A stretch of 48,068 bases of DNA from assembly GCA_030679255.1 (NCBI GenBank), contig JAUXTO010000042.1, positions 110,714-158,781 on the forward strand, given 5' to 3'. This document shows, piece by piece, positions 1 to 48,068 of this stretch. The notes under the pieces are model-generated. The model saw nothing but the letters and a program-made list of their open reading frames with translations, was not told where the DNA came from and made no database searches. Numbering within the stretch: the stretch's first letter is position 1; each line of letters starts with the position of its first letter. The translations under genes and the position numbers were made by a program. This DNA comes from Candidatus Gottesmanbacteria bacterium (GTDB lineage: Bacteria > Patescibacteriota > Microgenomatia > UBA10105 > UBA927).

Positions 1-336
1 GTCGCCCAGAAGATTGCCACTTCCTGGACAAACCTAGGAGTTGCGACGGGCGTACAAATCGTCAATCAAGTAGAACCATTTCAGGTGTTTCTCTCTGCAC
101 AAGCTATTCCACCGGATCCGGATCAATATCCCCTTTGGCATAGCACCCAGACTCCCACGAATATTACGGGGTATGTGAATGTCAAAATAGATAAACTTCT
201 GGAAGACGGGAGAAGAGAACAGGATATTGAGAAGCGCAAGAAAATATATTTCGATTTTGCCAAACGATTGGTTGAGGATGCCCCGGCTCTGTTCCTTTAT
301 TACCCCACGACGTATACGGTGACGCGGAGAAAATAG
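1..336 (+). CDS. ABC transporter substrate-binding protein (SBP family 5-like), C-terminal part
   Basis: Open frame from base 1. The pattern DPDQYPLWHS...NITGYVN..IDKLLEDGRRE.D.EKRK.IY...L.EDAP.LFLY is typical of family-5 SBP C-termini. Confidence 0.75.
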   Translation, partial: VAQKIATSWTNLGVATGVQIVNQVEPFQVFLSAQAIPPDPDQYPLWHSTQTPTNITGYVNVKIDKLLEDGRREQDIEKRKKIYFDFAKRLVEDAPALFLYYPTTYTVTRRK

Positions 337-356
337 GTCTGATATAATTGCTTGAC

Positions 357-443
357 GCCGATGTGGTGAAACTGGTATACACGCTAGCTTCAGGAGCTAG
401 TGACCTTAAACAAGTCGTGGGAGTTCGAGTCTCCCCATCGGCA
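357..443 (+). tRNA. tRNA-Leu(CAG)
   Basis: Acceptor GCCGATG/CATCGGC, anticodon arm CTAGC-TTCAGGA-GCTAG, long variable arm, GTTCGAGT T-loop. Confidence 0.95.
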
Positions 444-447
444 CAAG

Positions 448-502
448 GGGGAGACGAGAAGTTTATCCTGAGCGAAGTCGAAGGAAGTCTCCCATCGGCA
501 CC
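448..502 (+). repeat. REP-like element followed by a duplicated tRNA-Leu 3' end
   Basis: GAGAAGTTTATCCTGAGCGAAGTCGAAGGA, then AGTCTCCCATCGGCACC (486-502), which copies tRNA 428-444 with one C missing. Confidence 0.75.
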
Positions 503-580
503 GAGTCAAACTCGGTAACCACGTTTGACGTGGCACTCCATAGATTAATATCAATAAACACGGTACAATACATATTTGCC

Positions 581-662
581 GCGGACGTGGCGGAACTGGT
601 ATACGCGTACGCTTGAGGTGCGTATCCCGAAAGGGGTGGAGGTTCAATTCCTCTCGTCCGCA
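581..662 (+). tRNA. tRNA-Leu(GAG)
   Basis: Acceptor GCGGACG/CGTCCGC, anticodon arm TACGC-TTGAGGT-GCGTA, variable arm. Confidence 0.95.
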
Positions 663-672
663 CAAAAAATAG

Positions 673-745
673 GGATCCGTAGCTCAGCTGGTAGAGCGTT
701 GCGTTTACATCGCAAATGTCAGAGGTTCGATCCCTCTCGGATCCA
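673..745 (+). tRNA. tRNA-Val(TAC)
   Basis: Acceptor GGATCCG/CGGATCC, anticodon arm TTGCG-TTTACAT-CGCAA. Confidence 0.95.
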
Positions 746-756
746 CTATTTTTTAC

Positions 757-829
757 GCCGAGATAGCCAAGGTAGTCAAGGCGCCTGTCTGAAAAACAGG
801 TTATCTGGGTGCAACTCCTAGTCTCGGCA
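757..829 (+). tRNA. tRNA-Phe(GAA)
   Basis: Acceptor GCCGAGA/TCTCGGC, anticodon arm CCTGT-CTGAAAA-ACAGG; atypical T-loop TGCAACT. Confidence 0.9.
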
Positions 830-911
830 CCGAACAAAATTAAGAAATTTTTTCGGTGTAAACACGATACAATTGCGTTTACGCGGAAAATTTTGTCGAC
901 AAAATTATTCC

Positions 912-983
912 GCGGCGGTAATTCATCGGTAGAATGCTTCCTTGCCAAGGAAGATGTAGCGGGTTCAATTCCCGTCCGCCGCT
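912..983 (+). tRNA. tRNA-Gly(GCC)
   Basis: Acceptor GCGGCGG/CCGCCGC, anticodon arm CTTCC-TTGCCAA-GGAAG. Confidence 0.95.
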
Positions 984-997
984 CAAAATTATTTATT

Positions 998-1068
998 TGG
1001 GGGATCGTCCAATGGTAGGACGACGGACTTTGAATCCGTTAATCTAGGTTCGAATCCTAGTCCCCCAG
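998..1068 (+). tRNA. tRNA-Gln(TTG)
   Basis: Acceptor TGGGGGA/TCCCCCA, anticodon arm ACGGA-CTTTGAA-TCCGT. Confidence 0.95.
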
Positions 1069-1191
1069 CTCAGGTCTCCACACGCCACGCCTCTGAAACT
1101 GTCGCTCGAACAAGTCGCCGAAAGCGACTAAAAGAAAAAACAATGACTATTTCCCTTGACAATGTTTTTAGTATATGTATTAATTAACAGA

Positions 1192-1590
1192 ATGACATCT
1201 TTTCTAAAACTATTATTTGTTTATTTTGTTTTGATTTTTGCACTTGCTGGTTCTGTTTTTGCTCAAACTCCAATTTCTACTATAACAACATCGCCAACTC
1301 CAGTTGTGATCAGTGATTACGCAAAAGATGTTAAAGATGGTGAAAAAGAAACAGCAAATGATGTTGAAGCGCAAAACAACCAAAAAGACGTTGAGGATAA
1401 CGAAGATATCGAGGCTCAGGAAGAAACAGAACCGACAGAACCAGTTGAGGCTATTGAACTGAAGGAAGCAGTGGAGCCGCAGGAAGCTGTAGAAAATGAA
1501 AGTGAAGAAGGAAAAAGTGGCGGGGAAGGAAGCTCTGAGGGGTCAGGTCAAAAATCAGATGAGCAACAATCAACAACAAATGAAAAATAA
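1192..1590 (+). CDS. Secreted acidic low-complexity hypothetical protein
   Basis: Signal-peptide-like N-terminus (…LAGSVFA-QTP), Glu-rich tail, ATG at 1192. Confidence 0.6.
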   Translation: MTSFLKLLFVYFVLIFALAGSVFAQTPISTITTSPTPVVISDYAKDVKDGEKETANDVEAQNNQKDVEDNEDIEAQEETEPTEPVEAIELKEAVEPQEAVENESEEGKSGGEGSSEGSGQKSDEQQSTTNEK

Positions 1591-2176
1591 TCCACAAATA
1601 GTTCCTCCAGTAAACCCAAAGGTGCCGCTTTCTCTAGAAGCGGTCGTTCCAGTTGAAGATGTTCCATCCTCCAAGTCTAAACATGCGCTGTGGTATGTTG
1701 GTGGAGCTATTGTGGTACTCCTCCTCTTTGGTTTGTTCTATACTACGCTACAAAAATCAAAACTGACCCCTCCTCAAAAAGCAGTTGCCCCACAGCCAAC
1801 GTATTCCCTAAAACCGACCCTTGCCCGCAGTAAAGCGCCAGGTATCATTGTCAGTATTGTTACTGCCAAGGGCATAGATCCAAAAACAGGAGAAGCAGTT
1901 AATCCCACAACTACATTTTTAACCACAGAGAAAAGAATCTATGCGGTGACGACGCTTCAAAACGCTAAAGTAGGAACAAAAATTGAGTATGTGCGCTACC
2001 TAAACGATAAATTTCTTGACAATAGAAGCATAACAATTTCAAAACCAAATACCAATAACACGAGTTTTGTTTGGAGTCTCAAGAATTCAACATCTGCTCG
2101 TCTTGTTGGAGAATATAAGGTGAAACTCTATACCAACGGTATTTTTGAAAAGGAAACTTTTTTTACAGTGCGCTAA
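1580..2176 (+). CDS. Single-TM hypothetical protein with a beta-rich C-terminal domain
   Basis: One TM helix, Pro-rich linker, C-terminal G.YKVKLYTNG motif; start overlaps the upstream ORF end. Confidence 0.65.
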   Translation: MKNNPQIVPPVNPKVPLSLEAVVPVEDVPSSKSKHALWYVGGAIVVLLLFGLFYTTLQKSKLTPPQKAVAPQPTYSLKPTLARSKAPGIIVSIVTAKGIDPKTGEAVNPTTTFLTTEKRIYAVTTLQNAKVGTKIEYVRYLNDKFLDNRSITISKPNTNNTSFVWSLKNSTSARLVGEYKVKLYTNGIFEKETFFTVR

Positions 2177-2254
2177 GATACTCTATCTTATGCCTCACGC
2201 ATAAATTCTTTTTCCCTATCAAGTTAAGCGAGTCGAGCTAACACATCGATAATC

Positions 2255-3292
2255 CTAACGGATGGAGTTGCGTACTATCTGAAGCACAAAATCGTCAAGG
2301 GTCATACCATACGCCTGTATACTTGCTGTCATGGCGTCGCGTGGATTCGGATCAAAGCCCGCATTGGCATTAGCTTCCAGGAAATACCACTGATGTATTT
2401 TAGGATTGTACCGTAAATCAAACCGTGCGTAGTCCCGTAGTCCCAACGCATAAAAGGCCCGGATGGCATCCTTTCGTATGCTTCCATCGATATCGTTTCT
2501 TAATTGTTTTGGAGGAGAGATGAAGTGACAACTTTTATAAACCGGTAATTTTTTACTCCATTTTTCATCAAATCCATAGATATTCCATTTGTTTTTAATT
2601 TTTCCTTTAAATGCGATTTCTGCTATCGGCAGCGCATACGTTTTTGACGGTGTTTCGAGCACCGTTACTTGCAATTCTTTCCCTGCGATAAATACTTCGG
2701 CAAGGATTGTCTGATGGTGTTTTCGTCGAAGAGTTGTCACGATTTCTTTAAATCGTGTATACGTCGTCGCTATTGAGTTATCTGTGATACCAATGCTGCA
2801 ATGTTCAAATGCAGGTTTGAGGATGACCGGAAATTTTCCCGGTATCATGCTCCGGCGTAACCGCTGCCCCATGCGGATAATAGAATATTGTGGTGTGGGT
2901 AATCTATTGTGTTCAAAGACTTTTTTTGTTTTCAATTTATTATTTGTTGTTTGTATTGCGCGGAACGATGAACCGGAATAAGGAATATTGAGCCGACCTA
3001 ATATGCGCGCAATCTCGAGTTCCATTTTTTTACTATCCACCAGGTTAAAGACAAAATCTGCCCTGAGGTCTTTGAGAGCAGATAAATCATCCGGTTCCAC
3101 TTTGATGACTTGTACTGTGTAGCCGCGTCTGCGAAATAACCGTTGCATATACTTGACGATATCATCCGTCTGATTATCAACGAGGGCATGCTCACGGCTA
3201 AAATATTCGTTCGTAATGCTTTCCGGTACATAATGGTACAGGAGCGCTACGGTCAGCTTTTTTTTCTTGATAATACGTTTCTTATTTTTCAT
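2255..3292 (-). CDS. D-alanine--D-alanine ligase-like ATP-grasp protein
   Basis: Motifs DFVFNL, IPYSGS, FPVILKP..E.CSIGI, EVFIAGKE, YARFDLR, FLEANAN. Confidence 0.85.
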   Translation of the reverse strand: MKNKKRIIKKKKLTVALLYHYVPESITNEYFSREHALVDNQTDDIVKYMQRLFRRRGYTVQVIKVEPDDLSALKDLRADFVFNLVDSKKMELEIARILGRLNIPYSGSSFRAIQTTNNKLKTKKVFEHNRLPTPQYSIIRMGQRLRRSMIPGKFPVILKPAFEHCSIGITDNSIATTYTRFKEIVTTLRRKHHQTILAEVFIAGKELQVTVLETPSKTYALPIAEIAFKGKIKNKWNIYGFDEKWSKKLPVYKSCHFISPPKQLRNDIDGSIRKDAIRAFYALGLRDYARFDLRYNPKIHQWYFLEANANAGFDPNPRDAMTASIQAYGMTLDDFVLQIVRNSIR

Positions 3293-3399
3293 AGTATATA
3301 ATTGTTCATTCTAGCCCACATTCAGTTATGCAGATATTTTCCTGCTTGTCAACTTCTACTCTCGATTTTGGTACAATAGACTACGAAGAGTTGGAAATA

Positions 3400-3483
3400 G
3401 CCACGGTGGTGAAATGGTATACACGAGGGCCTTAAGAGCCCTTATCCGACTAGGATGTGAGAGTTCGAGTCTCTCCCGTGGCA
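3400..3483 (+). tRNA. tRNA-Leu(TAA)
   Basis: Acceptor GCCACGG/CCGTGGC, anticodon arm AGGGC-CTTAAGA-GCCCT, variable arm. Confidence 0.95.
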
Positions 3484-3487
3484 CAAT

Positions 3488-3799
3488 ATGATACTCAATT
3501 TTTTTCAGCGGGTCTATGCCGTGGTGCAACGAATACCGAGCGGCAATGTTGCAACATACGGCTTAATTGCTGACCTCATTGGCACAAAAGACGCGAGACG
3601 AGTGGGCCACGCTCTTCACGCTAATCCTGATAGCTCCAAGACTCCCTGTCACCGCGTGGTCTTCTCTGATGGCCGGTTAGCTCCGGGATATGCCTTTGGA
3701 GGACCCGAAGAGCAACGCAGAAAGCTTGAATCCGAAGGGGTAAGTTTTCTTCCGAATGATCGCGTGATTCTTTCTTTGCACCTTTGGGATCCCACCTGA
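3488..3799 (+). CDS. MGMT family methylated-DNA--protein-cysteine methyltransferase (DNA-binding domain only)
   Basis: IPSGNVATYG.IA, ARRVG.AL, PCHRVV active-site motif, L..EGV. Confidence 0.85.
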   Translation: MILNFFQRVYAVVQRIPSGNVATYGLIADLIGTKDARRVGHALHANPDSSKTPCHRVVFSDGRLAPGYAFGGPEEQRRKLESEGVSFLPNDRVILSLHLWDPT

Positions 3800-3840
3800 C
3801 GATAGCTCTAAAACCTGATACAATCTAAGTGCTGAAAAGC

Positions 3841-3914
3841 CGGGGTGTGGCGCAATTGGCTAGCGCGCATCGTTTGGGACGATGAGGTTGTGAGTTCAAG
3901 TCTCACCACCCCGA
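3841..3914 (+). tRNA. tRNA-Pro(TGG)
   Basis: Acceptor CGGGGTG/CACCCCG, anticodon arm CATCG-TTTGGGA-CGATG. Confidence 0.95.
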
Positions 3915-3917
3915 CAC

Positions 3918-4358
3918 ATGAAAAAACTAATTGCAATAGCAATTATCCTCGTCGGGATATTTTCTATTTGGTTTTATTCTCGGCATCCTCTTCAAACAAC
4001 GGTAACCGTCCGAAATACGACTTTCATTGTTGATGTCGCCGTCACAGCTAAGGAAAAAGAAGTAGGATTGGGTAATAGAGGCTCACTTACTCCGGACCGG
4101 GGAATGCTTTTTGTGTATGATATCAAGGCGAGATATCCTTTCTGGATGCGTAATATGCACTTTCCGATCGATATTCTCTGGATTGATGACCGGACGATCG
4201 TCGATATATCCAAAAATGTTCCGACTTCAGATAAGCCGTTAAACCAGCTTCCCATTTATCACCCAAATGTTCCCGTAGATAAGATATTGGAAGTCAATGC
4301 GGGCCTCGTGGATGAATACGCTATTACTGTTGGAGATAAGATTGTCATTAAAAATTGA
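3918..4358 (+). CDS. DUF192 family protein
   Basis: GL..R..L..DRGMLFVY, FWMRNM.FPIDILWI, ILEVNAG. Confidence 0.85.
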   Translation: MKKLIAIAIILVGIFSIWFYSRHPLQTTVTVRNTTFIVDVAVTAKEKEVGLGNRGSLTPDRGMLFVYDIKARYPFWMRNMHFPIDILWIDDRTIVDISKNVPTSDKPLNQLPIYHPNVPVDKILEVNAGLVDEYAITVGDKIVIKN

Positions 4359-4364
4359 CTCTAG

Positions 4365-4680
4365 CGCTCCCAGAGGGAATCCCTGCCCGCTAGCGCCTGA
4401 GCCTAGCTCTGGCAGGCGGGGAACCTTCATTTCCTCTTTACCTGCCCGCCGCGCCATTAATAAAAAAGTACGGCTGTATGCGCTCCCGGTGGGAATCGAA
4501 CCCACAACCTACTCTTTAGAAGAGAGTTGCTCTGTCCATTGAGCTACGGGAGCCTATCGGTAATTATACAACGGGTTAAGATTTTCTGCGCGCTTTGGCA
4601 GGCGGGGAAGAGAGGTGCCCCGCCTGCTACACCTCCAGCGTAGCTCTGGCGGGCAGGTCTATCCGTTGAGCTATGGGAGC
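4365..4680 (-). pseudogene. Interrupted outer tRNA-Arg(TCT) with three palindromic insertions, one containing an intact tRNA-Arg(TCT)
   Basis: Joining 4680-4658, 4618-4607, 4440-4421 and 4381-4365 gives GCTCCCA TAGCTCAACGGATAGAGCA CCTCT CTTCTAA AGAGG AAAT GAAGG TTCGATT CCCTC TGGGAGC G, a full cloverleaf. Confidence 0.85.
4481..4553 (-). tRNA. tRNA-Arg(TCT), nested
   Basis: Acceptor GCTCCCG/CGGGAGC, anticodon arm ACTCT-CTTCTAA-AGAGT. Confidence 0.95.
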
Positions 4681-4685
4681 GTAAG

Positions 4686-4756
4686 AGCGGGTGAAGGGAA
4701 TCGGACCCTCGTACCGAGTTTGGAAAACTCGTATTCTACCATTGAATTACACCCGC
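4686..4756 (-). tRNA. tRNA-Gly(TCC)
   Basis: Acceptor GCGGGTG/CACCCGC, anticodon arm CGAGT-TTTCCAA-ACTCG; T-loop TCCGATT. Confidence 0.92.
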
Positions 4757-4796
4757 GATTTCCCTATTATATCGTATGCGCAATACTATGCACCAG

Positions 4797-5855
4797 ATGA
4801 AGCTCTTTTTACTGCTCTTTATATTTCTTCTTGCTCGACCGGCAATTGCCATCTATGATCCGCTTTCCGTCCCGAATAACAAATATGGCATCCATGTGGC
4901 TGATCCTAATGATATATCCAAAGTGAAAGATCTGGTCAACTCGACCCAGGGGGATTGGGGATACGTTACGTTGGTTATACCCGATAACGAACGCCGCGTC
5001 GATGTTTGGCAGCCGGTATTTGAACGCATGAAACGCGATCATCTGATCCCTATTGTGCGACTTGCGACCCATGTAGAAGGTGGCGTGTGGATAAAGCCAT
5101 CACTCACTGACGCTCATGTTTGGGTAAATTTTCTCAAAGAACTCCCGTGGCCAACAAAAAATCGCTATATCATTCTATTTAATGAACCGAACCATGCAAA
5201 AGAATGGGGTGGAACGGTCAGCCCTCATGAATACGCGGATGTTTTTATGGCCTATGCAAACGCCTTGAGACAGGCATCAGAAGACTTTTTTATCCTGCCT
5301 GCCGGTCTGGACGCGTCGGCGCCCAACGGCCGCGATACCATGGATGAGGAATTATTTTTGCGGTGGATGATTATCCAACAACCAGACATTCTCAACGTCA
5401 TGGATGGTTTAACCTCACACTCTTACCCCAACCCGGGATTTTCCGGATCCCCTTATGCGCAAGGTCGGGGAACACTGAGGACATATGAATGGGAACTCAA
5501 GGTTCTTGCCGATCTCGGGTCTACAAAGAGACTTCCGATATTCATTACTGAAACTGGCTGGGCACACAATGGGAATGCAGGAAAACAAACCCGATTGTCA
5601 CCGGACGATGTGAGTCAGTACGTGGAAATTGCTTCAAAGACTGTCTGGAATAACCCCCAGATTGCCGCGGTGACGCCGTTTCTTTTTAGCTATCAAGATG
5701 GCCTCTTTGCTATGTTTTCCTGGCTGCGTTTGACTACACGCGAGCCTTATTCCTTCTACCGATCATATCAACACATTGCTAAAATGAAAGGCGAACCGCT
5801 TACCTATCCAACGAACGACTATCTCGCTCTCATTGCTCACCCGCTTAACCTCTAA
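4797..5855 (+). CDS. Secreted clan GH-A-like glycoside hydrolase
   Basis: Signal peptide, FNEPN acid/base motif, SHSYP, IFITETGW nucleophile motif. Confidence 0.7.
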   Translation: MKLFLLLFIFLLARPAIAIYDPLSVPNNKYGIHVADPNDISKVKDLVNSTQGDWGYVTLVIPDNERRVDVWQPVFERMKRDHLIPIVRLATHVEGGVWIKPSLTDAHVWVNFLKELPWPTKNRYIILFNEPNHAKEWGGTVSPHEYADVFMAYANALRQASEDFFILPAGLDASAPNGRDTMDEELFLRWMIIQQPDILNVMDGLTSHSYPNPGFSGSPYAQGRGTLRTYEWELKVLADLGSTKRLPIFITETGWAHNGNAGKQTRLSPDDVSQYVEIASKTVWNNPQIAAVTPFLFSYQDGLFAMFSWLRLTTREPYSFYRSYQHIAKMKGEPLTYPTNDYLALIAHPLNL

Positions 5856-5882
5856 CACAAAATACGGTATACTACCGATATT

Positions 5883-5977
5883 GGTGATCCCCGCCTGCAA
5901 CGCCTGAGTTTTGCGATGGCGGGCAGGGTAGCATCGTCCATAGGACGACTAGCCTATGGCTAGCAATGGTAGTGCAC
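5883..5977 (+). pseudogene. Duplicated tRNA-His 5' segment interrupted by two palindromic elements
   Basis: GGTGATC[38 nt]GTAGCA[30 nt]CAATGGTAGTGCAC rejoins to the exact first 27 nt of tRNA-His (6292-6318). Confidence 0.85.
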
Positions 5978-5989
5978 TAATTTGAAAAA

Positions 5990-6253
5990 ATGTATTATCT
6001 TTATTTTTTAAAGAGTTTAAAAAATCAAGAAGTATATGTAGGAAGTACCTCTAAACACCCGGAGGTGCGACTACTTGAACACAATAACGGTTCCAATAAG
6101 TGGACTAGACAAAATAGACCGTTAAAGTTAGTCTATTTTGAAAAATATCACTGCAATAAAGATGCAAAGTCTAGAGAATTATTTTATAAATCAGGGGTAG
6201 GAAAAGTTGTAAAAAATATAATAATTGAAGCCTTTGAAAAGATTTCTAAATAA
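5990..6253 (+). CDS. Small GIY-YIG nuclease family protein
   Basis: YYLYFL…YVGST…RLLEHNNG…T…RPLKLVYFE…A..RE…KSG.G. Confidence 0.9.
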   Translation: MYYLYFLKSLKNQEVYVGSTSKHPEVRLLEHNNGSNKWTRQNRPLKLVYFEKYHCNKDAKSRELFYKSGVGKVVKNIIIEAFEKISK

Positions 6254-6257
6254 TATA

Positions 6258-6287
6258 TCGTCCATAGGACGACTAGCCTTTGGCTAG
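6258..6287. repeat. 30-nt double-hairpin repeat (second copy at 5934-5963)
   Basis: TCGTCCATAGGACGA-CTAGCCT(T/A)TGGCTAG occurs as a direct repeat on both sides of the GIY-YIG gene. Confidence 0.85.
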
Positions 6288-6291
6288 CATT

Positions 6292-6364
6292 GGTGATCGT
6301 AGCACAATGGTAGTGCACCAGCTTGTGGAGCTGGGCGTTGCGGGTTCGAATCCCGTCGGTCACC
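6292..6364 (+). tRNA. tRNA-His(GTG)
   Basis: G-1, acceptor GTGATCG/CGGTCAC, C73, anticodon arm CCAGC-TTGTGGA-GCTGG. Confidence 0.95.
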
Positions 6365-6400
6365 CATTCGACAGGCTCAGGGTTTACGACCCAAGACAGT

Positions 6401-6673
6401 ATGGAGTGGTACGTGTATATTCTTCTTTGCGATGAGAAAACTTTTTATGTGGGATTAACCTCTAATTTAAAAGAAAGACTGCATTCTCATAATTCTAAAT
6501 ATAATATCGGTACGAAAAAGTTTTCTCATATTGAGTTGGTCTATTCTGAAAAACATCCCGATCGGAAATCTGCTGAATATCGTGAAAAACAACTCAAACG
6601 CTGGACACACGCAAAGAAGAAAGCATTAGTTGAAGGAAATATCGAATTATTGAAACAACTGAGTAAATCCTGA
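6401..6673 (+). CDS. GIY-YIG nuclease family protein (UPF0213/YhbQ-like)
   Basis: WYVYILLC…FYVGLT.NL.ERL..HN…LVYSE…A..REKQLKRW…KK.AL; flanked by the inverted repeat CATTCGACAGGCTCAGG / CCTGAGCGTGTTGAATG. Confidence 0.9.
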   Translation: MEWYVYILLCDEKTFYVGLTSNLKERLHSHNSKYNIGTKKFSHIELVYSEKHPDRKSAEYREKQLKRWTHAKKKALVEGNIELLKQLSKS

Positions 6674-6716
6674 GCGTGTTGAATGATCGACGGTTAATGG
6701 TGAGCAAAGTCGAACC

Positions 6717-6734
6717 ATCCCGTCGGTCACCCCA
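6717..6734 (+). repeat. tRNA-His 3'-end copy 1
   Basis: ATCCCGTCGGTCACCCCA. Confidence 0.9.
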
Positions 6735-6854
6735 AGAGCTAAGTCGTTAGAGAATTCCAACTTTAAAGTAATATATTTGATTCAAAGCTATATTAAGATC
6801 CTAGCGTGGTTAGCTATTTCATATCAGGTAAGTATGATTTAAAATCAACTTATC

Positions 6855-7760
6855 ATGGTTATTAGCTCGGTATCCGAAGAAAATATATTTTACGAATTGC
6901 TTGATAATACTAAAGATAATATCAAATACGCTTTTGAAAATAATTGGCCATATATTCTACAAGCCACGCGAAATGGATATATGACATATGGCGATACAGA
7001 AACAAAAGTGTATTATACTAAACGATTTCCTAACGTAGAAAGATCGCCTATTGTGATAGTAAATGCACTAGGGAGATACCCTAGAGAATGCATAAGTAAA
7101 CTTGCACTGAATAATCATAAAAATAACATTAATACAATTGTAAAAAACGTTCCTTCTAATAATTTGCAGTGGTGGCTGGAAAATAATTTTACCGAAACAA
7201 CGACACCCTGGAGTCATTATTCGATAAAGGATGATAATACTTTCCCACAATATATTGTTCTTAACGAGACAATACTGCTCAAAGGTTTTAAAGAAGATGT
7301 AAAGTATCAAATCAATCGTTTTCAAAAAAGACCAATCTCTACAATTCAATATTCAGAAAATTATAACAAAGAAGCAATGCGTCTACTTGATGATTTCTCG
7401 ATTTATTCTCAAAATAAAGGAAATGATTATGCTAATGAAGTTAAAAATGGACATTTATTTTTTTTTGATAATTTAATTCAAAAAAGAATCAGGTTTGCAC
7501 ATATTGAAAACGATAGATTAATAGGTTTTTCATTTTTAACTCCTGTGAATAATATAATTTTTTATAATGCTGTTATATGCCAATACGAAAGAAACATTAT
7601 GAAATATTTGGTGTACCAAAGTTTAAAGTTACTAGCAGAGAGAAATATATACAAGTATTTTTGTATGCAGGGTTCAGAAAATGAGGGACAAGACTATTTA
7701 AAAAAACGACTTGGTGCATCAATAGTAATTCAGAAAACACACTTGACTTATTCCCCGTAG
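6855..7760 (+). CDS. AT-rich hypothetical protein, possibly GNAT-fold (DUF2156/FemAB-like)
   Basis: 301-aa ORF. RLIGFSFL and the C-terminal YFCMQGSENEGQDYLKKRLG resemble aminoacyl-transferase GNAT C-termini (weak). Confidence 0.55.
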   Translation: MVISSVSEENIFYELLDNTKDNIKYAFENNWPYILQATRNGYMTYGDTETKVYYTKRFPNVERSPIVIVNALGRYPRECISKLALNNHKNNINTIVKNVPSNNLQWWLENNFTETTTPWSHYSIKDDNTFPQYIVLNETILLKGFKEDVKYQINRFQKRPISTIQYSENYNKEAMRLLDDFSIYSQNKGNDYANEVKNGHLFFFDNLIQKRIRFAHIENDRLIGFSFLTPVNNIIFYNAVICQYERNIMKYLVYQSLKLLAERNIYKYFCMQGSENEGQDYLKKRLGASIVIQKTHLTYSP

Positions 7761-7995
7761 TCATCAATGAGATTATTTAACTACTTTAGGTGCCAGCAGG
7801 TGTAGTCTCTAAAACATTTAGCGATTTATACACAACACTCAACAATACAGCCTCTCTAGAATTCTCCATGAAATACCTTGCTAGGTTGGCATATAGTCCC
7901 GTTGGGGACCCACAGTTCGACAAGCTCACTGTTCAAGTGAGTTTGGCGGAGTGTGAGCGATGGGATGAGAAGTTTATACTGAGCTTGCCGAAGTA

Positions 7996-8014
7996 AATCC
8001 CGTCGGTCACCCCA
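7996..8014 (+). repeat. tRNA-His 3'-end copy 2
   Basis: AATCCCGTCGGTCACCCCA, preceded by the REP-like GAGAAGTTTATACTGAGCTTGCCGAAGTA. Confidence 0.9.
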
Positions 8015-8084
8015 ACCTTTTTAGCTTCAAGTAACTTAATCAAACTATTCTAATCCAAAACTGGACTTGAACTACTTGTCAAAA

Positions 8085-8624
8085 TTAAACAAGTTCTTCC
8101 TTCCGCAACTCCATGATATAAGTGGGATCAGGCTCATTATGAATTTGTACTGTTTTTACATATTTAAACCCTGCTTTTTTGTATGCCTTAATTGCTCTGG
8201 TGTTATTTGGTTCCGGGCCAATGATGCAGGTATTTATACTATTATTTGCAAAAACAATTTTTTTAAGAAACTTTTTTATCATCTTATTTCCTAATTCTCG
8301 ACCCATAAATGAAGTGTCCCCTATAAATAAATCTATACTTGCAGTGTTGTCATCATACCCTACATGGTTTCCAAACTCGGGCCAATCATTCACTTTATAT
8401 GTTTGCATATAGGCAACTGGTTTTTTACCATATAAAACTATATAACAATCCGTTGGTTTTTCTCCTTTTATTTTCGGAGCATAACGTTTAGTAATTGCTT
8501 CCAGTGTATTTTCTTTGTCTTTGTCATACCATTCATGCACATGAGGTTCATTAAGCCATTTATGCATGAGGTCTAAACCGGCTAGTTGGAGTCTTTCAAA
8601 AGAAATAAATTTCGGATTAAGCAT
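8085..8624 (-). CDS. GNAT acetyltransferase, AAC(6')/Acetyltransf_8-like
   Basis: WLNEPHV.EWY, AYMQTY, IDLFIGD….GRELG, PEPNN.RAIKAYKKAGF. Confidence 0.85.
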   Translation of the reverse strand: MLNPKFISFERLQLAGLDLMHKWLNEPHVHEWYDKDKENTLEAITKRYAPKIKGEKPTDCYIVLYGKKPVAYMQTYKVNDWPEFGNHVGYDDNTASIDLFIGDTSFMGRELGNKMIKKFLKKIVFANNSINTCIIGPEPNNTRAIKAYKKAGFKYVKTVQIHNEPDPTYIMELRKEELV

Positions 8625-8795
8625 GTGTATATTGTATCATTTGGGGACTATAAAATCGCAAATGCGGATCTTAAAAATACCAACTTTCGTTGGTTTCAAT
8701 GAACTATTTATAGTAAGTCCTTACATCGTTCGATAGTCTACCCACAGAACGATGGGGTGAGAAGTTTACCCTGAGCGAGTCATCGAGTCGAATGG

Positions 8796-8815
8796 GAATC
8801 CCGTCGGTCACCCCA
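8796..8815 (+). repeat. tRNA-His 3'-end copy 3
   Basis: GAATCCCGTCGGTCACCCCA, preceded by the REP-like GAGAAGTTTACCCTGAGCGAGTCATCGAGTCGAATGGG. Confidence 0.9.
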
Positions 8816-8836
8816 AAACAGTGTATAATAATCTTC

Positions 8837-10408
8837 ATGGCATTATCTCCGGTCGTTGATTCATTGCTTACAGAAATTGAAGCAGACAGCCATACGGCGA
8901 CCCGCAGTACGCACGCCGATGTGAGCCGCGCGGTTTCAGCGTTTGCCGTCCTTTATGAAAAAGCAAGAAATGCTGTAGAATTCCGTGCCGATCATCTCGT
9001 CCGCAGAGCAGCTATTGAGCGCATACTCAAACGCCGGTTCCTCATTAACGGTGGCCCGTCCGCTATCGCCGAGAGCCTGATCACTGAGCTTCTTTGGGCG
9101 CGGTATATAGATAGCGCGCTCATCACGGATGCGAAAACGAACACTATTCAATCGATTATAGACCGTTATGCGCGCGTCAAACACATTATGGATGCTTCGC
9201 CCCACGGGCGATTTCTTTCATGGGATTTCCTTACGGGCTTGGCGTCTTCTGAAATAGAAGAGACCCTTATCTCCGGAAGAAAACGAAGTGCCCTGACAAA
9301 TTTCTTTTATCAGGCAATACGACCGGACATTACCCTACCGGGCATGGATGAGCAGTATGTCAATCTTCTCACATTTATCGCCGTCGAACGCGCCTATTCT
9401 CAATCAGACGATGCGATCCTTTCCTATCATGTGTTGCGCATCATGCTTCCTGAATGGTTCACCAATGACGAACAGTCTATCGACAAGAATTGGAAGAATT
9501 TTTTGCAGGTTACGGAAATGATGCATAAAGCCATGCGGGATACCAATAGTGATGCGCTATTCCGGTACGTCCGGAAGCATGCTCCACCGTTTCTTCTCTT
9601 GCAGGATTTTCTTTTCGAAACCGGAGAAAAAGCACGAGGCATCATCGAGGATAAGACTGCATTTGAACAAAAACTCGCTGAGATTGCCGGGGCCCGGTAC
9701 CATGCCATTGGCAATAAAGTGAAGCGGGCGATCGTACGGAGCTTTATCTATATTTTCTTTACCAAAATGATTTTTGCTTTTGCTCTGGAAGCCCCCTATG
9801 ATCTCCTTATCGCGAAAAAAATTGCGTATTTACCTCTCGCCGTCAATACGCTCTTCCCGCCGGTTCTTCTCATCCTCGTGGCTGGGCTCTTCACGGTTCC
9901 GGGTGCCGATAACACTCGTCGACTGATCGACCGGCTTTTTACCATCATCTACAAATTTGACACTCTCAAATCCGATACCGATTCTTTTGTCGCAGTACCG
10001 CGGGTGAGACGACCGCTGCTGACTGCCGTCTTCTCTCTGTTTTATCTGGCAACGTACGGCATCACTTTCGGACTGATCCATATGGGCTTGACGTCCCTTC
10101 ACTTTAGTATAGCCAGTCAAATCATCTTCATCTTTTTCGTGGCACTCATCAGTTTCTTTGCCTATCGCATCCGACTCTCGGCCAAAGAGTACGAAATGGT
10201 TGAGCATCAAGGAATCCTCGAGCCGCTCTTTGACTTTTTCTTTCTTCCCATTCTGCGCGCCGGGCATATCCTTTCCCAGGGCATTGCTAAGATAAATGTC
10301 TTCATATTTCTTTTTGATTTTATTCTGGAAGCACCCCTGAAAGTCATCTTCGATGTGGTCGAGGAATGGATCCGCTTCGTGAGGATCAAGAAGGATGAGA
10401 TTATTTAA
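8837..10408 (+). CDS. Hypothetical multi-pass membrane protein (CPR-type)
   Basis: Long ORF with YEKARNAVEFR..HL.RR.AIERILKRR, C-terminal TM helices and DFILEAP.K; TATAAT lies 7 nt before the ATG. Confidence 0.8.
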   Translation: MALSPVVDSLLTEIEADSHTATRSTHADVSRAVSAFAVLYEKARNAVEFRADHLVRRAAIERILKRRFLINGGPSAIAESLITELLWARYIDSALITDAKTNTIQSIIDRYARVKHIMDASPHGRFLSWDFLTGLASSEIEETLISGRKRSALTNFFYQAIRPDITLPGMDEQYVNLLTFIAVERAYSQSDDAILSYHVLRIMLPEWFTNDEQSIDKNWKNFLQVTEMMHKAMRDTNSDALFRYVRKHAPPFLLLQDFLFETGEKARGIIEDKTAFEQKLAEIAGARYHAIGNKVKRAIVRSFIYIFFTKMIFAFALEAPYDLLIAKKIAYLPLAVNTLFPPVLLILVAGLFTVPGADNTRRLIDRLFTIIYKFDTLKSDTDSFVAVPRVRRPLLTAVFSLFYLATYGITFGLIHMGLTSLHFSIASQIIFIFFVALISFFAYRIRLSAKEYEMVEHQGILEPLFDFFFLPILRAGHILSQGIAKINVFIFLFDFILEAPLKVIFDVVEEWIRFVRIKKDEII

Positions 10409-10452
10409 ACTTCGAGAGCCCCCAATCTGATATAATCAAAGTGGTAATTTTT

Positions 10453-10524
10453 GCGCCTATAGCTCAACGGATAGAGCAATAGTCTTCGGAACTATTTATG
10501 CAAGTTCGATTCTTGCTAGGCGCG
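10453..10524 (+). tRNA. tRNA-Arg(TCG)
   Basis: Acceptor GCGCCTA/TAGGCGC, anticodon arm ATAGT-CTTCGGA-ACTAT. Confidence 0.93.
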
Positions 10525-10539
10525 CCCGAGAAATTTGTA

Positions 10540-10611
10540 GGGCGCGTAGCTCAATGGTAGAGCATTTCCCTCTTAAGGAAGTGGTTGGAGGTTCGAATCC
10601 TCCCGCGCTCA
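10540..10611 (+). tRNA. tRNA-Lys(CTT)
   Basis: Acceptor GGGCGCG/CGCGCTC, anticodon arm TTTCC-CTCTTAA-GGAAG. Confidence 0.93.
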
Positions 10612-10612
10612 C

Positions 10613-10670
10613 CGCGTCAAACGCGACACGTCAAACGTGCCGAGTTTGTAAGCGAGTCGCGTTTGACGCG
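10613..10670. repeat. Long inverted repeat directly after tRNA-Lys
   Basis: CGCGTCAAACGCGAC…GTCGCGTTTGACGCG, a 15-bp perfect stem. Confidence 0.75.
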
Positions 10671-10780
10671 ACCTTCGAATATATTTTCCTACGATGGGAA
10701 CGACGGACGTTTCTATATCTGAAAATGGATATTTTGTATATATTCTTCAAATAATTTCTACTTTTTGATAAATTACGATT

Positions 10781-11353
10781 ATGTCCATTAAGAAGCTAAT
10801 TATTTTTGTTGATCGGGGCGATATAGCCAGAGCTCCCATTGCAGCAGCAATCGTTAGTCAAAATCTTAACGAAAGAAATTTACAAAATCTATACTCTGTA
10901 ATTTCATTTAGAACGCAAGGTTATGCTCCTGATGACAAAGAACCCATAAAATTTCCCAATATAACGTATTATCGTAAGCAGTATTTAGATTCAGAAAGAT
11001 GGCTTAATGAACACAACATCGATTTATCTTCTCGTTGGTCAACAGCTATTAATTCATGGTTTGCAGAAAAAGCCAAAGTTATTTTCGCAATGGACACTAA
11101 AACACGGCGATCACTTTTATTGATGTTTCCAAACTGTGAAGGAAAAGTACATACGTTCTCAGAAATTGTTCGTGAGGTTAAGGAAATCGACGATCCAGAG
11201 TTCGCGGAAGATAGACAAGGACTCGAACAAATATACAATGGAATAGAAAATACGATTGTCAATGGGTTCCCTAGATTACTTTCGTTAACAGATGGAATAA
11301 ATGTTAAAAATTTAGAAACGGCAGATACTTACCCACGTAAAGAACAAAAGTAG
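10781..11353 (+). CDS. Low-molecular-weight protein-tyrosine-phosphatase-like protein lacking the catalytic Cys
   Basis: IIFVDRGDIARAPIAAAI aligns with IlFVCxGNxCRSPxAeai; also IFAMD and EIDDP. Confidence 0.7.
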   Translation: MSIKKLIIFVDRGDIARAPIAAAIVSQNLNERNLQNLYSVISFRTQGYAPDDKEPIKFPNITYYRKQYLDSERWLNEHNIDLSSRWSTAINSWFAEKAKVIFAMDTKTRRSLLLMFPNCEGKVHTFSEIVREVKEIDDPEFAEDRQGLEQIYNGIENTIVNGFPRLLSLTDGINVKNLETADTYPRKEQK

Positions 11354-11548
11354 ACATACATAATGAAAGATTAAAATTACACTAATTCCCTTTTGTATAT
11401 TACAATTCAAAAACCGCGCGCGCTCAAAAATAACTGGGTCAGAAGACTGAGCGTATTAATAGTGCTGCATCTGGGAGAGATTATCCGACTCTACCTATTA
11501 AATGCGTTCAATTTTATTCGAAGACGTTCACATCAGTTTTTCGAACTT

Positions 11549-12694
11549 TTATGAAGTTAAACTAAACCAATTGCCATGAAAGTCGCGGAATCCGCGTTTC
11601 CAGTTTACTTCCCATCCTGCTCCTTCCGGTGCCGGAACCTTCCCATATCCATTGGGCGTATCGATGACAAAGCGGGCTGTCGCCGCGACTCCGGATAGCA
11701 TAGGACGCAGTTTTTGCCAAAGCGCAATTGCCCGATGAATCGGTACGGTAAAATGCTGAGCCCAATACACCGGATCATTCTGGAATACGTAATAGGGCAC
11801 AACCCCTACGGAAGCAAGCTTCGTAAAAAGGTTATACAGTGTTTCCACGTCATCATTTACGCCTTTCAGGAGCACGGTTTGAGACATGACGACTGCGTTG
11901 CATTCCTTACGGAACCGCTCGAGGACTCCCAACGTTTGGGGCGTCAGTTCAAGCTCGTGATTAATATGAATCATCATGCGGGGATTGCGCAGTTGGGCTA
12001 TAGCTTGAAAATGAGCATCGCGCAACAGGAGGGGGTTATGGACCGGTGTCCTCGTTCCGATGCGCACTATCGCGAGTCTTCCAGTACGCTGAAGTTCGCC
12101 GAGCTTCCCTAATACGTAGTGTAAAATGGGTGGGTGGACCGTCATAGGATCGCCGCCAGATAGGATAATTTCATTGATACCCTTTTCCTTTTCGATAAAT
12201 GTAAGGGTTTCGTTAATTTGATCCATGAGGAGGTGCGGTGTGTGGGCAAGGGCCGCAGTACTTCCGGTCTCCTGATTGGCGGGTATTCCCACTTCGCGGC
12301 CGCGCGTACAAAAACGGCAGTATGCAGCGCAGTGGCGGGTAATAGTCCATAATGCTCTTCCCTGATAGGAAAAATCGTGTTTCTTATGACCCTTACTCGT
12401 GCCGTTTGTATATTTATAGACGAGTCCGGGCGCCACTTCATGGTGATCTTCCATAAGAGGATCCTTGGCTCCGCTTTTGAAGAATCGGCGCTCCAAATCC
12501 GGACGTGACACAAATTGGAGTCCGATGGGGCCTAAGGGTCCTCCGGTTTGCGCGATAAGGTCGGATAAATACGGCGGAAAAATTTCCGGCAATCCGCCAT
12601 GCGGCAACATCATCTTCGTTCCCCGTGGCCGTAATGGTTCGACAAGAACAGTTTTTTTTACCATACGTAATTGTCTATGATGCGATACCTTCAT
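11549..12694 (-). CDS. KamA family radical SAM protein (lysine 2,3-aminomutase-like)
   Basis: CAAYCRFCTR, ILSGGDP, RIGTRTP, HINH, QTVLLKGVND, PYYVFQ, G.GKVP. Confidence 0.9.
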   Translation of the reverse strand: MKVSHHRQLRMVKKTVLVEPLRPRGTKMMLPHGGLPEIFPPYLSDLIAQTGGPLGPIGLQFVSRPDLERRFFKSGAKDPLMEDHHEVAPGLVYKYTNGTSKGHKKHDFSYQGRALWTITRHCAAYCRFCTRGREVGIPANQETGSTAALAHTPHLLMDQINETLTFIEKEKGINEIILSGGDPMTVHPPILHYVLGKLGELQRTGRLAIVRIGTRTPVHNPLLLRDAHFQAIAQLRNPRMMIHINHELELTPQTLGVLERFRKECNAVVMSQTVLLKGVNDDVETLYNLFTKLASVGVVPYYVFQNDPVYWAQHFTVPIHRAIALWQKLRPMLSGVAATARFVIDTPNGYGKVPAPEGAGWEVNWKRGFRDFHGNWFSLTS

Positions 12695-12790
12695 CTAACA
12701 CTATAGACTTCCGGCGTCTTGTCAATATAGAAATAAATATACAGAAAGAATGGCCGCGTAAACTTGACACAAATGTATCGATATGACAGC

Positions 12791-13396
12791 ATGAAGAGTA
12801 TGATACAGAAGATTATTCTTACCGTAGTTTGGTTTCCGCTGACATTCGTCCTGTTGATCCTTAATCTTACTCTCCTTCGTTCGCTCTATACCGATGGATC
12901 TCATGTCCAGGCGTCAGAATCGACTATGCTTCCAGCCAAGCATATCACCGCGGCAGCTGGGAGCGCCCAGACACTTGGTACATCAGTGATCGCCGGTGAC
13001 GCGCGAGAAATGCTTCTGGAAGCATTTCTGAAGAAATTTGATTCTCCTATGGCGCCATTTGCGGGCTTGATCGTAAAAGAGGCGGACAAAAATGGTGTCG
13101 ATTTCCGTCTCGTGGTGGCGATAGCCATGTGCGAATCAAATTTAGGCAAGAAAATGCCCAAAAAAGATGAATATAATGCTTGGGGGATCGCCGTCTATAC
13201 CGGACAAAACCAGGGAAAGGCTTTTGACAGCTGGCCGCATGCGATTGAGTGGGTATCCACTTATATTAAAACGAAATACTATGATCGAGGAATCACAGAC
13301 CTACTGCAAATCGGCGCTATCTGGGCACCTCCTTCTGTCGCAAACGGAAACTCGTGGGCAAATTGCGTCGGAAAATTTCAATCTACTATCCTCTGA
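12791..13396 (+). CDS. Lysozyme/glucosaminidase-like cell-wall hydrolase (CPR type)
   Basis: N-terminal TM, SP…..IV..AD..G.D.RLVVAIAMCESNLGK, YNAWG, F.SW..AI. Confidence 0.7.
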   Translation: MKSMIQKIILTVVWFPLTFVLLILNLTLLRSLYTDGSHVQASESTMLPAKHITAAAGSAQTLGTSVIAGDAREMLLEAFLKKFDSPMAPFAGLIVKEADKNGVDFRLVVAIAMCESNLGKKMPKKDEYNAWGIAVYTGQNQGKAFDSWPHAIEWVSTYIKTKYYDRGITDLLQIGAIWAPPSVANGNSWANCVGKFQSTIL

Positions 13397-13416
13397 TTGC
13401 CCGCGATACTAATCCG

Positions 13417-13487
13417 CCTGCCCGCAATCGCCCTGCCCGAAGCTGCTGCATCGCTGCAGGCGGGTACGCTCAAGCGTTGCAGGCGGG
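13417..13487. repeat. Nested CCTGCCCG…GCAGGCGGG palindromic elements
   Basis: An inner copy at 13432-13464 lies inside an outer copy at 13417-13487. Confidence 0.8.
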
Positions 13488-13544
13488 CGAATGCATGCCA
13501 ATGCAACGAATGAATACTGATACATTTTGAAAGCCCTATAATAC

Positions 13545-13573
13545 TTGACAAATAGATAATTATAGGGTATTAT
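13545..13573 (+). promoter_or_regulatory. sigma70-type promoter
   Basis: TTGACA-17 nt-TATTAT. Confidence 0.6.
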
Positions 13574-13816
13574 ACTTCCTTAGATCCTAAGGTGGGCCAT
13601 CCAAATGTCTGCTTTAGGATTTTTAGTAGGCAGTTGCTTTCTGAGGCAACCGAAGAATGCTTACTGCCGACTATCCCGAAGTCACGCTCTTGTGACGCGT
13701 CCCGCTTAGCGGGACGGGAACAAGGAAGTGTACTTCTGGGGTTGATGAACCACAGACTTCTCCCTCTTCCTTCACCTCGATCCGTCAGCCGACGGACCGG
13801 CGTGAGGCAAGACACT

Positions 13817-14374
13817 ATGAAACAAATCAATAATCTCATTCTTGCATTTCTTCTTTTTTATACCGTACTCACGGTTCATACTCCTGTCGTGATGGCTCAG
13901 GAACCTGAGGCGGGGGGAGCAGCACAGCTTCGTTTTGGTCAAATATTACGGGACGAGCGCATCGATCGTCTCCGCACCTACCTAGCCATGCACAACTCTC
14001 CACTCGTGGAAGAAAGTGCACATTTTATAGCGGAAGCCGACCGTCTCGGCTTAGATTGGAAACTCGTGGCAGCGATAGCCGGTGCGGAATCAACATTTGG
14101 TAAGCGTGTGCCGGGAGGCTCCTACAATGCCTGGGGATGGGGGATTCCCACTGGTGCCCAATCCGGGATCGCGTTTGATAGCTGGAAGGAAGGGATCACG
14201 AAAGTATCAGAAGGATTAAAAAACCGCTATATTGCCCGAGGAGCAATCTCCGTCGAACAAATCGGAAGGATTTATGCAGCGAGTCCCCGGTGGGCAGGGA
14301 ACGTGCGGTTCTTTATAAACGCGATAGAAACGTTTGCTCCCAATGATCCTTCGCTTCTGGCAGTTGCCCTCTAA
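13817..14374 (+). CDS. Lysozyme/glucosaminidase-like cell-wall hydrolase (paralog of 12791-13396)
   Basis: Signal peptide from ATG 13817; NSPL…FI.EAD..GLDWKLVAAIAGAESTFGK…YNAWGWG. Confidence 0.75.
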   Translation: MKQINNLILAFLLFYTVLTVHTPVVMAQEPEAGGAAQLRFGQILRDERIDRLRTYLAMHNSPLVEESAHFIAEADRLGLDWKLVAAIAGAESTFGKRVPGGSYNAWGWGIPTGAQSGIAFDSWKEGITKVSEGLKNRYIARGAISVEQIGRIYAASPRWAGNVRFFINAIETFAPNDPSLLAVAL

Positions 14375-14397
14375 GGAGAGGTATAATGACTCCGTGC

Positions 14398-14479
14398 GCC
14401 TCTGTGGCGGAACTGGTATACGCGTACGCTTTAGGAGCGTATCCCGTAAGGGTTGGAGGTTCAAATCCTCCCAGAGGCA
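14398..14479 (+). tRNA. tRNA-Leu(TAG)
   Basis: Acceptor GCCTCTG/CAGAGGC, anticodon arm TACGC-TTTAGGA-GCGTA. Confidence 0.95.
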
Positions 14480-14535
14480 CATCGATACATATCGATGTCT
14501 TGCACGATCGTTCTTCTGAGTGCTACGATGAAGTA

Positions 14536-15354
14536 ATGATGAACTACAGATTCGGTACAATTTTTGGGATACTGGTTTTGCCGGTGTTGCTTTTACTGTT
14601 TGCACAACCCATCGCTGCTTCTTCCCCCCAGGCCTATCAGGATTACCTGTATCAATTTGATCTGTATCGCCAAAAACAGAGCGCATTTTCGGTTGCCAAA
14701 GGCGAATATGAAAAGTTCCACAGTCTCACGAGTCAAACGACGGCCCTCTCCACTACCACGGCGATGCTCGCGCAGCGCAACAATCTCTTGCGGGCATATC
14801 TCCTCCTCCTCAACGAAAAAATCAATGAGAATCCTGGTCTTAACGAACTGCAGAAAGCGGAGCTTCATGGTACGGTCAATACTGAAATTAAATTTTTTGA
14901 CGGACACACCATGCGCATTGCATCCATAGGGTCGCTCGAGGATGCAACGATTGTATCTCGAGAACTCGAAACGCATAATAAAATTCTTCAAACTGTGATG
15001 CGGCAGACTATTACAGGAATATCATTTGGCACATTGGCTTCATTATCCCGGCAATTTGACATGGGATTTTCACAAGCGCAAGCATTGGTCAATGCGTCCA
15101 AAGCTATCTTCACTCCTCAAAAGCAAGCTACAATAGACCGTTGGCTACAACAGATACAAAATGTTCGGAAACTGTATCAACAGAAAGTTGACGATATTGG
15201 ATCTATGAATACGAAGCTTTCAGAACGCAGTGTAGACGGCCTGGATGATGGATTTCGAAATCTTAAAAAAGATATCGCTCAAGCCAAAATATATTTACAA
15301 GACGGCAATAGATTCATCGGAGAGCTTATCGAAGCGTTACGGTATCAGAATTAA
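14536..15354 (+). CDS. Secreted helical hypothetical protein
   Basis: Signal peptide, AYQDYLYQFDLYR, coiled-coil-like composition. Confidence 0.7.
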   Translation: MMNYRFGTIFGILVLPVLLLLFAQPIAASSPQAYQDYLYQFDLYRQKQSAFSVAKGEYEKFHSLTSQTTALSTTTAMLAQRNNLLRAYLLLLNEKINENPGLNELQKAELHGTVNTEIKFFDGHTMRIASIGSLEDATIVSRELETHNKILQTVMRQTITGISFGTLASLSRQFDMGFSQAQALVNASKAIFTPQKQATIDRWLQQIQNVRKLYQQKVDDIGSMNTKLSERSVDGLDDGFRNLKKDIAQAKIYLQDGNRFIGELIEALRYQN

Positions 15355-15361
15355 TACAGAT

Positions 15362-15742
15362 ATGAACGATGAACACGCATTATTTCAAGATGTCGCGGAA
15401 CCTGCCCAACCGGTAGAAGTGCCAGTTCCTGTTGTTGGCCCTACCAAGTCGTCAACGGTGCGGTTATGGCTTATTGCTATCGTGGCTATCTTGCTAGGAC
15501 TTGTTGGACTATTTATATGGAAAATCCTTAATCCACCTCCCAAACCGATTATTCAAGTGACACAGTCACCGACCCCGACCCCGACCCCCATACGGATTCT
15601 ATCCTCAATTGCTAGCGAAAGCGCTTTTGTGAATTTGACGCAATTACACGCTTCGCTCTCCACAGGATTATCCCAAGCAAATCTTGATGATCCGAGTCTT
15701 TCTCCCCCGGTCATAGAGCTCCCTCTGGGATTTAAACCGTAA
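15362..15742 (+). CDS. Single-TM hypothetical protein with a PT linker
   Basis: TM helix, SPTPTPTP linker, L.PP.I.L C-terminus. Confidence 0.65.
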   Translation: MNDEHALFQDVAEPAQPVEVPVPVVGPTKSSTVRLWLIAIVAILLGLVGLFIWKILNPPPKPIIQVTQSPTPTPTPIRILSSIASESAFVNLTQLHASLSTGLSQANLDDPSLSPPVIELPLGFKP

Positions 15743-15764
15743 ACATGGTAGTATCTTTTCTCAT

Positions 15765-16631
15765 ATGATTACCGCTCTGGAACATCAACAAAACGGTACT
15801 GTTACCCTTACCATTACGATACCATGGGCCTCTGTAGTAGCTGCCCGCGAAACGGTCACCGCAGAGCTCGTAAAAAATATTGAACTTCCGGGTTTCCGTA
15901 AAGGCAAAGTTCCCCGGGAAACTGCCCAAAAACACTTGGATTCCTCAAAAATATATGAAGAGGTAATCCAAAAACTTCTTCCCCAGGTTTACTCAGATGC
16001 CGTGGTTGAACATAAACTCCACCCGGTTGTTTTGCCCAAGATTGAAATCGTAGAGGCCAAAGAAGAAACTGATTGGGTCATACGTGCGCATACTGCGGAA
16101 AAGCCGGTCGTAACCCTTGGGGATTATAAAAAAGCAATCCGGGAAGCAAAGGCCACCAAACGCAATACAATATGGACCCCGAAGGATGGGATCGAACCCC
16201 CCAAACCCGAGGAAGAAGCCAAATCCAAACAAATGACGTTGGGAGAACTCTTGGAGGCGCTGTTTACTGTGGTTACATGTCAGATTCCTGATATTCTCAT
16301 TGAGAACGAAGTCAACCGGGGGCTTTCCGATCTCATCGATCAAACGAAAAAACTTGGGCTAACTGTCGACCAATATCTTTCCTCTACAGGGAGGACTGCC
16401 GAGAGTGTAAAAAAAGAATATTCCGAAAACTCCCGCCGCACGCTTACCCTCGAATTTGCTCTCGAGACGATAGCTGATGCAGAAAGTATATTTGTTTCTG
16501 ACGATGATATCGAAAAAGCTATTAAAGCAGCCAAATCCGAAGAGGAACGGGCGTCTCTTGCCCGAGAGCGCTACTACCTGGCTACCATCCTGCGGCGCCA
16601 GAAGACTCTTGACTTTTTGAGTACAGTATAA
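15765..16631 (+). CDS. tig: Trigger factor (short form, apparently without the PPIase domain)
   Basis: Ribosome-binding motif LPGFRKGKVP; C-domain IP.ILIENEV and L..IA.AE.I.VSD.DI; only 288 aa. Confidence 0.88.
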   Translation: MITALEHQQNGTVTLTITIPWASVVAARETVTAELVKNIELPGFRKGKVPRETAQKHLDSSKIYEEVIQKLLPQVYSDAVVEHKLHPVVLPKIEIVEAKEETDWVIRAHTAEKPVVTLGDYKKAIREAKATKRNTIWTPKDGIEPPKPEEEAKSKQMTLGELLEALFTVVTCQIPDILIENEVNRGLSDLIDQTKKLGLTVDQYLSSTGRTAESVKKEYSENSRRTLTLEFALETIADAESIFVSDDDIEKAIKAAKSEEERASLARERYYLATILRRQKTLDFLSTV

Positions 16632-16679
16632 TAAACAGTAGATTGTATCCCTTGCTGCCCTATAGTATAATCACACCCT

Positions 16680-17294
16680 ATGCAACCATTACAGGCCAAT
16701 CAGACAAGTCAACCCAAGAAGCAAAGCGCGAATACCACAAATAGCGTGTTAGAGTCATTGCGGGACCTGGGCTCCGGTGTGGGGAATACCATCACCAAGG
16801 ACGTCATCGGAGGAATGGCAAATGATGCGCTTTCTTCTCTGTTCGGCCAGCCCACTGGAGGGGATTTTAAACGACCGCAGCAGCCAACGGTGGAAGGATT
16901 TCCGGAACGGCAGCCATTCCGTCCGCAAATGCGCCGCCCCGAAGTATACCAACCGATGATCCTCGATCAGCGTGAGGAAGTAGGTATGAAACAAAAACTT
17001 GATTCTGTCCGCCTGGAACTGAAAGCGCTCGCCTCATCCATCAAGAATTTAAACAGTCAAATAGAACGTGCGATTGATGATATACCTGCTCACGCCGGCA
17101 TCTACCATGTTAATTTTCTGGAACGCTTGCGGGGTATCATCCGTACACTTCGTGAAAATATTGAAGACAGCGGGTCATGGCTTGCATTGTGGTCGGGGAG
17201 AAAGCAAAAAAAGAAATACTGGGGTATGTATAAAAAACACGGCACCTCCTTTGGGCTCTCTTCAGAGCGGAATGTCTCGACACAAGCCGGGTAG
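16680..17294 (+). CDS. DUF5660-like hypothetical protein
   Basis: GIYHVNFLE…WL……KKKYWGMYKKHGTSFGLSSER….QAG C-terminus; family recalled from Microgenomates, not searched. Confidence 0.7.
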   Translation: MQPLQANQTSQPKKQSANTTNSVLESLRDLGSGVGNTITKDVIGGMANDALSSLFGQPTGGDFKRPQQPTVEGFPERQPFRPQMRRPEVYQPMILDQREEVGMKQKLDSVRLELKALASSIKNLNSQIERAIDDIPAHAGIYHVNFLERLRGIIRTLRENIEDSGSWLALWSGRKQKKKYWGMYKKHGTSFGLSSERNVSTQAG

Positions 17295-17421
17295 TGAAAA
17301 TTCGACTGCTTGCTCCTAGCAAGCTATGCCAGGTGTTTATACCTGTCGAATTTCTACTACGCGGCAAGCCGGATAATCTCCATTGACTAATTGGGCGAAG
17401 TGGTTTACGTTGGAGGAACAG

Positions 17422-17495
17422 GGCCGATTAGCTCAGTTGGTTAGAGCGCTGCATTCACATTGCAGAAGTCGGAGGTTCGAATCCTCCATCGGCCA
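17422..17495 (+). tRNA. tRNA-Val(CAC)
   Basis: Acceptor GGCCGAT/ATCGGCC, anticodon arm CTGCA-TTCACAT-TGCAG. Confidence 0.95.
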
Positions 17496-17542
17496 CAGAT
17501 GCGTAGCGTACGCCGATAAGAAGCCACAGGATAGAGAGATAT

Positions 17543-18043
17543 ATGGGTCGAAATGTTGCACGTATCAAAGGGTTAGGATATATTCTTTGGCATACCCGTC
17601 ATCATGCGTATCATATGCTCATTGGAGTGGTTTGGGCATGGATATTGCGGGAGGTTTGGGGAGAATTTCAGCTCCGGTGGTTATTTCTCTCCATCATCGC
17701 TTCGGAACTGCCGGACGCCGACCACATCATCTATTTCCTGAGTTATGGAAAACACGATCCGTACTCCAAGCTCGTCAAGTCCTTGTTTGCTAGTCAACAA
17801 TGGAGGCTTCTCTGGTATACGGTGGAAAAAGGACACAAGTATAATACTAATCTCGCCACGCATAATTATTTTACGATCCTCGTTTTGACTGCATTATCAT
17901 TCATTGCATTTTTCTTTGAGCGTCAATCATCCGTAGTTTTTTTGGGTTCTATGGTGCTTCATTATGTGTTCGATATTGTCGACGACCTGTTGATACTCGG
18001 AACGGTGAATCCTAACTGGAAGCGCCTGGGAAAGGCTAAGTGA
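17543..18043 (+). CDS. Membrane-bound metal-dependent hydrolase (YdjM-like)
   Basis: H…G, LPDADH, THN and LHYVFD motifs in a hydrophobic protein. Confidence 0.7.
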   Translation: MGRNVARIKGLGYILWHTRHHAYHMLIGVVWAWILREVWGEFQLRWLFLSIIASELPDADHIIYFLSYGKHDPYSKLVKSLFASQQWRLLWYTVEKGHKYNTNLATHNYFTILVLTALSFIAFFFERQSSVVFLGSMVLHYVFDIVDDLLILGTVNPNWKRLGKAK

Positions 18044-18056
18044 ACAATATTGGAGT

Positions 18057-18509
18057 CTACTTTGGAAGCCAATTCTGTAATTCAACAATGTTTCCTTCAG
18101 GGTCAGAAATATAGATATACGTCGATTTTCCTTTACTGTATTCTTTTGTTGCCACTTCTCCTATTTTTTTCCCGCCGAACTCTATTGCCTTTATCAGGAT
18201 CGCTTCAATATCATCTACTTGAAAAGCAATATGTCCGTATCCCTCCCGATTAGCTAAAACAGGCAGTGTTTTTTCAAGTAAATCTGTATATTGGAAAATC
18301 TCCAGTAATGGAGGTTGAGTCTCATATCCAGGCAAAAGAAGATTAATACCTTCCAATGCAGCATGTTCTATGCCAGTTCCTTTTTCTAAATATTCGCCCG
18401 AAAGATGTGTAACATTTGTTTGTTTACACCCAAATACATTCACATAAAAATCCGCTAATTGTTTCCAATTTTTTGCAATAAGATTTGTGTGAGAATATCG
18501 GATTGTCAT
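18057..18509 (-). CDS. VOC/glyoxalase family protein
   Basis: HTNL..K….LADFY..VFG, LEIFQY, GHIAFQVDD, DPEGNIVEL. Confidence 0.88.
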   Translation of the reverse strand: MTIRYSHTNLIAKNWKQLADFYVNVFGCKQTNVTHLSGEYLEKGTGIEHAALEGINLLLPGYETQPPLLEIFQYTDLLEKTLPVLANREGYGHIAFQVDDIEAILIKAIEFGGKKIGEVATKEYSKGKSTYIYISDPEGNIVELQNWLPK

Positions 18510-18601
18510 AGTGAGATCATACCAGCAGGTCATGTAGGAATCCCTACCTCCATACATCTGAACGATGCTCTGACAGGAGGGAAATTTCCAAAAAAGCTCT
18601 G

Positions 18602-18672
18602 CAGGGACGTCCCGATTCGGACGGGAAATTAGGATTTTGGAGATCCTTGTGATGCCATTTCACTACGTCCCT
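18602..18672 (-). tRNA. tRNA-Trp(CCA)
   Basis: Acceptor AGGGACG/CGTCCCT, anticodon arm AGGAT-CTCCAAA-ATCCT; T-loop TCCGAAT. Confidence 0.92.
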
Positions 18673-19328
18673 ATTTGCTTGATCCTAAAGGAATTGTAGA
18701 GTGATGTGAGTTCCTTTGCAACTTTACTGTCATAATAGGTAATGGCAAGACAACCTGGATAATTTTTATGCATATTTTTCCCCGTGTTAGGTTTCATATA
18801 TGAGCGATTAAATTGCGCTTTTGGAATTCCAGTTATTTTCTGCCAAAAAAGTCTTTGTTTCGTCTCGTTGTGATATTGATGTAAATGCATCAACGCCCGA
18901 AACTTTTTTTCTTCCAGAGTATATCCCGCCCGAAGAAACTTTAAAAACAATTTTATTAGTTGGGGGTCAGAGTTCGTAAACTTTAGGCTATTTTGGTTTT
19001 TGCTTCCTTCACACCAATAGAGTAGAGAACAAAAGAGTTGAGATAGCTCTTTTGAACTCGGAATTTTATTCAATGAACAACTCGCCTTTAGAGCAATTTG
19101 TTCATTTATGATCGATGCTTTTGCAAGCAAAATATTTCTTGACATTTCTTGACCATATATTCTTCTTTGATTTAGCCTAGCTAAGGCTTGAGAATCAAGG
19201 TACGTTTCTCTCAGCCATCGAGAAGCTGTACCGGGTGAAATTTTGAACAATCTGGCTATCTCTTTAATGGAGTAACCTAATTTTCTGTAGTTTTTTGCCT
19301 TCTTTATGATTTCCTGATTATACCCCAT
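18663..19328 (-). CDS. HTH plus LAGLIDADG-like hypothetical protein
   Basis: N-terminal HTH (R.LGYSIKEIARLF.IS.GT.SRW), LYWCEGSK, FTNSDP.LI.LFL.FL; its stop codon falls inside tRNA-Trp. Confidence 0.75.
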   Translation of the reverse strand: MGYNQEIIKKAKNYRKLGYSIKEIARLFKISPGTASRWLRETYLDSQALARLNQRRIYGQEMSRNILLAKASIINEQIALKASCSLNKIPSSKELSQLFCSLLYWCEGSKNQNSLKFTNSDPQLIKLFLKFLRAGYTLEEKKFRALMHLHQYHNETKQRLFWQKITGIPKAQFNRSYMKPNTGKNMHKNYPGCLAITYYDSKVAKELTSLYNSFRIKQIGT

Positions 19329-19384
19329 AGGTTATATGACTATTTTAGTGGGTACGATAATAGATGTCAAATTGATGTGAGAGA

Positions 19385-19897
19385 TTATGGGAGTAGCGTG
19401 ATTGAGGATATGAGCTTACGGAATGCCTCACCGCGGCCGGCGAGGAACACATCGAGCTTTGTACCCGGATGACGGAAAATAAGTGAATCAACGGAAGCAC
19501 TGTCAGTCGCCAGTTGCGTATGATACAGTTTTGCTGCCGTCGTCCCAACGCGGATATCTTCTATCGATGATTCTGAAACCATAGGTTTTGGAATATTTTT
19601 TTGACAGGTCATGAGGATCCCATCATCCGGATTATTGCCGGTAAACGCCGCGCTACCCGAGGCGTTTTCCAATACACGCAACGATGCAGGGTAATCAAAT
19701 GCCACGTTACAGAAAGAGTTACGGTATGGTTTTACATCAGATGGTATCGATTGGCCGGTGGTGAGAACGGTGGGAGTTGGAAATGAGATGGAGCTCGATG
19801 GAGTAGCGGGCGTCAATTTTCTGCCAAGATTCACTCCAATGAGAAGTGCTGCTATAACGGCGAGAAGACTCACAAGCAAGTAGGTATTTCGATACAT
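19385..19897 (-). CDS. Single-TM hypothetical protein (PsbP-like extracellular domain?)
   Basis: TM helix, P/T/S linker, Y.N..C.V.F.YP motif. Confidence 0.6.
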   Translation of the reverse strand: MYRNTYLLVSLLAVIAALLIGVNLGRKLTPATPSSSISFPTPTVLTTGQSIPSDVKPYRNSFCNVAFDYPASLRVLENASGSAAFTGNNPDDGILMTCQKNIPKPMVSESSIEDIRVGTTAAKLYHTQLATDSASVDSLIFRHPGTKLDVFLAGRGEAFRKLISSITLLP

Positions 19898-19905
19898 GGC
19901 TTCCC

Positions 19906-20079
19906 TTAATCCAATTTGCCTGATTCTTTGTGTTCCGTATGCTTCCGGCACTTTGGACAATATTTGCGCAGTTTCAGTTTTTCCGGCGTGTTGAGCTTAC
20001 TGCGCTCAGTCATATAGTTTTGACATTTGCAAACAGTACAAGTAAGTCCTGCGATAATCCGTTGTGCTTTCTTGGCCAT
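19906..20079 (-). CDS. rpmG: 50S ribosomal protein L33
   Basis: Below the ORF-track cutoff: MAKKAQRIIAGLTCTVCKCQNYMTERSKLNTPEKLKLRKYCPKCRKHTEHKESGKLD. Confidence 0.95.
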   Translation of the reverse strand: MAKKAQRIIAGLTCTVCKCQNYMTERSKLNTPEKLKLRKYCPKCRKHTEHKESGKLD

Positions 20080-20099
20080 AACGACATTATACCCGAATT

Positions 20100-20531
20100 T
20101 TACGGTCGCTTCAAGAAGGTGACGTCTATGCGTTTTGCTTCAAAAAAGTCCTGACAAAATTGTGCCGTCTTTTCCATATCATACCAGACACAGGAAAAAA
20201 TATTGATATAACAACTTTTTTTATATTCCGAAAAATGCCCGGTCACAGAACTCGTTTCGATAAGCTGAACCATAGAGTACCCGGCAGTAATAGGATTTTC
20301 ATGACCGAAGTGGGGTATAAGCGGCTCACCGTACCGCTTCATATGGATCACGCGGTCGCAAAGTTCTATGATAAATCGCTTGATTTCTTCACCGGATGAA
20401 ATTTTTTTAAGATTACAATCATACAGATTGAGGACTAGCTCTTGTCCAAAAAAATCTTTTTCATGCGGATTGATATTTTTAAGCATATATGTAGATAACG
20501 GTATTTTCTTCTGTTTGTCAATAGTCGTCAT
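20100..20531 (-). CDS. S-adenosylmethionine decarboxylase family protein
   Basis: FGQELVLNLYDC, GYS.VQLIETSS.TGHF, YINIFSC. Confidence 0.8.
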   Translation of the reverse strand: MTTIDKQKKIPLSTYMLKNINPHEKDFFGQELVLNLYDCNLKKISSGEEIKRFIIELCDRVIHMKRYGEPLIPHFGHENPITAGYSMVQLIETSSVTGHFSEYKKSCYINIFSCVWYDMEKTAQFCQDFFEAKRIDVTFLKRP

Positions 20532-20549
20532 GCATTATACTACGGCCAT

Positions 20550-21413
20550 ATGTCCTACATCGGCTTTGCGTGGATTACGGCCATACTGTATTCATCGAGT
20601 TTTCTTGTTGGGAAATACTCGACCAAACATAAAATCGCCAATCCATGGCTTTATAATTTTATCTGGTCTTTTATCATCGTCATACTGTCAACGATAATCG
20701 CAATTTTTCAAGGCGCCGGCATTCCGCACGATTGGAGAAGTTTGGTACTTGCCGGTTTTCTTTCCGCAATTGCCTCGGTGACCTATACATTGTCCATATA
20801 TTTACTCGATGTCACCGTTCTCGGGCCGCTCTATAACTTCAGAACGCCTATGGCTGTATTATTGGGAGTACTCATGTTTGGAGAAAAGCTATCAATGAAT
20901 CAGATGATGCTCATCGGTATCATGACCATAGCGGGAATGTTTATCAGTATGGACGAACGGTTTAGCATACGTACTTTTTTTCGCAAACCCATTGCCTTTG
21001 CCTTGCTGACTATCGCTGTCTCCGCACTTTATAACGCTAGTTTAAAATATGCAAGCGTTCAAAACGGCTATTGGAGCACGGTTTTGTGGTTTAATATCAT
21101 AAATCAGGTGTTTCTTGTCGTCACGGTACCGTTATTTTGGAAAGAATTGCACCGCGTGAGACCCACAGATTATATTCACGTTTCTATTTCTGCAGTCTTG
21201 GCTGGCCTGGGTGGTATCACGGTCATCCCGGCACTCCTTGGAAACTTAGGCATTACGGCAGCAATTTTATCTCTTCCTATCGCTATGGTGATTGCCATTG
21301 CATTATCCGTTGTCGCGCCACACCTCTTAGAAAAACATCCCTGGAAGGTGTATGCGGTGCGTCTCGGTGCCGCAGCCGTTATGTTTGGCAGCGCACTCAT
21401 GCTTTCCCGCTAA
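20550..21413 (+). CDS. EamA/DMT family transporter
   Basis: About 10 TM helices; LLGVLMFGEKLS motif. Confidence 0.8.
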   Translation: MSYIGFAWITAILYSSSFLVGKYSTKHKIANPWLYNFIWSFIIVILSTIIAIFQGAGIPHDWRSLVLAGFLSAIASVTYTLSIYLLDVTVLGPLYNFRTPMAVLLGVLMFGEKLSMNQMMLIGIMTIAGMFISMDERFSIRTFFRKPIAFALLTIAVSALYNASLKYASVQNGYWSTVLWFNIINQVFLVVTVPLFWKELHRVRPTDYIHVSISAVLAGLGGITVIPALLGNLGITAAILSLPIAMVIAIALSVVAPHLLEKHPWKVYAVRLGAAAVMFGSALMLSR

Positions 21414-21429
21414 GCAATTTTTCCGTTTG

Positions 21430-21677
21430 AGCCCAGAGAAGGAATTGTCATGCGAAGCGTGATTTGGCTTCGCCAGAAACCCACGACCGAGTTCTTACCG
21501 CGCTCGCCGCGCCTACCTTGAGCCCAGAGAGGGAATTGAACCCTCGACCTCTTTCTTACCAAGAAAGCGTTCTGCCGCTGAACTATCTGGGCGCTATGGC
21601 GGGCGAGCCAAGAACTCGCTCCCCGCCTGCAACGCTTAGCCTAGCATTGCGGGCAGGTACCACTGAGCCATTCGGGC
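21430..21677 (-). pseudogene. Interrupted outer tRNA-Thr(GGT) with three insertions, one containing an intact tRNA-Thr(GGT)
   Basis: Pieces 21677-21658, 21621-21608, 21497-21478 and 21447-21430 join to GCCCGAA TGGCTCAGTGGTAGAGCG AGTTC TTGGTAA GAACT CGGTC GTGGG TTCAATT CCTTC TCTGGGC T. Confidence 0.8.
21521..21592 (-). tRNA. tRNA-Thr(GGT), nested
   Basis: Acceptor GCCCAGA/TCTGGGC, anticodon arm CTTTC-TTGGTAA-GAAAG. Confidence 0.95.
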
Positions 21678-21729
21678 GCAATAAAGACAATTGTATCATG
21701 GATAAATAATTGTATGAAGTACAAAAAAC

Positions 21730-22245
21730 TTATGGCTGAGGTAATACGAAAGTTTGTGTACAGGAGGCCGTTTGATTGCTGTCATTTTTGAGCAGAACAT
21801 CGACAACCGTTGGTACGTTTGCCTCGAGTTCAAGAGAAGGAGAGTCGCAGCGAAATATTCCACCGCCTCGAGCTACATCCTGAGTAAGAGAACTCTGTGC
21901 GCTCGTCGTTGCGACAACTTTTCCGGCGACACTGACACTAAAATTGCACATGACTTTTTTGGTCGTCATGAGATCAGCCCCCTCTACACCGATAAAATAT
22001 TTCGGGAATCCGACAACGGGATTATACCATTGACGTTCACACGCCAGTCCAACGATAGGTCCAGGAGTCGGGGATACTTCAACGATCGGAGTGACTACTT
22101 CATTCCCTGTCTGAACCGGGGCATTTGTGGTCTTAGGTCGAAGAAAATAAACACCTCCGGCAATCGCAGCAAGAACAACCGCACCAATGACATAGTACAT
22201 CATCGACCCGTTTGTTTGTGTTTCTTCTGTGTGTTGTTCTTCCAT
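21730..22245 (-). CDS. Single-TM hypothetical protein with Cys pairs
   Basis: TM helix, PT linker, Cys-containing beta-rich domain; the start could be 22263. Confidence 0.65.
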   Translation of the reverse strand: MEEQHTEETQTNGSMMYYVIGAVVLAAIAGGVYFLRPKTTNAPVQTGNEVVTPIVEVSPTPGPIVGLACERQWYNPVVGFPKYFIGVEGADLMTTKKVMCNFSVSVAGKVVATTSAQSSLTQDVARGGGIFRCDSPSLELEANVPTVVDVLLKNDSNQTASCTQTFVLPQP

Positions 22246-22367
22246 ATCAACCACTATACCCATCTATATTTATCAATGCAAGGGTCAATTTTTTTATAGG
22301 ATATTGGCGTACCTAAAGATTGTTCCTGTCAACATTTTATATCAAAATCGGCTATAATAACCTTTAC

Positions 22368-22455
22368 GCTGAGGTGGCGGAGCGGACAATCGTAGTAGAC
22401 TGTAAATCTACCGGCCGAAAGGCCTACCCAGGTTCGAATCCTGGCCTCAGCACCA
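22368..22455 (+). tRNA. tRNA-Tyr(GTA)
   Basis: Acceptor GCTGAGG/CCTCAGC, anticodon arm GTAGA-CTGTAAA-TCTAC, variable arm, encoded CCA. Confidence 0.95.
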
Positions 22456-22494
22456 CTTCGCTAAAGCTTCGCGGTGCACGGCACATTTTTTGCT

Positions 22495-22806
22495 ATGCTT
22501 ATCCGAAAACGACTCATCGATAAAACGACCAGATTAAGCACACTGACCAATGCAATTGCCCATCGGTATCGTTTAGCAATACTCTATTTATTGGCCCATG
22601 ATCCGAAGGAAACGAGGGAACTTGCTTACGCCCTTGCGATACGGGAACCGCTCCTCATTCATCATGTACAAATTATGGTCAAATCAGGCTGGCTCAGACG
22701 GATTAAAACCGGCAGGCATGTGACGTATGAGTTGAAAGAAGATTGCGCTATAGAACTCAAGAAGTTTTTAGGAGATACTCCGTTTTTTCGTAATTTGAGC
22801 CGATGA
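22495..22806 (+). CDS. ArsR family winged-helix transcriptional regulator
   Basis: AIAH.YRL.IL.LL…….ELA..L.I….L.HH…M..SGW….K.GR.V.Y.L. Confidence 0.75.
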   Translation: MLIRKRLIDKTTRLSTLTNAIAHRYRLAILYLLAHDPKETRELAYALAIREPLLIHHVQIMVKSGWLRRIKTGRHVTYELKEDCAIELKKFLGDTPFFRNLSR

Positions 22807-22998
22807 TCCCGCTTAGCGGGACAACCTTCGCTTTATCCCAGTACCATTTAGCTCGCCTTTGTTTGGAGCCTCCCAACAGAATCGAACTGTTATCAGCGGT
22901 TTATCCCAGTACTTCTTGCTGGCGACACTATTGAGCTGGCGGGGAGGATCGGACTCCCGACCTACTGTTTATCCCAGTACCATTTAGCCGACGTCTTG

Positions 22999-23070
22999 AG
23001 CCGACGAGAGGATTTGAACCTCCAACCTTCGCTTTACAAAAGCGCTGCTCAACCATTGAGCTACGTCGGC
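22999..23070 (-). tRNA. tRNA-Thr(TGT), innermost and intact
   Basis: Acceptor GCCGACG/CGTCGGC, anticodon arm GCGCT-TTTGTAA-AGCGA. Confidence 0.93.
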
Positions 23071-23084
23071 GTAAATGTACGGGA

Positions 23085-23129
23085 CTAACTCACAGTATAA
23101 CTCACTTCGTTCGCTAACTGTGAGTTGAG
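23085..23129. repeat. 45-nt hairpin element (second copy at 23301-23345)
   Basis: CTAACTCACAGTA…CTCACTTCGTTCGC..ACTGTGAGTTGAG, two near-identical copies at tRNA anticodon split points. Confidence 0.85.
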
Positions 23130-23476
23130 CAAAACAGTTGCTCGGACTTTATCCGCCTCTGGCGGAACTGAGCTACGCCAGCTTAGAAGTACGGGATCCC
23201 GCACCTCTAAGCCAAATTGTACAACAATTTGGCAAGATGGTGCTGGGACAAAACCGTCGCTCTGCCGTTGAGCTAGGGAGGCGAGCATAAATGTACGGGA
23301 CTAACTCACAGTATTACTCACTTCGTTCGCAAACTGTGAGTTGAGCAAAACAGTTGCCCCGCCCGCTACGCCTGAGCGTTAGCTCTGGCGGGCAGGTCTA
23401 CCACTGAGCTACGCCAGCAACTCGTATTGAAATTGTACCAAAGACTACGAAGATCAACAACATTTGAGGTTAAAGA

Positions 23477-23698
23477 GTGGAAGTAAAGAAATAATTCCGC
23501 CTGCCAGCAATGCTTACGCAAAGCGTTTGCAGGCTGGCCCGGTAGGATGAAGGTATTTTCCCCGATTTGATCAATCGGAAGGACCGTCTCACTGACCAAG
23601 GCCAGTGAAGAACTTTAGTCCTGTCTCCTGCGCCAAAAATTGGTGCAGAATACCTCATTGTTCATGATTTTGTGGAGGAAAATATTCTCCATCTCCAC
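23477..23698 (-). ncRNA. Putative 6S-like rod-shaped RNA carrying two palindromic inserts
   Basis: Minus-strand TTGACA-17-TAAGCT promoter upstream. Terminal stem GTGGA/TCCAC, stems ATGAGGTATT/AATACCTTCAT and AGGAC/GTCCT around a central bubble, apical TCACTGGCC/GGTCAGTGA; no convincing ORF. Confidence 0.5.
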
Positions 23699-23728
23699 AC
23701 GGGCATAATCAGCTTATCGATTACAAAT

Positions 23729-24379
23729 TCATTTGTCAAGAGCGGCAAAAAAGAACCGGTTATTCGATATAGAAAAGTCTCGAACATCATGGAATATTGT
23801 TTTCAGTGTAATGTTCAACGTATTTGATTTTTTCAGATAATCAAGCTCACGGAGATAGTTGACGATCACGACCCCCTGCGGTTTCAGACAGCGTTTCAGT
23901 GATTGATAAAAAGAAGGTAAAGTAACAAATTCCGGAATGATCCGTCCGATAAAAAGATCGATGACGATCAAATCATAGCTATGAGCCGGTGGAGCACTGA
24001 TGTATTTTTTAGCATCATCGACGATAAACTGTATGAACGGGAACGAATCAAATCCAAAATATTTTTTGGCGATCGATATAATCGTTGCATCGATGTCAAC
24101 CGCAGTTATGTAGGGCTTGACTGTGCGTTCGGAGAGAATTCTCATCACCGTCCCACCTCCTACTCCTAACACGAGAATAGACGGCTGGTCCGGAAATTGG
24201 GGTAGCCCAAATGCATCGATAGCTTTTTCCCATAACTCCTGGATGGTCGGCCCTGACTGCCGGGAACCATTAACGAGTAATCTTCTCACCCCCCATTCTT
24301 CCATGACCCGTATATCTTGATTGTACCGGGAGGATGTATGAAGAAGCGTACGGGGAATGAGGTACGACAAAAGGGACAT
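23729..24379 (-). CDS. Spermidine-synthase-like SAM-dependent methyltransferase
   Basis: ILVLGVGGG, TAVDID, DDAKKY, YDLIVIDLF, LKPQGV.IVN. Confidence 0.82.
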   Translation of the reverse strand: MSLLSYLIPRTLLHTSSRYNQDIRVMEEWGVRRLLVNGSRQSGPTIQELWEKAIDAFGLPQFPDQPSILVLGVGGGTVMRILSERTVKPYITAVDIDATIISIAKKYFGFDSFPFIQFIVDDAKKYISAPPAHSYDLIVIDLFIGRIIPEFVTLPSFYQSLKRCLKPQGVVIVNYLRELDYLKKSNTLNITLKTIFHDVRDFSISNNRFFFAALDK

Positions 24380-24380
24380 A

Positions 24381-25055
24381 TCAGATAAATCGGGCGATAG
24401 GCAATAAGAGTCCAAGAATAAAACTGATAATGGGTGAAATAATTTGATGAATCGGCGATACGCCGCCGCCAAGGGGAAGAATGAGGAAAATGAGGAAAAT
24501 CATGCCATAGCGTTCAAGCCCGGCCCACTGATGTGCGTACTCTTCCGGGAGTATTCCCCCGACAATTTTAAATCCGTCCAACGGATGAATGGGAACGAGG
24601 TTAAAGATAGCAAGGATAACGTTATAGATAATGAGAGGTTGTAGGAGACTAATAATAAAATAAATGAATAATTGAATAATCGAATAATTGAATGTGGAAA
24701 CACCGAAGCGCATAAGCACATTGAGAAGTATAGAGCATACAAGGGCGAGTAAGAGGTTGCTTACGGGACCGGCGAGAGATATGAGGGCGCTGTCGCGGCG
24801 CGGGAACCGGAGGTTATAGGGATCAAACTGGACGGGTTTTCCCCAACCAAACCGAACGATTAAAAGCATAATCGTGCCGATCGGATCCAGATGAGCAAGC
24901 GGGTTAAGGGTGAGACGACCCATGAGCCTTGGCGTCGGATCACCCAGCCGGTCCGCGGACCACGCGTGGGCAAATTCATGGATAGTAATGGCGATAACCA
25001 ATGCGAGTATTCCCAATAGGAAACCCAGGGGATCAGTGGAAAGTTCTCCGAGCAT
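24381..25055 (-). CDS. Site-2 protease family (M50) zinc metalloprotease
   Basis: HEFAH, GDPTP…GRLTLNPL.HLD, AGPVSN, FNLVPIHPLDG. Confidence 0.92.
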   Translation of the reverse strand: MLGELSTDPLGFLLGILALVIAITIHEFAHAWSADRLGDPTPRLMGRLTLNPLAHLDPIGTIMLLIVRFGWGKPVQFDPYNLRFPRRDSALISLAGPVSNLLLALVCSILLNVLMRFGVSTFNYSIIQLFIYFIISLLQPLIIYNVILAIFNLVPIHPLDGFKIVGGILPEEYAHQWAGLERYGMIFLIFLILPLGGGVSPIHQIISPIISFILGLLLPIARFI

Positions 25056-25074
25056 ATGGTATAGTATACATTCT

Positions 25075-25326
25075 ATGTCTTACGTATGCGAGCTTTGTGA
25101 TAAACATTCCAGTCGTGGCCGCCAACACACCCATCACACGGGAGTGGCCGGAGGTCAATGGAAAAAACGAGCCCAAACGACGCTCCGTGGCTTTAAACCC
25201 AACCTTCATTGGGTGACGTATTCCATGAAAGGTATCTTGACACGAGTCCATGCTTGTACGAAGTGTATTAAGAGATTGAAGTTTGATATCGCCAAGGATA
25301 CTATCAAAGCCCCTATTTCTGCGTAA
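25075..25326 (+). CDS. rpmB: 50S ribosomal protein L28
   Basis: MSYVCELCDK….G….H….T.R.FKPNL…CTKCIK. Confidence 0.88.
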   Translation: MSYVCELCDKHSSRGRQHTHHTGVAGGQWKKRAQTTLRGFKPNLHWVTYSMKGILTRVHACTKCIKRLKFDIAKDTIKAPISA

Positions 25327-25343
25327 CTCTTCTATTTATATCC

Positions 25344-25643
25344 TTATTTCTTCAATGGAGATTTTGATGGAGTCACCGTTTCCTTAACCTCGCAGAAAAA
25401 TGCGAGACAGCCGTTTCCATCCCGTTTATACGTCCATCCACCGGTGCAGTCTTCTGCGCGAGGCAAGGTAAGTTGCGGACAACTGAGTCCCGCTCGGCTT
25501 CGGAGGTCAAGCGAAACTTTTTTCATAGCGGTCAAAACGACGACTAAGAGTATAAAAGCGAGCGTGAGAAAGATAATAAAATTCCATGAGGAAAGATCAT
25601 TCCATTTTGCCACTTTATTGATGATAATTTTCCGCTTTGCCAT
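25344..25643 (-). CDS. Small single-TM hypothetical protein with a Cys-rich tail
   Basis: MAKRKII…TM…DLRSRA…C…C.GGW…GC…C, with GAGG upstream. Confidence 0.55.
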   Translation of the reverse strand: MAKRKIIINKVAKWNDLSSWNFIIFLTLAFILLVVVLTAMKKVSLDLRSRAGLSCPQLTLPRAEDCTGGWTYKRDGNGCLAFFCEVKETVTPSKSPLKK

Positions 25644-25686
25644 AGTTTTTACCCCTCGTTTCAGTGTACTCACTCGACCAGTCGTG

Positions 25687-26634
25687 TCAAGAGGGCAAAT
25701 AGGCATCCTGAAATTGCGTCCAGGAGACAGGATTCTTGCCTTCAAGTTGGACGGTGTCAAATTGTAGGTTGTAGGTCGTAGGTTGTAGATGAAGAGAGAG
25801 GATTTTAAGCCGCTTTTCTTCACTTTTGACTTGAATAGTCGTCCATACTCCCGGCCAGGGGAAGAACGCACGGAATTTCCGGTCAAGTCTTTGCGCTTCA
25901 TTGGGATCGATGAACGCTTTTTGTATTGCCTCCCATGACTCGAATCCATCATCGCGGGAAAGTCTGCGGGCATATGGTGATGGAGAGGGGGGTGACGAGT
26001 GACGGGTGACGGGTTTATGATCGAGATATGATGGTAAATACTTCGCAAGGAGCTCTGCACCCAAGGTAAAAAGTTTCGTCCGCAGAGGATCACTTGTATC
26101 CGTATCCGTTATGGACATTTTTTTTCGGGCAATAATAGTACCGGTATCAAACGTGTCCGATAGCGTTACGACCGTCACACCGGTCTGGTGGTCTCCGGAA
26201 AATAGTGCCCACGGCACAGGGTCGGCTCCCCGCCAGCGGGGAAGAAGGGACGGATGGACATTGAGTCCACCGAACGCGGCATCACGAATGGTTTTTTGGG
26301 GAATTTTCTGGCCGTAACACGCGCTCACTATCAGGTCAGCTTTAAACGGTTGGAGCGTGTCAATCACTTGATGTTCATCAGCGTACGCCCAGGACTTTTC
26401 GGCGGCGCTGGCAAACGAAAGCACAGGAATGATGTGTTCTTTTGCCCAAGCCTCTACGGGGGTCGGCGTCATCGTTTGTTTCCGGCCTACGGCGCGGGGA
26501 GGTTGGGTGACCACACAGGCAATTTCCAATGACCATCCGCCAGCTGGCGGACCAATGACCAATGCGTACAATGCGCTTAAAACAATGACAGAGTCATCTG
26601 TCGAGCCGAAAAAGATTATTTTTACTGTTTGCAT
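25687..26634 (-). CDS. fmt: Methionyl-tRNA formyltransferase
   Basis: IIFFGS, VVTQPPR.VGR, ACYGQKIP, NVHPSLLPRWRGA.P, RAF.PWPG, VQLEGK. Confidence 0.95.
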   Translation of the reverse strand: MQTVKIIFFGSTDDSVIVLSALYALVIGPPAGGWSLEIACVVTQPPRAVGRKQTMTPTPVEAWAKEHIIPVLSFASAAEKSWAYADEHQVIDTLQPFKADLIVSACYGQKIPQKTIRDAAFGGLNVHPSLLPRWRGADPVPWALFSGDHQTGVTVVTLSDTFDTGTIIARKKMSITDTDTSDPLRTKLFTLGAELLAKYLPSYLDHKPVTRHSSPPSPSPYARRLSRDDGFESWEAIQKAFIDPNEAQRLDRKFRAFFPWPGVWTTIQVKSEEKRLKILSLHLQPTTYNLQFDTVQLEGKNPVSWTQFQDAYLPS

Positions 26635-26646
26635 ACTCTGTACTAT

Positions 26647-27258
26647 TTATTTAAGAATAATCTCTTCCAGCGCTTCTTTGCCTTCCGCATCCTTTACTGA
26701 TTGGTAGAGCTTTCCTTTTTGTTCGAGCACCCGATGGGTGAAAAGGATACCATTGGTGTGGTCCGTTTCATGTTGGAGGATCGTCGCCATAAAACCGGTA
26801 AATTCTTCTTCGTGGGATACGCCGACTTCATCCTGGTAGCGCAAGGAGATGCCGCTAGCACGCTTCACTCTCCCCCAAATTGCGTCAATCGAGAGACATC
26901 CTTCGAGTTTATTATCTGGCGAAGCCAGATCCCGCTTCGCAGGATCCCACTCGGGCCCGACTGCAACGCTATGCGTAGCATTGCGGGCAGGAACTCCTTC
27001 AGTAAGAGCATCAGACCGCTTGATGATTTCAGGATTAATAAATACCCGGATCGGATCATCATCCTTTGGACGAGTGATAAACATCCGGAGGGCAAAGCCT
27101 ACCTGCGGCGCGGCAAGCCCCACCCCTTTGGGTTTACGTGTTGCCCGGAGAGTCTTCTTCATGTCTTCAATAATGGCAATAAGTTTTGAATCAAAGACTC
27201 GTATTGATTCAGCGGGTCTTGTTAACACATTGTGCGGTACTTTTACTATCTGTTTCAT
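26647..27258 (-). CDS. def: Peptide deformylase
   Basis: GVGLAAPQVG, EGCLS, QHETDH; carries in-frame palindromic inserts. Confidence 0.95.
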   Translation of the reverse strand: MKQIVKVPHNVLTRPAESIRVFDSKLIAIIEDMKKTLRATRKPKGVGLAAPQVGFALRMFITRPKDDDPIRVFINPEIIKRSDALTEGVPARNATHSVAVGPEWDPAKRDLASPDNKLEGCLSIDAIWGRVKRASGISLRYQDEVGVSHEEEFTGFMATILQHETDHTNGILFTHRVLEQKGKLYQSVKDAEGKEALEEIILK

Positions 27259-27283
27259 ACAAAACTTGTCACGATCACCGATT

Positions 27284-29614
27284 TTATTCGTTGACTTTCG
27301 ATAAAAATTCTTTATCACCTGCATCTACTTTTGCGAGATAGTCCTTCAGTACCGTACGCGCAAGATCGGATTTTCGTATCTCGGTATAAAATACCCAAAG
27401 GGCATAGTAGCCATCACGATAGTTCGGTTTGAGGGTAATGGTAGATTTGAGAAGATCTATAGCTTTTGTATTATCTCCTTTACGACCGTACAGAATAGAG
27501 AGATTGTAGGTAATCTTCGGATCGTTGGGAGATAATCTCTGTGCTTGTTCGAGAGCGGCAATCGAAGCGTCGTTAAAAGCCGGATCGAAAGAGGAAAATG
27601 TGTAATAGATCTTCGTGCGTGTTTTCCAAAAATTGACGTTTTTGGGACTCGTGGTAATTGCCCGGTCGCTTTCGGCAAGACTCATGCGCACGAATTGGGC
27701 GGCTCGAGTGGCATCCTTCTCCTCAATTGCTGTCGTCGCGAGTCCCGCGTATGCCATCCCTAGCTCATCGGCAAACAATGGTTCAAGCGGATTATAGGTG
27801 AGCGCTTGGGATAATTTCGCGACCGCCACATCATATTGCCCGGCCCGGCTCATGCGATACCCGCTCGCATAAAGTGTATCTGCGTACCAACCCGCCGATA
27901 GCAACGCAAGCAAGCCAAACAATACAAGCAAGACCAGATAGACCGGAATGAGCGATAGAGCATTCGTCTGTTTTGAAGAAGATAAGAATGATACATGATA
28001 AAAAGTATTCTTGTTTCTTGTTTCTTGGTTTTTGATCGTTAAACTCATGATGATCGCCGGAAAAAGAAATAGAAATACTTGCACAATGACGACAGAGAAT
28101 CCGAAGAAGTTTGTGACGAGGATAGAGAGCCAACCGGCAAAGAGGGCTGCACGTAAGCACCAAGCATCAAATTCCAAATTCCAAACAAAATTTAGGGGAT
28201 TTGTTTGTGATTTGGTGCTTGGAATTTGGGATTTGATGAACCAAAATACAAAAGAACTAAGAAGTAATAGGTAGCTTCCGAGTCCAAAAATCCCCGTTGT
28301 AGCCAAGTAGTTGAGGTATTCGTTGTGGGCTTTGTTGTAGAGGAAATCCCATTCGCTCGTCATGTTATGCCCCTGGGGTCGGTATTGGTAAAACGCAAAT
28401 GCAAAGGTCTCCGTGCCGGTGCCGATGAGATAGGCTTTCGTCGAACTTCTCCATGCGTTGATTGCCCCCTGCCAGACGTATTTTCGTATCGTTCCGGATT
28501 CCGTGCCTCCGGTTTCCAAAAGGGGAGCGGTAAATGCTGAGGCGGAAGCCTCGGTGGTTGTAGGTGGTAGGTTGTAGGTTGTAGATTGTGGAAGGCGGGA
28601 TTTCCAGCCGTCAAGCGTAAGCCAACGATCAACCGAGGCGATGGACGTGCCGCTAAAGAATACGATGAGAAAAAAGGATACATGTACAAGGATAAAGGAT
28701 AGATACCCGGGTTTCAAAGCCTGGCTTTGATTTGATTTGGAGCGTCGTAATAATCCGATAAAAAATAACCCCCAAAACACGATATCTGCGACAGCAAACG
28801 CAAAGAGCCCTGAGCGGGAGCGGGTGAAGAGGAGGACGGCAAAAAACAAAATGACCAATGACCAATGACCAATGACCAATAAAATATTCAAGAAATAATT
28901 TTTGTTTGGAAATTGAAAATTGAAAATTGTCCCGCGAAGCGGGATCCCGCTTCGCGTGAGAAATTGTAGCCCGAGCGCCATAGCTAGCGGCGTGAGGGCG
29001 ACCAGGTATGCTGCCAGCCAATTGGGCTGTCCCAACGTCGAGAACACACGATTCTGTACATCCTGTACCCAGAGGTGGCGGTCAATGCCCAACCGTTCCG
29101 CGACCCCGTAGAGGGCGACGACAACACCAGTGGCGAGGGAGATTTTAAGTATATAGGTTAGGGTATTTAGGGGTAAGGGACCATCCGATGATTTATCCGA
29201 GATTTTATTCCTAAATACTAAATACTTTTCCCTAAATACTTCCCCTATGTTGCTTATCAATGCGTAGTACAGCAGCACATAGCTGATGATCGATAACATC
29301 CCGCCATTAAACCGGCTGTAGTAGCCAAACCATGAGACGTGAGGATCGATAGAGAAGAGAGAAGAGAGAAGCTGAGAAAAGAGGAAGAGGAGAATCGGGA
29401 TATCCAACGGTGTTTTGGCAATCCGAAGCTCTCTTTGATGAACGCTCTTGACGAGCCACGCACCGGTTATGACGACCGTGAGGGCGTAGACTGCCATCAT
29501 TTTATTAAATTCAAACAGTTCGTAGTTCCAGGGGGTCAGAAGGATAGGCACCAGGCCAAAAAGGAGATAGAATCCCCACCGGATCACGCGGTCACACCAT
29601 AGGCTCACATTCAT
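27284..29614 (-). CDS. O-antigen ligase family membrane protein with C-terminal TPRs
   Basis: Many TM helices, STLGQPN, TRSRSG, IGTG.ETF, AHNEYL, TPR-like C-terminus. Confidence 0.85.
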   Translation of the reverse strand: MNVSLWCDRVIRWGFYLLFGLVPILLTPWNYELFEFNKMMAVYALTVVITGAWLVKSVHQRELRIAKTPLDIPILLFLFSQLLSSLFSIDPHVSWFGYYSRFNGGMLSIISYVLLYYALISNIGEVFREKYLVFRNKISDKSSDGPLPLNTLTYILKISLATGVVVALYGVAERLGIDRHLWVQDVQNRVFSTLGQPNWLAAYLVALTPLAMALGLQFLTRSGIPLRGTIFNFQFPNKNYFLNILLVIGHWSLVILFFAVLLFTRSRSGLFAFAVADIVFWGLFFIGLLRRSKSNQSQALKPGYLSFILVHVSFFLIVFFSGTSIASVDRWLTLDGWKSRLPQSTTYNLPPTTTEASASAFTAPLLETGGTESGTIRKYVWQGAINAWRSSTKAYLIGTGTETFAFAFYQYRPQGHNMTSEWDFLYNKAHNEYLNYLATTGIFGLGSYLLLLSSFVFWFIKSQIPSTKSQTNPLNFVWNLEFDAWCLRAALFAGWLSILVTNFFGFSVVIVQVFLFLFPAIIMSLTIKNQETRNKNTFYHVSFLSSSKQTNALSLIPVYLVLLVLFGLLALLSAGWYADTLYASGYRMSRAGQYDVAVAKLSQALTYNPLEPLFADELGMAYAGLATTAIEEKDATRAAQFVRMSLAESDRAITTSPKNVNFWKTRTKIYYTFSSFDPAFNDASIAALEQAQRLSPNDPKITYNLSILYGRKGDNTKAIDLLKSTITLKPNYRDGYYALWVFYTEIRKSDLARTVLKDYLAKVDAGDKEFLSKVNE

Positions 29615-29771
29615 CCTCAAAGTATACCATAGAGGGTAGAGGGATTTGACAAATTTTAAAATTTTAGGGATTATTTTTGTAAGCGGTGAAGGGTCAGGAC
29701 CCACAAGGTTGTCGCAATAAGAAATAGTACGCCCCAAACGGCGGCGTTGTTGCTGATTGTGGTATAAAAAT

Positions 29772-29993
29772 CTAAAGAAGATCAAGAAAATTTTCCTTGC
29801 TAATTTCCGCTTGTCGCAAGATAGCCATGAATGTCCCGATTCGAACCGGTTTATTATGGCGGGGAACGATCGTTCTTCGTCCATCGGGATGCCGATAAAC
29901 CACATGACTGCTTTTCGTCGTTCGTGCAATAAATCCTTTACGAACGAGTACCATTTCGATTTGACGTGGTTTGATCTGACGTAATAAGGCCAT
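29772..29993 (-). CDS. hicA: HicA family mRNA interferase toxin
   Basis: L.RKGF….SSH.VYRHPDGRRT.VPRH….GT..AILRQA.I. Confidence 0.88.
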   Translation of the reverse strand: MALLRQIKPRQIEMVLVRKGFIARTTKSSHVVYRHPDGRRTIVPRHNKPVRIGTFMAILRQAEISKENFLDLL

Positions 29994-30271
29994 TATAGCT
30001 GTGCGTATTGAATATTTCCCCGCACGCTCACCTGTGCGGTAGTAACAACATCATGTTCCGGCTCATCCTTTGGAACGGGTAGCCCATCCTCAATGAGACT
30101 TTCAACAAAACACTCAATTGCTCCTTTTATGTTTGCGAGGGCCTGATCAATAGTATCGCCATCATCGGCAACCCCTAATGTGGGGCATAACGCCGTATAT
30201 CCGGGTTCATTTGTGCCTGTACGAACGTCGGGAGTGACGATGATGCGATAGTTGAGGACCGTGGTTTGCAT
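29993..30271 (-). CDS. hicB: HicB family antitoxin
   Basis: GYTALCPTLG….GDTIDQAL.NI..AIE..VESL.EDG.PVP. Confidence 0.88.
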   Translation of the reverse strand: MQTTVLNYRIIVTPDVRTGTNEPGYTALCPTLGVADDGDTIDQALANIKGAIECFVESLIEDGLPVPKDEPEHDVVTTAQVSVRGNIQYAQL

Positions 30272-30320
30272 AGTAGACAAAGTATACCACGCTTTGGCAA
30301 ATCTCCAAAGACCGCTCAAT

Positions 30321-30349
30321 TTGACAAAACTATAGGATTATAGGATAAT
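30321..30349 (+). promoter_or_regulatory. sigma70-type promoter
   Basis: TTGACA-17 nt-GATAAT. Confidence 0.55.
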
Positions 30350-30370
30350 CTCACAACTGCCATCGAGATC

Positions 30371-30398
30371 AAGCCCGCTGCCGACCGAGCGGGTTTTT
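30371..30398 (+). terminator. GC hairpin plus T-tract (terminator/attenuator-like)
   Basis: AGCCCGCT…AGCGGGTTTTT; a similar hairpin occurs in the 16S leader (47031-47058). Confidence 0.5.
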
Positions 30399-30415
30399 GT
30401 GTTTATTTTACCTCG

Positions 30416-30742
30416 CCGTAGTCCTATACCTGTCAAAGGACGAAGGCGGGTGCCTGCCAATCCTTTGTCTTATGCCATGCCCGGCATACGAGAAAAATTT
30501 TTTGTGAACGCCTCTTCACTGAGGTGATTTTTAGTGTTTTGAAATCAGAAGGAAGCGTCATCAATTGACCATTGTCCCTTCCTCCTGGCTTCAAGCCAGT
30601 GCCCGATGGTAGTGCGTGCAGACGGCATAAGCGCCGTCCGTTCACGCCGCCACGAGTAAATTGTACTTTACCCTAGTACCAACCTTTCCGGCTCACAAGG
30701 GCTTCGTCCTTGTCTCGCAGGAGCGGTGGTACAGGGCTACGG
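30416..30742 (+). ncRNA. Candidate large structured ncRNA or leader
   Basis: Closing stems CCGTAGTCCTATACC/GGTACAGGGCTACGG and AAGGACGAAG/CTTCGTCCTT, inner GTGAACG/CGTTCAC, several hairpins; no credible ORF. Strand inferred from the promoter. Confidence 0.5.
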
Positions 30743-31069
30743 TGCAAAGCACCTTGACAAGTGAATGAAGGAAAATAATTATAGGGCGTCAAAATTGCCA
30801 AACGACGCAAGCGAGGTGAGGTAAGTTGCTGGCTCTCAATACGAACGTAAAACATTCTTTTCCTCTATCTATTTGCGGGTTAGATAATCCAATCGGGTAT
30901 CGGTTCAAGGTTTTAACGGATATCCCACCGGATTATCTAATACTAAAAAATAATGAAAGGAAAAAGGATGAAAAAATTGAATAAGGGTTTATCCCTATAA
31001 AAAATTAAAGAACTTCGTATTGAAATACTTGGTTTGAAAAAATTTTAGCAAGCAAACAGGAGACTCATC

Positions 31070-31186
31070 ATGGCTAAGGATCCAAACGGAAATAAGTTGT
31101 GCAATTGCGGTCTACCAAAACATCACAAAGGGCAATGCAAGACGCAGAAACCACAGGGTTCCACCAAGAAGGAGAAAGAAAAGTAG
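31070..31186 (+). CDS. 38-aa Cys/His, Lys-rich small protein
   Basis: AGGAGA ribosome-binding site; MAKDPNGNKLCNCGLPKHHKGQCKTQKPQGSTKKEKEK. Confidence 0.5.
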   Translation: MAKDPNGNKLCNCGLPKHHKGQCKTQKPQGSTKKEKEK

Positions 31187-31290
31187 AAATTTTCAAATCC
31201 CGCCAGAACACCGGCGGGCCTGACTTATAAACGAGGCGAATCTTCGTCTCGAAAAATTTCTAGCGCCCAAAAGGGCAAAGGAGATCGGAA

Positions 31291-32871
31291 GTGTTTAAAA
31301 AAACATTTCTTCTCATAGTAGCCCTTTCTGGGTTACTTTTTTTCAAAGTCAGTTCAGTCACGGCCCAAACCCGAGACTGTAAATTCTCTTCTCCTATAGA
31401 GGGTGGGAAACCAAATGGAGATTTTGCTTTCCAGGCAACCACGCCCTGGGAACCCTCGCACACCGGTGAGGACTTTATCTATGCCCCAGGGACTCACGTC
31501 CTTGCCGTCGACGAGGGTGAGGTGGTATTTGCTGGCTGGTGGCCACCGGAAGGCGAGAGCAGTCGCTTTGGATACGGACCATCCGTATTCATTCAGCACG
31601 ACTGTGGTGTGTTGAGTTTCTACACACACCTGGATCCGAGCATCCCCGCGGTTCGGACCCAAAAGGTCGAACGCGGCCAGTTGATCGGACTCATCGGACC
31701 AAAGGGTATCGCCCCGGCTGGCAACGTACCCCATCTTCATTTCGGAATACGAAATGGAGATAGCGATCCTAATCTGGGATACTCCGGATCCGGATCCTGG
31801 TTCGACCCGAAAGTTTTTCTCAATTCCGCTCCTGTGGCTAAGAAAACGCCACTTGGTGGAATGAGATCGTCAGATGCGTTATCAACTCCTATAACGCTTC
31901 CATCTATTGACGAGATCTGGGAGAACATCACAGCAATAATCCCGTACGGCCTTGGGATTATTTTGCTGATTTTTGTAGTAAAGAACGGTGGATATATGAT
32001 CTCTGGATTTATATACCACTCGTTCTGGGGTACCTATAAATGGAACGCCTGGATGTTAGGCGCGACGCTTGCGGTACCCTTTAGCTGCATAATCTTCCTT
32101 CTCTATCCGGTCATTAACAATCTACCGGAAGCGCCTAAAAACGCTATGGCAGCAATGTCATTTGAAGAGAAGGGGACGCAATATGCAGCTATCTACGGTC
32201 GTTTTCGCGGCTGGGGAACAGTCGGAACCCTAACAAGCGCAGAAGCGATCGTCAAAAAGGCCCAGGAGAATGCCACACTGGTCTCAAGTTGGAACAAGAC
32301 TCCGGTGAAGCCCGTAGTGATTTTGAACATCTACGGCGCAGGCACTTCACCAGAAAAACCGGAGTTCATCAAGCAAGTATTAGCCGCGGCAAAAGGAAAA
32401 ATCGTGGTAATGCTTGATATCCAACCGACACCCGGACAGAGCTTGCAAGAGCTTTGTACTACCGCGGTGTCGTACGTATCAAGTGACCAGATTTGGATCT
32501 CGATTGATCCTGAGTATTTTAAGGGTCAATTCGAAGCTTCATGGCTCAACGAATGCGCCGACCGCTACAACGCGGCGCTCCAAAACGGCCATGGGGTAAT
32601 AGGTCTGTGGGAGTTTCGCCCGGGAGGGGCCTGGCTCCTGAAAGATCCGCAGAACGTCACCCGACGACGTTCGCGATCACTCATCCTCCCAATGTTTGAC
32701 GGGTTCGGCTCGCTTTCTGCGAAAACCGCCGGACTCGAGCAACTTAAAAAGAGCTACGGAGAACCCTTTGGGGTAGCCGAGTGGCAGAGTTTATACCCCG
32801 ACCGATATGATCGAGGATTTACTCCAAACTCCCTACTTACAAAAGGGCCGTGGATCTTAGTGAGGTACTAA
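31291..32871 (+). CDS. M23 peptidase fused through TM helices to an uncharacterised domain
   Basis: HTGED, GT.VLA…G.VVFAG, YTHL, V..GQLIG, PHLHFGIR; C-terminal LDIQP…IDPEY…FDGFG. Confidence 0.8.
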   Translation: MFKKTFLLIVALSGLLFFKVSSVTAQTRDCKFSSPIEGGKPNGDFAFQATTPWEPSHTGEDFIYAPGTHVLAVDEGEVVFAGWWPPEGESSRFGYGPSVFIQHDCGVLSFYTHLDPSIPAVRTQKVERGQLIGLIGPKGIAPAGNVPHLHFGIRNGDSDPNLGYSGSGSWFDPKVFLNSAPVAKKTPLGGMRSSDALSTPITLPSIDEIWENITAIIPYGLGIILLIFVVKNGGYMISGFIYHSFWGTYKWNAWMLGATLAVPFSCIIFLLYPVINNLPEAPKNAMAAMSFEEKGTQYAAIYGRFRGWGTVGTLTSAEAIVKKAQENATLVSSWNKTPVKPVVILNIYGAGTSPEKPEFIKQVLAAAKGKIVVMLDIQPTPGQSLQELCTTAVSYVSSDQIWISIDPEYFKGQFEASWLNECADRYNAALQNGHGVIGLWEFRPGGAWLLKDPQNVTRRRSRSLILPMFDGFGSLSAKTAGLEQLKKSYGEPFGVAEWQSLYPDRYDRGFTPNSLLTKGPWILVRY

Positions 32872-33764
32872 TGGGTACATTATTTGCGTACATAGGTCCA
32901 TTTTTACTTATTGTGGGCCTACTGTTGATGATCGTAACTGTTCTTTATGTTGCGATAAAGGGGATGCAGGTTGGATTCAGAGCCTCCATTGATATGATGT
33001 CTGCATTTCTGTTAATCAGCTCGGTACTGGTTCTTGGTTTCGCGCTGATATGGAATCTCTCGGGCGTTGTTTGGCGCGACTGGATGACCAAGGGCGATAC
33101 AGCTGACTATATCAGTGGGCAATGGTCGAAAATCGGCGTAGTTGATCAGAAACAAGCAGATCAGCCTGCTCCGAAAGTAATTGCGCCCGTGACAGTTTAT
33201 ACCGAAGTGTTAGCGACGTTTGATCAAAGACTTGTGAATACTAAAAGTGGCTCCGCCACTGAATTCAATGCGTTAACACAAACATCGCGCACTCTAACTG
33301 ATGCCGATAAAATTCAAATATGCGGCTGGTCGCGCGATGGACGGCTGATCGGGTGTCCCGTTCATACTGGGAAGCTGATAGCGGCAGATCAATTGAAATG
33401 GATGGAAGCTGGAATCAGCATCCCACCACAACTCTTGCCCGCGACTCCGATTCCGACTAAAGTGATCGTAACACCTGCTCAGTGCAAGGCGAAATTCGTT
33501 CGCTCGTACAATTCGAAAGAGTTCGAAAAGTTAGTCGGTGCATCTGGCGTACCAATTGGTTATTCGATCATGATAATTGGACCCGGCGCAACTGGATACA
33601 TCCCGATGGTCGGCAACGATACATACGAAGCCTCAATTGAATGGGGTATTGGGGTAGAACCGACAAAATTTCGAATGGCATATGCGAAAGGAGCAGAATT
33701 CGGCATCTGGCGAATCTCGACAAAAACTGTCGCCGGAACCAACACAACTCTCTGCGCACCTTAA
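32871..33764 (+). CDS. Membrane-anchored hypothetical protein
   Basis: TAATG coupling to the upstream gene; two TM helices. Confidence 0.65.
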   Translation: MGTLFAYIGPFLLIVGLLLMIVTVLYVAIKGMQVGFRASIDMMSAFLLISSVLVLGFALIWNLSGVVWRDWMTKGDTADYISGQWSKIGVVDQKQADQPAPKVIAPVTVYTEVLATFDQRLVNTKSGSATEFNALTQTSRTLTDADKIQICGWSRDGRLIGCPVHTGKLIAADQLKWMEAGISIPPQLLPATPIPTKVIVTPAQCKAKFVRSYNSKEFEKLVGASGVPIGYSIMIIGPGATGYIPMVGNDTYEASIEWGIGVEPTKFRMAYAKGAEFGIWRISTKTVAGTNTTLCAP

Positions 33765-33790
33765 AAGATTTCCTTCATCACTTCGTTACA

Positions 33791-33845
33791 TCGGTATGGG
33801 GCATGACCTGCCTTTTCTGATTTATCAGAAAATGCCCCATACCGA
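33791..33845. terminator. Strong inverted repeat after the 31291-33764 gene pair
   Basis: 14-bp perfect stem TCGGTATGGGGCAT/ATGCCCCATACCGA with an inner TTTTCTGA/TCAGAAAA. Confidence 0.55.
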
Positions 33846-33893
33846 ACGTTATATTGACTCAAAATTAGTAGTATCCTATAATACAATATTCTT

Positions 33894-35429
33894 ATGAAAC
33901 GAATCGAATCTAAATATTCAATTTTTGCAAATCCTAGCGCAAAACCAGCAGAAGGTGTTCGTCAAGGTACGTCTACATCATTAAGGTATAATATTTTTAG
34001 TGGCGGTTTACTTGATTTCTCACCCTCACAAAAATCTGCTAATCCTAAAAAGGATGAGGGAAAGAGTGCCATGAAACATCGTGTATTCGGTACTGAATTA
34101 TTTACTGAAGTACGAAAACAAGCAAACGACACAACGCCACTCGCTAAAGTAATTCAAGCACAGCGACCTCCTCAACAAAAATATGATATTTTTGGTCCAT
34201 CTACTTCACCGACCCATGATATTTTTGGACATGCAGTGCAGACTCCTACTGCTGATAAAAAACCAATAAAAGCTGCAGCGCATGAAACAGCAATAGCCGC
34301 CGGAGTCGTCGTCGGTCGATCTGTGGTCAAAGGTTTGGGGGATTTCTTCAATATTTTTCTCCCTACTCCTAAAAGAGATAATTCAGGATCAATTCGAGAG
34401 GATCAGGAAAGCATACGTCAACAAAATGACGAGGCGTTAGCCAAATTATATGAACAATTTGGTGATCTACCCTTATCAGAAGTTGGGAGATTGCCCGAAT
34501 TGGTTATTAAACGATCACAAATAGCTACAACAGTAGAGCCTCGAAAATGGCTGGAAACTGCAGAGCATCATGTACAGCACGCTACTCGAAGCGCTAAAGC
34601 TATTGAACATAGCAATGCACAGATTCGAGCCGCACAGGATAAACTTAATAGGCTTGCAGCGAGAGGTGCAATTTCAACGAATCATTTTAAGATTGATCCA
34701 GCTGATCAACAAGATGGGCCAACTGATCCAATTAAAGTATTATATAGTAATTACAGAAAACGATTGTTTAGAGCGATCACTGCAAGAAAACTACCACCTG
34801 GACAAAAGGATGATGTGCTTGATGATGAAATCATTTTAGACGTACGCAATGGGGTACTGATCGTGTCAGATGCCTCCAAAGGTGGAAGGCCGGAACCACG
34901 ACCACTAAGTGGAATTGGAAAAGATTATGAATTAAAAGTGTTAGCCCCTGGGCTCGTGGCAGGAATTGATGCCAAATTAAAAGAATACAATCAAAAACCT
35001 ATAAATGGATTAGGTTGGGGCCGAGTAGTGCTTGTTGATCGTATGGGAGGAAAAGATGGAACGATCGAAGTGGAAGTACCAATGCCATCTGCAGAAGAAT
35101 TCGCACAACTAGTTTTTGATGCAAAAAGAGCAATCGAACAAGCGACAAAACCACTCGATAGATCTATGGTTGCTGTGCCACAAATAGTCGATTTGTTACC
35201 GCTTAAGAGACCAGCAATGGATGATAGCCGTACAATTTTTGATAATCGATCGATTTCTTTTGCCGGAACAAATCCTGATGATTTTTTTGACTCAATAGCC
35301 AAGACTCAACCGTTACGGCCAATCAAAAGAAAACAAACAATAATACCCAACGAAAGACCGATGACCGCTGAGAGTTCACTTGATTGGCTGGCGGATCAGG
35401 AAGCAGAGAGGGAAGATTTGCCATTTTAA
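33894..35429 (+). CDS. Hypothetical protein
   Basis: 511-aa ORF with repeated Y.IF/DIFG peptides; no recognisable family. Confidence 0.65.
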   Translation: MKRIESKYSIFANPSAKPAEGVRQGTSTSLRYNIFSGGLLDFSPSQKSANPKKDEGKSAMKHRVFGTELFTEVRKQANDTTPLAKVIQAQRPPQQKYDIFGPSTSPTHDIFGHAVQTPTADKKPIKAAAHETAIAAGVVVGRSVVKGLGDFFNIFLPTPKRDNSGSIREDQESIRQQNDEALAKLYEQFGDLPLSEVGRLPELVIKRSQIATTVEPRKWLETAEHHVQHATRSAKAIEHSNAQIRAAQDKLNRLAARGAISTNHFKIDPADQQDGPTDPIKVLYSNYRKRLFRAITARKLPPGQKDDVLDDEIILDVRNGVLIVSDASKGGRPEPRPLSGIGKDYELKVLAPGLVAGIDAKLKEYNQKPINGLGWGRVVLVDRMGGKDGTIEVEVPMPSAEEFAQLVFDAKRAIEQATKPLDRSMVAVPQIVDLLPLKRPAMDDSRTIFDNRSISFAGTNPDDFFDSIAKTQPLRPIKRKQTIIPNERPMTAESSLDWLADQEAEREDLPF

Positions 35430-35490
35430 ATAACCTGTCTCGAATTTTCACTCTTCTCACCTGCATGTTTAACGCTTTGAGGTATTTGTT

Positions 35491-35871
35491 ATGCAAATAC
35501 TTGAACATATATCTTTCTACAAAGCCGAAAGAAAGACTACTATGGTAATAGATGAACTTGAAGTAAAGAATGGCGGGGAACAAAATCCATTAATTCGCGC
35601 AGTGGTGCGATTCGAGGATGGAAAAGAGCGGTCAGTCGTTGGGCGACCATTGGGAAAAATGACGCTGTCTACCGATGACGGAATAACGACTGCTGTTAGT
35701 TTTCCGATTGAAGCACCTGATCCATTTAGGCTTAATCATGGATTATTAATATCTGAAAGTGAGGTTGCTGAATTTATAATTGAAGGATTTCCTAGTGAGA
35801 ATGGAATTGTACCTATGAGTATAAGACCGCGTCCTGATATTGCCGTAATAAATTTTCAAAAAATTTGGTAA
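35491..35871 (+). CDS. Hypothetical protein
   Basis: GAGGT ribosome-binding site; 126-aa ORF. Confidence 0.5.
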   Translation: MQILEHISFYKAERKTTMVIDELEVKNGGEQNPLIRAVVRFEDGKERSVVGRPLGKMTLSTDDGITTAVSFPIEAPDPFRLNHGLLISESEVAEFIIEGFPSENGIVPMSIRPRPDIAVINFQKIW

Positions 35872-35893
35872 GAATGTAACTGTATAACACTTA

Positions 35894-35932
35894 TGAACGC
35901 TTAACCTTCCGGGTTAATTAGCTTTGAAGATC
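35894..35932. repeat. About 40-bp direct repeat (other copies 36482-36510 and 36824-36864)
   Basis: TGAACGCTTAAC.TTCC.GGTTA…GCTTTGAA(G/C)ATC. Confidence 0.75.
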
Positions 35933-35990
35933 ATGTAAATTTTTTACCAATAATGATTGTGGTTTGCCCCTTGCTTTGATATCATCATAG

Positions 35991-36233
35991 ATGATGATAG
36001 CGTTTAGCGACCATGCGCTGCGAAAAATGCAGCAGCGCAAGCTCAAGAAAGAATGGGTGCTTGAAGCGCTTGGGGAGCCAGACTATAGCAAACCTGGGCA
36101 CGAGAACCGCGTGATTGCGTTTAAAAAGATAGAGCATCTTTTTCTCGCAGTTGTCTATGTGAAAGAAGATAAAAATATCGTTGTGATTACTGCTCACTGG
36201 GAAAAGGGGTTTAAACCAATAAAGGAGGCATAA
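35991..36233 (+). CDS. DUF4258 family protein (RelE-like toxin)
   Basis: FSDHALRKMQQR…V.EAL..PD…L.VVY…..IVVITA. Confidence 0.8.
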   Translation: MMIAFSDHALRKMQQRKLKKEWVLEALGEPDYSKPGHENRVIAFKKIEHLFLAVVYVKEDKNIVVITAHWEKGFKPIKEA

Positions 36234-36237
36234 TCTT

Positions 36238-36468
36238 ATGAACATTTATTACGATCCGAAGGTAGACGCACTGGATGTTGTATTTAAAGAGGGTGATGTA
36301 TCCGAAACCCGCGAAGTAGGCCGGGAAATGTTTCTGGACGTGGATAAAAATGGGGAACCGCTATCCTTGGAAATTCTCGACGCAAGTCACAGGCTTCCCG
36401 CTGATGCGTTTGGGAGGCTTTCTTTTACCATCGCCAACTACCCCAAATCGTTCGGGGTGTCTGTATAA
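36238..36468 (+). CDS. DUF2283 family protein (putative antitoxin)
   Basis: M.IYYDP.VDAL.V…..D.D.NG.P..LEILDAS. Confidence 0.82.
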   Translation: MNIYYDPKVDALDVVFKEGDVSETREVGREMFLDVDKNGEPLSLEILDASHRLPADAFGRLSFTIANYPKSFGVSV

Positions 36469-36561
36469 ATACAGAAACAATCTTCCCGGGTTACGTAGCT
36501 TTGAAGATCCAGGTTATCAATTTTTTCTTTCCTTTATTATCCCATGGTATACTGATGTGTA

Positions 36562-36804
36562 GTGAACATCCGCTACACCAAGCACGCTCTGAAGAAATTT
36601 CGAGATAGGGAGGTACCACGTATGAAAATGCGGTATGAAAAAGAGGATGATGTCCTAGATTATGCCGAACAAACCGGCAGTATTATCATGCATTTTACGA
36701 AAGATAATCGTCCGGTACTTATGGAAGTTCTCGATGCATCTGCATTTCTCCGGAACACATCCCAAATACTTCCGGCCTCTGTAAAACAACGTCTTTTTGC
36801 ATAA
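36562..36804 (+). pseudogene. Degenerate second DUF4258/DUF2283 pair
   Basis: NIRYTKHALKKF (DUF4258 start) is cut after about 15 codons and runs in frame into GGAGG-ATG 36622 MKMRYEKEDDVL…PVLMEVLDAS (shortened DUF2283). Confidence 0.6.
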
Positions 36805-37073
36805 GTAAAAAAGCGATGCGGTGTGAACGCTTAACATTCCCAGGTTACGACGCTTTGAACATCCCTGAGATTATTCATAAATGGTGGTGTATAGATGTAT
36901 GGTTTATATGCTTCCGTTGGCGAAGTATATTTTTTCGTATTCCACGAATAACCTTTTTCGCAAATTTCTGAAGATCCCCAACAGTAATTGGCCTGTTTCT
37001 ATGATAACGCTTACTCTTCATATTTACACTGTACATCCGAGAGCAATGCGGCGCAATATGATAGAATGGCCTC

Positions 37074-38129
37074 ATGTTTGATTTCCTCTTTGGGCTCCTC
37101 TCGCATGATTTAGGGATTGATTTAGGAACTTCTTCTGTGTTGGTGTTTGTCAAAGATAAAGGGATCGTGGTCCGTGAGCCGTCGGTCGTTGCCCGCCACA
37201 AAAAAACAAAGGCTATTGTCGCGATCGGTCGGGAAGCCAAGAAAATGCTGGGCAAAACTCCGGGGACGATCGAGGCCATACGGCCGCTGCGTGACGGGGT
37301 CATCAGTGACTTTGATGCCGCTGCCGCCCTCCTCACGCATTACATTCGGCTTGTCCATGAATCGCCAAAGAATCCATTTTTGCCAAAAATTCCCCGGCCC
37401 AAGGTCGTCATTGGTATCCCGAGCGGAGTCACGGAGGTAGAACGACGTGCAGTGCAGGAAGCCGCAATTATGGCCGGCGCCCGCACCGCATTTCTCATTG
37501 AGGAACCGATGGCTGCGGCAATCGGGGCGGGGCTCCCCATCCAGGAAAGCCAGGGGACGTTCATCTGCGACATCGGCGGGGGGACGAGCGAAATAGCGGT
37601 TCTTTCTTTGGGCGGCATCGTGGTCAACCGCAGTATCCGGATAGCAGGCGACGAGATGGATGAGGCCATTACCAACTTTATGCGGCTCAAACACTCGCTG
37701 CTCATCGGCGAGCAGACGGCGGAGGAAATAAAGATAACGATCGGGAGCGCCTATCCTACGGACAAAAATGAGCGCGTGACGGTCGTCCGGGGTCGGGACA
37801 TCGAAACCGGGCTTCCAAAGTCCGTCCGGGTCAGTGAATCCGAAATCCGTGAGGCACTGGCGACAGTCGTCCACCAGGTCATTGAGGCGATAAGCGAGAC
37901 GATAGAAGAAACGCCTCCCGAGCTCGTCGGAGACATCATCGAACATGGGATCATCCTTGCCGGCGGGGGATCCATGCTGCTTGGGATTGATCGGTTGATC
38001 GCCAATGAGCTGAAAATGCCGGTCTGGGTGACGGATGATCCGCAGACGGCGGTCGTGCGCGGAGCTGGCAAATTACTTACGGACGAAGTCTTGCTACGAA
38101 AAGTACGGGTAGCCGCGAGGAGGGTCTAA
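37074..38129 (+). CDS. mreB: Rod shape-determining protein MreB
   Basis: GIDLGTSS, EPSVVA, IRPLRDGVI, EEPMAAAIGAG, DIGGGTSE, GIILAGGG. Confidence 0.96.
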   Translation: MFDFLFGLLSHDLGIDLGTSSVLVFVKDKGIVVREPSVVARHKKTKAIVAIGREAKKMLGKTPGTIEAIRPLRDGVISDFDAAAALLTHYIRLVHESPKNPFLPKIPRPKVVIGIPSGVTEVERRAVQEAAIMAGARTAFLIEEPMAAAIGAGLPIQESQGTFICDIGGGTSEIAVLSLGGIVVNRSIRIAGDEMDEAITNFMRLKHSLLIGEQTAEEIKITIGSAYPTDKNERVTVVRGRDIETGLPKSVRVSESEIREALATVVHQVIEAISETIEETPPELVGDIIEHGIILAGGGSMLLGIDRLIANELKMPVWVTDDPQTAVVRGAGKLLTDEVLLRKVRVAARRV

Positions 38130-38130
38130 G

Positions 38131-38234
38131 AGAGTCTATAAAGTCAAAAGTCATAAAGTCCGTAAAGTTGGGAAGTACCTTTCATTTTTTCGACATTCGA
38201 CTTTATAGACTTTATAGACTTTCGACTTTATAGA
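38131..38234. repeat. Inverted array of short tandem repeats (AAAGTC-type)
   Basis: TATAAAGTCAAAAGTCATAAAGTCCGTAAAGT … ACTTTATAGACTTTATAGACTTTCGACTTTATA. Confidence 0.7.
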
Positions 38235-38238
38235 CAAA

Positions 38239-38814
38239 ATGCTTACATTTGCAATTATGGTTTCCCGTCTTCTTGACCCCATGTGGGTGATGGCAGCAAT
38301 TTCCATATTGGGTGCATATCGATATGGTTTACACACTTTTGCGCTATGGCGCATTATTGTGTTTATGATCGGTGTAATGCTGGTCCCTCTGTTCATTCTT
38401 CGAATATATTTTTCTAAAAGGCATCAAACGAGCGGGTGGGATATCAAACTGCTCAAACACCGGCCTCTCGTCATCGGCGTATTGCTCCTTTTTGGTGCAC
38501 TCAACATCGTTATCGCTTGGACTTACGGCAATCCGGCGTTAGGGAAGCTTTTTATTTTTTATGAATTGTGGCTCTTCGGCTTTTTCTTTATCTCTTTGGC
38601 ATGGAAAATGTCCGGACACGCCGGAGGAATAGCTCTCGCTACAGGATTGATCATCATGTGGTATGGGTGGGATTGGTGGCCGGCGCTCCTCCTCGTGCCA
38701 CTTATGGGGTGGGCAAGAGTCGTGACGAAAAATCATACAGTCGCACAGGTTATTGCAGGGACTGTGTATTCATGGGGATTACTCCAGTTAGGCACATTAG
38801 TCCAACTCGTCTAA
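38239..38814 (+). CDS. PAP2-like membrane protein
   Basis: WKMSGH and WARV…NHT.AQVI.G. Confidence 0.75.
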   Translation: MLTFAIMVSRLLDPMWVMAAISILGAYRYGLHTFALWRIIVFMIGVMLVPLFILRIYFSKRHQTSGWDIKLLKHRPLVIGVLLLFGALNIVIAWTYGNPALGKLFIFYELWLFGFFFISLAWKMSGHAGGIALATGLIIMWYGWDWWPALLLVPLMGWARVVTKNHTVAQVIAGTVYSWGLLQLGTLVQLV

Positions 38815-38820
38815 TTTGGT

Positions 38821-40641
38821 ATGAGGAATATGAAACTCGGTCAAGCTTTTTCCGATTCGGTGATCATCGAGGCCAAAACCGCAAGCCGCGTAGGTAAAAT
38901 CCCTCCACGTGCCTGGTGGCTTGGTGCCGGACGAGCACTACTTTTTACGACCATATTGTTTGCCACACTTTTTATTCTTGCGTGGAGACTTTTTGACTTA
39001 ACCATTATTCGCGGATATGAACTGCGTGCGCTTTCCGATGGCAACCGCACCCGCGAACTTATCCGTCATGCCCCACGGGGGAGGATACTTGACCGGACCG
39101 GACGGGAACTAGCCGGTAATACGCCCACGTATCGATTCATCATGCCCTGTGGGAACAATACGATTGCTCAATGTACGAAGATCATTGACGCATCAGAACG
39201 CGCTACACTTATACATCAAGGATTAACGCCGGGCGCTTACATCGAAGATGATTTTGCTCGGTACTACCCCGCGGGTCTGGCGACCAGTCATGTCATCGGA
39301 TATACCGGAGAAATAAGCGAAAAGGAACTCAAAGATCCGTATTTTAAACTCCGAGGCTATCGGGCAGGCGACCGGATCGGCCGTATGGGAGCCGAGGCTG
39401 TCTATGAAGATCGGCTTCGTGGACGCGATGGAAGGCAACTTGTAGAGATTAACGCAAGTGGTGTGGTCACCCGCACGTTGGGAAGTGTAGAAGCCGTACC
39501 GGGCGAGGATATCACGCTTTCTCTCGATCGAAGCCTATCGGAAGCAGCACAAGTTGCTTTTCCTCAGGAGCAAAAAGGGGCAATCATCGTCTCTCGACCG
39601 ACAACGGGCGAACTATTAGCGCTTATCACGAGTCCCACATTTGATGCAAATATTTTTACTCAACCACTCTCCAAAGATGCCTATAGCAAGCTTTTTGATG
39701 ATCCTGCCTTGCCGATGTTTAACCGCGCAATTAGTGGCACTTACCCCCCGGGATCTCTTTTTAAGATTGTCACATCCATTGCCGGACTTGAAGAAAAAAT
39801 TTTGACGGCAAAGACACTCTATGAAGATACCGGTGAGGTCGTAATCGGCCCGTTTAAATTTGCAAATTGGTATTTTACAAAATATGGGAAAACGGAAGGT
39901 CTTGTCGACATTATTAAAGCTATCCAGCGAAGTAATGATATATTTTTCTATAAAGCAGGTGAGGCGATCGGCATCACCAAACTTGCGTTATGGGCCAAAC
40001 GTATGGGCATTGGGTCTCCTCTTGGGATCGAAATACCCGGAGAAGCCGGTGGTCTGATGCCTGAACCTACCTGGAAACTTCTGAGGTTTGACACTCCGCA
40101 AGATAAAATTGACCGTAATGACCAGTGGTATCTGGGAGATACGTATCACGTCGCCATTGGTCAGGGATATGTGCTCACGACCCCACTCCAGGCAAACGCA
40201 TGGACGAATGTGGTGGCAAATGGAGGAAAACTCTGCCGGCCGACCATTGAGAAAGTCAAAAGTGAAAAGTCAAAAGTCAAAAGTGAATGCAAAGATTTAG
40301 AGATTAAGACTGAAACAATTGCACTTATTACGGAAGGAATGAAAAAAACATGCGAAACGGGCGGGACGGGATGGCCTTTATTCAATTTCCAAATCACAAA
40401 CCTGCCTGCCGGCAAGGCAGGTCCCAATGACCAAACAACACTATTGATGCCAGTCGCCTGCAAGACGGGAACTGCCGAATTCGGGGACCCCGACAACAAA
40501 ACGCACGCGTGGTTTACCGTATTTGCGCCAATCAATGAGCCCGAACTATCCGTGACCGTACTCGTGGAAGCGGCAGGAGATGGCAGCGATAAAGCCGCAC
40601 CCATTGCGAAAAAAATATTGGAGGAGTGGTTTTCACGATAA
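38821..40641 (+). CDS. mrdA: Penicillin-binding protein 2
   Basis: APRGRILDR, YPPGSLFK (SxxK), SND, KTGT motifs. Confidence 0.92.
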   Translation: MRNMKLGQAFSDSVIIEAKTASRVGKIPPRAWWLGAGRALLFTTILFATLFILAWRLFDLTIIRGYELRALSDGNRTRELIRHAPRGRILDRTGRELAGNTPTYRFIMPCGNNTIAQCTKIIDASERATLIHQGLTPGAYIEDDFARYYPAGLATSHVIGYTGEISEKELKDPYFKLRGYRAGDRIGRMGAEAVYEDRLRGRDGRQLVEINASGVVTRTLGSVEAVPGEDITLSLDRSLSEAAQVAFPQEQKGAIIVSRPTTGELLALITSPTFDANIFTQPLSKDAYSKLFDDPALPMFNRAISGTYPPGSLFKIVTSIAGLEEKILTAKTLYEDTGEVVIGPFKFANWYFTKYGKTEGLVDIIKAIQRSNDIFFYKAGEAIGITKLALWAKRMGIGSPLGIEIPGEAGGLMPEPTWKLLRFDTPQDKIDRNDQWYLGDTYHVAIGQGYVLTTPLQANAWTNVVANGGKLCRPTIEKVKSEKSKVKSECKDLEIKTETIALITEGMKKTCETGGTGWPLFNFQITNLPAGKAGPNDQTTLLMPVACKTGTAEFGDPDNKTHAWFTVFAPINEPELSVTVLVEAAGDGSDKAAPIAKKILEEWFSR

Positions 40642-40693
40642 ATGCATCAGCCTTAAAAGGTCTCACCTTTTAAGGCTGGAGACGTGAAATGTT

Positions 40694-41821
40694 ATGGATG
40701 ATGAAAAAAAGTATTGGGTTGCATTCAGTGTTTTTCCCGGTATCGGGCCGGTACGGTTTAAGCTTTTACGTGACTATTTTGGGAGTGTCGTGGACGCATG
40801 GAACGCGAGTCCTCAAGCTCTTCGGAAAATCCACCTTGGAGAAAAACTCGTACAAGAATTCATCATCTTTCGCGAAAGTTTTCCTTTAGATGATTATCTC
40901 ACGCAGCTCGGCAAACAACATGTCCACATATTGACCCTTGATGATCCACGTTACCCCAAACGTCTCAAAGAAATTCCCGATGCGCCGTTTCTTCTCTACA
41001 TCAAAGCCAAACCCGGTCAGGAAAAGTTGAATCTCGATCGGACTATAGCTGTCGTCGGAACACGCAAAATCACCCATTATGGAGAAGAAGTTACGCGGCG
41101 GATCGTCAAAGGGCTCGTCGCGCATGGCTTTACCATCGTCTCCGGCATGGCCTACGGAGTGGATGCCGTAGCCCATCAAACGGCTATCGATGCGGGAGGC
41201 AAAACGATCGCGGTACTCGGATGCGGTATTGACATTATCGCTCCGCCAAGTAATGCTAGATTGTATCGGGCGATAGGAGAGGAGGGCGGCGGAGCAATAG
41301 TTTCGGAGATGCCGCTTGGGTTACGGCCCAATAAAGGACTCTTCCCGGCCCGGAACCGTATCATTAGTGGATTATCTATGGGTGTGGTCGTCACGGAAGG
41401 AGCGGATGACAGTGGAGCACTCATAACGGCCAGGAATGCAACCGAGCAGGGGAGAGAGGTGTTTGCTATACCGGGGCCCATTACGAGTCCGTATAGCCGA
41501 GGACCGGCGAGTCTCATTAAAAAGGGTGCTAAATTAGTAGAACGGGTGGAGGATATACTGGAGGAACTCAATATTAATACTACTCCTTCGACTGCGCTCA
41601 GGACAGGCAATCCGGCAAATACTACCAAGACTCAATATAAAGCAGATACAAAAGAGGAACAAATCATCATCGATCAACTACAGAAAGAACCGATGCATAT
41701 TGATGAGATTGTAAGGAGTAGCGGCTTGACCGCGTCTGCGGTGGCTGCTAGTATCACGATTCTGGAAATGAAGCATGTGATCCGGGATTATGGGGAAAAG
41801 AATTATGGAATAAGAGAATAA
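40694..41821 (+). CDS. dprA: DNA processing protein DprA
   Basis: AVVGTR, IVSGMAYGVD..AH, FPARNRIISGLS, SGALITA, GREVFAIPG. Confidence 0.95.
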   Translation: MDDEKKYWVAFSVFPGIGPVRFKLLRDYFGSVVDAWNASPQALRKIHLGEKLVQEFIIFRESFPLDDYLTQLGKQHVHILTLDDPRYPKRLKEIPDAPFLLYIKAKPGQEKLNLDRTIAVVGTRKITHYGEEVTRRIVKGLVAHGFTIVSGMAYGVDAVAHQTAIDAGGKTIAVLGCGIDIIAPPSNARLYRAIGEEGGGAIVSEMPLGLRPNKGLFPARNRIISGLSMGVVVTEGADDSGALITARNATEQGREVFAIPGPITSPYSRGPASLIKKGAKLVERVEDILEELNINTTPSTALRTGNPANTTKTQYKADTKEEQIIIDQLQKEPMHIDEIVRSSGLTASAVAASITILEMKHVIRDYGEKNYGIRE

Positions 41822-41927
41822 ACGAATAATGTAATAATGGAATAAGCAAATAAAAAATCAGGAACCGAATTACATCTCATTCGATTATTCCGTTATTCGA
41901 TTATTTCATTATTCATTTATTGAAATT

Positions 41928-44036
41928 ATGATTCTCATCATCGTCGAATCACCAACGAAAGCCCGCACCCTTACCCGTTTTCTTAGCGGCAAAGGCGACT
42001 ATCGCGTGGAAGCCACCATGGGCCACATACGGGATTTGCCCAAAGCTACACTTGGGGTCGACTTGGATCATGATTTTGCGCCAAGTTACATCATTCCCAA
42101 AGACCGTCAGAAAAGAGTCGGAGAACTCAAAGCACTCGCCAAAAAAGCCGATTCTGTCATCCTTGCAACTGATCCGGACCGCGAAGGGGAAGCAATCGCT
42201 TGGCATGCGGCGAGCTTACTCGCGGATAGTCGTCAGTCGTCAGCCCGCCTGCAGGCGCCTGGAGCGCCAGCGACTGGCGGGCAGGTCGTCAGTCGTCAGA
42301 AAAAAAATAAAAAGTCTGAAGGCAGAAAGCTGACCGCTGATAGCTTCCGTCGTATCATCTTCCACGAAATTACGGAGTCGGCAATTCATGAAGCAATCTC
42401 ACAACCGAGGGAAATAGATCTCAAACTCGTGGATGCCCAACAAGCCCGCCGGGTCCTTGACCGCCTCGTCGGATATAAACTCTCTCCGCTTCTCTGGCAA
42501 AAACTTTCCCGCCGGTGGCTTTCTGCCGGCCGCGTCCAATCCGTGGCGGTACGACTGATCGTAGAACGGGAAAGAGAAATAGAAAAGTTTGGGAAAGAAG
42601 AATTTTGGACAATCGAGGGCAAATTTCTATTATCCAATTCTCAAATTAACGCGCAATTAGTAAACAAAAACGGAGAGAAATACGAAAAATCACTAACGTA
42701 TACGCTTTTTGATGGAACGTATACGACCACCAGTTCGTCAATAGACAATAAACAAAAAGCAGAAAGCGTTATAGCGGATCTTCGATCTCCCTACACAGTG
42801 TCGGCCGTCGATACGAAAGAAATCCGCCGGAGCCCGCCGCCGCCGTATACCACAAGTACCCTTCAGCAGGATGCGGGGCGACGATTAGGATTTTCAGCCA
42901 AACGCACGATGCAACTTGCGCAAAAATTGTATGAAGAAGGCATTATTACCTACCACCGGACGGACAGTGTCAATTTAGCGGAAAAATTTATCGGTGAAGC
43001 ACGAGCGTACATCGAACTCACGTATGGCGCCCGGTACTCACCGGAGAAGCCACGCCGCTACCAAACCAAGTCCAAACTTGCCCAGGAAGCACATGAAGCA
43101 ATCAGGCCGACGGACGTAGGAATGACCAATGACCAATTTCCAAATCCCAATGCGGAACTCAACCGAGATCACCATCGTCTCTATGGTCTCATCTGGAAAC
43201 GGGCCTTAGCGTGCCAGGTGAAAGAGGCAGTGTTTGATTCGACCACGATCAAAATCGCAAGTGGCAATGGCTACCAGTTCGAGCTACAGGGATCAGTCAT
43301 CAAATTTGACGGCTATCTCATAGTGCTCGGTCGCGAGACCGATGGTGAGGCTCAGCTACCTCGCGTATCGGTAGGAGAAATCGTCACATTAGACGCTACG
43401 AGTCCTTCCGAACATTTCACTATGCCTCCGCCACGATATACGGAAGCCACCCTCGTTAAAGCTCTCGAAGAAGCCGGGATAGGCCGTCCGAGCACGTATG
43501 CTCCAATTATTTCTACGATACAGGAACGCATGTATATCGCCAAAGAAGAAAAAAAATTGGTCCCTACTGATCTCGGATTTTCCGTCACGGACTTTCTCGT
43601 GCAATATTTTCCTACCATACTCAAGCTTCCATTTACCGCCCATATGGAAGATGAATTCGATCAGATTGCAGCGGGCTCCAAGGCATGGCAACCGGTTATC
43701 CGCGATTTTTATACACCATTTGCCGTTGAGCTTGCTCAAGCCTACGAATCTGCAGAAAAAGTGAAAATGCCCGTAGAGACGCTCGATGAAAAATGTCCTG
43801 ATTGCGGGTTTGCTCTCGTCATCCGTACTGGCCGGTATGGCAAGTTCATCGCATGCAGCACGTTTCCTGCGTGCAAATACAGCCGTCAACTCATCGAAAA
43901 GATCGATAAGCTATGCCCCCGCTGCGGGGGAGATATCATTGTCAAAAAAAGCAGAAAACGAGGAAAAACGTTTTATGGATGCGGCAATTACCCGACCTGT
44001 ACGTTTGCCGCATGGAAGAAGGAAGATATAAAATAG
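41928..44036 (+). CDS. topA: DNA topoisomerase I
   Basis: IVESPTKA, ATDPDREGE, SAGRVQS, ITYHRTDS, AHEAIRPT, GIGRPSTY, C-terminal zinc ribbons. Confidence 0.97.
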   Translation: MILIIVESPTKARTLTRFLSGKGDYRVEATMGHIRDLPKATLGVDLDHDFAPSYIIPKDRQKRVGELKALAKKADSVILATDPDREGEAIAWHAASLLADSRQSSARLQAPGAPATGGQVVSRQKKNKKSEGRKLTADSFRRIIFHEITESAIHEAISQPREIDLKLVDAQQARRVLDRLVGYKLSPLLWQKLSRRWLSAGRVQSVAVRLIVEREREIEKFGKEEFWTIEGKFLLSNSQINAQLVNKNGEKYEKSLTYTLFDGTYTTTSSSIDNKQKAESVIADLRSPYTVSAVDTKEIRRSPPPPYTTSTLQQDAGRRLGFSAKRTMQLAQKLYEEGIITYHRTDSVNLAEKFIGEARAYIELTYGARYSPEKPRRYQTKSKLAQEAHEAIRPTDVGMTNDQFPNPNAELNRDHHRLYGLIWKRALACQVKEAVFDSTTIKIASGNGYQFELQGSVIKFDGYLIVLGRETDGEAQLPRVSVGEIVTLDATSPSEHFTMPPPRYTEATLVKALEEAGIGRPSTYAPIISTIQERMYIAKEEKKLVPTDLGFSVTDFLVQYFPTILKLPFTAHMEDEFDQIAAGSKAWQPVIRDFYTPFAVELAQAYESAEKVKMPVETLDEKCPDCGFALVIRTGRYGKFIACSTFPACKYSRQLIEKIDKLCPRCGGDIIVKKSRKRGKTFYGCGNYPTCTFAAWKKEDIK

Positions 44037-44135
44037 CAACACGAGAAATACGAGCAACGGGAAGCAAAATAGATAGATAATTTTGACTCGTGTTTCTATC
44101 ACTGCTAGTATTACTAGTGTTGCTCATTTATCAAT

Positions 44136-44450
44136 ATGGATGACCGTCGAAAAACAGTTGCAGCTATCACGCTCATTATTATTGTTGTTAGTCTCTTGGT
44201 GCTCGTTGGACTCGTCCTCGTCACCCGGAAAAAGTCGATCGTTTCTCCGGTACCGGAAGAAGGCGCCATCCGTATAATATTTGTGAGCCCTACCGTGACG
44301 CCGTCACCCGATGCAAACTCGGCCATAACGAAAACTCCGACTCCTACACAGAAGCCAAAGGCAACGGCAACACCAAAGCCAACCTCCGCAACAAGTTCGA
44401 CCCCGACACCGACAAAAATCTCCAGTCCATCTGCTACTCCTAAACCGTAA
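44136..44450 (+). CDS. Small TM protein with a P/T-rich tail
   Basis: TM helix followed by a TPTP low-complexity region. Confidence 0.6.
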   Translation: MDDRRKTVAAITLIIIVVSLLVLVGLVLVTRKKSIVSPVPEEGAIRIIFVSPTVTPSPDANSAITKTPTPTQKPKATATPKPTSATSSTPTPTKISSPSATPKP

Positions 44451-44451
44451 T

Positions 44452-44985
44452 ATGGATCGCGTACTCGCTTTTGATCAGTGGCTTTTTCTTTTCCTCAATC
44501 ACCTTCCGCATACGGGATTGTCCAATTTGCTCGCACTGACGCTATCAGGCGTGGGAACAGCAGGAATCATCTGGTTCATCATGACAGCCATACTTTTTCT
44601 AAAGGAACAAAAAAAGGACCATAGATTTTTTCTACCCTTTGTCCTTTCGGGTGGGACAAGTTGGGCGGTGGTAGAGCTCGTCCTCAAACCTCTTTTCGGA
44701 CGAATCCGTCCTACAGAACTCATGGGTGCCATTATCGTAGGATCGGGAAGTGATGGATTCTCCTTCCCCTCCGGCCACGCAACCATTGCCTTTGCGATGG
44801 CCACAGTATTAGCCCATAAAGAACCAAAATGGCGATGGGTTTTTATTAGCCTCGCGGTTCTCATATCTCTTTCGCGCATTTATTTAGGGAAGCATTATCC
44901 GCTCGATGTAATCATGGGGGGATTAATCGGAACGGCAATTGGTTTCCTTTCTCGTATAGTTACGCAAAAACATGTACAAGCTTAA
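44452..44985 (+). CDS. PAP2 family phosphatase
   Basis: K…R.RP, SFPSGH, SRIYLGKHYPLDV. Confidence 0.9.
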   Translation: MDRVLAFDQWLFLFLNHLPHTGLSNLLALTLSGVGTAGIIWFIMTAILFLKEQKKDHRFFLPFVLSGGTSWAVVELVLKPLFGRIRPTELMGAIIVGSGSDGFSFPSGHATIAFAMATVLAHKEPKWRWVFISLAVLISLSRIYLGKHYPLDVIMGGLIGTAIGFLSRIVTQKHVQA

Positions 44986-45520
44986 CGCCCAGCAACTCCG
45001 CACGACCCAGCCCGATCCCGTTGTAGCCCACGCTGTCAAAAAAAATCCGATTACGATAATTCTGGACAATGTATTGGATACCTATAATGTTGGCTCAATA
45101 TTCCGACTTGCCGATGCTGTCGCAGCCGAGCGGGTCATATTATGCGGACAGACGCTTACCCCGCCCAACTCGCGTATCAAAAAAGCATCCATTAATACGT
45201 GGGGATGGGTAGAATGGCAATACGCTTCAACCGCGATTGAAGCGATTGCCGAACTCAAAATTCAAAACTCAAAACTCAAAGTCGTCGCAGTCGAACAAGA
45301 TGCAAGGAGTAAGCCGTTTGCCGAAGTCACCTATGAGTTTCCCATCGCCCTTGTCGTCGGACACGAATCAAATGGTGTATCCAAAGAAGTCCTGGACATG
45401 GCCGATACGATCGTCGAGCTGCCCATGTGGGGGATAAATAGAAGCTTGAACGTCATGGTGTCGTTGGGTATCGTTCTGTATCAAATAATGTCAAACTCCA
45501 GCCTCAAGGCCCGGCCTTGA
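44972..45520 (+). CDS. TrmH/SpoU family RNA methyltransferase
   Basis: LDNV.DTYNVGSIFR.ADA, VVGHESNGV, LPMWG..RSLNV. Confidence 0.9.
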   Translation: MYKLNAQQLRTTQPDPVVAHAVKKNPITIILDNVLDTYNVGSIFRLADAVAAERVILCGQTLTPPNSRIKKASINTWGWVEWQYASTAIEAIAELKIQNSKLKVVAVEQDARSKPFAEVTYEFPIALVVGHESNGVSKEVLDMADTIVELPMWGINRSLNVMVSLGIVLYQIMSNSSLKARP

Positions 45521-45564
45521 GGCTGACTCCTGAAACCTTGACACGGCTTCATAACTGTGTGACC

Positions 45565-46296
45565 ATGGATGTAATGGATACTAAGCTAGCCTCACCATTT
45601 GCGCTCCTCAAACAAGCGTGGGCGCTTGGCTATTCCAAATCAAACGTGCTCCTATTTCTGGGGCTGGGAACTCTGCCACAAATTCTCTCATTCGGCTTTT
45701 CCGCGCTTCTGGCATACGCCCCCGGATCAAACAATCTCGAATCGACCATCACGGACTTTCTCGCCCAAACCAACGGATGGATGATTGCTGCAATCGGAGC
45801 CCTTGCGCTTCTCGGAATTGTCCTCATGATATATGTGGGTACATGGTATAGCGCATTTCTTTATAGAGTCTATGAAGCGACCGTCTCCGGCTCCAATGGC
45901 CGGCTCTCTAGCCATATATCCTCTGCACGGCTTGTTACAAAAAGACTTTTTTTTACCTCTATCAAAGTCGGTGTGTATGCGACCATTGGTTTTCTCCTGT
46001 TTGTCATTCCGGGCATCATCATCACGGTTCGATACGCATTCGCTCCCTTGATCGCAACTCTTGAGGATAGCTCCGTCTCACCACTCGGGGAGAGTAAGCG
46101 CCTCGTAAAGAATCGTTTTTGGAAACTCGCAGGTCGGGGATTGATCCCGTTTTTCCTCTACAGCATTCCCCTTTCTCTGTTTCAATCGCTCCATCCGCTC
46201 CTCGGTGCCCTCTGGTCTCTCTCATCTCCGGTTTTCGGTCTCTATTTTTACCTCGTCTATTTGGACTTCAAACGAACGGCTGCAGTTCCCGCATAA
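45565..46296 (+). CDS. Hypothetical membrane protein
   Basis: Multi-TM; GF.LFVIPGII..VRY.F…S..LVK.RFW. Confidence 0.7.
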   Translation: MDVMDTKLASPFALLKQAWALGYSKSNVLLFLGLGTLPQILSFGFSALLAYAPGSNNLESTITDFLAQTNGWMIAAIGALALLGIVLMIYVGTWYSAFLYRVYEATVSGSNGRLSSHISSARLVTKRLFFTSIKVGVYATIGFLLFVIPGIIITVRYAFAPLIATLEDSSVSPLGESKRLVKNRFWKLAGRGLIPFFLYSIPLSLFQSLHPLLGALWSLSSPVFGLYFYLVYLDFKRTAAVPA

Positions 46297-46988
46297 TGAA
46301 ACGAACTCACCTGGTACTAGTGGGTATCTTATTAATTCTCTCCTTCACTTTTTTTAGCCGCTCCATCAAACAGGGTGGCATGAAAGATCTCGACTTTGCC
46401 ACAACGGTGAAACTGCAGGAGCGGATTGATAATTCCTCGCGTCTGCGGCTCGCGAGAATCACGGGAGAAGTCATGGAAGGAGCGACATTTTTCGCAAGTC
46501 CGATGATTTCTGTCATCGCTATAATTGTTATAACCTTTATAACATATATACAACGTAAAAAATGGCGACTCGTGGCCCTCGTTATCCCGCTCTTTTTTGG
46601 ACTCATGATCCTTGCGGAAATCTATGGCAAGTCCGTCGTCCACCACCCGGCACCGCCGTTTTTTCTTTTGAAGAATCCTACCACTGTGTTCCCCAAATAT
46701 TATATATGGGAGGATTATTCCTATCCCTCCGGACACGCCGCCCGCGCTGCGTTCATAGGGATAATGCTATACTCATCCTTCCTCCTTCATACTTCCTACT
46801 TCCAACGAAGGCCAATAAAAAATATGATAAAGATCGGGGTGTTTAGTTACATCGGTTTAATCAGCGTGTCCCGCATCTATCTCGGCCACCATTGGGCTTC
46901 TGATGTCATCGCGGGGTTACTGTTGGGCGGTGGTTCTGGGCTATTGACGCAGAGCTTCATCCTCCCATATAATACGAAACGAGAATGA
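46296..46988 (+). CDS. PAP2 family phosphatase
   Basis: TAATG coupling; SYPSGH, SRIYLGHHWASDV. Confidence 0.88.
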   Translation: MKRTHLVLVGILLILSFTFFSRSIKQGGMKDLDFATTVKLQERIDNSSRLRLARITGEVMEGATFFASPMISVIAIIVITFITYIQRKKWRLVALVIPLFFGLMILAEIYGKSVVHHPAPPFFLLKNPTTVFPKYYIWEDYSYPSGHAARAAFIGIMLYSSFLLHTSYFQRRPIKNMIKIGVFSYIGLISVSRIYLGHHWASDVIAGLLLGGGSGLLTQSFILPYNTKRE

Positions 46989-47090
46989 GTGACTGTGCCT
47001 AGCCATCATCAATTCAGGGTTTTCCACCGAAATCCCGCACGATGGCGGGTTTTTGTTTGCTCTCGAGGGAGATCATGCTCCACTTGGTTT

Positions 47091-47108
47091 GTACTTTGAC
47101 AATCGAAT
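47091..47108 (+). promoter_or_regulatory. boxA-like antitermination motif in the 16S leader
   Basis: GTACTTTGACAATCGAAT about 20 nt before the 16S. Confidence 0.5.
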
Positions 47109-47126
47109 GGTGATAGGAAACGTTAT

Positions 47127-48068
<942 letters not shown>

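Follow-up and report, generated by a model that had tools for sequence, protein, structure and literature searches.

A complete tRNA-Arg(TCT) gene lies within the anticodon loop of a second, older tRNA-Arg(TCT) gene in a Candidatus Gottesmanbacteria bacterium from groundwater, and we read this locus, with a probability of about 0.75, as a resident gene that was split by a mobile cassette and whose outer halves are now a relic. According to this explanation, a non-autonomous element of 166 bp would have split the resident tRNA-Arg(TCT) at the DNA level between positions 35 and 36, bringing with it a −10 box together with a whole tRNA-Arg(TCT) that belongs to a different allele type, and the insertion would have been tolerated in a genome of single-copy tRNA genes because the element supplies the function that it destroys. 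The inner tRNA-Arg would be the working gene and the outer halves the relic. The cassette family would have spread through this class of the CPR with varied tRNA cargo and matching anticodon-loop sites, and repeated rounds of insertion would have given rise to nested stacks. Insertion was precise and left no duplication, the outer gene is the ancestral one, cargo and target match recurrently, and inner and outer genes are co-oriented.

Architecture and ancestry of the nested tRNA-Arg locus

The stretch of DNA analyzed here, referred to as the window, comprises 48,068 nt (contig C29:110714-158781; contig JAUXTO010000042.1 of assembly GCA_030679255.1). The genome is 1.45 Mb in 44 contigs, with 46.9% GC and 95% completeness; the rRNA is bacterial (16S), and the nearest relatives of the DUF192 protein encoded beside the tRNA locus were found in Patescibacteria (CPR) assemblies. 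ARAGORN detected 47 intact tRNAs, nearly all single-copy, among which the inner gene of the nested locus is the only tRNA-Arg(TCT). It also detected a tRNA-Ile(TAT) and just one uninterrupted CAT tRNA, and neither ARAGORN nor a pattern search of the genome gave a tRNA-Asn, for which gaps among the 44 contigs could account.

The outer gene is divided into four pieces by three inserts (Table 1), which lie in the 3' strand of the D stem (between GA and GC), in the anticodon loop (between CTTC and TAA, position 35/36) and in the T loop (between TTC and GATT). Joining the four pieces without the inserts gives 72 nt, called as tRNA-Arg(tct) by ARAGORN, with perfect acceptor, D and anticodon stems and one A·C pair in the T stem. 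This is the cloverleaf that the first-pass annotation had drawn after removal of the same three inserts, and its coordinates are correct on the minus strand. Related termini had also been claimed for all three inserts; each has CCTGCCCGC/GCAGGCGGG-type ends, one insert in one orientation and two in the other, and the corresponding pattern matched 6 times in the window versus 0 in 100 shuffles. Likewise, the 166-nt anticodon insert does hold a different intact tRNA-Arg(TCT), recognized by both ARAGORN and Rfam (74.3 bits). In predicted folds of the inserts alone, a continuous stem runs from their ends, starting exactly at the junction. The T-stem mismatch does not reflect decay; uninterrupted genes of relatives share the A·C pair.

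Table 1. Coordinates of the nested tRNA-Arg(TCT) locus, its neighbors and related features (positions in the window unless a contig is named)
Feature	Coordinates	Strand	Remarks
DUF192 gene	3918..4358	+	Pfam PF02643, 92.4 bits; convergent with the tRNA locus; synteny anchor
Terminator-like hairpin	4375-4359		made by outer piece 4 and downstream bases
Outer piece 4	4365..4381	-	remaining T loop, T stem 3' strand, acceptor 3' strand, discriminator
Insert 3, cargo-less hairpin, 39 nt	4382..4420	+	T loop; orientation opposite to insert 1; missing in X2 contig
Outer piece 3	4421..4440	-	loop from position 36 (TAA), anticodon stem 3' strand, variable loop, T stem 5' strand, TTC of T loop
Insert 2, cassette, 166 nt	4441..4606	-	missing in X2 contig; homologues in L015/L056 and L112
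Cassette 3' arm	4455-4441	-	
Cassette T-rich trailer	4479-4456	-	
Inner intact tRNA-Arg(TCT)	4480..4553	-	ARAGORN; Rfam match 4480/4481-4553
Cassette leader with TTGTATAAT box	4596-4554	-	
Cassette 5' arm	4606-4597	-	
Outer piece 2	4607..4618	-	remaining D stem, anticodon stem 5' strand, loop to position 35 (..CTTC)
Insert 1, cargo-less hairpin, 39 nt	4619..4657	-	arms CCTGCCCGC...GCAGGCGGG; inside D stem 3' strand; missing in X2 contig
Outer tRNA-Arg(TCT) piece 1	4658..4680	-	acceptor 5' strand, D stem 5' strand, D loop, 2 nt of D stem 3' strand; matches L001 uninterrupted gene and X2 contig
tRNA-Gly(TCC)	4685..4756	-	4 nt upstream of outer tRNA-Arg; same adjacency in L002, X2 and X5
In-frame hairpin copies (examples)	42244-42285; G000:C27:22408-22443		16 other copies
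RAYT-like Y1 genes (G000)	C25:3617-3952; C25:49002-49229; C17:37895-38125; C40:64085-64315; C36:20144-20389		

The ancestry of the outer gene was examined in the interval between DUF192 and tRNA-Gly in related genomes, the comparison that the first-pass annotation had suggested for deciding which Arg copy is older. The outer gene is identical at 68/72 positions, the A·C pair of the T stem included, to an uninterrupted tRNA-Arg(TCT) by DUF192 in a genome of the same genus (G001; L001/L011), and at 61/73 positions to the inner gene, which is of a different subtype, having a 5-nt variable loop and another T stem and being closest to genes of other genera. In another relative (L002), tRNA-Gly(TCC) adjoins tRNA-Arg(TCT), as it does the outer gene here. 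A contig from an independent groundwater run (X2) matches positions 4212-4365 and 4658-4862 of the window (differences at 14/154 and 5/205 flank positions, respectively), and between 4381 and 4658 it has just 32 letters, corresponding to pieces 3 and 2 without interruption; none of the three inserts is present, and there is neither target duplication nor footprint. The empty X2 locus shows the outer gene to be the resident and each of the three inserts to be a precise insertion at the DNA level. A contig from a third study (X5) likewise carries one uninterrupted tRNA-Arg beside tRNA-Gly. The outer tRNA-Arg(TCT) is the ancestral member of the Gly(TCC)-Arg(TCT) pair, as the adjacency in L002, the match to L001/L011 and the X2 empty site agree in placing it, and its pieces are those of a true tRNA gene rather than unrelated flanking DNA, the same gene being held uninterrupted by relatives.

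The cassette itself is bounded by 10-bp imperfect inverted arms (CCCGCCTGCC...GGCGGGCAGG); this exact arm pair is rare, occurring in 2/301 genomes of the class. Its TTGTATAAT box (TATAAT, −10) lies 13 nt before the inner tRNA, and in six relatives TATAAT occupies the same position upstream of a tRNA-Arg. A consensus promoter scan called no promoter for the inner gene, and the box is a putative promoter on the basis of our reading of the sequence and its conservation in relatives. In the predicted RNA fold of the cassette, the arms pair and the inner cloverleaf forms. Related cassettes carry other alleles: one genome (G015; L015/L056) has the same 5' arm and leader after the CTTC of a different outer tRNA-Arg, and its inner tRNA-Arg is of the allele type that is outer in the genome studied here; the whole cassette occurs with a third tRNA-Arg allele in L112; and in a further genome (G034; L020), where an inner tRNA-Arg is likewise present, the outer tRNA-Arg carries a hairpin at the same D-stem position. 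Three tRNA-Arg alleles are thus carried by cassettes with near-identical arms and leader, which simple copy-and-move does not predict and for which cargo exchange or gene conversion is needed. The 39-bp copies in the relic may have arrived before, with or after the cassette.

Nested tRNA genes in this genome, in relatives and in metagenomes

About 10 of the 47 intact tRNAs in the genome are flanked by same-strand halves of an older gene. Halves were found around Arg TCT, Arg CCT, Thr TGT, Thr GGT, Ile GAT, Trp and Pro GGG, a 5' half only beside Thr CGT, and a 3' half beside Pro CGG and Leu CAA. These are mostly hand readings, some with ARAGORN or automated support. The outer anticodon could be read at eight loci (Arg TCT, Arg CCT, Thr TGT, Thr GGT, Ile GAT, Pro GGG, Trp CCA and Leu CAA), and at all eight it is the same as the inner one, with the two genes co-oriented. 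One arm family is common to the Arg TCT, Thr GGT and Ile GAT cassettes, a second is shared by Trp and Thr TGT, and a third by both Pro genes. The outer genes at Leu CAA, Thr GGT and L112 are clearly decayed or lack one half.

Automated searches recovered part of these loci. A T-arm scan in which any insert was permitted gave only noise, and in its restricted form 6/42 stray T arms lay within 110 nt of a same-strand intact tRNA; a finder based on acceptor matching picked up 5/47 loci versus 0-3 in 20 controls. ARAGORN with long introns returned mostly chimeras of neighboring tRNAs, its useful intron calls being Trp, Thr TGT, Ile and fMet only, with wrong anticodon labels. Searching by brute force for split anticodon arms next to each tRNA did not discriminate (47/47 loci versus 42-47 with shuffled anticodons), and an Rfam scan of window positions 1-25000 at relaxed E-value detected no tRNA fragments. 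The fMet call is an initiator-like tRNA(CAT) (G000:C23:86575-86835; L049 325-515, minus strand) whose anticodon loop is interrupted by a group I intron of 189 nt (Rfam RF00028, 56.3 bits, E 1.7e-13), and ARAGORN misses this gene without the intron option.

A multilayered stack is found at the tRNA-Thr(TGT) locus (window 22737-23507), which is nested at least three deep around an intact gene. Its 5' halves end at 23346, 23249 and 23130 and its 3' halves start at 22971, 22903 and 22835, all split at 35/36 and bounded by an arm family (TCCC...GGGA) unlike the Arg arms; the first-pass annotation was right in assigning this locus the same position and different arms. After excision, ARAGORN called tRNA-Thr(tgt) for 23130 joined to 22971 and for 23249 joined to 22903, and also for 23346 joined to 22971. 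The third 3' half pairs with none, leaving two complete outer layers and a third 5' half, and each new layer lies in the previously intact copy. Elsewhere in the window (21380-21720), an older tRNA-Thr(GGT) in a more advanced state of decay holds another tRNA-Thr(GGT) (21520-21592) in its anticodon loop. The D loop of the older gene contains a 36-nt hairpin (21622-21657), and its T loop a different one of 30 nt.

Similar arrangements were seen in relatives. Among 20 regions around hairpin copies in relatives, at least 7 have either a nested Leu gene or a relic that bears the hairpin in its D or T loop and adjoins an intact tRNA of its own kind, and the T-loop site of insert 3 was also struck in other genera. 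Nested Leu, Thr, Arg CCT and Ile loci are found at syntenic places in several genera, and the syntenic Leu(CAA) locus shows three different arrangements in three genera.

Metagenomes were then scanned with the 18-nt 5' arm, giving 116 stretches, 80 of which were fetched. Most of the fetched loci (58/80) are GC-rich (0.6-0.7) and probably unrelated, and 68/80 have no tRNA beside the arm. The remaining 12/80 (GC 0.36-0.55) have a tRNA directly after the arm or, for Arg, after the leader, with Arg (two loci), Ile TAT (seven), Gly, Met and Ala as cargoes. In all 12, the sequence upstream of the arm is the 5' half of a co-oriented tRNA, which runs into the anticodon loop and has the same anticodon as the cargo; the split is at 35/36 in 11 of them and at 37/38 in Ala. 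Some Ile loci are near-identical, so that about 9 or 10 distinct outer genes are represented among the 12. A 3' arm was recognizable at 10 loci, and after arm-to-arm excision ARAGORN called the outer tRNA at 4 of these, the other 6 having further inserts or decay. The same inner Ile(TAT) allele is found inside at least four different outer genes, and the anticodon stems of the outer Ile(TAT) genes vary among loci and yet remain paired, as would be expected if genes still live when they were hit had been invaded separately. Overall, at least seven different tRNA species are bounded by these arms, each located in a matching gene. It had been proposed from the Arg locus that elements of this family can have as cargo a tRNA that matches the interrupted gene, and this now extends to the 8 readable loci of the genome and to 12/12 metagenome loci.

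The hairpin family and possible modes of mobilization

The hairpin pattern has 31 copies in the genome and is present in 24/41 related genomes, whereas the reversed-pattern control gave 0 in all genomes. The arms start with CCTG or CCCG; the flanks are variable, those on the 5' side including CTTC, CTTA, TTCA, TAGA and GTTC. The copies are predicted to fold modestly better than shuffles (z −0.8 to −2.3; for insert 1 as DNA, −10.6 kcal/mol, z −2.3), and 28/31 keep the T·G and C·A mispairs in their 9-bp arms, which suggests that the shape is recognized on one strand. By eye, 8/35 hairpin copies carry a tRNA or sit in the loops of tRNA relics; an automated junction test placed 3/31 copies in tRNA relics, and each of 20 random controls gave 0/31. 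The GGTGGACTAGCT flanks of three further copies had a tRNA-like look, but these copies follow a small terminator-like hairpin and were rejected as relics. Many copies (18/31, one of them in an IF-2-like gene) lie in frame within open frames of 150 codons or more, and 12 of these 18 belong to a unit that also comprises AAAGTC repeats and lengthens the product by about 23 residues. Some copies lie inside the loop of another copy of the family (window 13417-13464; G000:C40:57921-57989), giving 47-69-nt forms, so hairpin loops seem to be insertion targets in themselves.

The element would move as DNA by means of an enzyme supplied in trans. A Y1/HUH (RAYT-like) transposase is our leading candidate for this enzyme, proposed tentatively and as a possibility rather than a probability. 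Insertion of a stem-ended unit without duplication, together with the conserved mispairs, resembles the substrates of Y1 HUH transposases, and Y1_Tnp matches were found 9 times in the genome (four IS200-like and five RAYT-like) and in 35/41 relatives. The connection is nevertheless circumstantial and in part contradicted. The RAYT-like genes (Table 1) are unlinked to the element, each being flanked by its own other, perfect palindromes, and they scored under the NCBIfam cut-off (36 and 66 bits versus 80). Furthermore, hairpin and Y1 counts are not tightly related over the 41 genomes (for instance, 4 hairpins and no Y1 in G010, and 9 Y1 and no hairpin by the strict pattern in G015), and no Y1 gene was found in the 12 metagenome cassette loci (45 kb). 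One RAYT-like gene has an in-frame TAG; this broken copy is located at a distance of 350 nt from the Pro(CGG)/Arg(CCT) nested loci, in a neighborhood that recurs in another genome (G019). The IS200-like copies are at contig ends.

The match between cargo and target may come either from the lethality of unmatched hits on single-copy tRNA genes or from insertion guided by the cargo. In a bolder version of the latter, which we regard as rather doubtful, the cargo would be the address: the carried tRNA would pair with its resident homologue and displace the sense strand, this strand would fold, and its anticodon loop would be cut and joined to the hairpin-ended element. The outcome would be a homology-guided, co-oriented replacement of alleles, that is, a natural drive for tRNA genes across the CPR.

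Alternative explanations and relation to known systems

The alternative that survives best, although we consider it unlikely, is homing, in which a site-specific nuclease would cut the DNA of the anticodon loop and repair would copy the filled allele of a relative. Precise insertion without duplication fits such a process, as do the fixed position (35/36 in 11/12 metagenome loci and in most loci of this genome), the Thr(TGT) layers, each inside a previously intact copy, and the lack of any linked transposase among our findings. However, homing needs homologous flanks, and the same cassette occurs in outer genes of quite different sequence; cargo-less copies are present at many unrelated sites, open frames included; and no candidate nuclease was identified.

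It is quite unlikely, in our estimation, that no mobility was involved at all and that an old local rearrangement, or an imported tRNA fixed once, was simply inherited, the arms serving to insulate the folding of the inner tRNA from the outer halves. The predicted RNA fold, in which the arms close off the inner cloverleaf, would suit this explanation, as would a cassette to which no transposase is linked and nested Leu, Thr, Arg CCT and Ile loci that are syntenic in several genera. On the other hand, a close relative retains the empty site (X2) with few differences in its flanks, and the syntenic Leu locus has three arrangements in three genera. The same arms surround at least seven tRNA species, each in its matching gene, one Ile(TAT) inner allele occupies at least four outer genes with paired stem changes, and cargo-less copies with the same arms are scattered, 18/31 of them in long open frames.

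We find it very improbable that the inserts are removed at the RNA level and that the outer tRNA is still made, in the manner of archaeal multi-intron tRNAs or of the intervening sequences in rRNA that RNase III cuts. In favor of this, the outer pieces show almost no damage (68/72 to a live relative, all stems paired), each insert is a stem-loop beginning exactly at the junction, and the fMet gene shows that a true intron exists in another tRNA of the genome. Against this, neither the tRNA splicing endonuclease (PF01974) nor RtcB (PF01139) had a match in this 95%-complete genome, the controls being matched in 4 archaea and in 10 genomes, respectively. Rfam gave no intron family at the locus, and the group I ribozyme model (RF00028), which detects the fMet intron, had no match in the window. 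The hairpins occur in both orientations within one tRNA, close relatives have a tRNA-Arg gene without the inserts, and other outer genes are decayed or half missing (Leu CAA, Thr GGT, L112). Cutting without ligation would leave four fragments, with one break inside the anticodon, and the outer gene is redundant because the inner gene has the same anticodon. An assembly artefact, in which the tRNA-Arg genes of two strains were stitched together with repeats, can practically be disregarded: the genome is metagenome-assembled in 44 contigs and the elements are repeats, but a separately assembled 27,122-nt contig from the probable source run, perhaps from the same reads, has a depth of 28 and shows 0 differences over positions 4200-4900, unrelated assemblies contain the same architecture, and the misassembly that the first-pass annotation had named as a risk at this locus is not borne out.

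The reading of a resident gene split by a mobile cassette can be set beside several known systems. Archaeal tRNA genes may contain multiple introns with bulge-helix-bulge (BHB) motifs at non-canonical positions, up to three per gene. The present genes are similar in having up to three interruptions (D arm, anticodon loop and T loop) that are related across different tRNAs, and dissimilar in their bacterial host, in the absence of EndA and RtcB matches, in the occurrence of both orientations and in the intact tRNA of the same anticodon inside. Like homing group I introns and inteins, the cassette would insert selfishly at a conserved position in a gene that the host needs and cancel its own damage; it differs in that the damage is cancelled by a replacement gene and not by splicing, and in that the locus has no ribozyme match. 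Phages, ICEs and islands that integrate into tRNA genes also target an essential tRNA gene, restore its function and leave tRNA fragments. They are, however, kilobases long, encode an integrase, replace the 3' part of the tRNA and generate direct repeats, whereas the elements described here are 104-166 bp, contain no protein gene and carry a whole tRNA, with the old halves nested around it. Fragments of tRNA genes left by large integrated elements have been described (PMC9897764).

The hairpins resemble REP/REPIN and RPE sequences in being short imperfect palindromes with tens of copies per genome, mispairs kept in the stem and no target duplication, and RAYT-like genes are present in the genome, as in REP/RAYT systems. 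The REP families treated in PMC3733652 have a GTAG/CGTC tag at one end. Unlike them, the present family has no such tag, and the RAYT-like genes are flanked by other palindromes. Rickettsia palindromic elements (RPE) have many copies in frame within protein genes, a likeness borne by the 18/31 in-frame hairpin copies. For REPs and RPEs, we know of no tRNA cargo or tRNA-loop sites, and found none in the open-access literature. MITEs of DDE transposons have inverted arms, as the cassette does, but the X2 empty site shows no target-site duplication at any of the three inserts. PATEs (IS200/IS605-derived) are characterized by a lack of duplication, distinct left and right subterminal hairpins and insertion 3' of one fixed tetranucleotide; here, duplication is likewise lacking, one stem is formed from both ends and the 5' flanks are variable.

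We found no description of a nested tRNA-in-tRNA gene in bacteria in open-access papers and bioRxiv, and the cassette appears to represent a strategy, so far undescribed, by which a mobile element can strike a gene essential to its host without harm. If this is true, a protein-less element of about 100-170 bp lands in the middle of an essential single-copy gene by carrying a full replacement, and turns indispensable itself as the old copy decays. It would also account for the fragments and hidden relics of tRNA genes that CPR genomes contain, offer tRNA alleles a means of horizontal turnover, and make the recognition of one fixed anticodon-loop position by an insertion machinery testable. The annotation of tRNA genes in the CPR is affected, in that standard callers miss the relics and the interrupted genes, and the mobilizing enzyme, once found, may serve as a site-specific insertion system.

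Traces of another kind were seen around tRNA-His(GTG) in the window (5890-6365), where a duplicated leader and D-arm fragment lies about 360 nt upstream across an AT-rich insert. A hairpin copy is located nearby (5890-5927), and downstream of tRNA-His there are three direct repeats of its 3' end (6717-6732, 7996-8012 and 8796-8813), as integrated elements leave.

Follow-up and report, generated by a model that had tools for sequence, protein, structure and literature searches.

A tRNA-His gene with a hairpin-split 5′ duplication and a minimal Slx1-like GIY-YIG nuclease gene: probable colonisation by small selfish elements in Candidatus Gottesmanbacteria

The window analysed here is the whole 48,068-nt stretch of contig JAUXTO010000042.1, and the locus of interest is a tRNA-His gene with a small nuclease gene lying 5′ of it, all features being on the forward strand unless stated otherwise. 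An intact tRNA-His(GTG) with an encoded G-1 was identified at 6292..6365 by ARAGORN and Rfam (tRNA, 64.9 bits), its body being 6293-6365 and G-1 lying at 6292. The 30-mer ATTGGTGATCGTAGCACAATGGTAGTGCAC has a single intact occurrence at 6289-6318 and, from the position of the tRNA body, therefore comprises the 4 nt preceding the mature 5′ end and nt 1-26; on allowing up to 3 mismatches, no further copy was found besides the intact one. A displaced copy of the same stretch lies upstream and is divided into three parts, namely ATTGGTGATC at 5880..5889 (positions -4 to +6, identical to 6289-6298), GTAGCA at 5928..5933 (nt 7-12, identical to 6299-6304) and CAATGGTAGTGCAC at 5964..5977 (nt 13-26, identical to 6305-6318). 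On removing the two inserts that separate these parts, the displaced copy has 30/30 identity to the intact 5′ stretch, and its similarity to the tRNA stops at 5977. The first insert is a 38-nt GC-rich palindromic hairpin of the CCCGCCYGC...GCRGGCRGG family (5890..5927), and the second is a 30-nt double hairpin (copy 1, 5934..5963) placed in the D-loop part (GTAGCA^CAATGG). Another copy of the double hairpin is found at 6258..6287, 4 nt 5′ of G-1 of the intact tRNA-His. Between the displaced and intact copies lies the 87-aa stand-alone GIY-YIG nuclease gene, GIY1 (5990..6253). Just 5′ of the displaced copy is a promoter-like site (TTAACC, 17 nt, TATACT; 5845..5873) that matches the consensus in 9 of 12 positions, as judged by a consensus scan only. 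The split and intact 30-mers reported by the first-pass annotation were thus exact in sequence at 5880-5977 and 6289-6318, and the 87-aa GIY-YIG ORF between them was confirmed; the 30-nt element said to be repeated past the ORF is present, with its implied position off by one.

GIY1 matches the Pfam GIY-YIG family (PF01541) with an E-value of 1.6e-15 and 57.6 bits (cut-off 22.6), and it is the sole family-matched ORF within 5880-6318. The Pfam match spans residues 1-69, and the AlphaFold model (pLDDT 95.2) consists of one compact domain. In the alignment of the GIY1 subfamily Y5, Y16, G18, R27, H31 and E51 are invariant, as is the EHNNGSNKW motif; among 10 members of the wider family the invariant residues are Y5, Y16, G18, R27, R62 and E63. 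The two tyrosines of GIY and YIG are therefore present along with Arg, His and Glu in what would be the catalytic core, the roles of these residues being those which we take over from the I-TevI and UvrC literature. When the family profile was compared with the PDB, the matches were to 1zg2 (3.4e-17), 1ywl (2.2e-16) and Slx1 (around 1e-5), with weaker ones to UvrC (2.5e-4) and I-TevI (8e-3). Likewise, the top 10 of the fold search were HIGLE, UPF0213 or Slx1 (TM 0.51-0.65 normalised by query) and I-TevI stood 14th, every Foldseek E-value in this search being >1e-3. GIY1 is placed on these grounds in a minimal Slx1-like/UPF0213 branch, closer to BH0048, EF2693 and Slx1 than to UvrC or I-TevI. 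It may be noted that NCBIfam gave a sub-threshold 'group I intron endonuclease' match alone, both for GIY1 and for a second nuclease of the locus, GIY2, to which it is 34% identical. Known GIY-YIG homing endonucleases carry a DNA-binding module, and no separate module of this kind was found in GIY1, all 87 aa being catalytic domain. The protein may thus be homing-endonuclease-like in its action, yet it would be an atypical member of that group.

The 30-nt element consists of two neighbouring hairpins, in both of which a stem of 6 bp closes a loop of 3 nt. Its two copies differ by 1 mismatch, and the repeat around them reaches 38 nt at 95% identity; copy 2 is inserted 5′ of CATTGG, a sequence similar to the CAATGG at which copy 1 lies. 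Exact copies number only these 2 in the whole genome, and none was found among 40 relatives. That the element is private to the locus and unrelated to the nuclease was considered and rejected, as it belongs to a double-hairpin family with conserved structure and variable stems: defined structurally, this family has 36 matches with at most 1 stem mismatch in the source genome, about 27 of which were judged genuine by eye. The 38-nt hairpin family has 22 copies in the same genome with a looser pattern and 30 with an IUPAC pattern. Most hairpin copies in this genome (G000) lie far from GIY-YIG genes and tRNAs, and some are nested within one another. Extra copies of tRNA-His, tRNA-Trp and tRNA-Tyr also occur in the source genome, and it may be asked whether misassembly or mere chance similarity could account for the locus, the genome being a 44-contig MAG with 2.8% estimated contamination in which such second tRNA copies could be suspect. 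We consider this to have next to no probability: on shuffling the sequence ATTGGTGATCGTAGCACAATGGTAGTGCAC was matched in 0 of 100 shuffles, as were both inserts, the same architecture is seen in dozens of independent assemblies, and an independent contig from another study spans both flanks.

Comparison of related genomes showed that the 5′ site of tRNA-His is empty in G001, G002 and G009 and occupied in G000, G004, G008, G021 and G045, with a truncated remnant in G003. Within the genus, two species have an empty site and one has a remnant, and a single metagenome contig shows a scar. In this contig (run X2), 5933 is joined to 6289 via 13 other letters, so that the 38-nt hairpin scar is kept and both the double hairpins and GIY1 are absent. 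Occupied and precisely empty alleles are thus both found in related genomes, i.e. the site is polymorphic among close relatives, and at least 3 GIY-YIG lineages are found at it in different genomes. The three empty-site relatives carry a TATACT or TATAAT box at an equal distance from their intact tRNA-His, which suggests that the promoter-like site at 5845..5873 is probably the original tRNA-His promoter. In G004 and G021 a related hairpin occurs at the equivalent point, after nt 6-7 of tRNA-His, and the 38-nt hairpin is a signature of the common tRNA-5′-side GIY-YIG subfamily. Relatives of the GIY1 subfamily, on the other side, have a double hairpin of like build at a like kind of site. The two inserts are therefore signatures of two different element lineages, and the locus probably records a two-step history in which tRNA-His was invaded twice, the second time within the first, by GIY-YIG/hairpin elements that target tRNAs. 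The first invasion would be that of the common tRNA-His-specific lineage, of which the 38-nt hairpin that follows nt 6 would be the trace (compare G004, G021 and the X2 scar); the second would be that of a GIY1-type element, through which the D-loop part gained its 30-nt double hairpin, and an additional double-hairpin copy may have landed at the look-alike site CATTGG. The order of invasion and the source of the second double-hairpin copy are reconstructions.

The arrangement is not confined to this locus. Within the order, 58 of 61 genomes were found to carry Slx1-like GIY-YIG genes, a single genome having as many as 14 of them, and the best locus per genome lies within 150 nt of a same-strand tRNA in 21 of 30 cases. 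In five genomes, for which 30 of 34 copies were examined, 20 copies lie within 150 nt of a tRNA, all co-oriented with it (20/20), and the other 10 of the 30 are not near one. Of the 8 small GIY-YIG genes in G000, 4 are at most 100 nt from a tRNA and 7 are within 2 kb, such zones making up 0.8% and 7.4% of the genome, respectively. On collecting relatives of a tRNA-His-linked copy from 79 species, a tRNA was found directly downstream in 45, and in 32 of the 42 testable loci the 5′ part of the tRNA is also duplicated upstream, the duplicate starting at -4 to +1 and extending to nt 11-27; in another comparison, the 5′ duplication is present in 16 of 23 5′-side loci. A hairpin lies inside the displaced copy in all 23 loci displayed, which were read by eye, and the tRNA sequence resumes after it in most, the position of the hairpin within the copy varying between nt 7 and 21. 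The layout of promoter, hairpin-split 5′ copy, GIY-YIG ORF and intact tRNA recurs with many tRNA identities and in many CPR lineages, and is a conserved, recurrent architecture at many CPR tRNA genes. Also, the clades of the GIY-YIG tree correspond to the identity of the tRNA and the side on which the gene lies: the 5′-side label requires 6 changes, shuffled labels require 19.6, and none of 500 shuffles came down to 6, a pattern also expected from old, vertically inherited insertions. We searched the literature (open-access articles and bioRxiv) and found no account of stand-alone GIY-YIG genes linked to tRNAs whose 5′ part is duplicated or which are accompanied by signature hairpins, and the recurring layout points to a family of selfish elements absent from the literature searched. 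Our main reading, to which we give a probability of roughly 0.7, is that small selfish elements, centred on a minimal Slx1-like GIY-YIG nuclease gene, have colonised the tRNA-His gene on the 5′ side. Against it stand the copies away from tRNAs, the 3′-side GIY-YIG copies, of which just 3 of 17 have a significant 3′ duplication, the clade pattern just mentioned, and the many hairpin copies in G000 that are remote from GIY-YIG genes and tRNAs, many of them flanked by heptad repeats. Relatives of a tRNA-His-linked copy in records labelled as other phyla mostly have no adjoining tRNA.

A competing explanation is that the GIY-YIG genes are mere passengers, or else act for the host, for instance as nucleases of tRNA/RNA processing or repair for which transcription together with tRNAs is useful, and that the hairpins are REP-like sequences moved by Y1 transposases, surviving where they fall in dispensable tRNA fragments. 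There are 9 Y1_Tnp matches in G000 and some in 49 of the 61 genomes of the order, and the hairpins are dispersed and mostly far from GIY-YIG genes, as this explanation would have it. The best structural match of GIY1, Arabidopsis HIGLE, has the same fold, and in a published phylogenomic analysis a prokaryotic Slx1-like domain fused to a TrmH-like tRNA methyltransferase has led to the suggestion of a role in RNA metabolism (PMC1564403). However, the GIY-YIG genes vary from 0 to 14 copies per ~1-Mb genome, many being truncated or interrupted by stops, and their sites are polymorphic, which is not a housekeeping pattern. Hairpin type also co-varies with nuclease subfamily. A strict GC-rich hairpin pattern was found in 31 of 44 loci of the common subfamily as against 0 of 42 control windows (a detector for any perfect 8-bp stem, which is too strict, found 13 of the 44), and the double hairpin was found in 6 of 8 distinct GIY1-like loci but in 1 of 44 belonging to the other subfamily. 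A distinct type of hairpin accompanies each nuclease subfamily. Over the 61 genomes, which are related to one another, hairpin number correlates with GIY-YIG number (rho 0.51) and with Y1-transposase number (rho 0.36), and in partial correlations the former value is 0.39 and the latter weakens to 0.07. As GIY-YIG and Y1_Tnp numbers are themselves correlated (rho 0.61), general mobile-element load may explain part of the hairpin correlation. The complete genome G063 has 8 hairpins and 4 GIY-YIG genes, and no Y1_Tnp match was found in it. In typical REP-RAYT pairs the palindromes are close to the Y1 gene, unlike in G000, where no Y1_Tnp gene has a hairpin within 700 nt: the closest is at 702 nt, and for the remaining matches the nearest is at least 2.3 kb away or there is none on the contig, several of these contigs being short. 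We therefore regard the passenger explanation as unlikely. The narrower proposal that the 38-nt insert is an unrelated REP moved by a RAYT is weakened by the hairpin-split copies, the rho values, the distant Y1 genes and the subfamily link. Turning back to colonisation by nuclease-bearing elements, the minimal mobile unit (nuclease, hairpins, restored tRNA) proposed in the first-pass annotation is supported by its recurrence, by the polymorphic site and by the presence of several lineages at one site. The further proposal, that this is the enzyme which mobilises the palindromes, holds in so far as hairpin type co-varies with subfamily and copy number tracks GIY-YIG number, evidence that is correlative alone.

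The 3′ side of tRNA-His is also occupied. The neighbours of the 5880-6318 unit are a GH-like protein, GIY2, a 301-aa ORF and a GNAT acetyltransferase. Three repeats of the tRNA 3′ end (17-20 nt) lie downstream, at 6716, 7996 and 8797. The first cassette (6366..6735) carries GIY2 (ORF 6401-6673, 90 aa) and ends in the repeat at 6716-6735, and two further cassettes (6736..8816), bounded by the repeats at 7996-8015 and 8797-8816, carry the 301-aa ORF without family match (6855-7760) and the GNAT acetyltransferase on the reverse strand (8085-8624). These 3′ repeats, the second GIY-YIG cassette and the two cargo cassettes do not figure in the first-pass annotation. Between G000 and G001 the GIY2 cassette has 97.0% nucleotide identity as against 64-69% for the flanking host genes, and the GNAT cassette, which occupies a different place in the G001 array, has 95.5%; identity so far above that of the host genes, along with the reordered arrays, may be counted as evidence for mobility. 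In G009 a GIY2 ortholog lies directly 3′ of tRNA-His. A simple tandem duplication of tRNA-His plus GIY was rejected as the origin of the two nucleases, as GIY1 and GIY2 fall in different clades, each with same-position relatives elsewhere.

These cassettes bring in another explanation, whereby a site-specific recombinase encoded elsewhere moves them in an integron- or satellite-like manner, the partial tRNAs being attachment sites and the GIY-YIG gene a frequent cargo. Tyrosine-integrase islands insert in tRNA genes, restore the tRNA from an element-borne part and leave partial tRNA repeats, and arrays of cargo-only satellites flanked by partial tRNAs are known among tRNA-targeting integrative elements; the 3′-side array, with its partial tRNA repeats, resembles these. 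Two of the three cassettes bounded by tRNA-His 3′-end repeats are without a nuclease, their order differs between G000 and G001, and alternative junctions at the repeats (e.g. 6365 to 8816, 6728 to 8740) are seen in metagenome contigs, all of which would suit such a recombinase. Yet no tyrosine or serine recombinase gene was found in or beside the element and the arrays. Integrases that target tRNA genes duplicate the 3′ end, which the 3′-side cassettes do show repeated, whereas the unit upstream of tRNA-His has neither a recombinase gene nor a tRNA 3′ duplication, is only 0.35-0.4 kb long, duplicates the 5′ part and has a conserved hairpin in the displaced copy. A fixed crossover core would account neither for the 5′ duplication nor for a hairpin whose position ranges over nt 7-21, and the tRNA linkage, being that of the whole GIY-YIG family across tRNA identities, is hard to explain for random cargo. 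A recombinase acting from elsewhere is thus rather improbable as the explanation of the locus.

It remains to set the colonising elements beside other known systems. Phage T4 SegB (PMC2330249) shares a GIY-YIG gene among or beside tRNA genes, a presence varying between relatives, and the co-inheritance of the nuclease gene with flanking tRNA sequence. Enzymes of this type are larger, with DNA-binding modules, and their genes are intergenic without tRNA duplication or signature hairpins, whereas GIY1 belongs to the Slx1 branch and has just the catalytic domain, of 87 aa, and the 5′ part of its tRNA is duplicated and hairpin-split. GIY1 has the same fold and size as the Slx1/UPF0213 proteins (BH0048, EF2693; PDB 1zg2, 1ywl, 6seh), and the Slx1 enzyme cuts branched and structured DNA. 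In the available portion of the account of that family (PMC1564403) tRNA linkage, hairpins and mobility are not mentioned. In CPR rRNA genes, non-intron insertion sequences with GIY-YIG ORFs have been described (PMC11270868, available in part), which according to the authors are sparse and probably do not spread through homing; they resemble the present elements as non-intron GIY-YIG ORFs in genes for structured RNA, but they are in rRNA genes, and 'tRNA gene' occurs 0 times in the available text. The palindromes of REP/RAYT and IS200/IS605 systems are short and GC-rich and occur in tens of copies without obvious target duplication. The hairpins here likewise are short and GC-rich, number in the tens, show no obvious target duplication, and are dispersed and sometimes nested, but they are not clustered at Y1 genes, they track GIY-YIG subfamilies and several lie inside tRNA fragments; the mark of the REP/RAYT arrangement, palindromes on either side of the Y1 transposase gene to which they belong, was not observed.

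As to how such elements might move, both the nuclease activity of GIY1-type proteins and the insertion mechanism are what we infer. The nuclease would cut or nick structured DNA at tRNA genes, and the element would then be copied in by repair in a homing-like manner, or be inserted with target duplication. The tRNA of an occupied locus is intact, and its target may therefore be intact as well, which is atypical for homing. The tRNA would be restored by the element carrying or regenerating its 5′ part, and the hairpin in the displaced copy would disrupt its homology to the tRNA and perhaps also the site of the nuclease; this disruption would shield the element from deletion and self-cleavage. 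The ORF may be expressed within the tRNA-His leader transcript, from which RNase P would free the tRNA, and the dispersed hairpins may be non-autonomous relatives moved by the same nucleases. A bolder and more tentative reading, which we hold to be possible rather than probable, is that of a new class of mobile element, in which a minimal Slx1-like GIY-YIG nuclease without DNA-binding domain recognises its targets through DNA structure (the D- or T-arm hairpins of tRNA genes and its own signature hairpin), regenerates the tRNA and moves the dispersed 30-50-nt hairpins. If this were true, GIY-YIG 'hairpin transposases' would have made much of the palindrome load and of the partial tRNA copies in CPR, and the 3′-side cassette arrays would be a cargo system of GIY-YIG elements.

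While tRNA genes are the classic landing sites of integrase-bearing islands, a bare nuclease gene of ~260 bp appears to do the equivalent here from the 5′ side, marked by a conserved hairpin, and tRNAs of most identities are affected across a huge, poorly known bacterial radiation. Should the nuclease be what spreads both itself and the hairpins, the UPF0213/Slx1-like proteins so widespread in bacteria would gain a function, there would be an explanation for the palindromes and partial tRNA copies of CPR genomes, and the result would be a very small structure-guided DNA-insertion system. For annotation, such loci yield tRNA pseudo-fragments as well as ORFs that abut or enter tRNA genes.

In the window, the tRNA-His(GTG) gene lies at 6293-6365, with its G-1 at 6292, and the 30 bases at 6289-6318 correspond to gene positions -4 to +26. 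A displaced copy of this 5′ end is present upstream in three pieces (5880-5889, 5928-5933 and 5964-5977), directly after a promoter-like site (5845-5873). A 38-nt palindrome (5890-5927) stands between the first two pieces, and between the last two lies a 30-nt element (5934-5963) made up of two hairpins side by side, both having 6-bp stems and 3-nt loops. On removing both inserts the copy matches 6289-6318 at 30/30 positions. An 87-aa ORF with a GIY-YIG domain (GIY1, 5990-6253; Pfam E 1.6e-15) follows. The first-pass annotation had described a split duplicate of the tRNA-His 5′ end with palindromic inserts and a GIY-YIG ORF lying between the duplicate and the gene; sequence reading and string searches bore out all of this, and also the repeat of the 30-nt element after the ORF, which was found at 6258-6287 with one mismatch to the first copy. 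No match to the 30-mer, the 38-nt insert or the 30-nt element was obtained in 100 shuffles.

The 5′ architecture recurs, and members of the family are linked to tRNA genes. The genome holding the window (1.45 Mb, 44 contigs) has 8 small GIY-YIG genes, of which 4 are less than 100 nt from a tRNA (0.8% of the genome is) and 7 within 2 kb (7.4% of the genome is). Members were found in 58 of the 61 genomes surveyed in the same order, up to 14 copies each, with stop codons inside many of the matches; when each genome is represented by its best locus, a same-strand tRNA is found within 150 nt in 21 of 30 cases. A copy-by-copy check of five genomes (30 of 34 copies looked at) placed 20 of the 30 within 150 nt of a tRNA, all 20 co-oriented with it, and 10 away from tRNAs. 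In 14 of these 20 the tRNA begins 0-16 nt after the GIY-YIG match, and in 6 the gene is 7-66 nt downstream of the tRNA. In many relatives the ORF's stop codon touches or overlaps the tRNA's first base, and at one locus of the source genome (contig C38, 157385-157705, L037) the ORF runs directly into tRNA-Glu(ctc), its stop codon lying within the D-loop.

Loci of the 5′-side class usually carry a duplicated tRNA 5′ part. With 100 shuffles per locus, a significant upstream copy of the tRNA 5′ part was seen in 16 of the 23 5′-side loci of the order (p <= 0.02); among 3′-side loci, only 3 of 17 showed a significant 3′ duplication. We also considered a wider set of 79 species encoding relatives 54-69% identical to the tRNA-His-linked protein of the related genome G004. 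A tRNA is directly downstream in 45 of them, and an upstream 5′ copy is present in 32 of the 42 testable cases, starting at -4 to +1 and extending to nt 11-27. These genomes are labelled as many lineages of the CPR, the ultra-small bacterial radiation that includes the source genome, and most of those labelled as other phyla are without the tRNA.

The hairpin is likewise part of the 5′-side architecture. Inspection by eye showed a GC-rich palindrome after the upstream tRNA copy at each of the 23 loci displayed, and in most of them it interrupts the copy at nt 7-21, has the arms CCCGCCYGC / GCRGGCGGG, and is followed by resumed tRNA sequence up to about nt 23-29, with the start codon 5-15 nt further on. 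The 38-nt insert of the window belongs to this type, and a related hairpin occupies the corresponding point in the tRNA-His copies of G004 and another related genome, G021. In the source genome 5 of 22 such hairpins adjoin a tRNA 5′ fragment, and 4 of the 5 are without a GIY-YIG gene; these solo scars are present also in G021 and G063. Many of the other hairpins are flanked by heptad repeats. Within the window, solo scars (a tRNA 5′ fragment, then a hairpin of the 38-nt family, GIY-YIG gene absent) occur at 4619-4674 (-), 21622-21679 (-) and 23358-23421 (-), upstream of tRNA-Arg(tct), tRNA-Thr(ggt) and tRNA-Thr(tgt) respectively. The fragment at 21658-21679 differs from the neighbouring tRNA, as would follow from replacement of an older tRNA copy. 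A 73-nt repeat with an internal long hairpin (23069-23141 and 23285-23357, 96% identical) precedes tRNA-Thr(tgt) and a second, degenerate tRNA-like fragment, which suggests repeated rounds of insertion there. At 42244-42285, 28930-28959 and many other sites of this genome, hairpins of both families are centred in short tandem heptads such as (GACTTTT)n, (TCGTCAG)n and (TCATCAG)n, resembling composite repeat units, and at two sites (C23:106398 and C40:57943) a hairpin is nested within a hairpin.

GIY1's own subfamily has the 30-nt double hairpin as its hallmark. Close relatives of GIY1 are few and share an invariant EHNNGSNKW motif and catalytic-type residues. A double hairpin of the same build (two perfect 6-bp stems, 3-nt loops, 30 nt in total) is present in 6 of 8 distinct GIY1-like loci (>=51% identity), at tRNA-Pro, tRNA-Val and tRNA-Lys, inside the D-loop part of the tRNA copy adjoining the gene; two further loci have imperfect ones. 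Stem sequences vary among the copies with pairing kept. CAATGG stands directly after several insertions, including the first window copy, and the second copy precedes the look-alike CATTGG. The first-pass annotation called for a test of co-occurrence between GIY-YIG subfamilies and palindrome families; in the loci compared, each nuclease subfamily is paired with a hairpin type: the double hairpin in 6/8 GIY1-like loci vs 1/44 loci of the common subfamily (the other tRNA-5′-side relatives), and the GC-rich hairpin, by a strict pattern applied to the 130 nt ahead of the ORF, in 31/44 of the latter loci vs 0/42 control windows. The source genome gave 36 double-hairpin matches when one stem mismatch was allowed, some 27 of which look genuine by eye; one contig had 5 matches vs 1, 1 and 1 in three shuffles. 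A further one interrupts a 5′ fragment of tRNA-Met 24 nt ahead of the tRNA-Met gene. At 21427-21519 (-), an imperfect double hairpin (GGGTT^...^CAATTCC) interrupts the T-loop part of a 3′-end copy of tRNA-Thr(ggt) lying behind that tRNA, a mirror image of the 5′ architecture.

As to the enzyme moving the hairpins, the source genome has 9 matches to Y1_Tnp (the RAYT / IS200-type transposase domain), and no hairpin lies within 700 nt of any of the 9. Over the 61-genome set, the counts of hairpins and of GIY-YIG genes are correlated (rho 0.51; partial 0.39 given Y1), and hairpins correlate more weakly with Y1 number (rho 0.36; partial 0.07 given GIY-YIG); GIY-YIG and Y1 numbers also correlate (rho 0.61), and since the genomes are related, the p-values make the case look stronger than it is. 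The complete genome G063 has 8 hairpins, 4 GIY-YIG genes and zero Y1_Tnp matches. Five of its loci (L186, L188-L190 and L192, contig C1) carry near-identical 36-37-nt hairpins, 3 of the 5 identical, far from tRNAs; some of these copies are in apparent coding regions, where 36 nt would preserve the reading frame.

The tRNA-His site is polymorphic. The promoter directly precedes tRNA-His in G001 and G002 (same genus) and in G009, and the closest relative, G003, retains the copy's first 10 nt, followed by a ~98-nt GIY-YIG C-terminal remnant and then the tRNA. A contig from another study's metagenome run (X2) covers 5838-5933, joins 6289 through 13 other letters and extends to 6736, the last 448 nt showing 3 differences; the scar of the 38-nt hairpin is retained, and both double hairpins and GIY1 are missing. 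Other GIY-YIG lineages occupy the site in G004, G008, G021 and G045. In the tree, GIY-YIG clades follow tRNA identity and side, GIY1 standing alone on a long branch. Two nested invasions probably account for the window's tRNA-His locus: the common tRNA-His lineage would have come first, leaving the 38-nt hairpin as its scar, and a GIY1-type element with its own double hairpin would have followed. Contigs C23, C25 and C40 of the source assembly carry second copies of tRNA-Trp, tRNA-Tyr and tRNA-His, which may be true duplicates or reflect the 2.8% estimated contamination.

The best family-profile matches of the protein are UPF0213 BH0048 (E 3e-17) and EF2693 (2e-16), then Slx1. Its AlphaFold model (pLDDT 95.2) has HIGLE, UPF0213 and Slx1-Slx4 as nearest folds (TM 0.51-0.65; Foldseek E-values 2e-3 to 3e-2), with I-TevI ranked lower. 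Slx1 enzymes are described, in structure entry titles and in PMC1564403, as cutting branched and structured DNA. A predicted structure-specific bare nuclease adjoining conserved hairpins and tRNA-gene arms is suggestive. The nuclease would start insertion or homing, and the hairpin may protect the element by breaking homology or the target in the displaced copy; the ORF could be expressed from the tRNA promoter, with RNase P freeing the tRNA, and solo hairpins may be mobilised in trans. Because the duplication is target-derived at each new tRNA, staggered cutting or target-templated repair is a more probable route than plain copying of a donor element that sits at another tRNA. Among known systems the closest are T4 SegB, integrase-borne tRNA islands, REP/RAYT systems and the GIY-YIG ORFs that rRNA genes of CPR bacteria carry within non-intron insertions; in the parts of the open-access literature searched, we found no description of a tRNA-linked GIY-YIG/hairpin architecture. 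We rate the 5′ unit as a tRNA-targeting selfish nuclease element, a kind already known; the possibility that it represents a new class of hairpin-guided mobile element is a real one.

On the 3′ side of tRNA-His the last ~20 nt of the gene are repeated at 6716, 7996 and 8797, delimiting three cassettes: a second small GIY-YIG gene (GIY2, 6401-6673; only 34% identical to GIY1), a 301-aa ORF with no family match in profile searches, and a GNAT gene. Together with the 5′ unit, these repeats therefore place small inserts bounded by partial tRNA-His copies on both sides of the gene. The region 6366-8816 resembles an integron-like array, every cassette ending in the tRNA 3′-end repeat preceded by a ~50-nt shared motif. 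The GNAT acetyltransferase cargo gene (8085-8624, -) has AAC(6′) aminoglycoside acetyltransferase models as best NCBIfam matches (E 1e-25), as a distant relative, 90 bits being far below the cut-offs of 250-450 bits. The 3′ cassettes have been exchanged recently: the source genome and G001 share 97.0% identity over the GIY2 cassette and 95.5% over the GNAT cassette, as against 64-69% for flanking host genes. The array order differs, GIY2 being first in the former and last in the latter, and metagenome contigs show alternative junctions at the tRNA-His 3′ repeats.

Follow-up and report, generated by a model that had tools for sequence, protein, structure and literature searches.

Small mobile DNA units lie on both sides of the tRNA-His gene of a groundwater bacterium, within the 48,068-nt stretch of DNA analysed here (the window). 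With modest confidence, we regard this locus as an array built up by accretion, the members of which are miniature mobile elements with the ends of tRNA genes as their targets. The units have a recurrent anatomy, they move, they match the tRNA gene beside which they lie, they bring their own distal copy of its end, and small GIY-YIG genes are associated with them. The array is probably driven by a GIY-YIG nuclease, the enzyme and the chemistry being those we infer below.

Downstream of tRNA-His, three low-GC units are each closed by one exact copy of the 18-mer ATCCCGTCGGTCACCCCA, which occurs with two mismatches as the genuine 3' end of the gene (6350-6367; Table 1). These four matches compare with 0.04 expected, and four or more were obtained in none of 100 shuffles. 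The GC content is 0.27-0.39 over positions 6001-8800 and 0.45-0.51 in the flanks. A preliminary description made from the sequence had proposed that three exact repeats bound a GIY-YIG unit, a unit with a 301-aa ORF and a GNAT unit, and the repeat search and Pfam bear this out; it had also read correctly that the copies end in C73-CCA and the live gene in CACCC-A. The units are inserted directly after C74 (6365), and a congener without the array (G003) natively encodes CACCCCA, so that CCA-bearing copies require no RNA intermediate. An origin of these copies by reverse transcription is unlikely, since an RVT_1 profile search of the genome (95% complete) gave no match and insertion after C74 explains the CCA. 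Copy 3 is probably the original 3' end of tRNA-His; the gene downstream of it has homologues in G001, G009 and G020.

Table 1. Features of the array and of its surroundings, in window positions.
Feature	Position	Strand	Basis or content
Hairpin module behind tRNA-Leu(cag) (357-444)	449-502	+	Stem and tail match tRNA-Leu
tRNA-His 5' fragment (positions -1 to ~26)	5883-5977	+	Sequence reading; repeats D2, D6
GIY-YIG ORF no. 1 (87 aa), type B gene	5990-6253	+	Pfam PF01541, 57.6 bits
Second copy of two small hairpins; type B right border	6257-6291	+	Adjoins intact tRNA-His
Intact tRNA-His(gtg)	6292-6365	+	G-1 = 6292; ARAGORN and Rfam (64.9 bits) give 6293-6365
GIY-YIG type A unit	6366-6716	+	350 nt; ORF 6401-6673, inverted ends
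Copy 1, tRNA-His 3' end (positions ~59-76)	6717-6734	+	Repeat search
Cargo unit with 301-aa ORF	6735-7911	+	ORF 6855-7760; terminal GTCCC..GGGAC hairpin 7896-7910
ORF-less miniature element (MITE)	7912-7996	+	Left inverted end, inverted copy, loop module
Copy 2, tRNA-His 3' end	7997-8014	+	Repeat search
Cargo unit with GNAT	8015-8739	-	179-aa ORF 8085-8624
MITE remnant ending GNAT unit	8740-8797	+	Sequence reading; repeat D4
Copy 3, tRNA-His 3' end	8798-8815	+	Repeat search; adjoins native downstream flank

The unit adjoining the tRNA (type A) has a left inverted end TTCGACAGGCTCAGGG (6367-6382) and a right inverted end GGTGAGCAAAGTCGAA (6699-6714), with the consensus TTCGRC-NNN-GCTCA; these terminal inverted repeats recur in loci L010-L015 and L041-L051. 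Its gene (GIY-YIG ORF no. 2, 90 aa) matches Pfam PF01541 with 65.7 bits. The YVG motif, R26, H30 and E62 are invariant in an alignment of four sequences, and relatives are present in the PDB (1ywl, EF2693, E 8e-6; 1zg2, BH0048, E 2e-4). Judged from its sequence, the protein is of the UPF0213/YhbQ type. It consists of the catalytic core and about 20 residues, with no DNA-binding domain recognisable by Pfam or NCBIfam, in contrast to characterised homing endonucleases; TIGR01453 aligns with residues 5-39 only (16 bits, cut-off 56). UPF0213 proteins are also encoded in many bacteria by ordinary single-copy genes. Both points weigh against the model proposed below.

The right end of type A units is a hairpin with a conserved loop of about 30 nt (GAGAAGTTTAYMCTGAGC...TCGAAGGRA), the stem and 3' tail of which are a copy of positions ~59-74 of the cognate tRNA. 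In the type A unit of the window, an inner repeat CTGAGCGTGTTGAA (6670-6683) is followed by the inverted copy TGATCGACGG (6684-6693), which includes, at 6688-6693, the stem copy CGACGG noticed earlier before copy 1. A miniature form, about 90 nt long and devoid of an ORF, also occurs: the MITE of the window comprises the left inverted end TTCGACAAGCTCAC (7916-7929), the inverted copy CGATGGGAT (7958-7966) and the loop module (7967-7996), and homologous MITEs were found behind tRNA-His (G058, G001), tRNA-Lys (G064), tRNA-Asp (G029) and tRNA-Gln (G065). The remnant that ends the GNAT unit retains ACCCACAG (8740-8747), the inverted copy CGATGGGGT (8750-8758) and the loop module (8759-8797). The preliminary description had overlooked a module behind tRNA-Leu(cag), in which the stem GGGAGAC/GTCTCCC and the tail ATCGGCACC agree with tRNA-Leu. 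A palindrome of the TTCGACAAGCTCAGG type is, we assume, widespread in other phyla and yields spurious FDKLR-like peptides on translation.

The conserved loop has 24 matches in 14 of 87 genomes, and the hairpin module also lies behind tRNA-Asp, Lys, Gln, Tyr and Leu genes, and behind tRNA-Asn for units with an ORF. The stem follows the local tRNA: over 17 instances, an average of 7.6 of nine positions paired with it (run 6.5), compared with 5.8 (run 3.2) for swapped partners; stems were poor in two of the 17 (L047, 4/9; L077, 5/9, run 2). The TGAGC...CGAA element with its inverted stem, as first noticed, is therefore a genuine conserved module, with a stem that co-varies with the tRNA. Folded as single-stranded DNA, the hairpins of copies 1 and 2 gave z-scores of -2.1 and -4.3 (nine and one of 200 shuffles were as good, respectively), and the MITE gave -5.1, equalled by none of 200. 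The hairpin of copy 3 was no better than shuffles (z -1.0, 29/200), its minimum-energy fold being another pairing.

The module had been interpreted as a mimic of the tRNA T-arm. Besides the T-stem, the stem was observed to pair positions 59-60 of the T-loop and 66-67 of the acceptor; it therefore repeats the copy in inverted form and does not reproduce a T-arm faithfully. A related proposal is that the modules are mainly RNA devices, top-half mimics of tRNA (acceptor/T-stem helix and CCA) recognised by RNase P, RNase Z or the CCA-adding enzyme on cassette RNAs, and spread by ordinary recombination. It would account for the CCA at which the window copies terminate, for the tRNA orientation shared by GIY units and modules, for the pairing in copy 1 of TGATCGACGG with CCGTCGGTCA (an acceptor 5' strand, then a T-stem-like strand) and for the G-T stem pairs, which would be G-U in RNA. 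We nevertheless consider it very improbable: positions 59-60 are paired in the stems but unpaired in tRNA, a mimic of the acceptor 5' strand is absent from most modules, and the Rfam scan (window positions 1-24000, E <= 1) returned tRNAs and weak chance matches only, with no family at the modules. RNA devices also leave unexplained the empty sites and the 93-97% identity of units across diverged genomes, which are presented next.

Comparison with relatives indicates that the units are mobile. First, the GIY-YIG unit is 96.7% identical to its counterpart in G001, a genome of the same genus, and the GNAT unit 93.2% identical, with homology bounded by the repeats, whereas the flanks are only 64-76% identical; the GIY-YIG unit is 89.5% identical to that of G023 in an alignment that includes the tRNA. 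Second, the content and order of the array, which the preliminary description had suggested comparing, both differ between close relatives. The order is His-GIY-301-aa unit+MITE-GNAT here (G000) and His-MITE-211-aa unit-GNAT-GIY in G001. Four metagenome runs were examined, all as contigs: a contig of run X11 has a third order, His-MITE-GIY, and runs X2 and X4 have a G001-like order that is not independent of G001. Third, empty sites exist in G002 and G004, the clean filled/empty pair being G051 and G004, and at least two tandem copies are present in six of the 25 genomes of the order with this tRNA-His 3' end. Repeats of a tRNA 3' end are the classic scar of larger integrase-bearing islands, and the low GC of the region would suit eroded remnants of such islands at tRNA-His. 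However, the same small units with exact ends occur in several genomes, at eight or more different tRNAs and with matching stems, and since erosion would not yield a 90-nt or a 350-nt unit again and again, we give this explanation almost no credence.

The tRNA remains intact because the element brings its own copy of positions ~59-74. In L042, GTCTTCTC.. is read at the proximal copy and GTCCTCTC... at the distal one; L044 shares this distal copy and has a different proximal one. In L047 and L065, a single base of the T-stem part distinguishes the proximal from the distal copy, and in L046, L048 and L050, just 7-11 nt are common on the left. A 16-nt target-site duplication is ruled out by these element-type distal copies and short left matches, which on sequence grounds indicate that the distal copy is carried by the element.

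An element-borne distal copy and an exchange within the last 7-11 nt are also what attP x attB recombination at a tRNA 3' end would produce, and the copy is flanked by inverted arms in the joined form. The units could accordingly be mini att-flanked (CIME-like, cis-mobilisable) elements, mobilised in trans by a tyrosine or large serine integrase that recognises the acceptor 3' strand of tRNA-His, with the GIY-YIG gene as a selfish passenger. An integrase had been reported as lacking, which holds for the 48-kb window, where profiles for tyrosine, serine and Y1 recombinases found no match, but not for the genome: outside the window, the same searches (Tyr, Ser, Y1 and RT families) detected five tyrosine recombinases (PF00589), three large serine recombinases and nine Y1/HUH matches, all of which could act in trans. 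None of the five PF00589 matches is on contig C29, which holds the window; three of the tyrosine or large serine recombinases lie about 1 kb from tRNA genes, namely tRNA-Met (C23), tRNA-Lys(ttt) and tRNA-Thr(cgt) (C29). Against an integrase in trans, the array stretches listed for G001 and G009 contain no integrase-sized or named ORF (as judged by ORF size and name). In the classical case, the proximal tRNA end is supplied by the element and that of the host is pushed to the distal side, whereas the conserved element-type copy is here the distal one (L042/L044). In addition, GIY-YIG alone among genes has stayed with the ends in the His, Asn and Gln lineages, at protein identities as low as about 50%. 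We hold an integrase in trans to be unlikely.

The Y1 genes suggest another mobiliser. Several of the nine Y1_Tnp matches are proteins of 220-266 aa flanked by small palindromes, and the hairpin modules might be REP/PATE-like single-strand elements moved by Y1 (HUH, RAYT/IS200-IS605-like) transposases, with GIY-YIG as cargo. Insertion 3' of a short specific sequence with no true target duplication, and the hairpin ends, would fit, as would the inverted segment that matches the target, which resembles the guide-directed targeting that Barabas and co-workers reportedly described for IS608 in 2008. However, the Y1 genes are flanked by palindromes of another kind (AAGGCCnGGCCTT type) than the module, which has a variable stem around a conserved loop, the opposite of REPs; no Y1 gene adjoins any examined array; and the ends of the units are mutually inverted, unlike IS200/IS605 ends. 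Movement by Y1 transposases is therefore, in our opinion, decidedly improbable.

The association of small GIY-YIG genes with tRNA genes extends beyond this locus. Of the eight small GIY-YIG genes of this genome, four have a tRNA gene at a distance of at most 150 nt, a number that was equalled in none of 20000 random placements. In the loci collected, an intact tRNA was found within 300 nt of the GIY ORF in nine of 21 from genomes and ten of 20 from metagenomes, and all tRNAs of these loci share the orientation of the GIY ORF. The GIY ORF with common inverted ends is present behind tRNA-His, tRNA-Asn and tRNA-Gln, each time with a copy of that tRNA's own 3' end. In a protein tree, the His clade is apart from the Asn/Gln clade; inner support is weak, with a star on one of the 14 branches, and two branches are long. 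The link to small GIY-YIG proteins, raised tentatively at the outset, has gained weight: as far as sequences tell, this one gene accompanies the repeat structure at different tRNA targets and in different lineages.

A second GIY-YIG gene (ORF no. 1), the product of which is 33% identical to that of ORF no. 2, lies on the other side of tRNA-His; this ORF and the tRNA-His 5' fragment upstream of it (5883-6291) had been overlooked. The fragment, directly preceded by the native tRNA promoter-like TACGGTATACT, is split by a 38-nt hairpin of the GGCGGGCAGG type (5890-5927) and two small hairpins (5934-5948 and 5949-5963), which recur in a direct repeat (D2, 5933-5970 and 6257-6294, 95% identity). 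G002 aligns with the window until 5887, the start of its own tRNA-His. The same layout is found at tRNA-Val and tRNA-Asn (L052, L054, L056 and L027). Positions 5883-6291 constitute a mirror-image GIY-YIG unit (type B) inside the 5' side of tRNA-His.

The two cargo units have no left inverted end, and might at most be mobile on their own account; their movement may consist only of homologous exchange between arrays. The 301-aa ORF has no match in Pfam or NCBIfam, but its structure matches in the Atlas belong to PF09924 clusters (TM 0.79-0.83), which predicts an LPG_synthase_C fold (MprF C-terminal, tandem GNAT). This ORF and the upstream part of its unit have no DNA match among the 86 other genomes of the order; the last ~100 nt of the unit, with the terminal hairpin, recur in G052 in a different context. 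Positions 7895-7911 (AGTCCCGTTGGGGACCC) were considered as a foreign tRNA-His allele that would mark a donor, an idea that was dropped. An exact match is lacking in 400 other genomes of the class, matches with one mismatch occur in ten genomes, about as many as for a reversed-pattern control, and the nearly identical hairpin of G052 has a different context; the sequence is probably a plain terminal hairpin. The product of the GNAT gene matches Acetyltransf_8 (94.6 bits), and its best NCBIfam matches are AAC(6') models (90 bits, cut-off 280), so that it is distantly AAC(6')-like.

We propose that a type A element inserts just 3' of C74 of its cognate tRNA gene. Its far end, which consists of its own copy of positions ~59-74 preceded by the inverted copy and the conserved loop, would provide a fresh equivalent target further downstream at each insertion. 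Units would be stacked and shuffled as insertion is repeated at one or another of the copies and the copies recombine with one another, and cargo genes such as the LPG_synthase_C-fold gene and the AAC(6')-like GNAT gene would be trapped between the units. Genes could accumulate with no integrase nearby because each unit rebuilds the part of the tRNA that it displaces. The autonomous-looking member would be the 350-nt unit with the UPF0213/YhbQ-type GIY-YIG gene as its sole gene, which is co-oriented with the tRNA and predicted to be expressed by read-through from it; the ~90-nt forms would be non-autonomous derivatives. The type B unit would have entered the 5' side of tRNA-His with a replacement 5' part. 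The GIY-YIG protein would break the DNA at either the target or the hairpin, host repair or recombination would complete the insertion, and cargo units would move through exchange within the copies.

A bolder version, which we put forward as a tentative possibility and rather doubt, is that this is a new class of mobile elements, in which a structure-specific GIY-YIG nuclease of 90 aa works with a 'programmable' end, the conserved loop held by a stem that copies the target tRNA, and which forms an integron-like capture platform. Changing the stem and tail would retarget such an element to another tRNA gene, and because the target is regenerated at each insertion, it would serve small-genome bacteria as a recombinase-free means of gene capture at tRNA genes.

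To our knowledge, tRNA genes are classic landing pads of genomic islands, always by way of an integrase; landing and stacking are here achieved by units down to 90 nt, with a minimal GIY-YIG nuclease as the sole recurrent gene. If this nuclease drives the array, the widespread and functionally obscure UPF0213/YhbQ family would acquire a role, the adjacency of small GIY-YIG genes to tRNA genes would be explained, and DNA would be inserted in a simple, possibly re-targetable manner at a safe site that leaves the gene unharmed. Patescibacteria, in spite of their reduced genomes, still exchange accessory genes, here an AAC(6')-like acetyltransferase and an MprF-C-terminal-like transferase. No prior account of miniature elements at the 3' ends of tRNAs, or of small GIY-YIG genes there, was found in CC-licensed PMC and bioRxiv texts; subscription journals and supplements were outside this search, and may hold an earlier account.

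The array resembles several known systems. As in integrons, single-gene cassettes are gathered at one locus, and an imperfect palindrome with a shared core at its end closes each of them; relatives differ in cassette content and order, and the cargo includes an AAC(6')-like gene. The integron-like capture platform first suggested holds to this extent, as a modular, recombinase-free array of variable content and order. It is not an integron in the strict sense: IntI and attI are absent and no Pc was identified, the 3' end of the tRNA itself takes the place of a GTTRRRY core, conservation lies in the loop of the module and variation in its stem (the reverse of attC), and the GNAT cassette lies on the opposite strand instead of being co-oriented.

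With tRNA-targeting islands, prophages and CIMEs, the array shares insertion at the 3' end, a gene kept intact by the carried copy, direct repeats of the 3' end at the borders and tandem accretion. In contrast to these integrative elements, its units measure 90 nt to 1.3 kb and not kilobases, neither they nor the 48-kb window contain an integrase, the conserved element-type copy is distal, the hairpin stem co-varies with the target and the only constant gene encodes a 90-aa GIY-YIG protein.

Free-standing GIY-YIG homing genes are similar in the nuclease gene adjacent to tRNA, in its sporadic spread and in a conservation far above that of the flanks. Seg proteins exceed 200 aa and have DNA-binding domains, whereas the protein found here has 90 aa, is of the UPF0213/YhbQ type and has no recognised DNA-binding domain. 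The element also differs from homing genes in its inverted ends, its own target copy and its ORF-less derivatives, and putative homing is visible here as a footprint, in empty and filled sites and in unit identity above flank identity. Phage T4 SegB is described, in PMC2330249, as the product of a free-standing GIY-YIG homing endonuclease gene in a tRNA gene cluster.

Finally, MITEs, REP-RAYT systems and the PATEs of IS200-IS605 likewise comprise miniature, palindromic, non-coding derivatives that are mobilised in trans and lie beside a short specific sequence. Here, the units have no linked DDE or Y1 gene (the profiles searched being Tyr, Ser, Y1 and RT), their distal tRNA copy comes with the element and does not result from duplication of the target site, and the targeting is tRNA-specific.

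The 18-mer ATCCCGTCGGTCACCCCA, which the preliminary description had noticed behind tRNA-His, is a genuine repeat: exact copies lie at 6717, 7997 and 8798, and the real tRNA-His 3' end (6350-6367) matches it with two mismatches. Four matches compare with 0.04 expected, and four were reached in none of 100 shuffles. Also as described, the GIY-YIG, 301-aa and GNAT ORFs sit between the repeat copies, and inverted copies of the stem are present at the repeats; two of the three hairpins at these copies fold better than shuffles. The GC content is 0.27-0.39 over 6001-8800 versus 0.45-0.51 outside. The GNAT had been called AAC(6')-like, and AAC(6') enzymes are indeed its closest named relatives, but the scores are far below the cut-off (90 versus 280 bits). 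The 301-aa protein matched no family in Pfam or NCBIfam; its predicted structure (Atlas model) aligns with LPG_synthase_C (MprF C-terminal) clusters, with TM 0.79-0.83.

Features of the tRNA-His locus and related elements (positions are those of the window; L, loci fetched from genomes or metagenomes; G, other genomes of the same order)
Feature	Position or locus	Strand	Details
Module behind tRNA-Leu(cag)	449-502		
Accessory genes among tRNA genes	within 1-23100		103-aa ORF with methylguanine-methyltransferase DNA-binding domain; DUF192; low-molecular-weight phosphatase; glyoxalase
tRNA-His 5' fragment	5883-5977		positions -1 to ~26, interrupted by three small hairpins
Second GIY-YIG ORF	5990-6253		upstream of tRNA-His
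Repeat of two of the three small hairpins	6257-6291		adjoins intact tRNA-His
tRNA-His(gtg)	6293-6365		G-1 at 6292
GIY-YIG ORF	6401-6673		90 aa
301-aa ORF	6855-7760		
ORF-less ~90-nt form	7912-7996		
GNAT ORF	8085-8624	minus	179 aa
GIY-YIG unit ends and ORF behind tRNA-Asn	L014, L015, L042, L045		
GIY-YIG unit ends and ORF behind tRNA-Gln	L041, L047, L049		
GIY-YIG unit ends and ORF behind tRNA-His	L010-L012, L040, L051		
ORF-less ~90-nt form elsewhere	G058, G001 (tRNA-His); G064 (tRNA-Lys); G029 (tRNA-Asp); G065 (tRNA-Gln(ctg))		

The host genome (G000; 1.45 Mb, 44 contigs, 95% complete, 47 tRNA genes) carries the window at C29:110714-158781, and the metagenome runs that contain this DNA come from groundwater. 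The first 23 kb (window 1-23100) hold 19 of the 47 tRNA genes, interspersed with small low-GC accessory genes. At C40:12734-12805 (L008) there is another tRNA-His(gtg) gene, whose unusual T-loop is devoid of TTCGA; therefore, the array-bearing tRNA-His is not the only one in this genome.

The order of the units differs between relatives. In the window, tRNA-His is followed by the GIY-YIG unit, the 301-aa unit with a miniature unit, the GNAT unit and the flank; in G001, a genome of the same genus, it is followed by an 84-nt miniature unit, a 211-aa-ORF unit, the GNAT unit, the GIY-YIG unit and the flank. The G001 order was repeated in metagenome runs X2 and X4. In a contig of run X11, tRNA-His is followed by a miniature unit and then by the GIY-YIG unit, which makes a third order; these run data consist of contigs only. 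Aligned with its G001 counterpart, the GIY-YIG unit of the window shows 96.7% identity across 389 nt; for the GNAT unit the figure is 93.2% across 833 nt. The homology is bounded by the repeats at both ends, whereas the flanking genes share only 64-76% identity. In G023, from another genus, the GIY-YIG unit is 89.5% identical (the tRNA being within the alignment) and the coding flanks 71-76%. This tRNA-His 3' end was found in 25 of 87 genomes of the order, six of which have at least two tandem copies (G000, 4; G001, 4; G009, 3; G023, 2; G051, 2; G058, 2). Empty sites are present in G002 and G004, the latter forming with G051 (same genus) a clean filled/empty pair. Among the 86 other genomes, the GNAT unit is present in G001 only, nothing matches the 301-aa ORF or the part of its unit upstream of it at the DNA level, and the last ~100 nt of that unit, including its terminal hairpin, recur in G052 alone. 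Cassette content and order thus vary among relatives, contrary to the invariance that the preliminary description had named as counting against it, and on these alignments the units at tRNA-His are mobile and modular. That they are eroded islands is the weakest of the alternative explanations.

The left end of the GIY-YIG unit, A-TTCGACAGGCTCAGGG, directly follows CACCC (C74). Past the ORF come an inner CTGAGCGTGTTGAA, then TGATCGACGG, which is complementary to the tRNA copy that comes next, then GGTGAGCAAAGTCGAA, which is the left end's inverted counterpart, and finally CC and the tRNA copy. At Asn, Gln and His genes alike, the units are closed by a 16-nt copy of their own tRNA (positions ~59-74). 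At 8740-8797 the GNAT unit closes with the miniature form, here carrying an internal deletion. In the shared right-end hairpin, or module, the 5' strand varies, the loop is conserved (GAGAAGTTTAYMCTGAGC - variable - (G)TCGAAGGRA) and the tRNA copy forms the 3' strand; 24 matches to the loop motif were obtained in 14 of the 87 genomes. Pairing between the two strands, examined in 17 distinct instances, covers 7.6 of 9 positions with a contiguous run of 6.5, compared with 5.8 of 9 and a run of 3.2 when partners were swapped between instances; two of the 17 (L047, L077) pair poorly. Module stems match the 3' ends of His, Asp, Leu(cag), Leu(taa), Lys, Gln, Tyr and Ser-like tRNAs. A rival explanation gives the hairpin a mainly RNA-level role; Rfam contains no family for it.

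In G000, the motif TTCGAC-NNN-GCTCAGGGTAAAC is also present at sites remote from tRNA genes (C17:51728, C17:53613, C39:9026, C39:11125, C38:10501), within other hairpins (stems such as AAGGCCACCCCTTG / CAAGGGAGTGGCCTT) or as a minimal 45-nt palindrome. In L012 (JAKAHA010000010.1), five tandem ~24-nt repeats (ATCAATTTCAGGGTTTACTACCC) follow the left end of the unit, ~130 nt upstream of the GIY ORF.

A target-site duplication was considered as the origin of the repeat and rejected, as the distal copy differs from the proximal one at several loci. The tRNA of L042 has GTCTTCTCGGGGGAGC where its distal copy has GTCCTCTCGGGGGAGC; that distal copy is also found in L044, next to a different proximal sequence; L047 and L065 show a one-base difference in the T-stem part; and in L046, L048 and L050 the left flank, where there is no tRNA, shares the last 7-11 nt only. 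Because of these differences, the distal copy is assigned to the element, and exchange with the target is limited to C74, the discriminator and the 3' strand of the acceptor stem. The preliminary description had remarked that the copies, and not the live gene, encode CCA. Insertion after C74 accounts for this: the live gene now reads CACCC|A, whereas the window copies retain CACCC-CA, as does the array-free congener G003. A reverse transcriptase was sought in the G000 genome and none was found.

The 5' side of tRNA-His is similarly occupied. The alignment of G002 with the window reaches 5887, the start of G002's own tRNA-His; the 5'-side unit is therefore an insertion within the tRNA-His gene, and it supplied a new 5' part. 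An identical layout was observed at tRNA-Val (L052, L054, L056), tRNA-Asn (L027) and a His-like gene (L057-L059). The whole region 5883-8815 is thus a single tRNA gene into which units have inserted from both sides.

Partial tRNA duplicates are common in G000. On the minus strand, tRNA-Arg(tct) (4480-4553, within 4364-4680) is flanked by its own 5' (4680-4657) and 3' (4381-4364) fragments, both joined to CCTGCCCGCC/GGCGGGCAGG-type hairpins, which looks like a second miniature-element family entering tRNA genes. tRNA-Thr(ggt) (21520-21592, within 21429-21680, minus strand) has a 5' fragment and a GGCGGG hairpin upstream, and a 3'-end copy ~75 nt downstream behind another type of insert devoid of the GAGAAG module. 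tRNA-Pro(ggg) (C38:243461-243739) lies between a 5' fragment and a 3' fragment similar to tRNA-Pro(tgg).

The GIY-YIG protein is of the UPF0213/YhbQ type (PDB 1ywl, E 8e-6; 1zg2, E 2e-4) and consists of the catalytic core and a short tail. Four of the eight small GIY-YIG ORFs of G000 have a tRNA gene at a distance of 150 nt or less, a count reached in none of 20000 random placements. Among loci retrieved with this protein as query, 9 of 21 from genomes and 10 of 20 from metagenomes have an intact tRNA gene no more than 300 nt from the GIY ORF, and all tRNAs found share the strand of the ORF. A tree built from 17 proteins separates a His clade from an Asn/Gln clade (support 94/93), and seven Asn-linked proteins cluster in it (88/92); other inner support is weak and two branches are long.

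Tyrosine, large serine and Y1/HUH recombinases were searched genome-wide. The earlier statement that there is no integrase holds for the 48-kb window, where none was found, but not for the rest of G000, which has 5 tyrosine and 3 large serine recombinases and 9 Y1/HUH matches. These genes could supply a trans-acting enzyme, either an integrase acting on mini att elements or an HUH-type protein for single-strand mobilisation; against the latter, the palindromes by several Y1 genes are of another type than the module. These are 220-266-aa RAYT-type Y1 (HUH) transposase-like genes (C25:3617, C25:49002, C17:37895, C40:64085, C36:20144), each flanked by small AAGGCCnGGCCTT-kind palindromes; one has an in-frame TAG. 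At C29:52755-53192 and C29:521-958, outside the window, large serine recombinase genes are situated ~1 kb from tRNA-Lys(ttt) and tRNA-Thr(cgt) and probably represent integrated elements of the classical kind.

In conclusion, the observed anatomy, mobility and element-borne target-matching end of the units are best read as those of an accretion array of mini-elements targeting tRNA ends. The GIY-YIG nuclease would drive these mini-elements; how the break would be sealed and how cargo would be trapped are steps that we infer.

No account of such elements was found in the CC-licensed PMC and bioRxiv literature (main texts), and a new class of element is a tentative, rather unlikely assignment. 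In the way it works, the locus resembles a tRNA att site with tandem accretion, yet it lacks the defining features of that system. Likewise, it looks like an integron array, as the proposal of an integron-like platform had it, yet does not show the features that define integrons. With T4 segB (PMC2330249) and other free-standing GIY-YIG homing genes, it has in common a sporadic, flank-independent spread; however, the GIY-YIG protein here is devoid of their DNA-binding domains, and the elements have in addition inverted ends, miniature derivatives and a copy of the target that they carry with them.

Follow-up and report, generated by a model that had tools for sequence, protein, structure and literature searches.

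The nested tRNA locus at positions 21430-21677 (minus strand) of the window, by which we mean the whole 48,068-nt stretch of Candidatus Gottesmanbacteria DNA analysed here, was probably left behind when a miniature mobile element carrying a tRNA replaced the resident gene, an event which a cell would survive only if the cargo matches the host gene. At this site an intact tRNA-Thr(GGT), the cargo, lies within the anticodon loop of an interrupted tRNA-Thr(GGT), here called the shell. The reading draws on this anatomy, on shells that decay while cargo is conserved, on the precise insertion of palindromes, on the recurrence of the arrangement with other cargo and in other genomes, and on nesting at several levels, all of them directly observed. 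Selection is the presumed cause of the match between cargo and host, and a single-strand transposase of the HUH/Y1 type is a candidate for the element's enzyme.

Anatomy of the nested loci

The inner tRNA-Thr(GGT) occupies 21520-21592 of the minus strand, where it is called by ARAGORN and matched by the Rfam tRNA model over 21521-21592 (69.5 bits, E 3.2e-13). No other Thr(GGT) gene turned up in the assembly, and it is presumably the functional copy; CCA is absent from its encoded sequence. The shell is composed of four pieces, which follow one another on the minus strand in the order 21677-21658, 21621-21608, 21497-21478 and 21447-21430. The first provides the 5' acceptor strand, positions 8-9, the 5' strand of the D-stem and the D-loop; the second the 3' strand of the D-stem, position 26, the 5' strand of the anticodon stem and loop positions 32-35; the third loop positions 36-38 (TAA), the 3' strand of the anticodon stem, the variable loop, the 5' strand of the T-stem and the first two bases of the T-loop; and the fourth the remaining T-loop, the 3' strands of the T-stem and acceptor, and the discriminator. 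Three inserts, likewise on the minus strand, separate them. In the D-loop lies a 36-nt palindrome (21622-21657), a copy of a dispersed family that we call family A, with termini CCTGCCCGC...GCAGGCGGG, and in the T-loop a 30-nt hairpin (21448-21477) of a second dispersed family. The anticodon loop is split by 110 nt (21498-21607), which comprise the 15-nt left arm of the cargo element (21593-21607), adjoining the first base of the inner tRNA, the inner tRNA itself, and 22 nt (21498-21519) of short A-rich spacer and right arm.

These insert coordinates agree exactly with those of a preliminary description of the DNA, which had also taken the split to be compatible with 35/36 before TAA, with an ambiguity of one or two G. 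The junction of the 110-nt insert with the shell slides by up to two G, and when all three inserts were cut out by coordinate ARAGORN called a 73-nt tRNA-Thr(ggt) in each of the nine junction variants tried. Pairing in the reconstituted shell is imperfect at three places, with a mismatch in the acceptor (A6.C67), a G.U pair and a mismatch in the T-stem. With the anticodon insert alone removed ARAGORN makes no call, and with no insert removed it calls the inner gene only. With anticodon introns allowed it recovered none of the shells, since the D- and T-loop inserts break them too; this mode flagged one tRNA-Met with a 189-nt intron. The proposal that inverted termini enclose the intact tRNA is borne out by arms at 21485-21508 and 21598-21621 (24 nt, 79% complementary). 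The shell 3' end also resembles the inner gene as claimed: 21427-21447 in the shell and 21518-21538 in the inner gene are identical at 20 of 21 positions, while the shell end of a congener differs, which fits the earlier notion of a chimera. Gene conversion may lie behind this chimeric 3' end.

In the predicted RNA fold the two arms pair, lengthening the shell anticodon stem, with the inner cloverleaf on top. The whole 252 nt fold at -116.2 kcal/mol (z -3.65; none of 200 shuffles equal), the hairpin of the 36-nt insert at -22.8 kcal/mol (z -4.1; 0/200 shuffles as good) and that of the 30-nt insert at -12.6 kcal/mol (z -3.5; 2/200 as good). The shell anticodon stem retains perfect pairing in this genome, which counts against taking the shell as dead. 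A promoter-like site with -35 and -10 elements and an extended TG lies 13 nt upstream of the shell's first base (21690-21718, minus strand); it is a consensus match only, with 9 of 12 consensus matches, and is the one such site in 21350-21800, where shuffles give a mean of 0.4 sites.

Two further nested loci are present in the window, and in all three, Arg(TCT), Thr(GGT) and Thr(TGT), the cargo anticodon equals that of the host, as the preliminary description had stated. The Arg(TCT) locus (4365-4680, minus strand) is a shell with an intact tRNA-Arg(TCT) (4480-4553) in its anticodon loop, enclosed by arms (4441-4606) of the same family as those at Thr(GGT), and with family-A copies in its D-arm (4619-4657) and T-loop (4382-4420). 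At Thr(TGT) (22797-23418, minus strand) the intact gene (22998-23070) sits within at least two complete concentric Thr(TGT) shells, beyond which lie two more halves, an unpaired 5' one and a 3' one; its arms belong to a different, longer family. Nesting is three deep in some loci, and at least three deep at Thr(TGT). A palindromic repeat around tRNA-Ala(GGC), returned by a flank-complementarity screen, proved unrelated and has no shell. Nothing convincing was found in the assembly for tRNA-Asn, intact or interrupted. One contig ends within a tRNA, so that the assembly loses tRNA genes at its breaks. Att-like repeats of a tRNA 3' end lie beside tRNA-His in the window.

Shells and cargo across genomes

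The inner gene is 100% identical between this genome (G000) and a congener (G003), while the two shells are 85% identical and that of G003 has lost its anticodon-stem pairing. Compared with uninterrupted Thr(GGT) genes, the G000 shell reaches 92% identity in a family member (G023) and 88% in G008, against 81% with its own inner gene, which marks the shell as the native tRNA gene of the lineage, now decaying. The uninterrupted genes of G023 and G008 are not obviously syntenic, and no syntenic locus was found that lacks the cargo insertion. In G015 a cargo 97% identical to the G000 inner gene, with related arms, occupies the same position in a shell of 77% identity that has its own self-consistent acceptor and anticodon stems. 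Such near-identical cargo with related arms in so different a shell argues that the arm-plus-tRNA unit is mobile.

The smaller inserts have left their own traces. The D-loop site is empty in G003 and filled in G000, an exact gain of 36 nt with zero duplicated bases; the palindrome thus inserts precisely and without target duplication. The 30-nt T-loop insert is identical in G003 and G015, at the same position of shells that differ, which requires either repeated site-specific insertion or co-transfer. A further copy of its family lies at 26915-26944 of the window, and copies occur in seven other genomes, including G003, G015, G016, G026, G027 and G034.

Arm-plus-tRNA units were counted in this genome and its relatives, in a collection of genomes at species level and in metagenomes. 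Only the conserved arms served to delimit an element, since free-junction ARAGORN is uninformative: the anticodon becomes arbitrary when the junction slides, and chimeras arise between adjacent tRNAs. When every deletion boundary is screened for stem-loops, each locus has hundreds of chance solutions, and such a screen is no test alone. Class-wide and collection-wide pattern scans gave chance matches lacking a tRNA at 7 of 12 places (the reversed-pattern control also gave 7), in 15 of 19 stretches and in 17 of 25 stretches. Thirteen distinct loci of one arm family were recovered, with Thr(GGT), Ile(GAT), Ile(TAT), Arg(TCT) or Ala(CGC) as cargo. The shell anticodon equals the cargo anticodon in every one of them, so that the match first proposed from the three loci of the window also holds beyond it, and none of the units lies outside a tRNA gene.

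The insertion point falls between positions 35 and 36, before T36-A37, in 12 of the 13; the remaining unit carries Ala(CGC), which has no T36, and is placed in the T-loop with the same arms. The earlier suggestion that T36-A37-A38 marks the targets stands in part: the T36-A37 rule holds for the 12 anticodon-loop inserts of this arm family, but position 38 is A in nine and C in three, and other arm families split elsewhere, at 32/33 (Leu CAA), 34/35 (Trp CCA) and 37/38 (Arg CCT). Of the 12 anticodon-loop loci, 11 have shell flanks that, once rejoined, make a canonical 7-nt loop on a 5-bp stem with every base paired; the other, the decayed shell of G003, has one mismatch. The loops re-form at exactly 7 nt around the cargo inserts, which leaves no duplicated target bases. 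Cargo of a single Ile(TAT) lineage is found in five different shells from different samples. Five cargo types on one arm family, each exactly at the hairpin tip, is a point that we count against our preferred reading. In this genome, at least 7 of the 47 tRNA genes are such replacements. The host is a groundwater bacterium, whose DNA is listed from the probable source run only and from no RNA run.

Dispersed palindromes and Y1 transposases

Family A is a near-perfect 36-nt palindrome with 44 short copies spread over many contigs, and with copies in relatives too. None of the short copies has room for a gene, and the cargo arms are related to the family. Open frames of at least 200 aa contain about half of the 44, and nearly every copy in long frames measures 30, 36, 39, 42 or 48 nt, all of these lengths being divisible by three; two 47-nt copies and the overlapping C2 and C41 rows depart from this pattern. 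GluRS contains two in-frame copies in a protein that is otherwise full-length (E 4e-126 to 1j09), which indicates that the copies are DNA insertions that are translated, not spliced. Six of the 44 are located in tRNA shells, which represent less than 0.1% of the genome, a skew that needs strong targeting of tRNA-like DNA and that we likewise count against the preferred reading. The flanks of the 44 insertion sites share no single word, and no conserved tetranucleotide is evident among them. At the anticodon-loop sites of one arm family, T-A stands on the complementary strand directly before the element in 12 of 12.

The genome has nine matches to the Y1 transposase (PF01797). An exact family-A terminus lies within 1.2 kb of two of the nine Y1-type genes, five others having one-mismatch matches only, and none of the nine is flanked on both sides by the palindrome.

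Origin of the nested loci

In the scenario that we put forward, the element would be a non-autonomous palindrome, two complementary arms around a complete tRNA-Thr(GGT), that inserted between positions 35 and 36 of the native tRNA-Thr(GGT) without target duplication, the arm family preferring, it would seem, a loop site just 5' of T36-A37. The insertion would kill the resident gene and turn it into a decaying shell, with the cargo taking over its function. Given one gene per anticodon, a cell should be viable only if the insertion restores the tRNA that it destroys, which would explain why cargo equals host; loss of the element would then be loss of an essential gene. The cargo is probably transcribed from the shell promoter as one precursor, in which the arms would extend the old anticodon stem; RNase P and 3' processing might free the inner tRNA, with CCA added afterwards. 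Later, cargo-less palindromes of related families would have entered the dead shell, in the D-loop, once the congener had diverged, and in the T-loop, while later elements would invade the new functional copy and so build Russian-doll loci.

Alternatively, the match could be built in and not only selected, the cargo guiding the element to its target through the similarity of its own tRNA to that of the host, whether in DNA or RNA pairing or in recombination between homologous tRNA sequences. Such homing, which we hold to be unlikely, would account for the finding that none of the 13 cargo elements lies outside a cognate tRNA gene when most cargo-less family-A copies are in ORFs or intergenic DNA, for a match that holds even in the T-loop Ala(CGC) element, and for repeated re-invasion of the same gene in nests three deep; the near identity of the shell and cargo 3' ends (20/21) would also fit recombination through that end. 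However, cargo and shell are only about 73-81% identical, the acceptor stem being the most different part, and the same cargo occurs in differing stems (G000 versus G015; the five Ile(TAT) shells), so that long homology is unneeded. The fixed 35/36 point before T-A with four cargo types, and the T-loop placement of the cargo lacking T36, point instead to a short site preference, and the cargo-like 3' end is missing from the congener shell and so arose later. A quite improbable scenario dispenses with a mobile unit altogether: a palindrome would stall replication in place, and template switching would copy the resident tRNA into the hairpin tip. The anticodon match would then call for neither selection nor targeting, and some sequences agree with it, namely the Ile(GAT) body, which cargo and shell have in common down to an unusual T-loop, and, for Arg(TCT), acceptor stems that are one base apart. 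Nevertheless, cargo of 97-100% identity sits in shells 15-27% apart, whose stem differences are compensatory; the Ile(TAT) cargo of one lineage recurs in five unrelated shells from different samples; and the acceptor stem of the cargo is usually unlike that of its shell at most positions. The small sample suggests that the cargo phylogeny is incongruent with that of host and shell.

Could the shell still be functional, its hairpins and tRNA-bearing insert being introns removed from the RNA before the halves are rejoined, as a bacterial analogue of archaeal multi-intron tRNAs in which the intron also sets a tRNA free? All three inserts do lie in loops and form clean hairpins with the exon junction at the base, the anticodon stem of the G000 shell is intact, and the same D-loop and T-loop positions have been struck repeatedly in different shells. 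Yet we consider this highly improbable. RtcB (PF01139) and tRNA-intron endonuclease (PF01974) gave no match in this 95% complete genome, where absence is not thereby proven, while controls matched in 10 and 4 of 14 genomes, respectively; at E up to 10 the inserts match none of the intron or ribozyme families of Rfam, and window positions 1-47000 match none of its intron families; shells gain stem mismatches and small deletions while cargo stays identical; and the same palindromes in ORFs keep the frame and are translated. An artefact of assembly or binning, or the footprint of an ordinary integrase-borne island that duplicates part of its tRNA target, can hardly be entertained. MAGs often break at repeats and tRNA genes, as the contig ending in a tRNA illustrates, and ordinary att-like repeats do occur beside tRNA-His. 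A second assembler, though, returned window 20900-23700 on a 13,115-nt contig with 0 differences over these 2.8 kb (depth 28.6; the same reads, from the probable source run, and so not independent data), and the nested architecture is also found in genomes and metagenomes of other records. Moreover, the insert is 110 nt and the shell halves are adjacent, with no gene between them in the ORF list for 19000-24500 and no integrase or island in or beside the insert.

Replacement by a tRNA-carrying miniature element might be extended to self-targeting elements that home into the chromosomal gene of their own tRNA, become indispensable and sweep repeatedly through Gottesmanbacteria-like CPR lineages, a generalization that we find doubtful. 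If true, it would describe an addiction or drive system on the translation apparatus and a natural programmable insertion tool for tRNA genes, and each Russian-doll locus would be a stratigraphic record of sweeps. Cargo lineages might, in this view, change identity by anticodon mutation, the Ile(GAT) and Thr(GGT) units having their arms in common and sharing ~75% of sequence.

Relation to known elements and implications

Rickettsia has palindromic elements (RPE) that, like similar small repeats, enter protein genes in frame and RNA genes as well. Family A resembles them in being short, palindromic, non-coding, dispersed and tolerated in frame in a housekeeping gene (GluRS, twice), but differs in its length of 30-48 nt, the lack of target duplication, the strong enrichment in tRNA loops and a derivative with a complete tRNA at the hairpin tip. 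REP/REPIN sequences are moved by RAYT, and hairpin-ended IS200/IS605 derivatives by Y1 (HUH) transposases. With both of these family A shares short imperfect palindromes, tens of copies, precise insertion without target duplication and the presence of Y1 genes in the genome. It departs from them in that many of its copies are intragenic, where REP/REPIN sequences are extragenic, that the Y1 genes are not palindrome-flanked, as a RAYT gene is, and that no conserved flanking tetranucleotide is evident at its 44 sites. IS200/IS605-derived hairpin elements insert 3' of a fixed tetra- or pentanucleotide, a trait on which the T-A at the 12 anticodon-loop sites and the absence of one word common to all family-A sites point in different directions. 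To our knowledge, tRNA cargo is undescribed for REP/REPIN or IS200/IS605 elements. Among the hallmarks of a classical, DDE-derived MITE, terminal inverted repeats and non-autonomous dispersed copies are present, but a target-site duplication is not. A literature search confined to main texts, with few subscription journals among them, yielded no account of bacterial tRNA genes nested in one another or of bacterial palindromic elements that carry a tRNA.

Integrative elements and prophages, among them tyrosine-integrase islands, target tRNA genes and carry a replacement for the displaced part; tRNA gene fragments at island ends are treated in PMC9897764. Like such islands, the Thr(GGT) element lands in a tRNA gene, keeps up the tRNA supply and leaves dead tRNA pieces, and in both cases the intruder makes good the damage that it does. 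In contrast to them, it is some 110 nt long, has no gene but the tRNA and supplies a whole tRNA instead of a 3' segment; both halves of the old gene wrap the new one, giving concentric shells and not tandem att repeats. In Archaea, tRNA introns at non-canonical positions and split tRNAs have been described (PMC4090602, PMC4033280), and, as portrayed there, the introns parallel the shell inserts as short hairpin-forming interruptions of D-, anticodon and T-loops that are seemingly transposable between tRNAs. The Thr(GGT) locus departs from them in belonging to a bacterium whose genome gave no match to the endonuclease or the ligase, and in having a whole substitute gene within an interrupted gene that is itself in decay. 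Nor does Rfam detect the catalytic core of a group I intron, the Thr(GGT) insert being arms and tRNA only. Among eukaryotes, Dada DNA transposons insert at fixed sites inside tRNA and snRNA genes (PMC3706591); according to that account they are autonomous DDE elements with 6-7 bp target duplications, rendered harmless by multicopy targets, whereas here the target is single-copy and harm is avoided through the cargo. Finally, insertion sequences and introns are reported from rRNA genes of CPR bacteria (PMC11270868, which has 0 occurrences of 'tRNA' and so does not deal with tRNA genes); these concern the same broad lineage and structural RNA genes, but they reside in rRNA and, as described there, often encode homing endonucleases.

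Usually viewed as passive landing pads for large integrating elements, tRNA genes that are single-copy and essential would here be replaced repeatedly, in reduced genomes, by the smallest conceivable element, two arms and a tRNA. Selfish DNA would in this manner become indispensable without a toxin. Such turnover bears on the horizontal exchange of tRNA sequences in lineages with one gene per anticodon, and on the annotation of CPR tRNAs, where shells and interrupted copies mislead gene finders. An enzyme that places DNA hairpins precisely in the loops of tRNA genes might also be of practical use. The concentric shells represent a rare ordered fossil record of successive invasions. Succession is visible in G034, where the middle-level shell has the acceptor type of the still-functional Ile(GAT) in G020.

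The nested tRNA-Thr(GGT) locus and its conserved copy

The genome under study (1.45 Mb in 44 contigs, 46.9% G+C; the window comes from contig C29) contains 47 tRNA genes according to a whole-genome ARAGORN search. The sole Thr(GGT) gene found among these in the assembly is an intact gene on the minus strand at 21520-21592, recognized by both ARAGORN and Rfam. Around it we read from the sequence the two halves of an outer tRNA-Thr(GGT) on the same strand (21677-21430), with three interruptions: 36 nt in the D-loop (21622-21657), 110 nt in the anticodon loop (21498-21607), where the junction slides by up to two G, and 30 nt in the T-loop (21448-21477). When the three inserts were excised by coordinate in a script and the remainder was given to ARAGORN, a 73-nt tRNA-Thr(GGT) was called for 9/9 junction variants; its acceptor stem and its T-stem have one mismatch each, and there is one G.U pair. 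With the anticodon insert only removed, no tRNA was called. The termini of the 110-nt insert are complementary and, in the predicted fold, prolong the outer anticodon stem and place the inner cloverleaf at its tip, while the 36-nt and 30-nt inserts are both predicted to form strong hairpins. The coordinates and anatomy in the preliminary description, including inverted termini enclosing an intact tRNA and a junction ambiguous by 1-2 G, are thus borne out by ARAGORN, Rfam, insert excision and folding. A second assembler's contig from the probable source run, built from the same reads, is identical across 2.8 kb of the locus, which rules out an artefact of binning or scaffolding but nothing else.

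The cargo, as we call the inner tRNA between its complementary arms, is conserved, and the shell, or outer gene, is dead. We searched relatives with the nested locus as query and read the matching loci. The shell is 92% identical to an uninterrupted tRNA-Thr(GGT) in a member of the same family (G023), 88% identical to that of another relative (G008) and only 81% identical to the inner gene; it looks like the native gene of the lineage. The congener G003 has the same nested locus with the same left flank. Given that the inner genes of the two genomes are 100% identical while their shells are 85% identical and the G003 shell has lost its anticodon-stem pairing, the inner gene is under purifying selection, and the shell is what remains, in decay, of the gene native to the lineage. 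The region has a single promoter-like site, a consensus match, 13 nt upstream of the shell, and so the inner gene would probably be transcribed through the shell's 5' half and then freed by the normal tRNA end-processing enzymes. The resemblance of the outer 3' end to the inner gene, previously taken as a sign of a chimera, amounts to 20/21 identical positions; this is not so in the congener, which suggests a later local gene conversion.

Palindromic inserts and nesting across loci

Palindromes have entered tRNA loops precisely and without duplication. The D-loop insert belongs to a 36-nt palindrome family, which has 44 short copies in the genome and further ones in many relatives; the site is empty in the congener, and the gain is exactly 36 nt with no duplicated target bases. 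Two Ile shells, from other genomes, hold the palindrome at this D-loop position as well, and 6/44 short copies lie in tRNA shells, though such shells occupy far less than 0.1% of the genome. About half of the 44 copies fall within long ORFs and on their coding strand, and nearly all of these have lengths that are multiples of three. Two in-frame copies occur in an otherwise full-length glutamyl-tRNA synthetase (locus L025, C38:207604-207639 and 208201-208236), and single copies in many long ORFs (about 20 others); the in-frame copies have two copies of a heptamer repeat on either side. As their lengths and the full-length synthetase show, the copies are DNA insertions that are tolerated, and they are translated rather than spliced out. 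In a 42-nt variant, oriented the other way, the flanking heptamers differ. The T-loop insert is a member of a second dispersed hairpin family, found at this T-loop position also in the G003 shell and in that of another relative, G015. At window 26915-26991 (C29:137628-137704) a copy of this family lies 11 nt from a 36-nt palindrome copy with no tRNA gene near. The arms around the inner tRNA resemble the 36-nt palindrome, and in the Leu(CAA) locus the tRNA takes the exact place of the palindrome's apical loop.

The arrangement recurs in other genes and genomes, with nesting several levels deep. At least 7/47 tRNA genes of the genome are enclosed by a shell that can still be read and has their own anticodon (Thr GGT, Thr TGT, Arg TCT, Arg CCT, Ile GAT, Leu CAA and Trp CCA; for Arg CCT the shell was read by eye and has one stem mismatch), and partial shells remain at Thr CGT, Pro GGG and Pro CGG. 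At the window's Thr(TGT) locus two or more complete shells enclose the live gene, there are further halves without a partner, and the arms are of a second, longer family shared with Trp(CCA). Downstream of each of the tRNA-Pro(GGG) and tRNA-Pro(CGG) genes (C38:243620-243750 and C36:20610-20735) lies a module of ~120 nt, similar in the two, that contains hairpins and has a Pro-like acceptor 3' end at its terminus; upstream of Pro(GGG) is a Pro-like 5' half bearing a third hairpin family, which also adjoins tRNA-Cys and occurs in the Ile shell.

In G015 the same Thr(GGT) cargo (97%) occupies the same position in a shell that is only 77% identical, with its own self-consistent acceptor and anticodon stems. 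Since compensatory stem differences arise while a tRNA functions, the two insertions are most likely independent. Ile(TAT) cargo of a single lineage is found in five different shells, and a further relative, G034, has three concentric Ile(GAT) genes, the middle shell being of the acceptor type of the still-functional gene in another genome (G020). Thr(GGT) and Ile(GAT) units have their arms and ~75% of their sequence in common, and cargo lineages may therefore, speculatively, change identity by mutation.

Cognate insertion and its possible mechanism

For a census of elements we set boundaries by the conserved arm motifs alone, so that junctions were not picked by outcome, and covered the whole genome, every locus fetched from relatives, a one-genome-per-species collection (19 stretches matched the arms, 4 with a tRNA between them) and metagenomes (25 stretches, 8 with a tRNA, 4 of these new once duplicates were removed). 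The scan demanded both arms plus T8-A9-G10 in the cargo, and diverged elements were thus missed. It yielded 13 distinct loci, those of related genomes not being independent of one another, with cargo Ile(TAT) in five, Ile(GAT) in four, Thr(GGT) in two and Arg(TCT) and Ala(CGC) in one each; 0/13 lay outside a tRNA gene. In 12/13 the flanks re-form a 5-bp stem and 7-nt loop with the cargo's anticodon, fully paired in 11/12 (one mismatch, in the decayed G003 shell). The Ala(CGC) element, whose tRNA has no T36 in its anticodon loop, is found in the T-loop of an Ala(CGC) shell, and that shell has an intact anticodon loop. The anticodon match noticed in the window therefore extends to 13/13 arm-defined loci across genomes and metagenomes. 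The proposed T36-A37-A38 rule survives in part: 12/12 anticodon-loop loci have the element between positions 35 and 36, directly before T36-A37, but 9 of them have A and 3 have C at position 38, Ala is hit in the T-loop, and other arm families split the anticodon loop at 32/33, 34/35 and 37/38. Two more loci with variant left arms were read by eye; the Thr locus of G015 matches and the Ile locus of G020 is ambiguous through a small deletion.

A short site preference, together with lethality of every non-cognate hit, is the best explanation of the match. The element would prefer the loop position right before T-A, or the T-loop where that position is unavailable, and a non-cognate insertion would be lethal because there is one gene per anticodon. 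That the cargo itself guides target choice seems unlikely to us; the lack of solo elements among the loci found leans towards such guidance. The element would travel as single-stranded hairpin DNA, moved by a trans-acting enzyme, for which Y1 (HUH) transposase is a candidate only, given nine matches in the genome and no physical association found there between these genes and the palindrome. Removal of the inserts from RNA is disfavoured: neither RtcB nor tRNA-intron endonuclease domains were found in this 95% complete genome, and no Rfam intron family matched the inserts.

Lineage and other tRNA loci

The organism is a CPR (Microgenomates-type) bacterium; 401 sampled members of its class have genomes of ~0.5-1.8 Mb. 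Its DNA is contained in one sequencing run only, a groundwater metagenome, and two Gottesmanbacteria records carry the same arms. The G003 contig with the nested Thr(GGT) locus (L040, the same as L002) is publicly filed as 'uncultured Gammaproteobacteria', which conflicts with its placement beside Gottesmanbacteria-type genomes. A full-text literature search, with subscription journals mostly outside its scope, turned up no bacterial case of one tRNA gene nested in another or of a palindromic element that carries a tRNA, and provisionally we regard them as not yet in print; a survey from 2024 on insertions in the rRNA genes of CPR bacteria makes no mention of tRNA. The elements belong with small palindromic mobile repeats and with tRNA-targeting elements that repair their own target; new is the unusual twist of a whole-tRNA cargo with recursive self-replacement.

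Other tRNA loci differ in kind. In G032, from another family of the class, locus L012 has a complete tRNA-Thr(GGT) and, ~55 nt downstream, a second copy running from D-stem to 3' end, its anticodon loop interrupted by 21 nt; such a tandem remnant is of another kind than the nested shells. No tRNA-Asn was found in the assembly under study, which has two tRNA-Tyr and two tRNA-His genes. A second tRNA-Trp(CCA) called by ARAGORN (18601-18672), below the Rfam gathering score, adjoins an HTH-domain ORF (18663-19328). Contig C22 (70 kb) has a single stop-free frame of 21,156 codons over most of its length, suggesting a giant gene. At C23:86575-86835 a tRNA-Met whose 5' end is initiator-like is interrupted at the anticodon loop by 189 nt, by appearance a putative group I intron, and a GIY-YIG ORF lies just downstream. 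Genome-wide, 5/8 small GIY-YIG ORFs are within 250 nt of a tRNA gene; two lie directly on either side (~5990-6196 and ~6407-6619) of tRNA-His (6293-6365; region 5990-8813), downstream of which three exact 16-18-nt copies of its 3' end (6717-6732, 7996-8012 and 8796-8813) resemble stacked att sites.

Follow-up and report, generated by a model that had tools for sequence, protein, structure and literature searches.

The tRNA-Thr(TGT) locus described here lies in a 48,068-nt stretch (the window) of a Candidatus Gottesmanbacteria genome (G000) and was probably built by small non-autonomous DNA elements of a single family, which inserted three times in succession and replace tRNA genes serially. 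On the minus strand, a single intact tRNA-Thr(TGT) gene (23070-22999) is enclosed by three successive pairs of tRNA-Thr(TGT) halves (Table 1), and the coordinates given for all of them in a first-pass annotation held on re-inspection of the sequence. The inner gene, described there as intact, was called by both ARAGORN and Rfam (22998/22999-23070; 67.9 bits in Rfam) and is the only Thr(TGT) gene that ARAGORN finds in the genome. The genes neighbouring the locus encode an ArsR-type regulator, a methyltransferase and an M50 peptidase.

Table 1. Features of the tRNA-Thr(TGT) nest in window coordinates, from the innermost layer outwards.
Feature	Position	Strand	Basis
Layer 1, intact tRNA-Thr(TGT) type D (acceptor GCCGACG), cargo of element 1	22999..23070	-	ARAGORN; Rfam tRNA 67.9 bits
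Element 1 left arm: P1 hairpin of the CTCAACTCACAGT...ACTGTGAGTTAG type (23129-23085), then P2 5' strand TCCCGTACATTTAC (23084-23071)	23071..23129	-	sequence; inverted repeats
Element 1 right arm: 5-nt spacer, second copy of cargo 3' acceptor strand (CGTCGGCT), then P2 3' strand ending GTAC-T-GGGA	22972..22998	-	sequence
Layer 2 5' half, tRNA-Thr(TGT) type A (acceptor GCTGGCG), ends TTTG	23130..23182	-	sequence; in silico rejoining
Layer 2 3' half (TAA...CGCCAGC-T), T-loop TCCGATC	22934..22971	-	sequence; in silico rejoining
Element 2 left arm: P1 hairpin TCCC-A-GCACC...GGTGC-GGGA (23248-23197), then P2 5' strand TCCCGTACTTCTAA (23196-23183)	23183..23248	-	alignment of 13 homologues
Element 2 right arm: spacer, copy of type-A 3' acceptor strand (CGCCAGC), P2 3' strand ending GTAC-T-GGGA	22904..22933	-	sequence
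Layer 3 5' half, tRNA-Thr(TGT) type C (acceptor GCCTCCC)	23249..23282	-	tRNA call after rejoining with 22903-22864
Layer 3 3' half, encoded CCA	22864..22903	-	in silico rejoining
Element 3 left arm: second CTCAACTCACAGT-type P1 (23345-23301), then P2 5' strand TCCCGTACATTTATGCTC (23300-23283)	23283..23345	-	direct and inverted repeats
Element 3 right arm: GGCGAGC, then TAAATG-GTAC-T-GGGA	22836..22863	-	21-bp duplex
Layer 4 5' half, type-A relative	23346..23418	-	sequence; in silico rejoining
Layer 4 3' half, relative of the 3' half of type D (inner tRNA)	22798..22835	-	sequence; in silico rejoining

With the intact inner gene included, two of the four layers (1 and 3) score as tRNAs, and the rejoined halves of layers 2 and 4 do not. 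Rejoined layer 3 (23282-23249 plus 22903-22864) was called as a tRNA-Thr(TGT) with encoded CCA. Rejoined layer 2 (23182-23130 plus 22971-22934) has a perfect 7-bp acceptor stem and a 5-bp anticodon stem, and ARAGORN misses it because of a 24-nt hairpin inserted in the D-loop (23167-23144) and the T-loop sequence TCCGATC. Layer 4 (23418-23346 plus 22835-22798) is indeed the mismatched pair as which it had been described, its 3' half showing no pairing with its 5' half. The 5' half, a relative of the layer-2 5' half, carries a 39-nt GC-rich hairpin in its D-stem (23396-23358; three further sites of this hairpin family lie on the contig) and is probably the original chromosomal gene; its upstream flank is common to a genome of the same genus, G003, whose outermost gene is of type A. 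In the 3' half, the hairpin GTCCCGC-TAA-GCGGGAT (22822-22806) replaces the T-arm, and the same position is occupied by a type-A 3' half instead in G001 and G003. The automatic intron search of ARAGORN did not detect the nests.

All three splits lie at TTTG|TAA (position 35/36) and the target is not duplicated, both as first reported; target and element ends have at most 1 nt in common at the junctions. The inserts at the locus span 158-510 nt. Exact copies of their 3' end motif, GTACTGGGATAAA, number three in the window, one at each 3' junction, and when up to two mismatches were allowed, seven matches were found against 1.02 expected, a number reached in none of 100 shuffles. The two left-arm copies (the second at 23285-23357) share 96% identity over 73 nt. 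Folded as single-stranded DNA, the second insert (345 nt) reaches -87.9 kcal/mol, compared with -43.3 +/- 3.6 kcal/mol for shuffled sequences (z = -12.4).

Each insert is an element of the same kind, in which a P1 hairpin is followed by a long P2 helix formed by the leader and trailer of the cargo tRNA. This architecture is common to all three inserts here and to all 13 related Thr loci examined; the first-pass annotation had described the inserts but recognised neither their common architecture nor their spread beyond the locus. P1 has the form (T/C)CCC-A-GYAC...GTRC-GGGA, replaced in two of the three copies here by a CTCAACTCACAGT-type hairpin, and P2 the form TCCC-GYAC...GTAC-T-GGGA. One of the two stems, in most cases P2, holds a whole tRNA gene in its loop; P2 is therefore a helix of 17-21 bp composed of the cargo leader, the first 3-7 nucleotides of the cargo and the trailer. 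A helix of this length was found in 17 of 20 elements tested, with -21 to -31 kcal/mol versus -8 to -17 kcal/mol after shuffling; at the locus itself, the arms form duplexes of 20 bp (element 1; -26.3 versus -11.6 kcal/mol shuffled), 19 bp (element 2; -30.3 versus -13.7) and 21 bp (element 3; -29.0 versus -11.9), the last including pairing of GGCGAGC in the right arm with GCTC and the first 3 nt of layer 3. The distal sequence of P2 differs with each cargo, and the partner in P2 is usually not the acceptor 3' strand of the cargo itself but a second copy of it further downstream, a feature that we counted against the interpretation as an element. The element ends, TCCCAG...CTGGGA, are inverted repeats; the bulges are single nucleotides 8 bp apart (+/-4 bp), and the two junctions, located at the feet of P1 and P2, coincide with the dyad of a 16-bp palindrome. 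Among the basal pairs of P1, 4 of 12 were changed on both sides in the alignment of 13 homologues, and the P1 hairpin related to element 1 shows a compensatory C/G change at two tRNA-Pro loci.

A nest of this kind could in principle be produced by an assembly that strings together tRNA variants of coexisting strains. The genome is a 44-contig assembly (95% complete) from a groundwater metagenome, and only sequencing run X1 holds the whole stretch, other runs holding small shares, with all of this evidence being at contig level. In the Logan assembly of X1, made by a second assembler, positions 22700-23520 lie within one 13,115-nt contig with no difference over 821 nt, although this assembly is not independent since X1 may be the source sample. 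However, contigs of other studies match sub-parts of the locus without difference (X2 at 22832-22971, X4 at 23167-23283), and nests of the same design were found in many genomes from other projects, some on contigs longer than 1 Mb. We consider an artefact extremely unlikely.

A further explanation, raised in the first-pass annotation as a removal of the inserts at the RNA level, is that they are introns excised from a nested transcript by an unknown bacterial cut-and-ligate pathway, at least two layers then giving a working tRNA-Thr(TGT). When their halves are rejoined, layer 3 and 8 of 17 other hosts look like perfect tRNAs, as predicted by splicing and by recent insertion alike; the cargo lies on the host strand in 16 of 17 cases; insertions are confined to loops of the folded tRNA, which is predicted also by recognition of folded RNA; and P1 and P2 covary as helices, in a manner that fits RNA and single-stranded DNA equally. 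In addition, an RNA-library contig in run X20 carries the joined form of layer 3, the coverage of X20 being partial and uninformative on starts, ends and splicing. However, contigs from DNA of two other runs, X2 and X4, skip exactly 22904-23248 and join 22903 to 23249, and splicing is therefore not needed to account for the joined form.

The searches for a processing machinery argue in the same direction. In the genome (95% complete), there were no matches to the splicing endonuclease EndA (PF01974; E<=0.1), for which control searches in four archaea were positive, none to the ligase RtcB (PF01139), and no reverse transcriptase was found. The reported lack of a group I core was corroborated, given that RF00028 has no match at E<=10 in 22700-23520, and at the same threshold the arms match no ribozyme, intron or group I family in Rfam, whereas the same library detects a genuine group I intron (56.3 bits) in a different tRNA of the genome, on contig C23. 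A permissive Rfam search of the arms yields no hit other than the tRNA, and the conserved upstream region has no match. At all three junctions the exon ends in ...TTTG and the insert in ...GGGA, so that there is neither a U at position -1 nor a G at the end of the insert.

A comparison of 28 elements delimited by paired model hits, 17 with a cargo tRNA of the host anticodon and 11 cargo-less, is likewise difficult to reconcile with splicing. The rejoined host is decayed in 9 of the 17 cargo-bearing elements and scores as a tRNA in the other 8; layers 2 and 4 here are visibly damaged, and decay is seen in many of the outer halves. The 11 cargo-less copies are all located in fragments of tRNA genes, with rejoined flanks scoring as tRNA in none of them and an intact tRNA present within 600 nt in every case; a cargo-less copy in an otherwise intact gene was thus not among them. 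In one of the 17 elements (G450) the cargo is antisense to the host, and all nine T-loop insertions examined as well as one anticodon-loop insertion (Arg CCT) are antisense to the tRNA. The removal of the inserts at the RNA level has thus gained no support, and we consider the intron explanation improbable. In contrast, the insertion of an element that carries a replacement isoacceptor, the other reading offered at first, is supported by the alleles of related genomes, by the spread over multiple genomes and by the decay of the outer layers. In one genome, G445, the host and cargo tRNA-Pro are identical, which, as judged from the sequence, is a trace of recent activity.

Alleles with other or fewer layers are present in sister genomes and in the DNA of other samples. 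At the same locus within the genus, type E lies inside A in G003, an uninterrupted C inside A in G001, and C inside E in G002, compared with D inside A inside C inside A'/D' in G000. In G023 and G011, the cargo is a type-A gene that is uninterrupted and lacks the D-loop insert, and the D-loop insert of layer 2 recurs in G003 and in a named Levyibacteriota record. Type C, which forms layer 3, is uninterrupted in G001, G002 and others; the left arm of element 3 encloses it in G001, and the right arm of element 3 is found at 95-96% identity in G001 and G002.

The layers could also stem from rearrangements within a tandem array of tRNA-Thr genes, by duplication, inversion and recombination on the spot and with no part played by a dedicated mobile element. 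The layer-4 5' half and its adjoining arm do resemble those of layer 2, and past recombination at the locus is evident from the mismatched halves of layer 4. Nevertheless, the layers differ in sequence and each pairs within itself, a point on which a tandem duplication had been dismissed from the start and which we confirm; type D together with its P2 arms is found at 93% identity in another genus (G006); and the same arms occur around different tRNA species, comprising at least 11 isoacceptor families in many genera. Recombination alone is therefore highly improbable as the origin of the nest.

The element family is common among groundwater bacteria related to this one. A model of the element (R1), whose best match in the genome under study is the left arm of element 2 (79.6 bits), matches 26 of 81 family genomes in 18 of 35 genera, and 1 of 150 other genomes in a phylum-wide sample, in a tRNA-Trp nest. 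An exact 12-mer at the joint of P1 and P2 was found in 22 of 401 genomes of the class (reversed control: 3 hits), and 11 of the 22 loci read were tRNA nests. G000 itself has a second nest, in a tRNA-Trp gene on C23. The interrupted genes are those of Thr, Tyr, Cys, Trp, Ser, Glu, Pro, Leu, His, Val and Arg tRNAs, always in a loop (anticodon, D or T). The target sequences are loose (TTTG|TAAA, CTG|CAAA, CTC|CAAA, CG|AAA, TTTT|CAG, CAG|TTGG, CTYG|AAC), as are the 5' flanks (TTTG, ATCG, ACTG, TCTC, CTCG, TTTT, GCAG). A scan of all species genomes with a 15-base motif gave at least 119 stretches, most of them in unrelated large genomes and consistent with chance; among the matches listed, three named records contain real elements (Candidatus Roizmanbacteria, Levybacteria and Levyibacteriota, the last assigned by NCBI to the Microgenomates group of the Patescibacteria group). 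Viral contigs gave 9 matches to the joint motif and 16 to an 18-mer of the 3' end, none of the latter with a tRNA or element arms and 10 of them copies of one stretch, so that at the sequence level there is no sign of phages carrying the element. The viral stretch matching the 18-mer looks protein-coding by eye.

Given that tRNA genes are the usual targets of integrases and that partial tRNA copies are left behind (PMC9897764), the fragments could also be remnants of integrase-mediated phage or island integrations that were later deleted. In the genomes studied here, 3' tRNA fragments lie just downstream of several intact tRNAs. However, such integration predicts one intact gene and a displaced 3' direct-repeat fragment, whereas in each layer here the upstream 5' half and the downstream 3' half match and there is no core that repeats; no direct repeat of a tRNA 3' segment was found at the junctions. 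Inserts of 158-510 nt with a conserved two-hairpin architecture and ends that share at most a single nucleotide with the target also speak against it, and no integrase is encoded among the seven neighbouring ORFs. An integrase origin is thus very unlikely.

No enzyme could be linked to the element, and TnpB (PF07282) has no match in the genome. Y1 transposases gave nine matches in G000 and occur in 60 of 81 family genomes, in 23 of 26 with and 37 of 55 without the element; this association is weak, and three element-bearing genomes (G425, G010 and G436) have no Y1 match. In G000, the hairpins flanking the RAYT-like genes are different ones. As the mover, a Y1 transposase is only a candidate.

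Similarities to several known systems have to be considered. Like the element, group I introns are inserts, a few hundred nucleotides long, within the anticodon loop of tRNA genes in bacteria, with no target duplication and a patchy distribution. In contrast to them, the element has no group I core in its arms, the last base is G, C or T in the 5' exon and A in the insert, a whole tRNA gene is carried, copies occur in D- and T-loops and in antisense orientation, and the hosts decay. In archaea, the bulge-helix-bulge (BHB) motif at exon-intron junctions consists of two 3-nt bulges with a 4-bp helix between them. BHB introns and split tRNAs, for which a transposition has been proposed (PMC3293823), resemble the present inserts in their varied loop positions, in that related short inserts seem to spread from one tRNA gene to another, and in the population heterogeneity at a tRNA-Thr locus. 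The element differs from these in that it occurs in bacteria with no EndA or RtcB detected and has 1-nt bulges 8 bp apart and junctions at the dyad. Furthermore, with the cargo tRNA in place, there is no need for splicing.

A similar logic is seen in integrative elements with tRNA genes as their targets, reportedly described by Reiter (1989) and Williams (2002). Such elements also break an essential tRNA gene and bring a replacement, which makes the insertion harmless and stable (PMC9897764). They differ from the element in carrying a 3' segment rather than a whole tRNA gene, in having att repeats and an integrase and in measuring kilobases rather than 160-170 nt; the target here is the middle of a loop. 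Among short non-autonomous elements, the IS200/IS605 derivatives (PATEs) and REP/REPIN sequences are hairpins with an unpaired base in the stem and no terminal duplication, moved as single-stranded DNA by Y1 (HUH) or RAYT enzymes, and IS200/IS605 elements have a strict tetranucleotide target. The element has hairpins at or near both ends and causes no target duplication, as these do; however, its cargo lies within a hairpin loop and not between the ends, the cuts are at the hairpin feet, the target is loose rather than a fixed tetra- or pentanucleotide, and no cognate Y1 was identified. As in MITEs, the ends are inverted repeats, but the target-site duplication of MITEs is absent. Finally, small mobile elements of mitochondria, double-hairpin as well as repetitive hairpin-forming ones, are described in PMC2800124, which cites work on Allomyces. 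They share with the element the fold of one or two hairpins, the lack of a flanking duplication, insertions that include rRNA genes, differences between close relatives and the absence of a known enzyme, yet they are organellar, carry no gene and have no described tRNA-loop preference.

Most probably, the element enters the hairpin loop of a tRNA gene precisely and without target duplication, in the present case at TTTG|TAA of tRNA-Thr(TGT), thereby breaking the gene. Because the broken gene and the cargo encode the same isoacceptor, nothing is lost to the cell, which from then on relies on the cargo; and because the cargo keeps the same anticodon loop, re-insertion is possible and layers accumulate. 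Only the innermost tRNA would then be functional, the outer halves being relics that decay and collect other small hairpin repeats. The element would move as DNA, probably as a folded single strand entering hairpin loops, by means of an enzyme presumed to act in trans, for which a Y1/HUH-type transposase is only a candidate, and the loop of P1 may supply a -10-like promoter for the cargo, although a promoter and terminator scan returned no sites in the locus. Whether the elements constitute an undescribed class, namely pseudo-symmetric double hairpins that move as folded single strands into hairpin loops of tRNA genes and carry whole tRNA genes as cargo in their own loops, we regard as evenly balanced. 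If so, they would be self-rescuing gene-replacement cassettes, comparable to a 'gene drive' for tRNAs, and the mover may be an enzyme not yet linked to transposition. The strict anatomy, with junctions at the dyad and bulges 4 bp to either side, suggests a dedicated enzyme that recognises this structure and that could be of use as a tool.

Interruptions of bacterial tRNA genes other than by group I introns or integrating islands are not known to us, and we found no description of bacterial tRNA-in-tRNA nests or of the element in the literature searched outside subscription journals. The element would thus be a third route of tRNA-gene interruption, common in one large uncultured lineage, and a minimal selfish strategy towards an essential single-copy gene: it supplies a working copy, and the host therefore cannot lose it. 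With tRNA genes as mobile cargo, the odd phylogenies of tRNAs and the mis-annotation of tRNA sets in these genomes would be easier to account for; tRNA finders miss the halves and may elsewhere call relics. If the proposed mechanism is true, tRNA genes would be horizontally exchangeable among bacteria of the Microgenomates group, with their history written as nested relics, and the nests would represent dated layers that can be used to follow invasions in natural populations.

The coordinates that the first-pass annotation gave for the nested threonine locus all hold when the minus strand is read from 23650 to 22600. A single intact tRNA-Thr(TGT), called by ARAGORN and Rfam and the sole Thr(TGT) gene that ARAGORN reports in the source genome (1.45 Mb, 44 contigs), is enclosed by three pairs of tRNA halves, each cut at TTTG|TAA (see table). 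Rejoining the halves in silico, as the first-pass annotation had proposed, restored a callable tRNA in one of the outer layers: type C was called as tRNA-Thr(TGT), and neither type A nor the fourth pair gave a call, in the case of type A because its D-loop holds a 24-nt hairpin and its T-loop reads TCCGATC. In the fourth pair, the 5' half is related to type A and has a GC-rich hairpin of 39 nt in the D-stem, and the 3' half is related to the inner tRNA and bears a small hairpin in the place of the T-arm. The nest pattern is well beyond what chance would give: the 13-mer found at the 3' junctions has exactly three occurrences, all of them there, the left arm is present twice with 96% identity, and folding of the second insert gives z = -12.4. 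Another assembly of the probable source run, whose data are not independent, reproduced the 821 nt with 0 differences. The non-coding stretch upstream of the nest is conserved in seven related genomes (G001, G002, G003, G005, G006, G011 and G023), contains an additional GC-rich hairpin in the source genome and gave no match in an Rfam search at E<=1; it is possibly an unknown small RNA or a leader.

Features of the nested threonine locus and related sites in the source genome G000 (C-numbers are contigs outside the window, L-numbers are loci)
Feature	Position	Strand	Remarks
Intact tRNA-Thr(TGT), type D	23070-22999	minus	innermost gene
Type A halves	23182-23130 + 22971-22934	minus	acceptor GCTGGCG/CGCCAGC
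Type C halves	23282-23249 + 22903-22864	minus	acceptor GCCTCCC/GGGAGGC + CCA
Fourth pair	23418-23346 + 22835-22798	minus	mismatched
Conserved non-coding stretch	23480-23650	minus	upstream of nest
tRNA-Arg(TCT) nest	~4367-4680	minus	intact inner gene at 4480-4553
tRNA-Trp(CCA) nest	C23:84401-84600 (L006, L252)		P1/P2 arms; outer tRNA-Trp split GTC|CAAA
Group I intron (RF00028), 189 nt	C23:86575-86835 (L250)		after CT of anticodon loop, initiator-like tRNA(CAT)
Cargo-less copies, 62 nt	C36:20620-20700; C38:243650-243760		antisense, T-loop of tRNA-Pro 3' fragments
Lone tRNA-Thr(CGT)-like 5' half	C29:2060-2150		directly upstream of intact tRNA-Thr(CGT)
Lone tRNA-Arg(CCT)-like 5' half	C36:20860-20930		directly upstream of intact tRNA-Arg(CCT)
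CRISPR-like array	C20:1-1330		22 repeats, 61-nt spacing

All three inserts share one plan. A first hairpin (P1) begins immediately 3' of the G in TTTG, reading TCCC-A-GCACC...GGTGC-GGGA in the middle insert and CTCAACTCACAGT...ACTGTGAGTTAG in the other two, and directly adjoins TCCCGTAC, from which 5-6 nt more lead to the start of the next tRNA. The tRNA carried (the cargo) is followed by a spacer of 5-9 nt, the 3' acceptor strand repeated (in type C instead the complement of GCTC and of the first 3 nt), a further stretch of about 5 nt and lastly GTAC-T-GGGA abutting TAA. By this order leader and trailer form a helix of 19-21 bp around the cargo (P2), in which the pairing partner is usually this second copy of the acceptor strand. 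Its distal part tracks the 5' end of each cargo, and in G011 and G023 the trailer copy complements the 5' strand of the cargo better than the cargo's own 3' strand does. Pairing in P1 and P2 is kept through two-sided changes, such as CCCC...GGGG in G003 and GCA/TGC or GAAATTTC where GTAC stands elsewhere. Where P1 passes into P2, the strand is a 16-nt palindrome, GTRCGGGA.TCCCGYAC; the interrupted (host) tRNA breaks the opposite strand exactly at the dyad, and single bulged bases lie 4 bp to each side. Excised and with its ends joined, the element would take the form of a rod, looped at both ends.

Querying 40 relatives with the 661-nt locus led to 13 Thr loci that were read, a fourteenth (L029) being excluded as it held tRNA-Trp alone. 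These loci were picked by likeness to the query and are not an unbiased sample; 13/13 have the same design of an intact tRNA-Thr(TGT) or (CGT), P1/P2 and outer tRNA-Thr halves, split at TTTG|TAAA, ATCG|TAAA or TTCG|TAAA. Alleles with fewer layers, which the first-pass annotation had proposed to look for, and alleles with other layers are present in sister genomes and in DNA of two runs, X2 and X4, that stem from other groundwater studies. Across the four genomes of the genus the flanks are common and the content differs: in G003 type E lies inside type A, in G001 an uninterrupted type C inside type A with a CTCAAC-type P1, in G002 the same C and P2 with a TCCCAG-type P1 inside type E, and in the source genome D inside A inside C inside the mismatched A'/D' pair. 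Types A and C are cargo in one genome and host in another, and type D with its P2 recurs at 93% identity in a different genus (G006). Contigs from the X2 and X4 DNA join 22903 to 23249, leaving the site of the second insert empty. The same junction occurs in an RNA-library contig, but this adds nothing to the idea that inserts are removed from a transcript, because the joined form exists as DNA.

The 12-mer of the P1/P2 joint was found in 22/401 genomes of the class (3 hits for the reversed control), and the 22 loci comprised 11 tRNA nests, 10 apparent chance matches in coding sequence and 1 different palindrome. A covariance model of P1 and the start of P2 matched 26/81 genomes and 18/35 genera of the family, and 1/150 other genomes in a phylum-wide sample, the latter at a tRNA-Trp nest. 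Named public records with real elements bear the titles Candidatus Roizmanbacteria, Levybacteria and Levyibacteriota, the last placed by NCBI in the Microgenomates group of the Patescibacteria group. All insertions seen lie within loops: the anticodon loop in Thr (TGT, CGT, GGT; G|TAA), Tyr (CTG|TAAA, at 34/35), Cys (CTG|CAAA), Trp (CTC|CAAA), Ser (CG|AAA) and Glu (TTTT|CAG), the D-loop in Pro (CAG|TTGG), and the T-loop of 3' fragments of Pro, Leu, His and Val (CTYG|AAC, read on the antisense strand).

Automatic delimitation, with one-strand-only hits excluded, gave 28 elements; it was possible because P2 in reverse complement is likewise matched by the model, which shows the pseudo-symmetry of the element. 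Seventeen of the 28 carry a tRNA, with the anticodon of the host wherever the host is readable, and the rejoined host scores as tRNA in 8/17. The outer gene of the Trp nest on C23, once rejoined, still scores as tRNA-Trp. Host and cargo tRNA-Pro are identical in G445, which marks that insertion as recent. The other 11 elements lack cargo; their rejoined flanks gave a tRNA in 0/11, and an intact tRNA lies within 600 nt in 11/11. The short 3' tRNA fragments with T-loop copies stand a few bases downstream of intact tRNAs, and the two cargo-less copies of the source genome, just downstream of intact tRNA-Pro(CGG) and (GGG), consist of a CTCAAC-type hairpin with a compensatory C/G change and TCCCGC-TTC-GCGGGA. 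The cargo is usually in P2, and in P1 in G064 and G434. Antisense to the tRNA were 9/9 T-loop copies read and one anticodon-loop copy in Arg(CCT). Cargo and host share a strand in 16/17 cases, G450 having them opposed. A TGnTA(A/T)(A/T)AT word, resembling an extended -10 and about 40 nt upstream of the cargo, was read by eye from the alignment, with no control, in 10/13 P1 loops, and a formal promoter scan was negative; judged from its sequence, this word would be the cargo's own promoter, which would then explain the antisense case. Outer halves often bear extra small GC-rich hairpins that recur at the same D-stem or T-loop positions and are members of repeat families dispersed across the genome (CCCGC...GCGGG hairpins: 89 vs 3.6 expected, about a quarter being CRISPR repeats).

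The source genome also has a nest of a second kind, in which the outer tRNA-Arg(TCT) is cut at CTTC|TAA (35/36). Its arms differ from P1/P2 in being GC-rich (CCCGCCTGCC...GGCGGGCAGG), TGTATAAT stands immediately upstream of the inner gene, and the outer halves carry the same GC-rich hairpin family in D-stem and T-loop. The lone 5' halves on C29 and C36 have hairpin inserts in the D-arm. Small hairpin repeats of several families include CAAAGCCWGGCTTTG at 16 places (on both strands where palindromic), CCCGC...GCGGG types and GCCAGAGCTA...TAGCGGGC; the CRISPR-like array contains CCCCGCTCGCGCGGGG (in one repeat CCCCGCACGCGCGGGG). ARAGORN called 47 tRNAs, among them tRNA-Ile(TAT) and two each of His(GTG), Trp(CCA) and Tyr(GTA), and did not find tRNA-Asn; about 8 tRNA genes encode the 3' CCA.

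Known systems were compared by their defining features. Those of group I tRNA introns, archaeal BHB introns and integrase-type islands were looked for and not found, those of IS200/IS605-PATE and REP elements are present in part, and the likeness to mitochondrial double-hairpin elements is one of analogy; a literature search found no description of the element. That the inserts lack a group I core, as first proposed, is borne out by their arms, which match no Rfam family at E<=10; the initiator-like tRNA on C23 served as positive case, its group I intron scoring 56.3 bits. This intron contains a TCCCGC-TTA-GCGGGA hairpin. In the source genome, which is 95% complete, searches found no tRNA splicing endonuclease EndA, no RtcB ligase, no reverse transcriptase and no TnpB, and no mobility gene lies beside the Thr locus. 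A Y1/HUH transposase is the obvious candidate for the mover, with 9 matches in the source genome and matches in 60/81 family genomes, but the association does not support it (23/26 element-bearing vs 37/55 element-free genomes), RAYT-like genes carry flanking hairpins of their own, and we regard this enzyme as a rather doubtful mover. Of the five RAYT-like Y1 genes in the source genome, four are bordered on one side or both by a hairpin of their own, IS200-type Y1 genes lie at contig ends, and the cargo-less copy on C36 is ~70 nt from a RAYT-like Y1 gene with an in-frame TAG.

That the junctions are precise, the fold is rod-like, loops on either strand are targeted and no reverse transcriptase was found suggests movement via a single-stranded DNA intermediate and a structure-specific enzyme acting in trans. 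Taken together, we consider it probable that the inserts are a non-autonomous element acting at the DNA level, which would insert into hairpin loops of tRNA genes, leave no duplication and persist where the broken gene has a working substitute, either brought along by the element or already present nearby, and whose repeated insertion would give rise to the nest.
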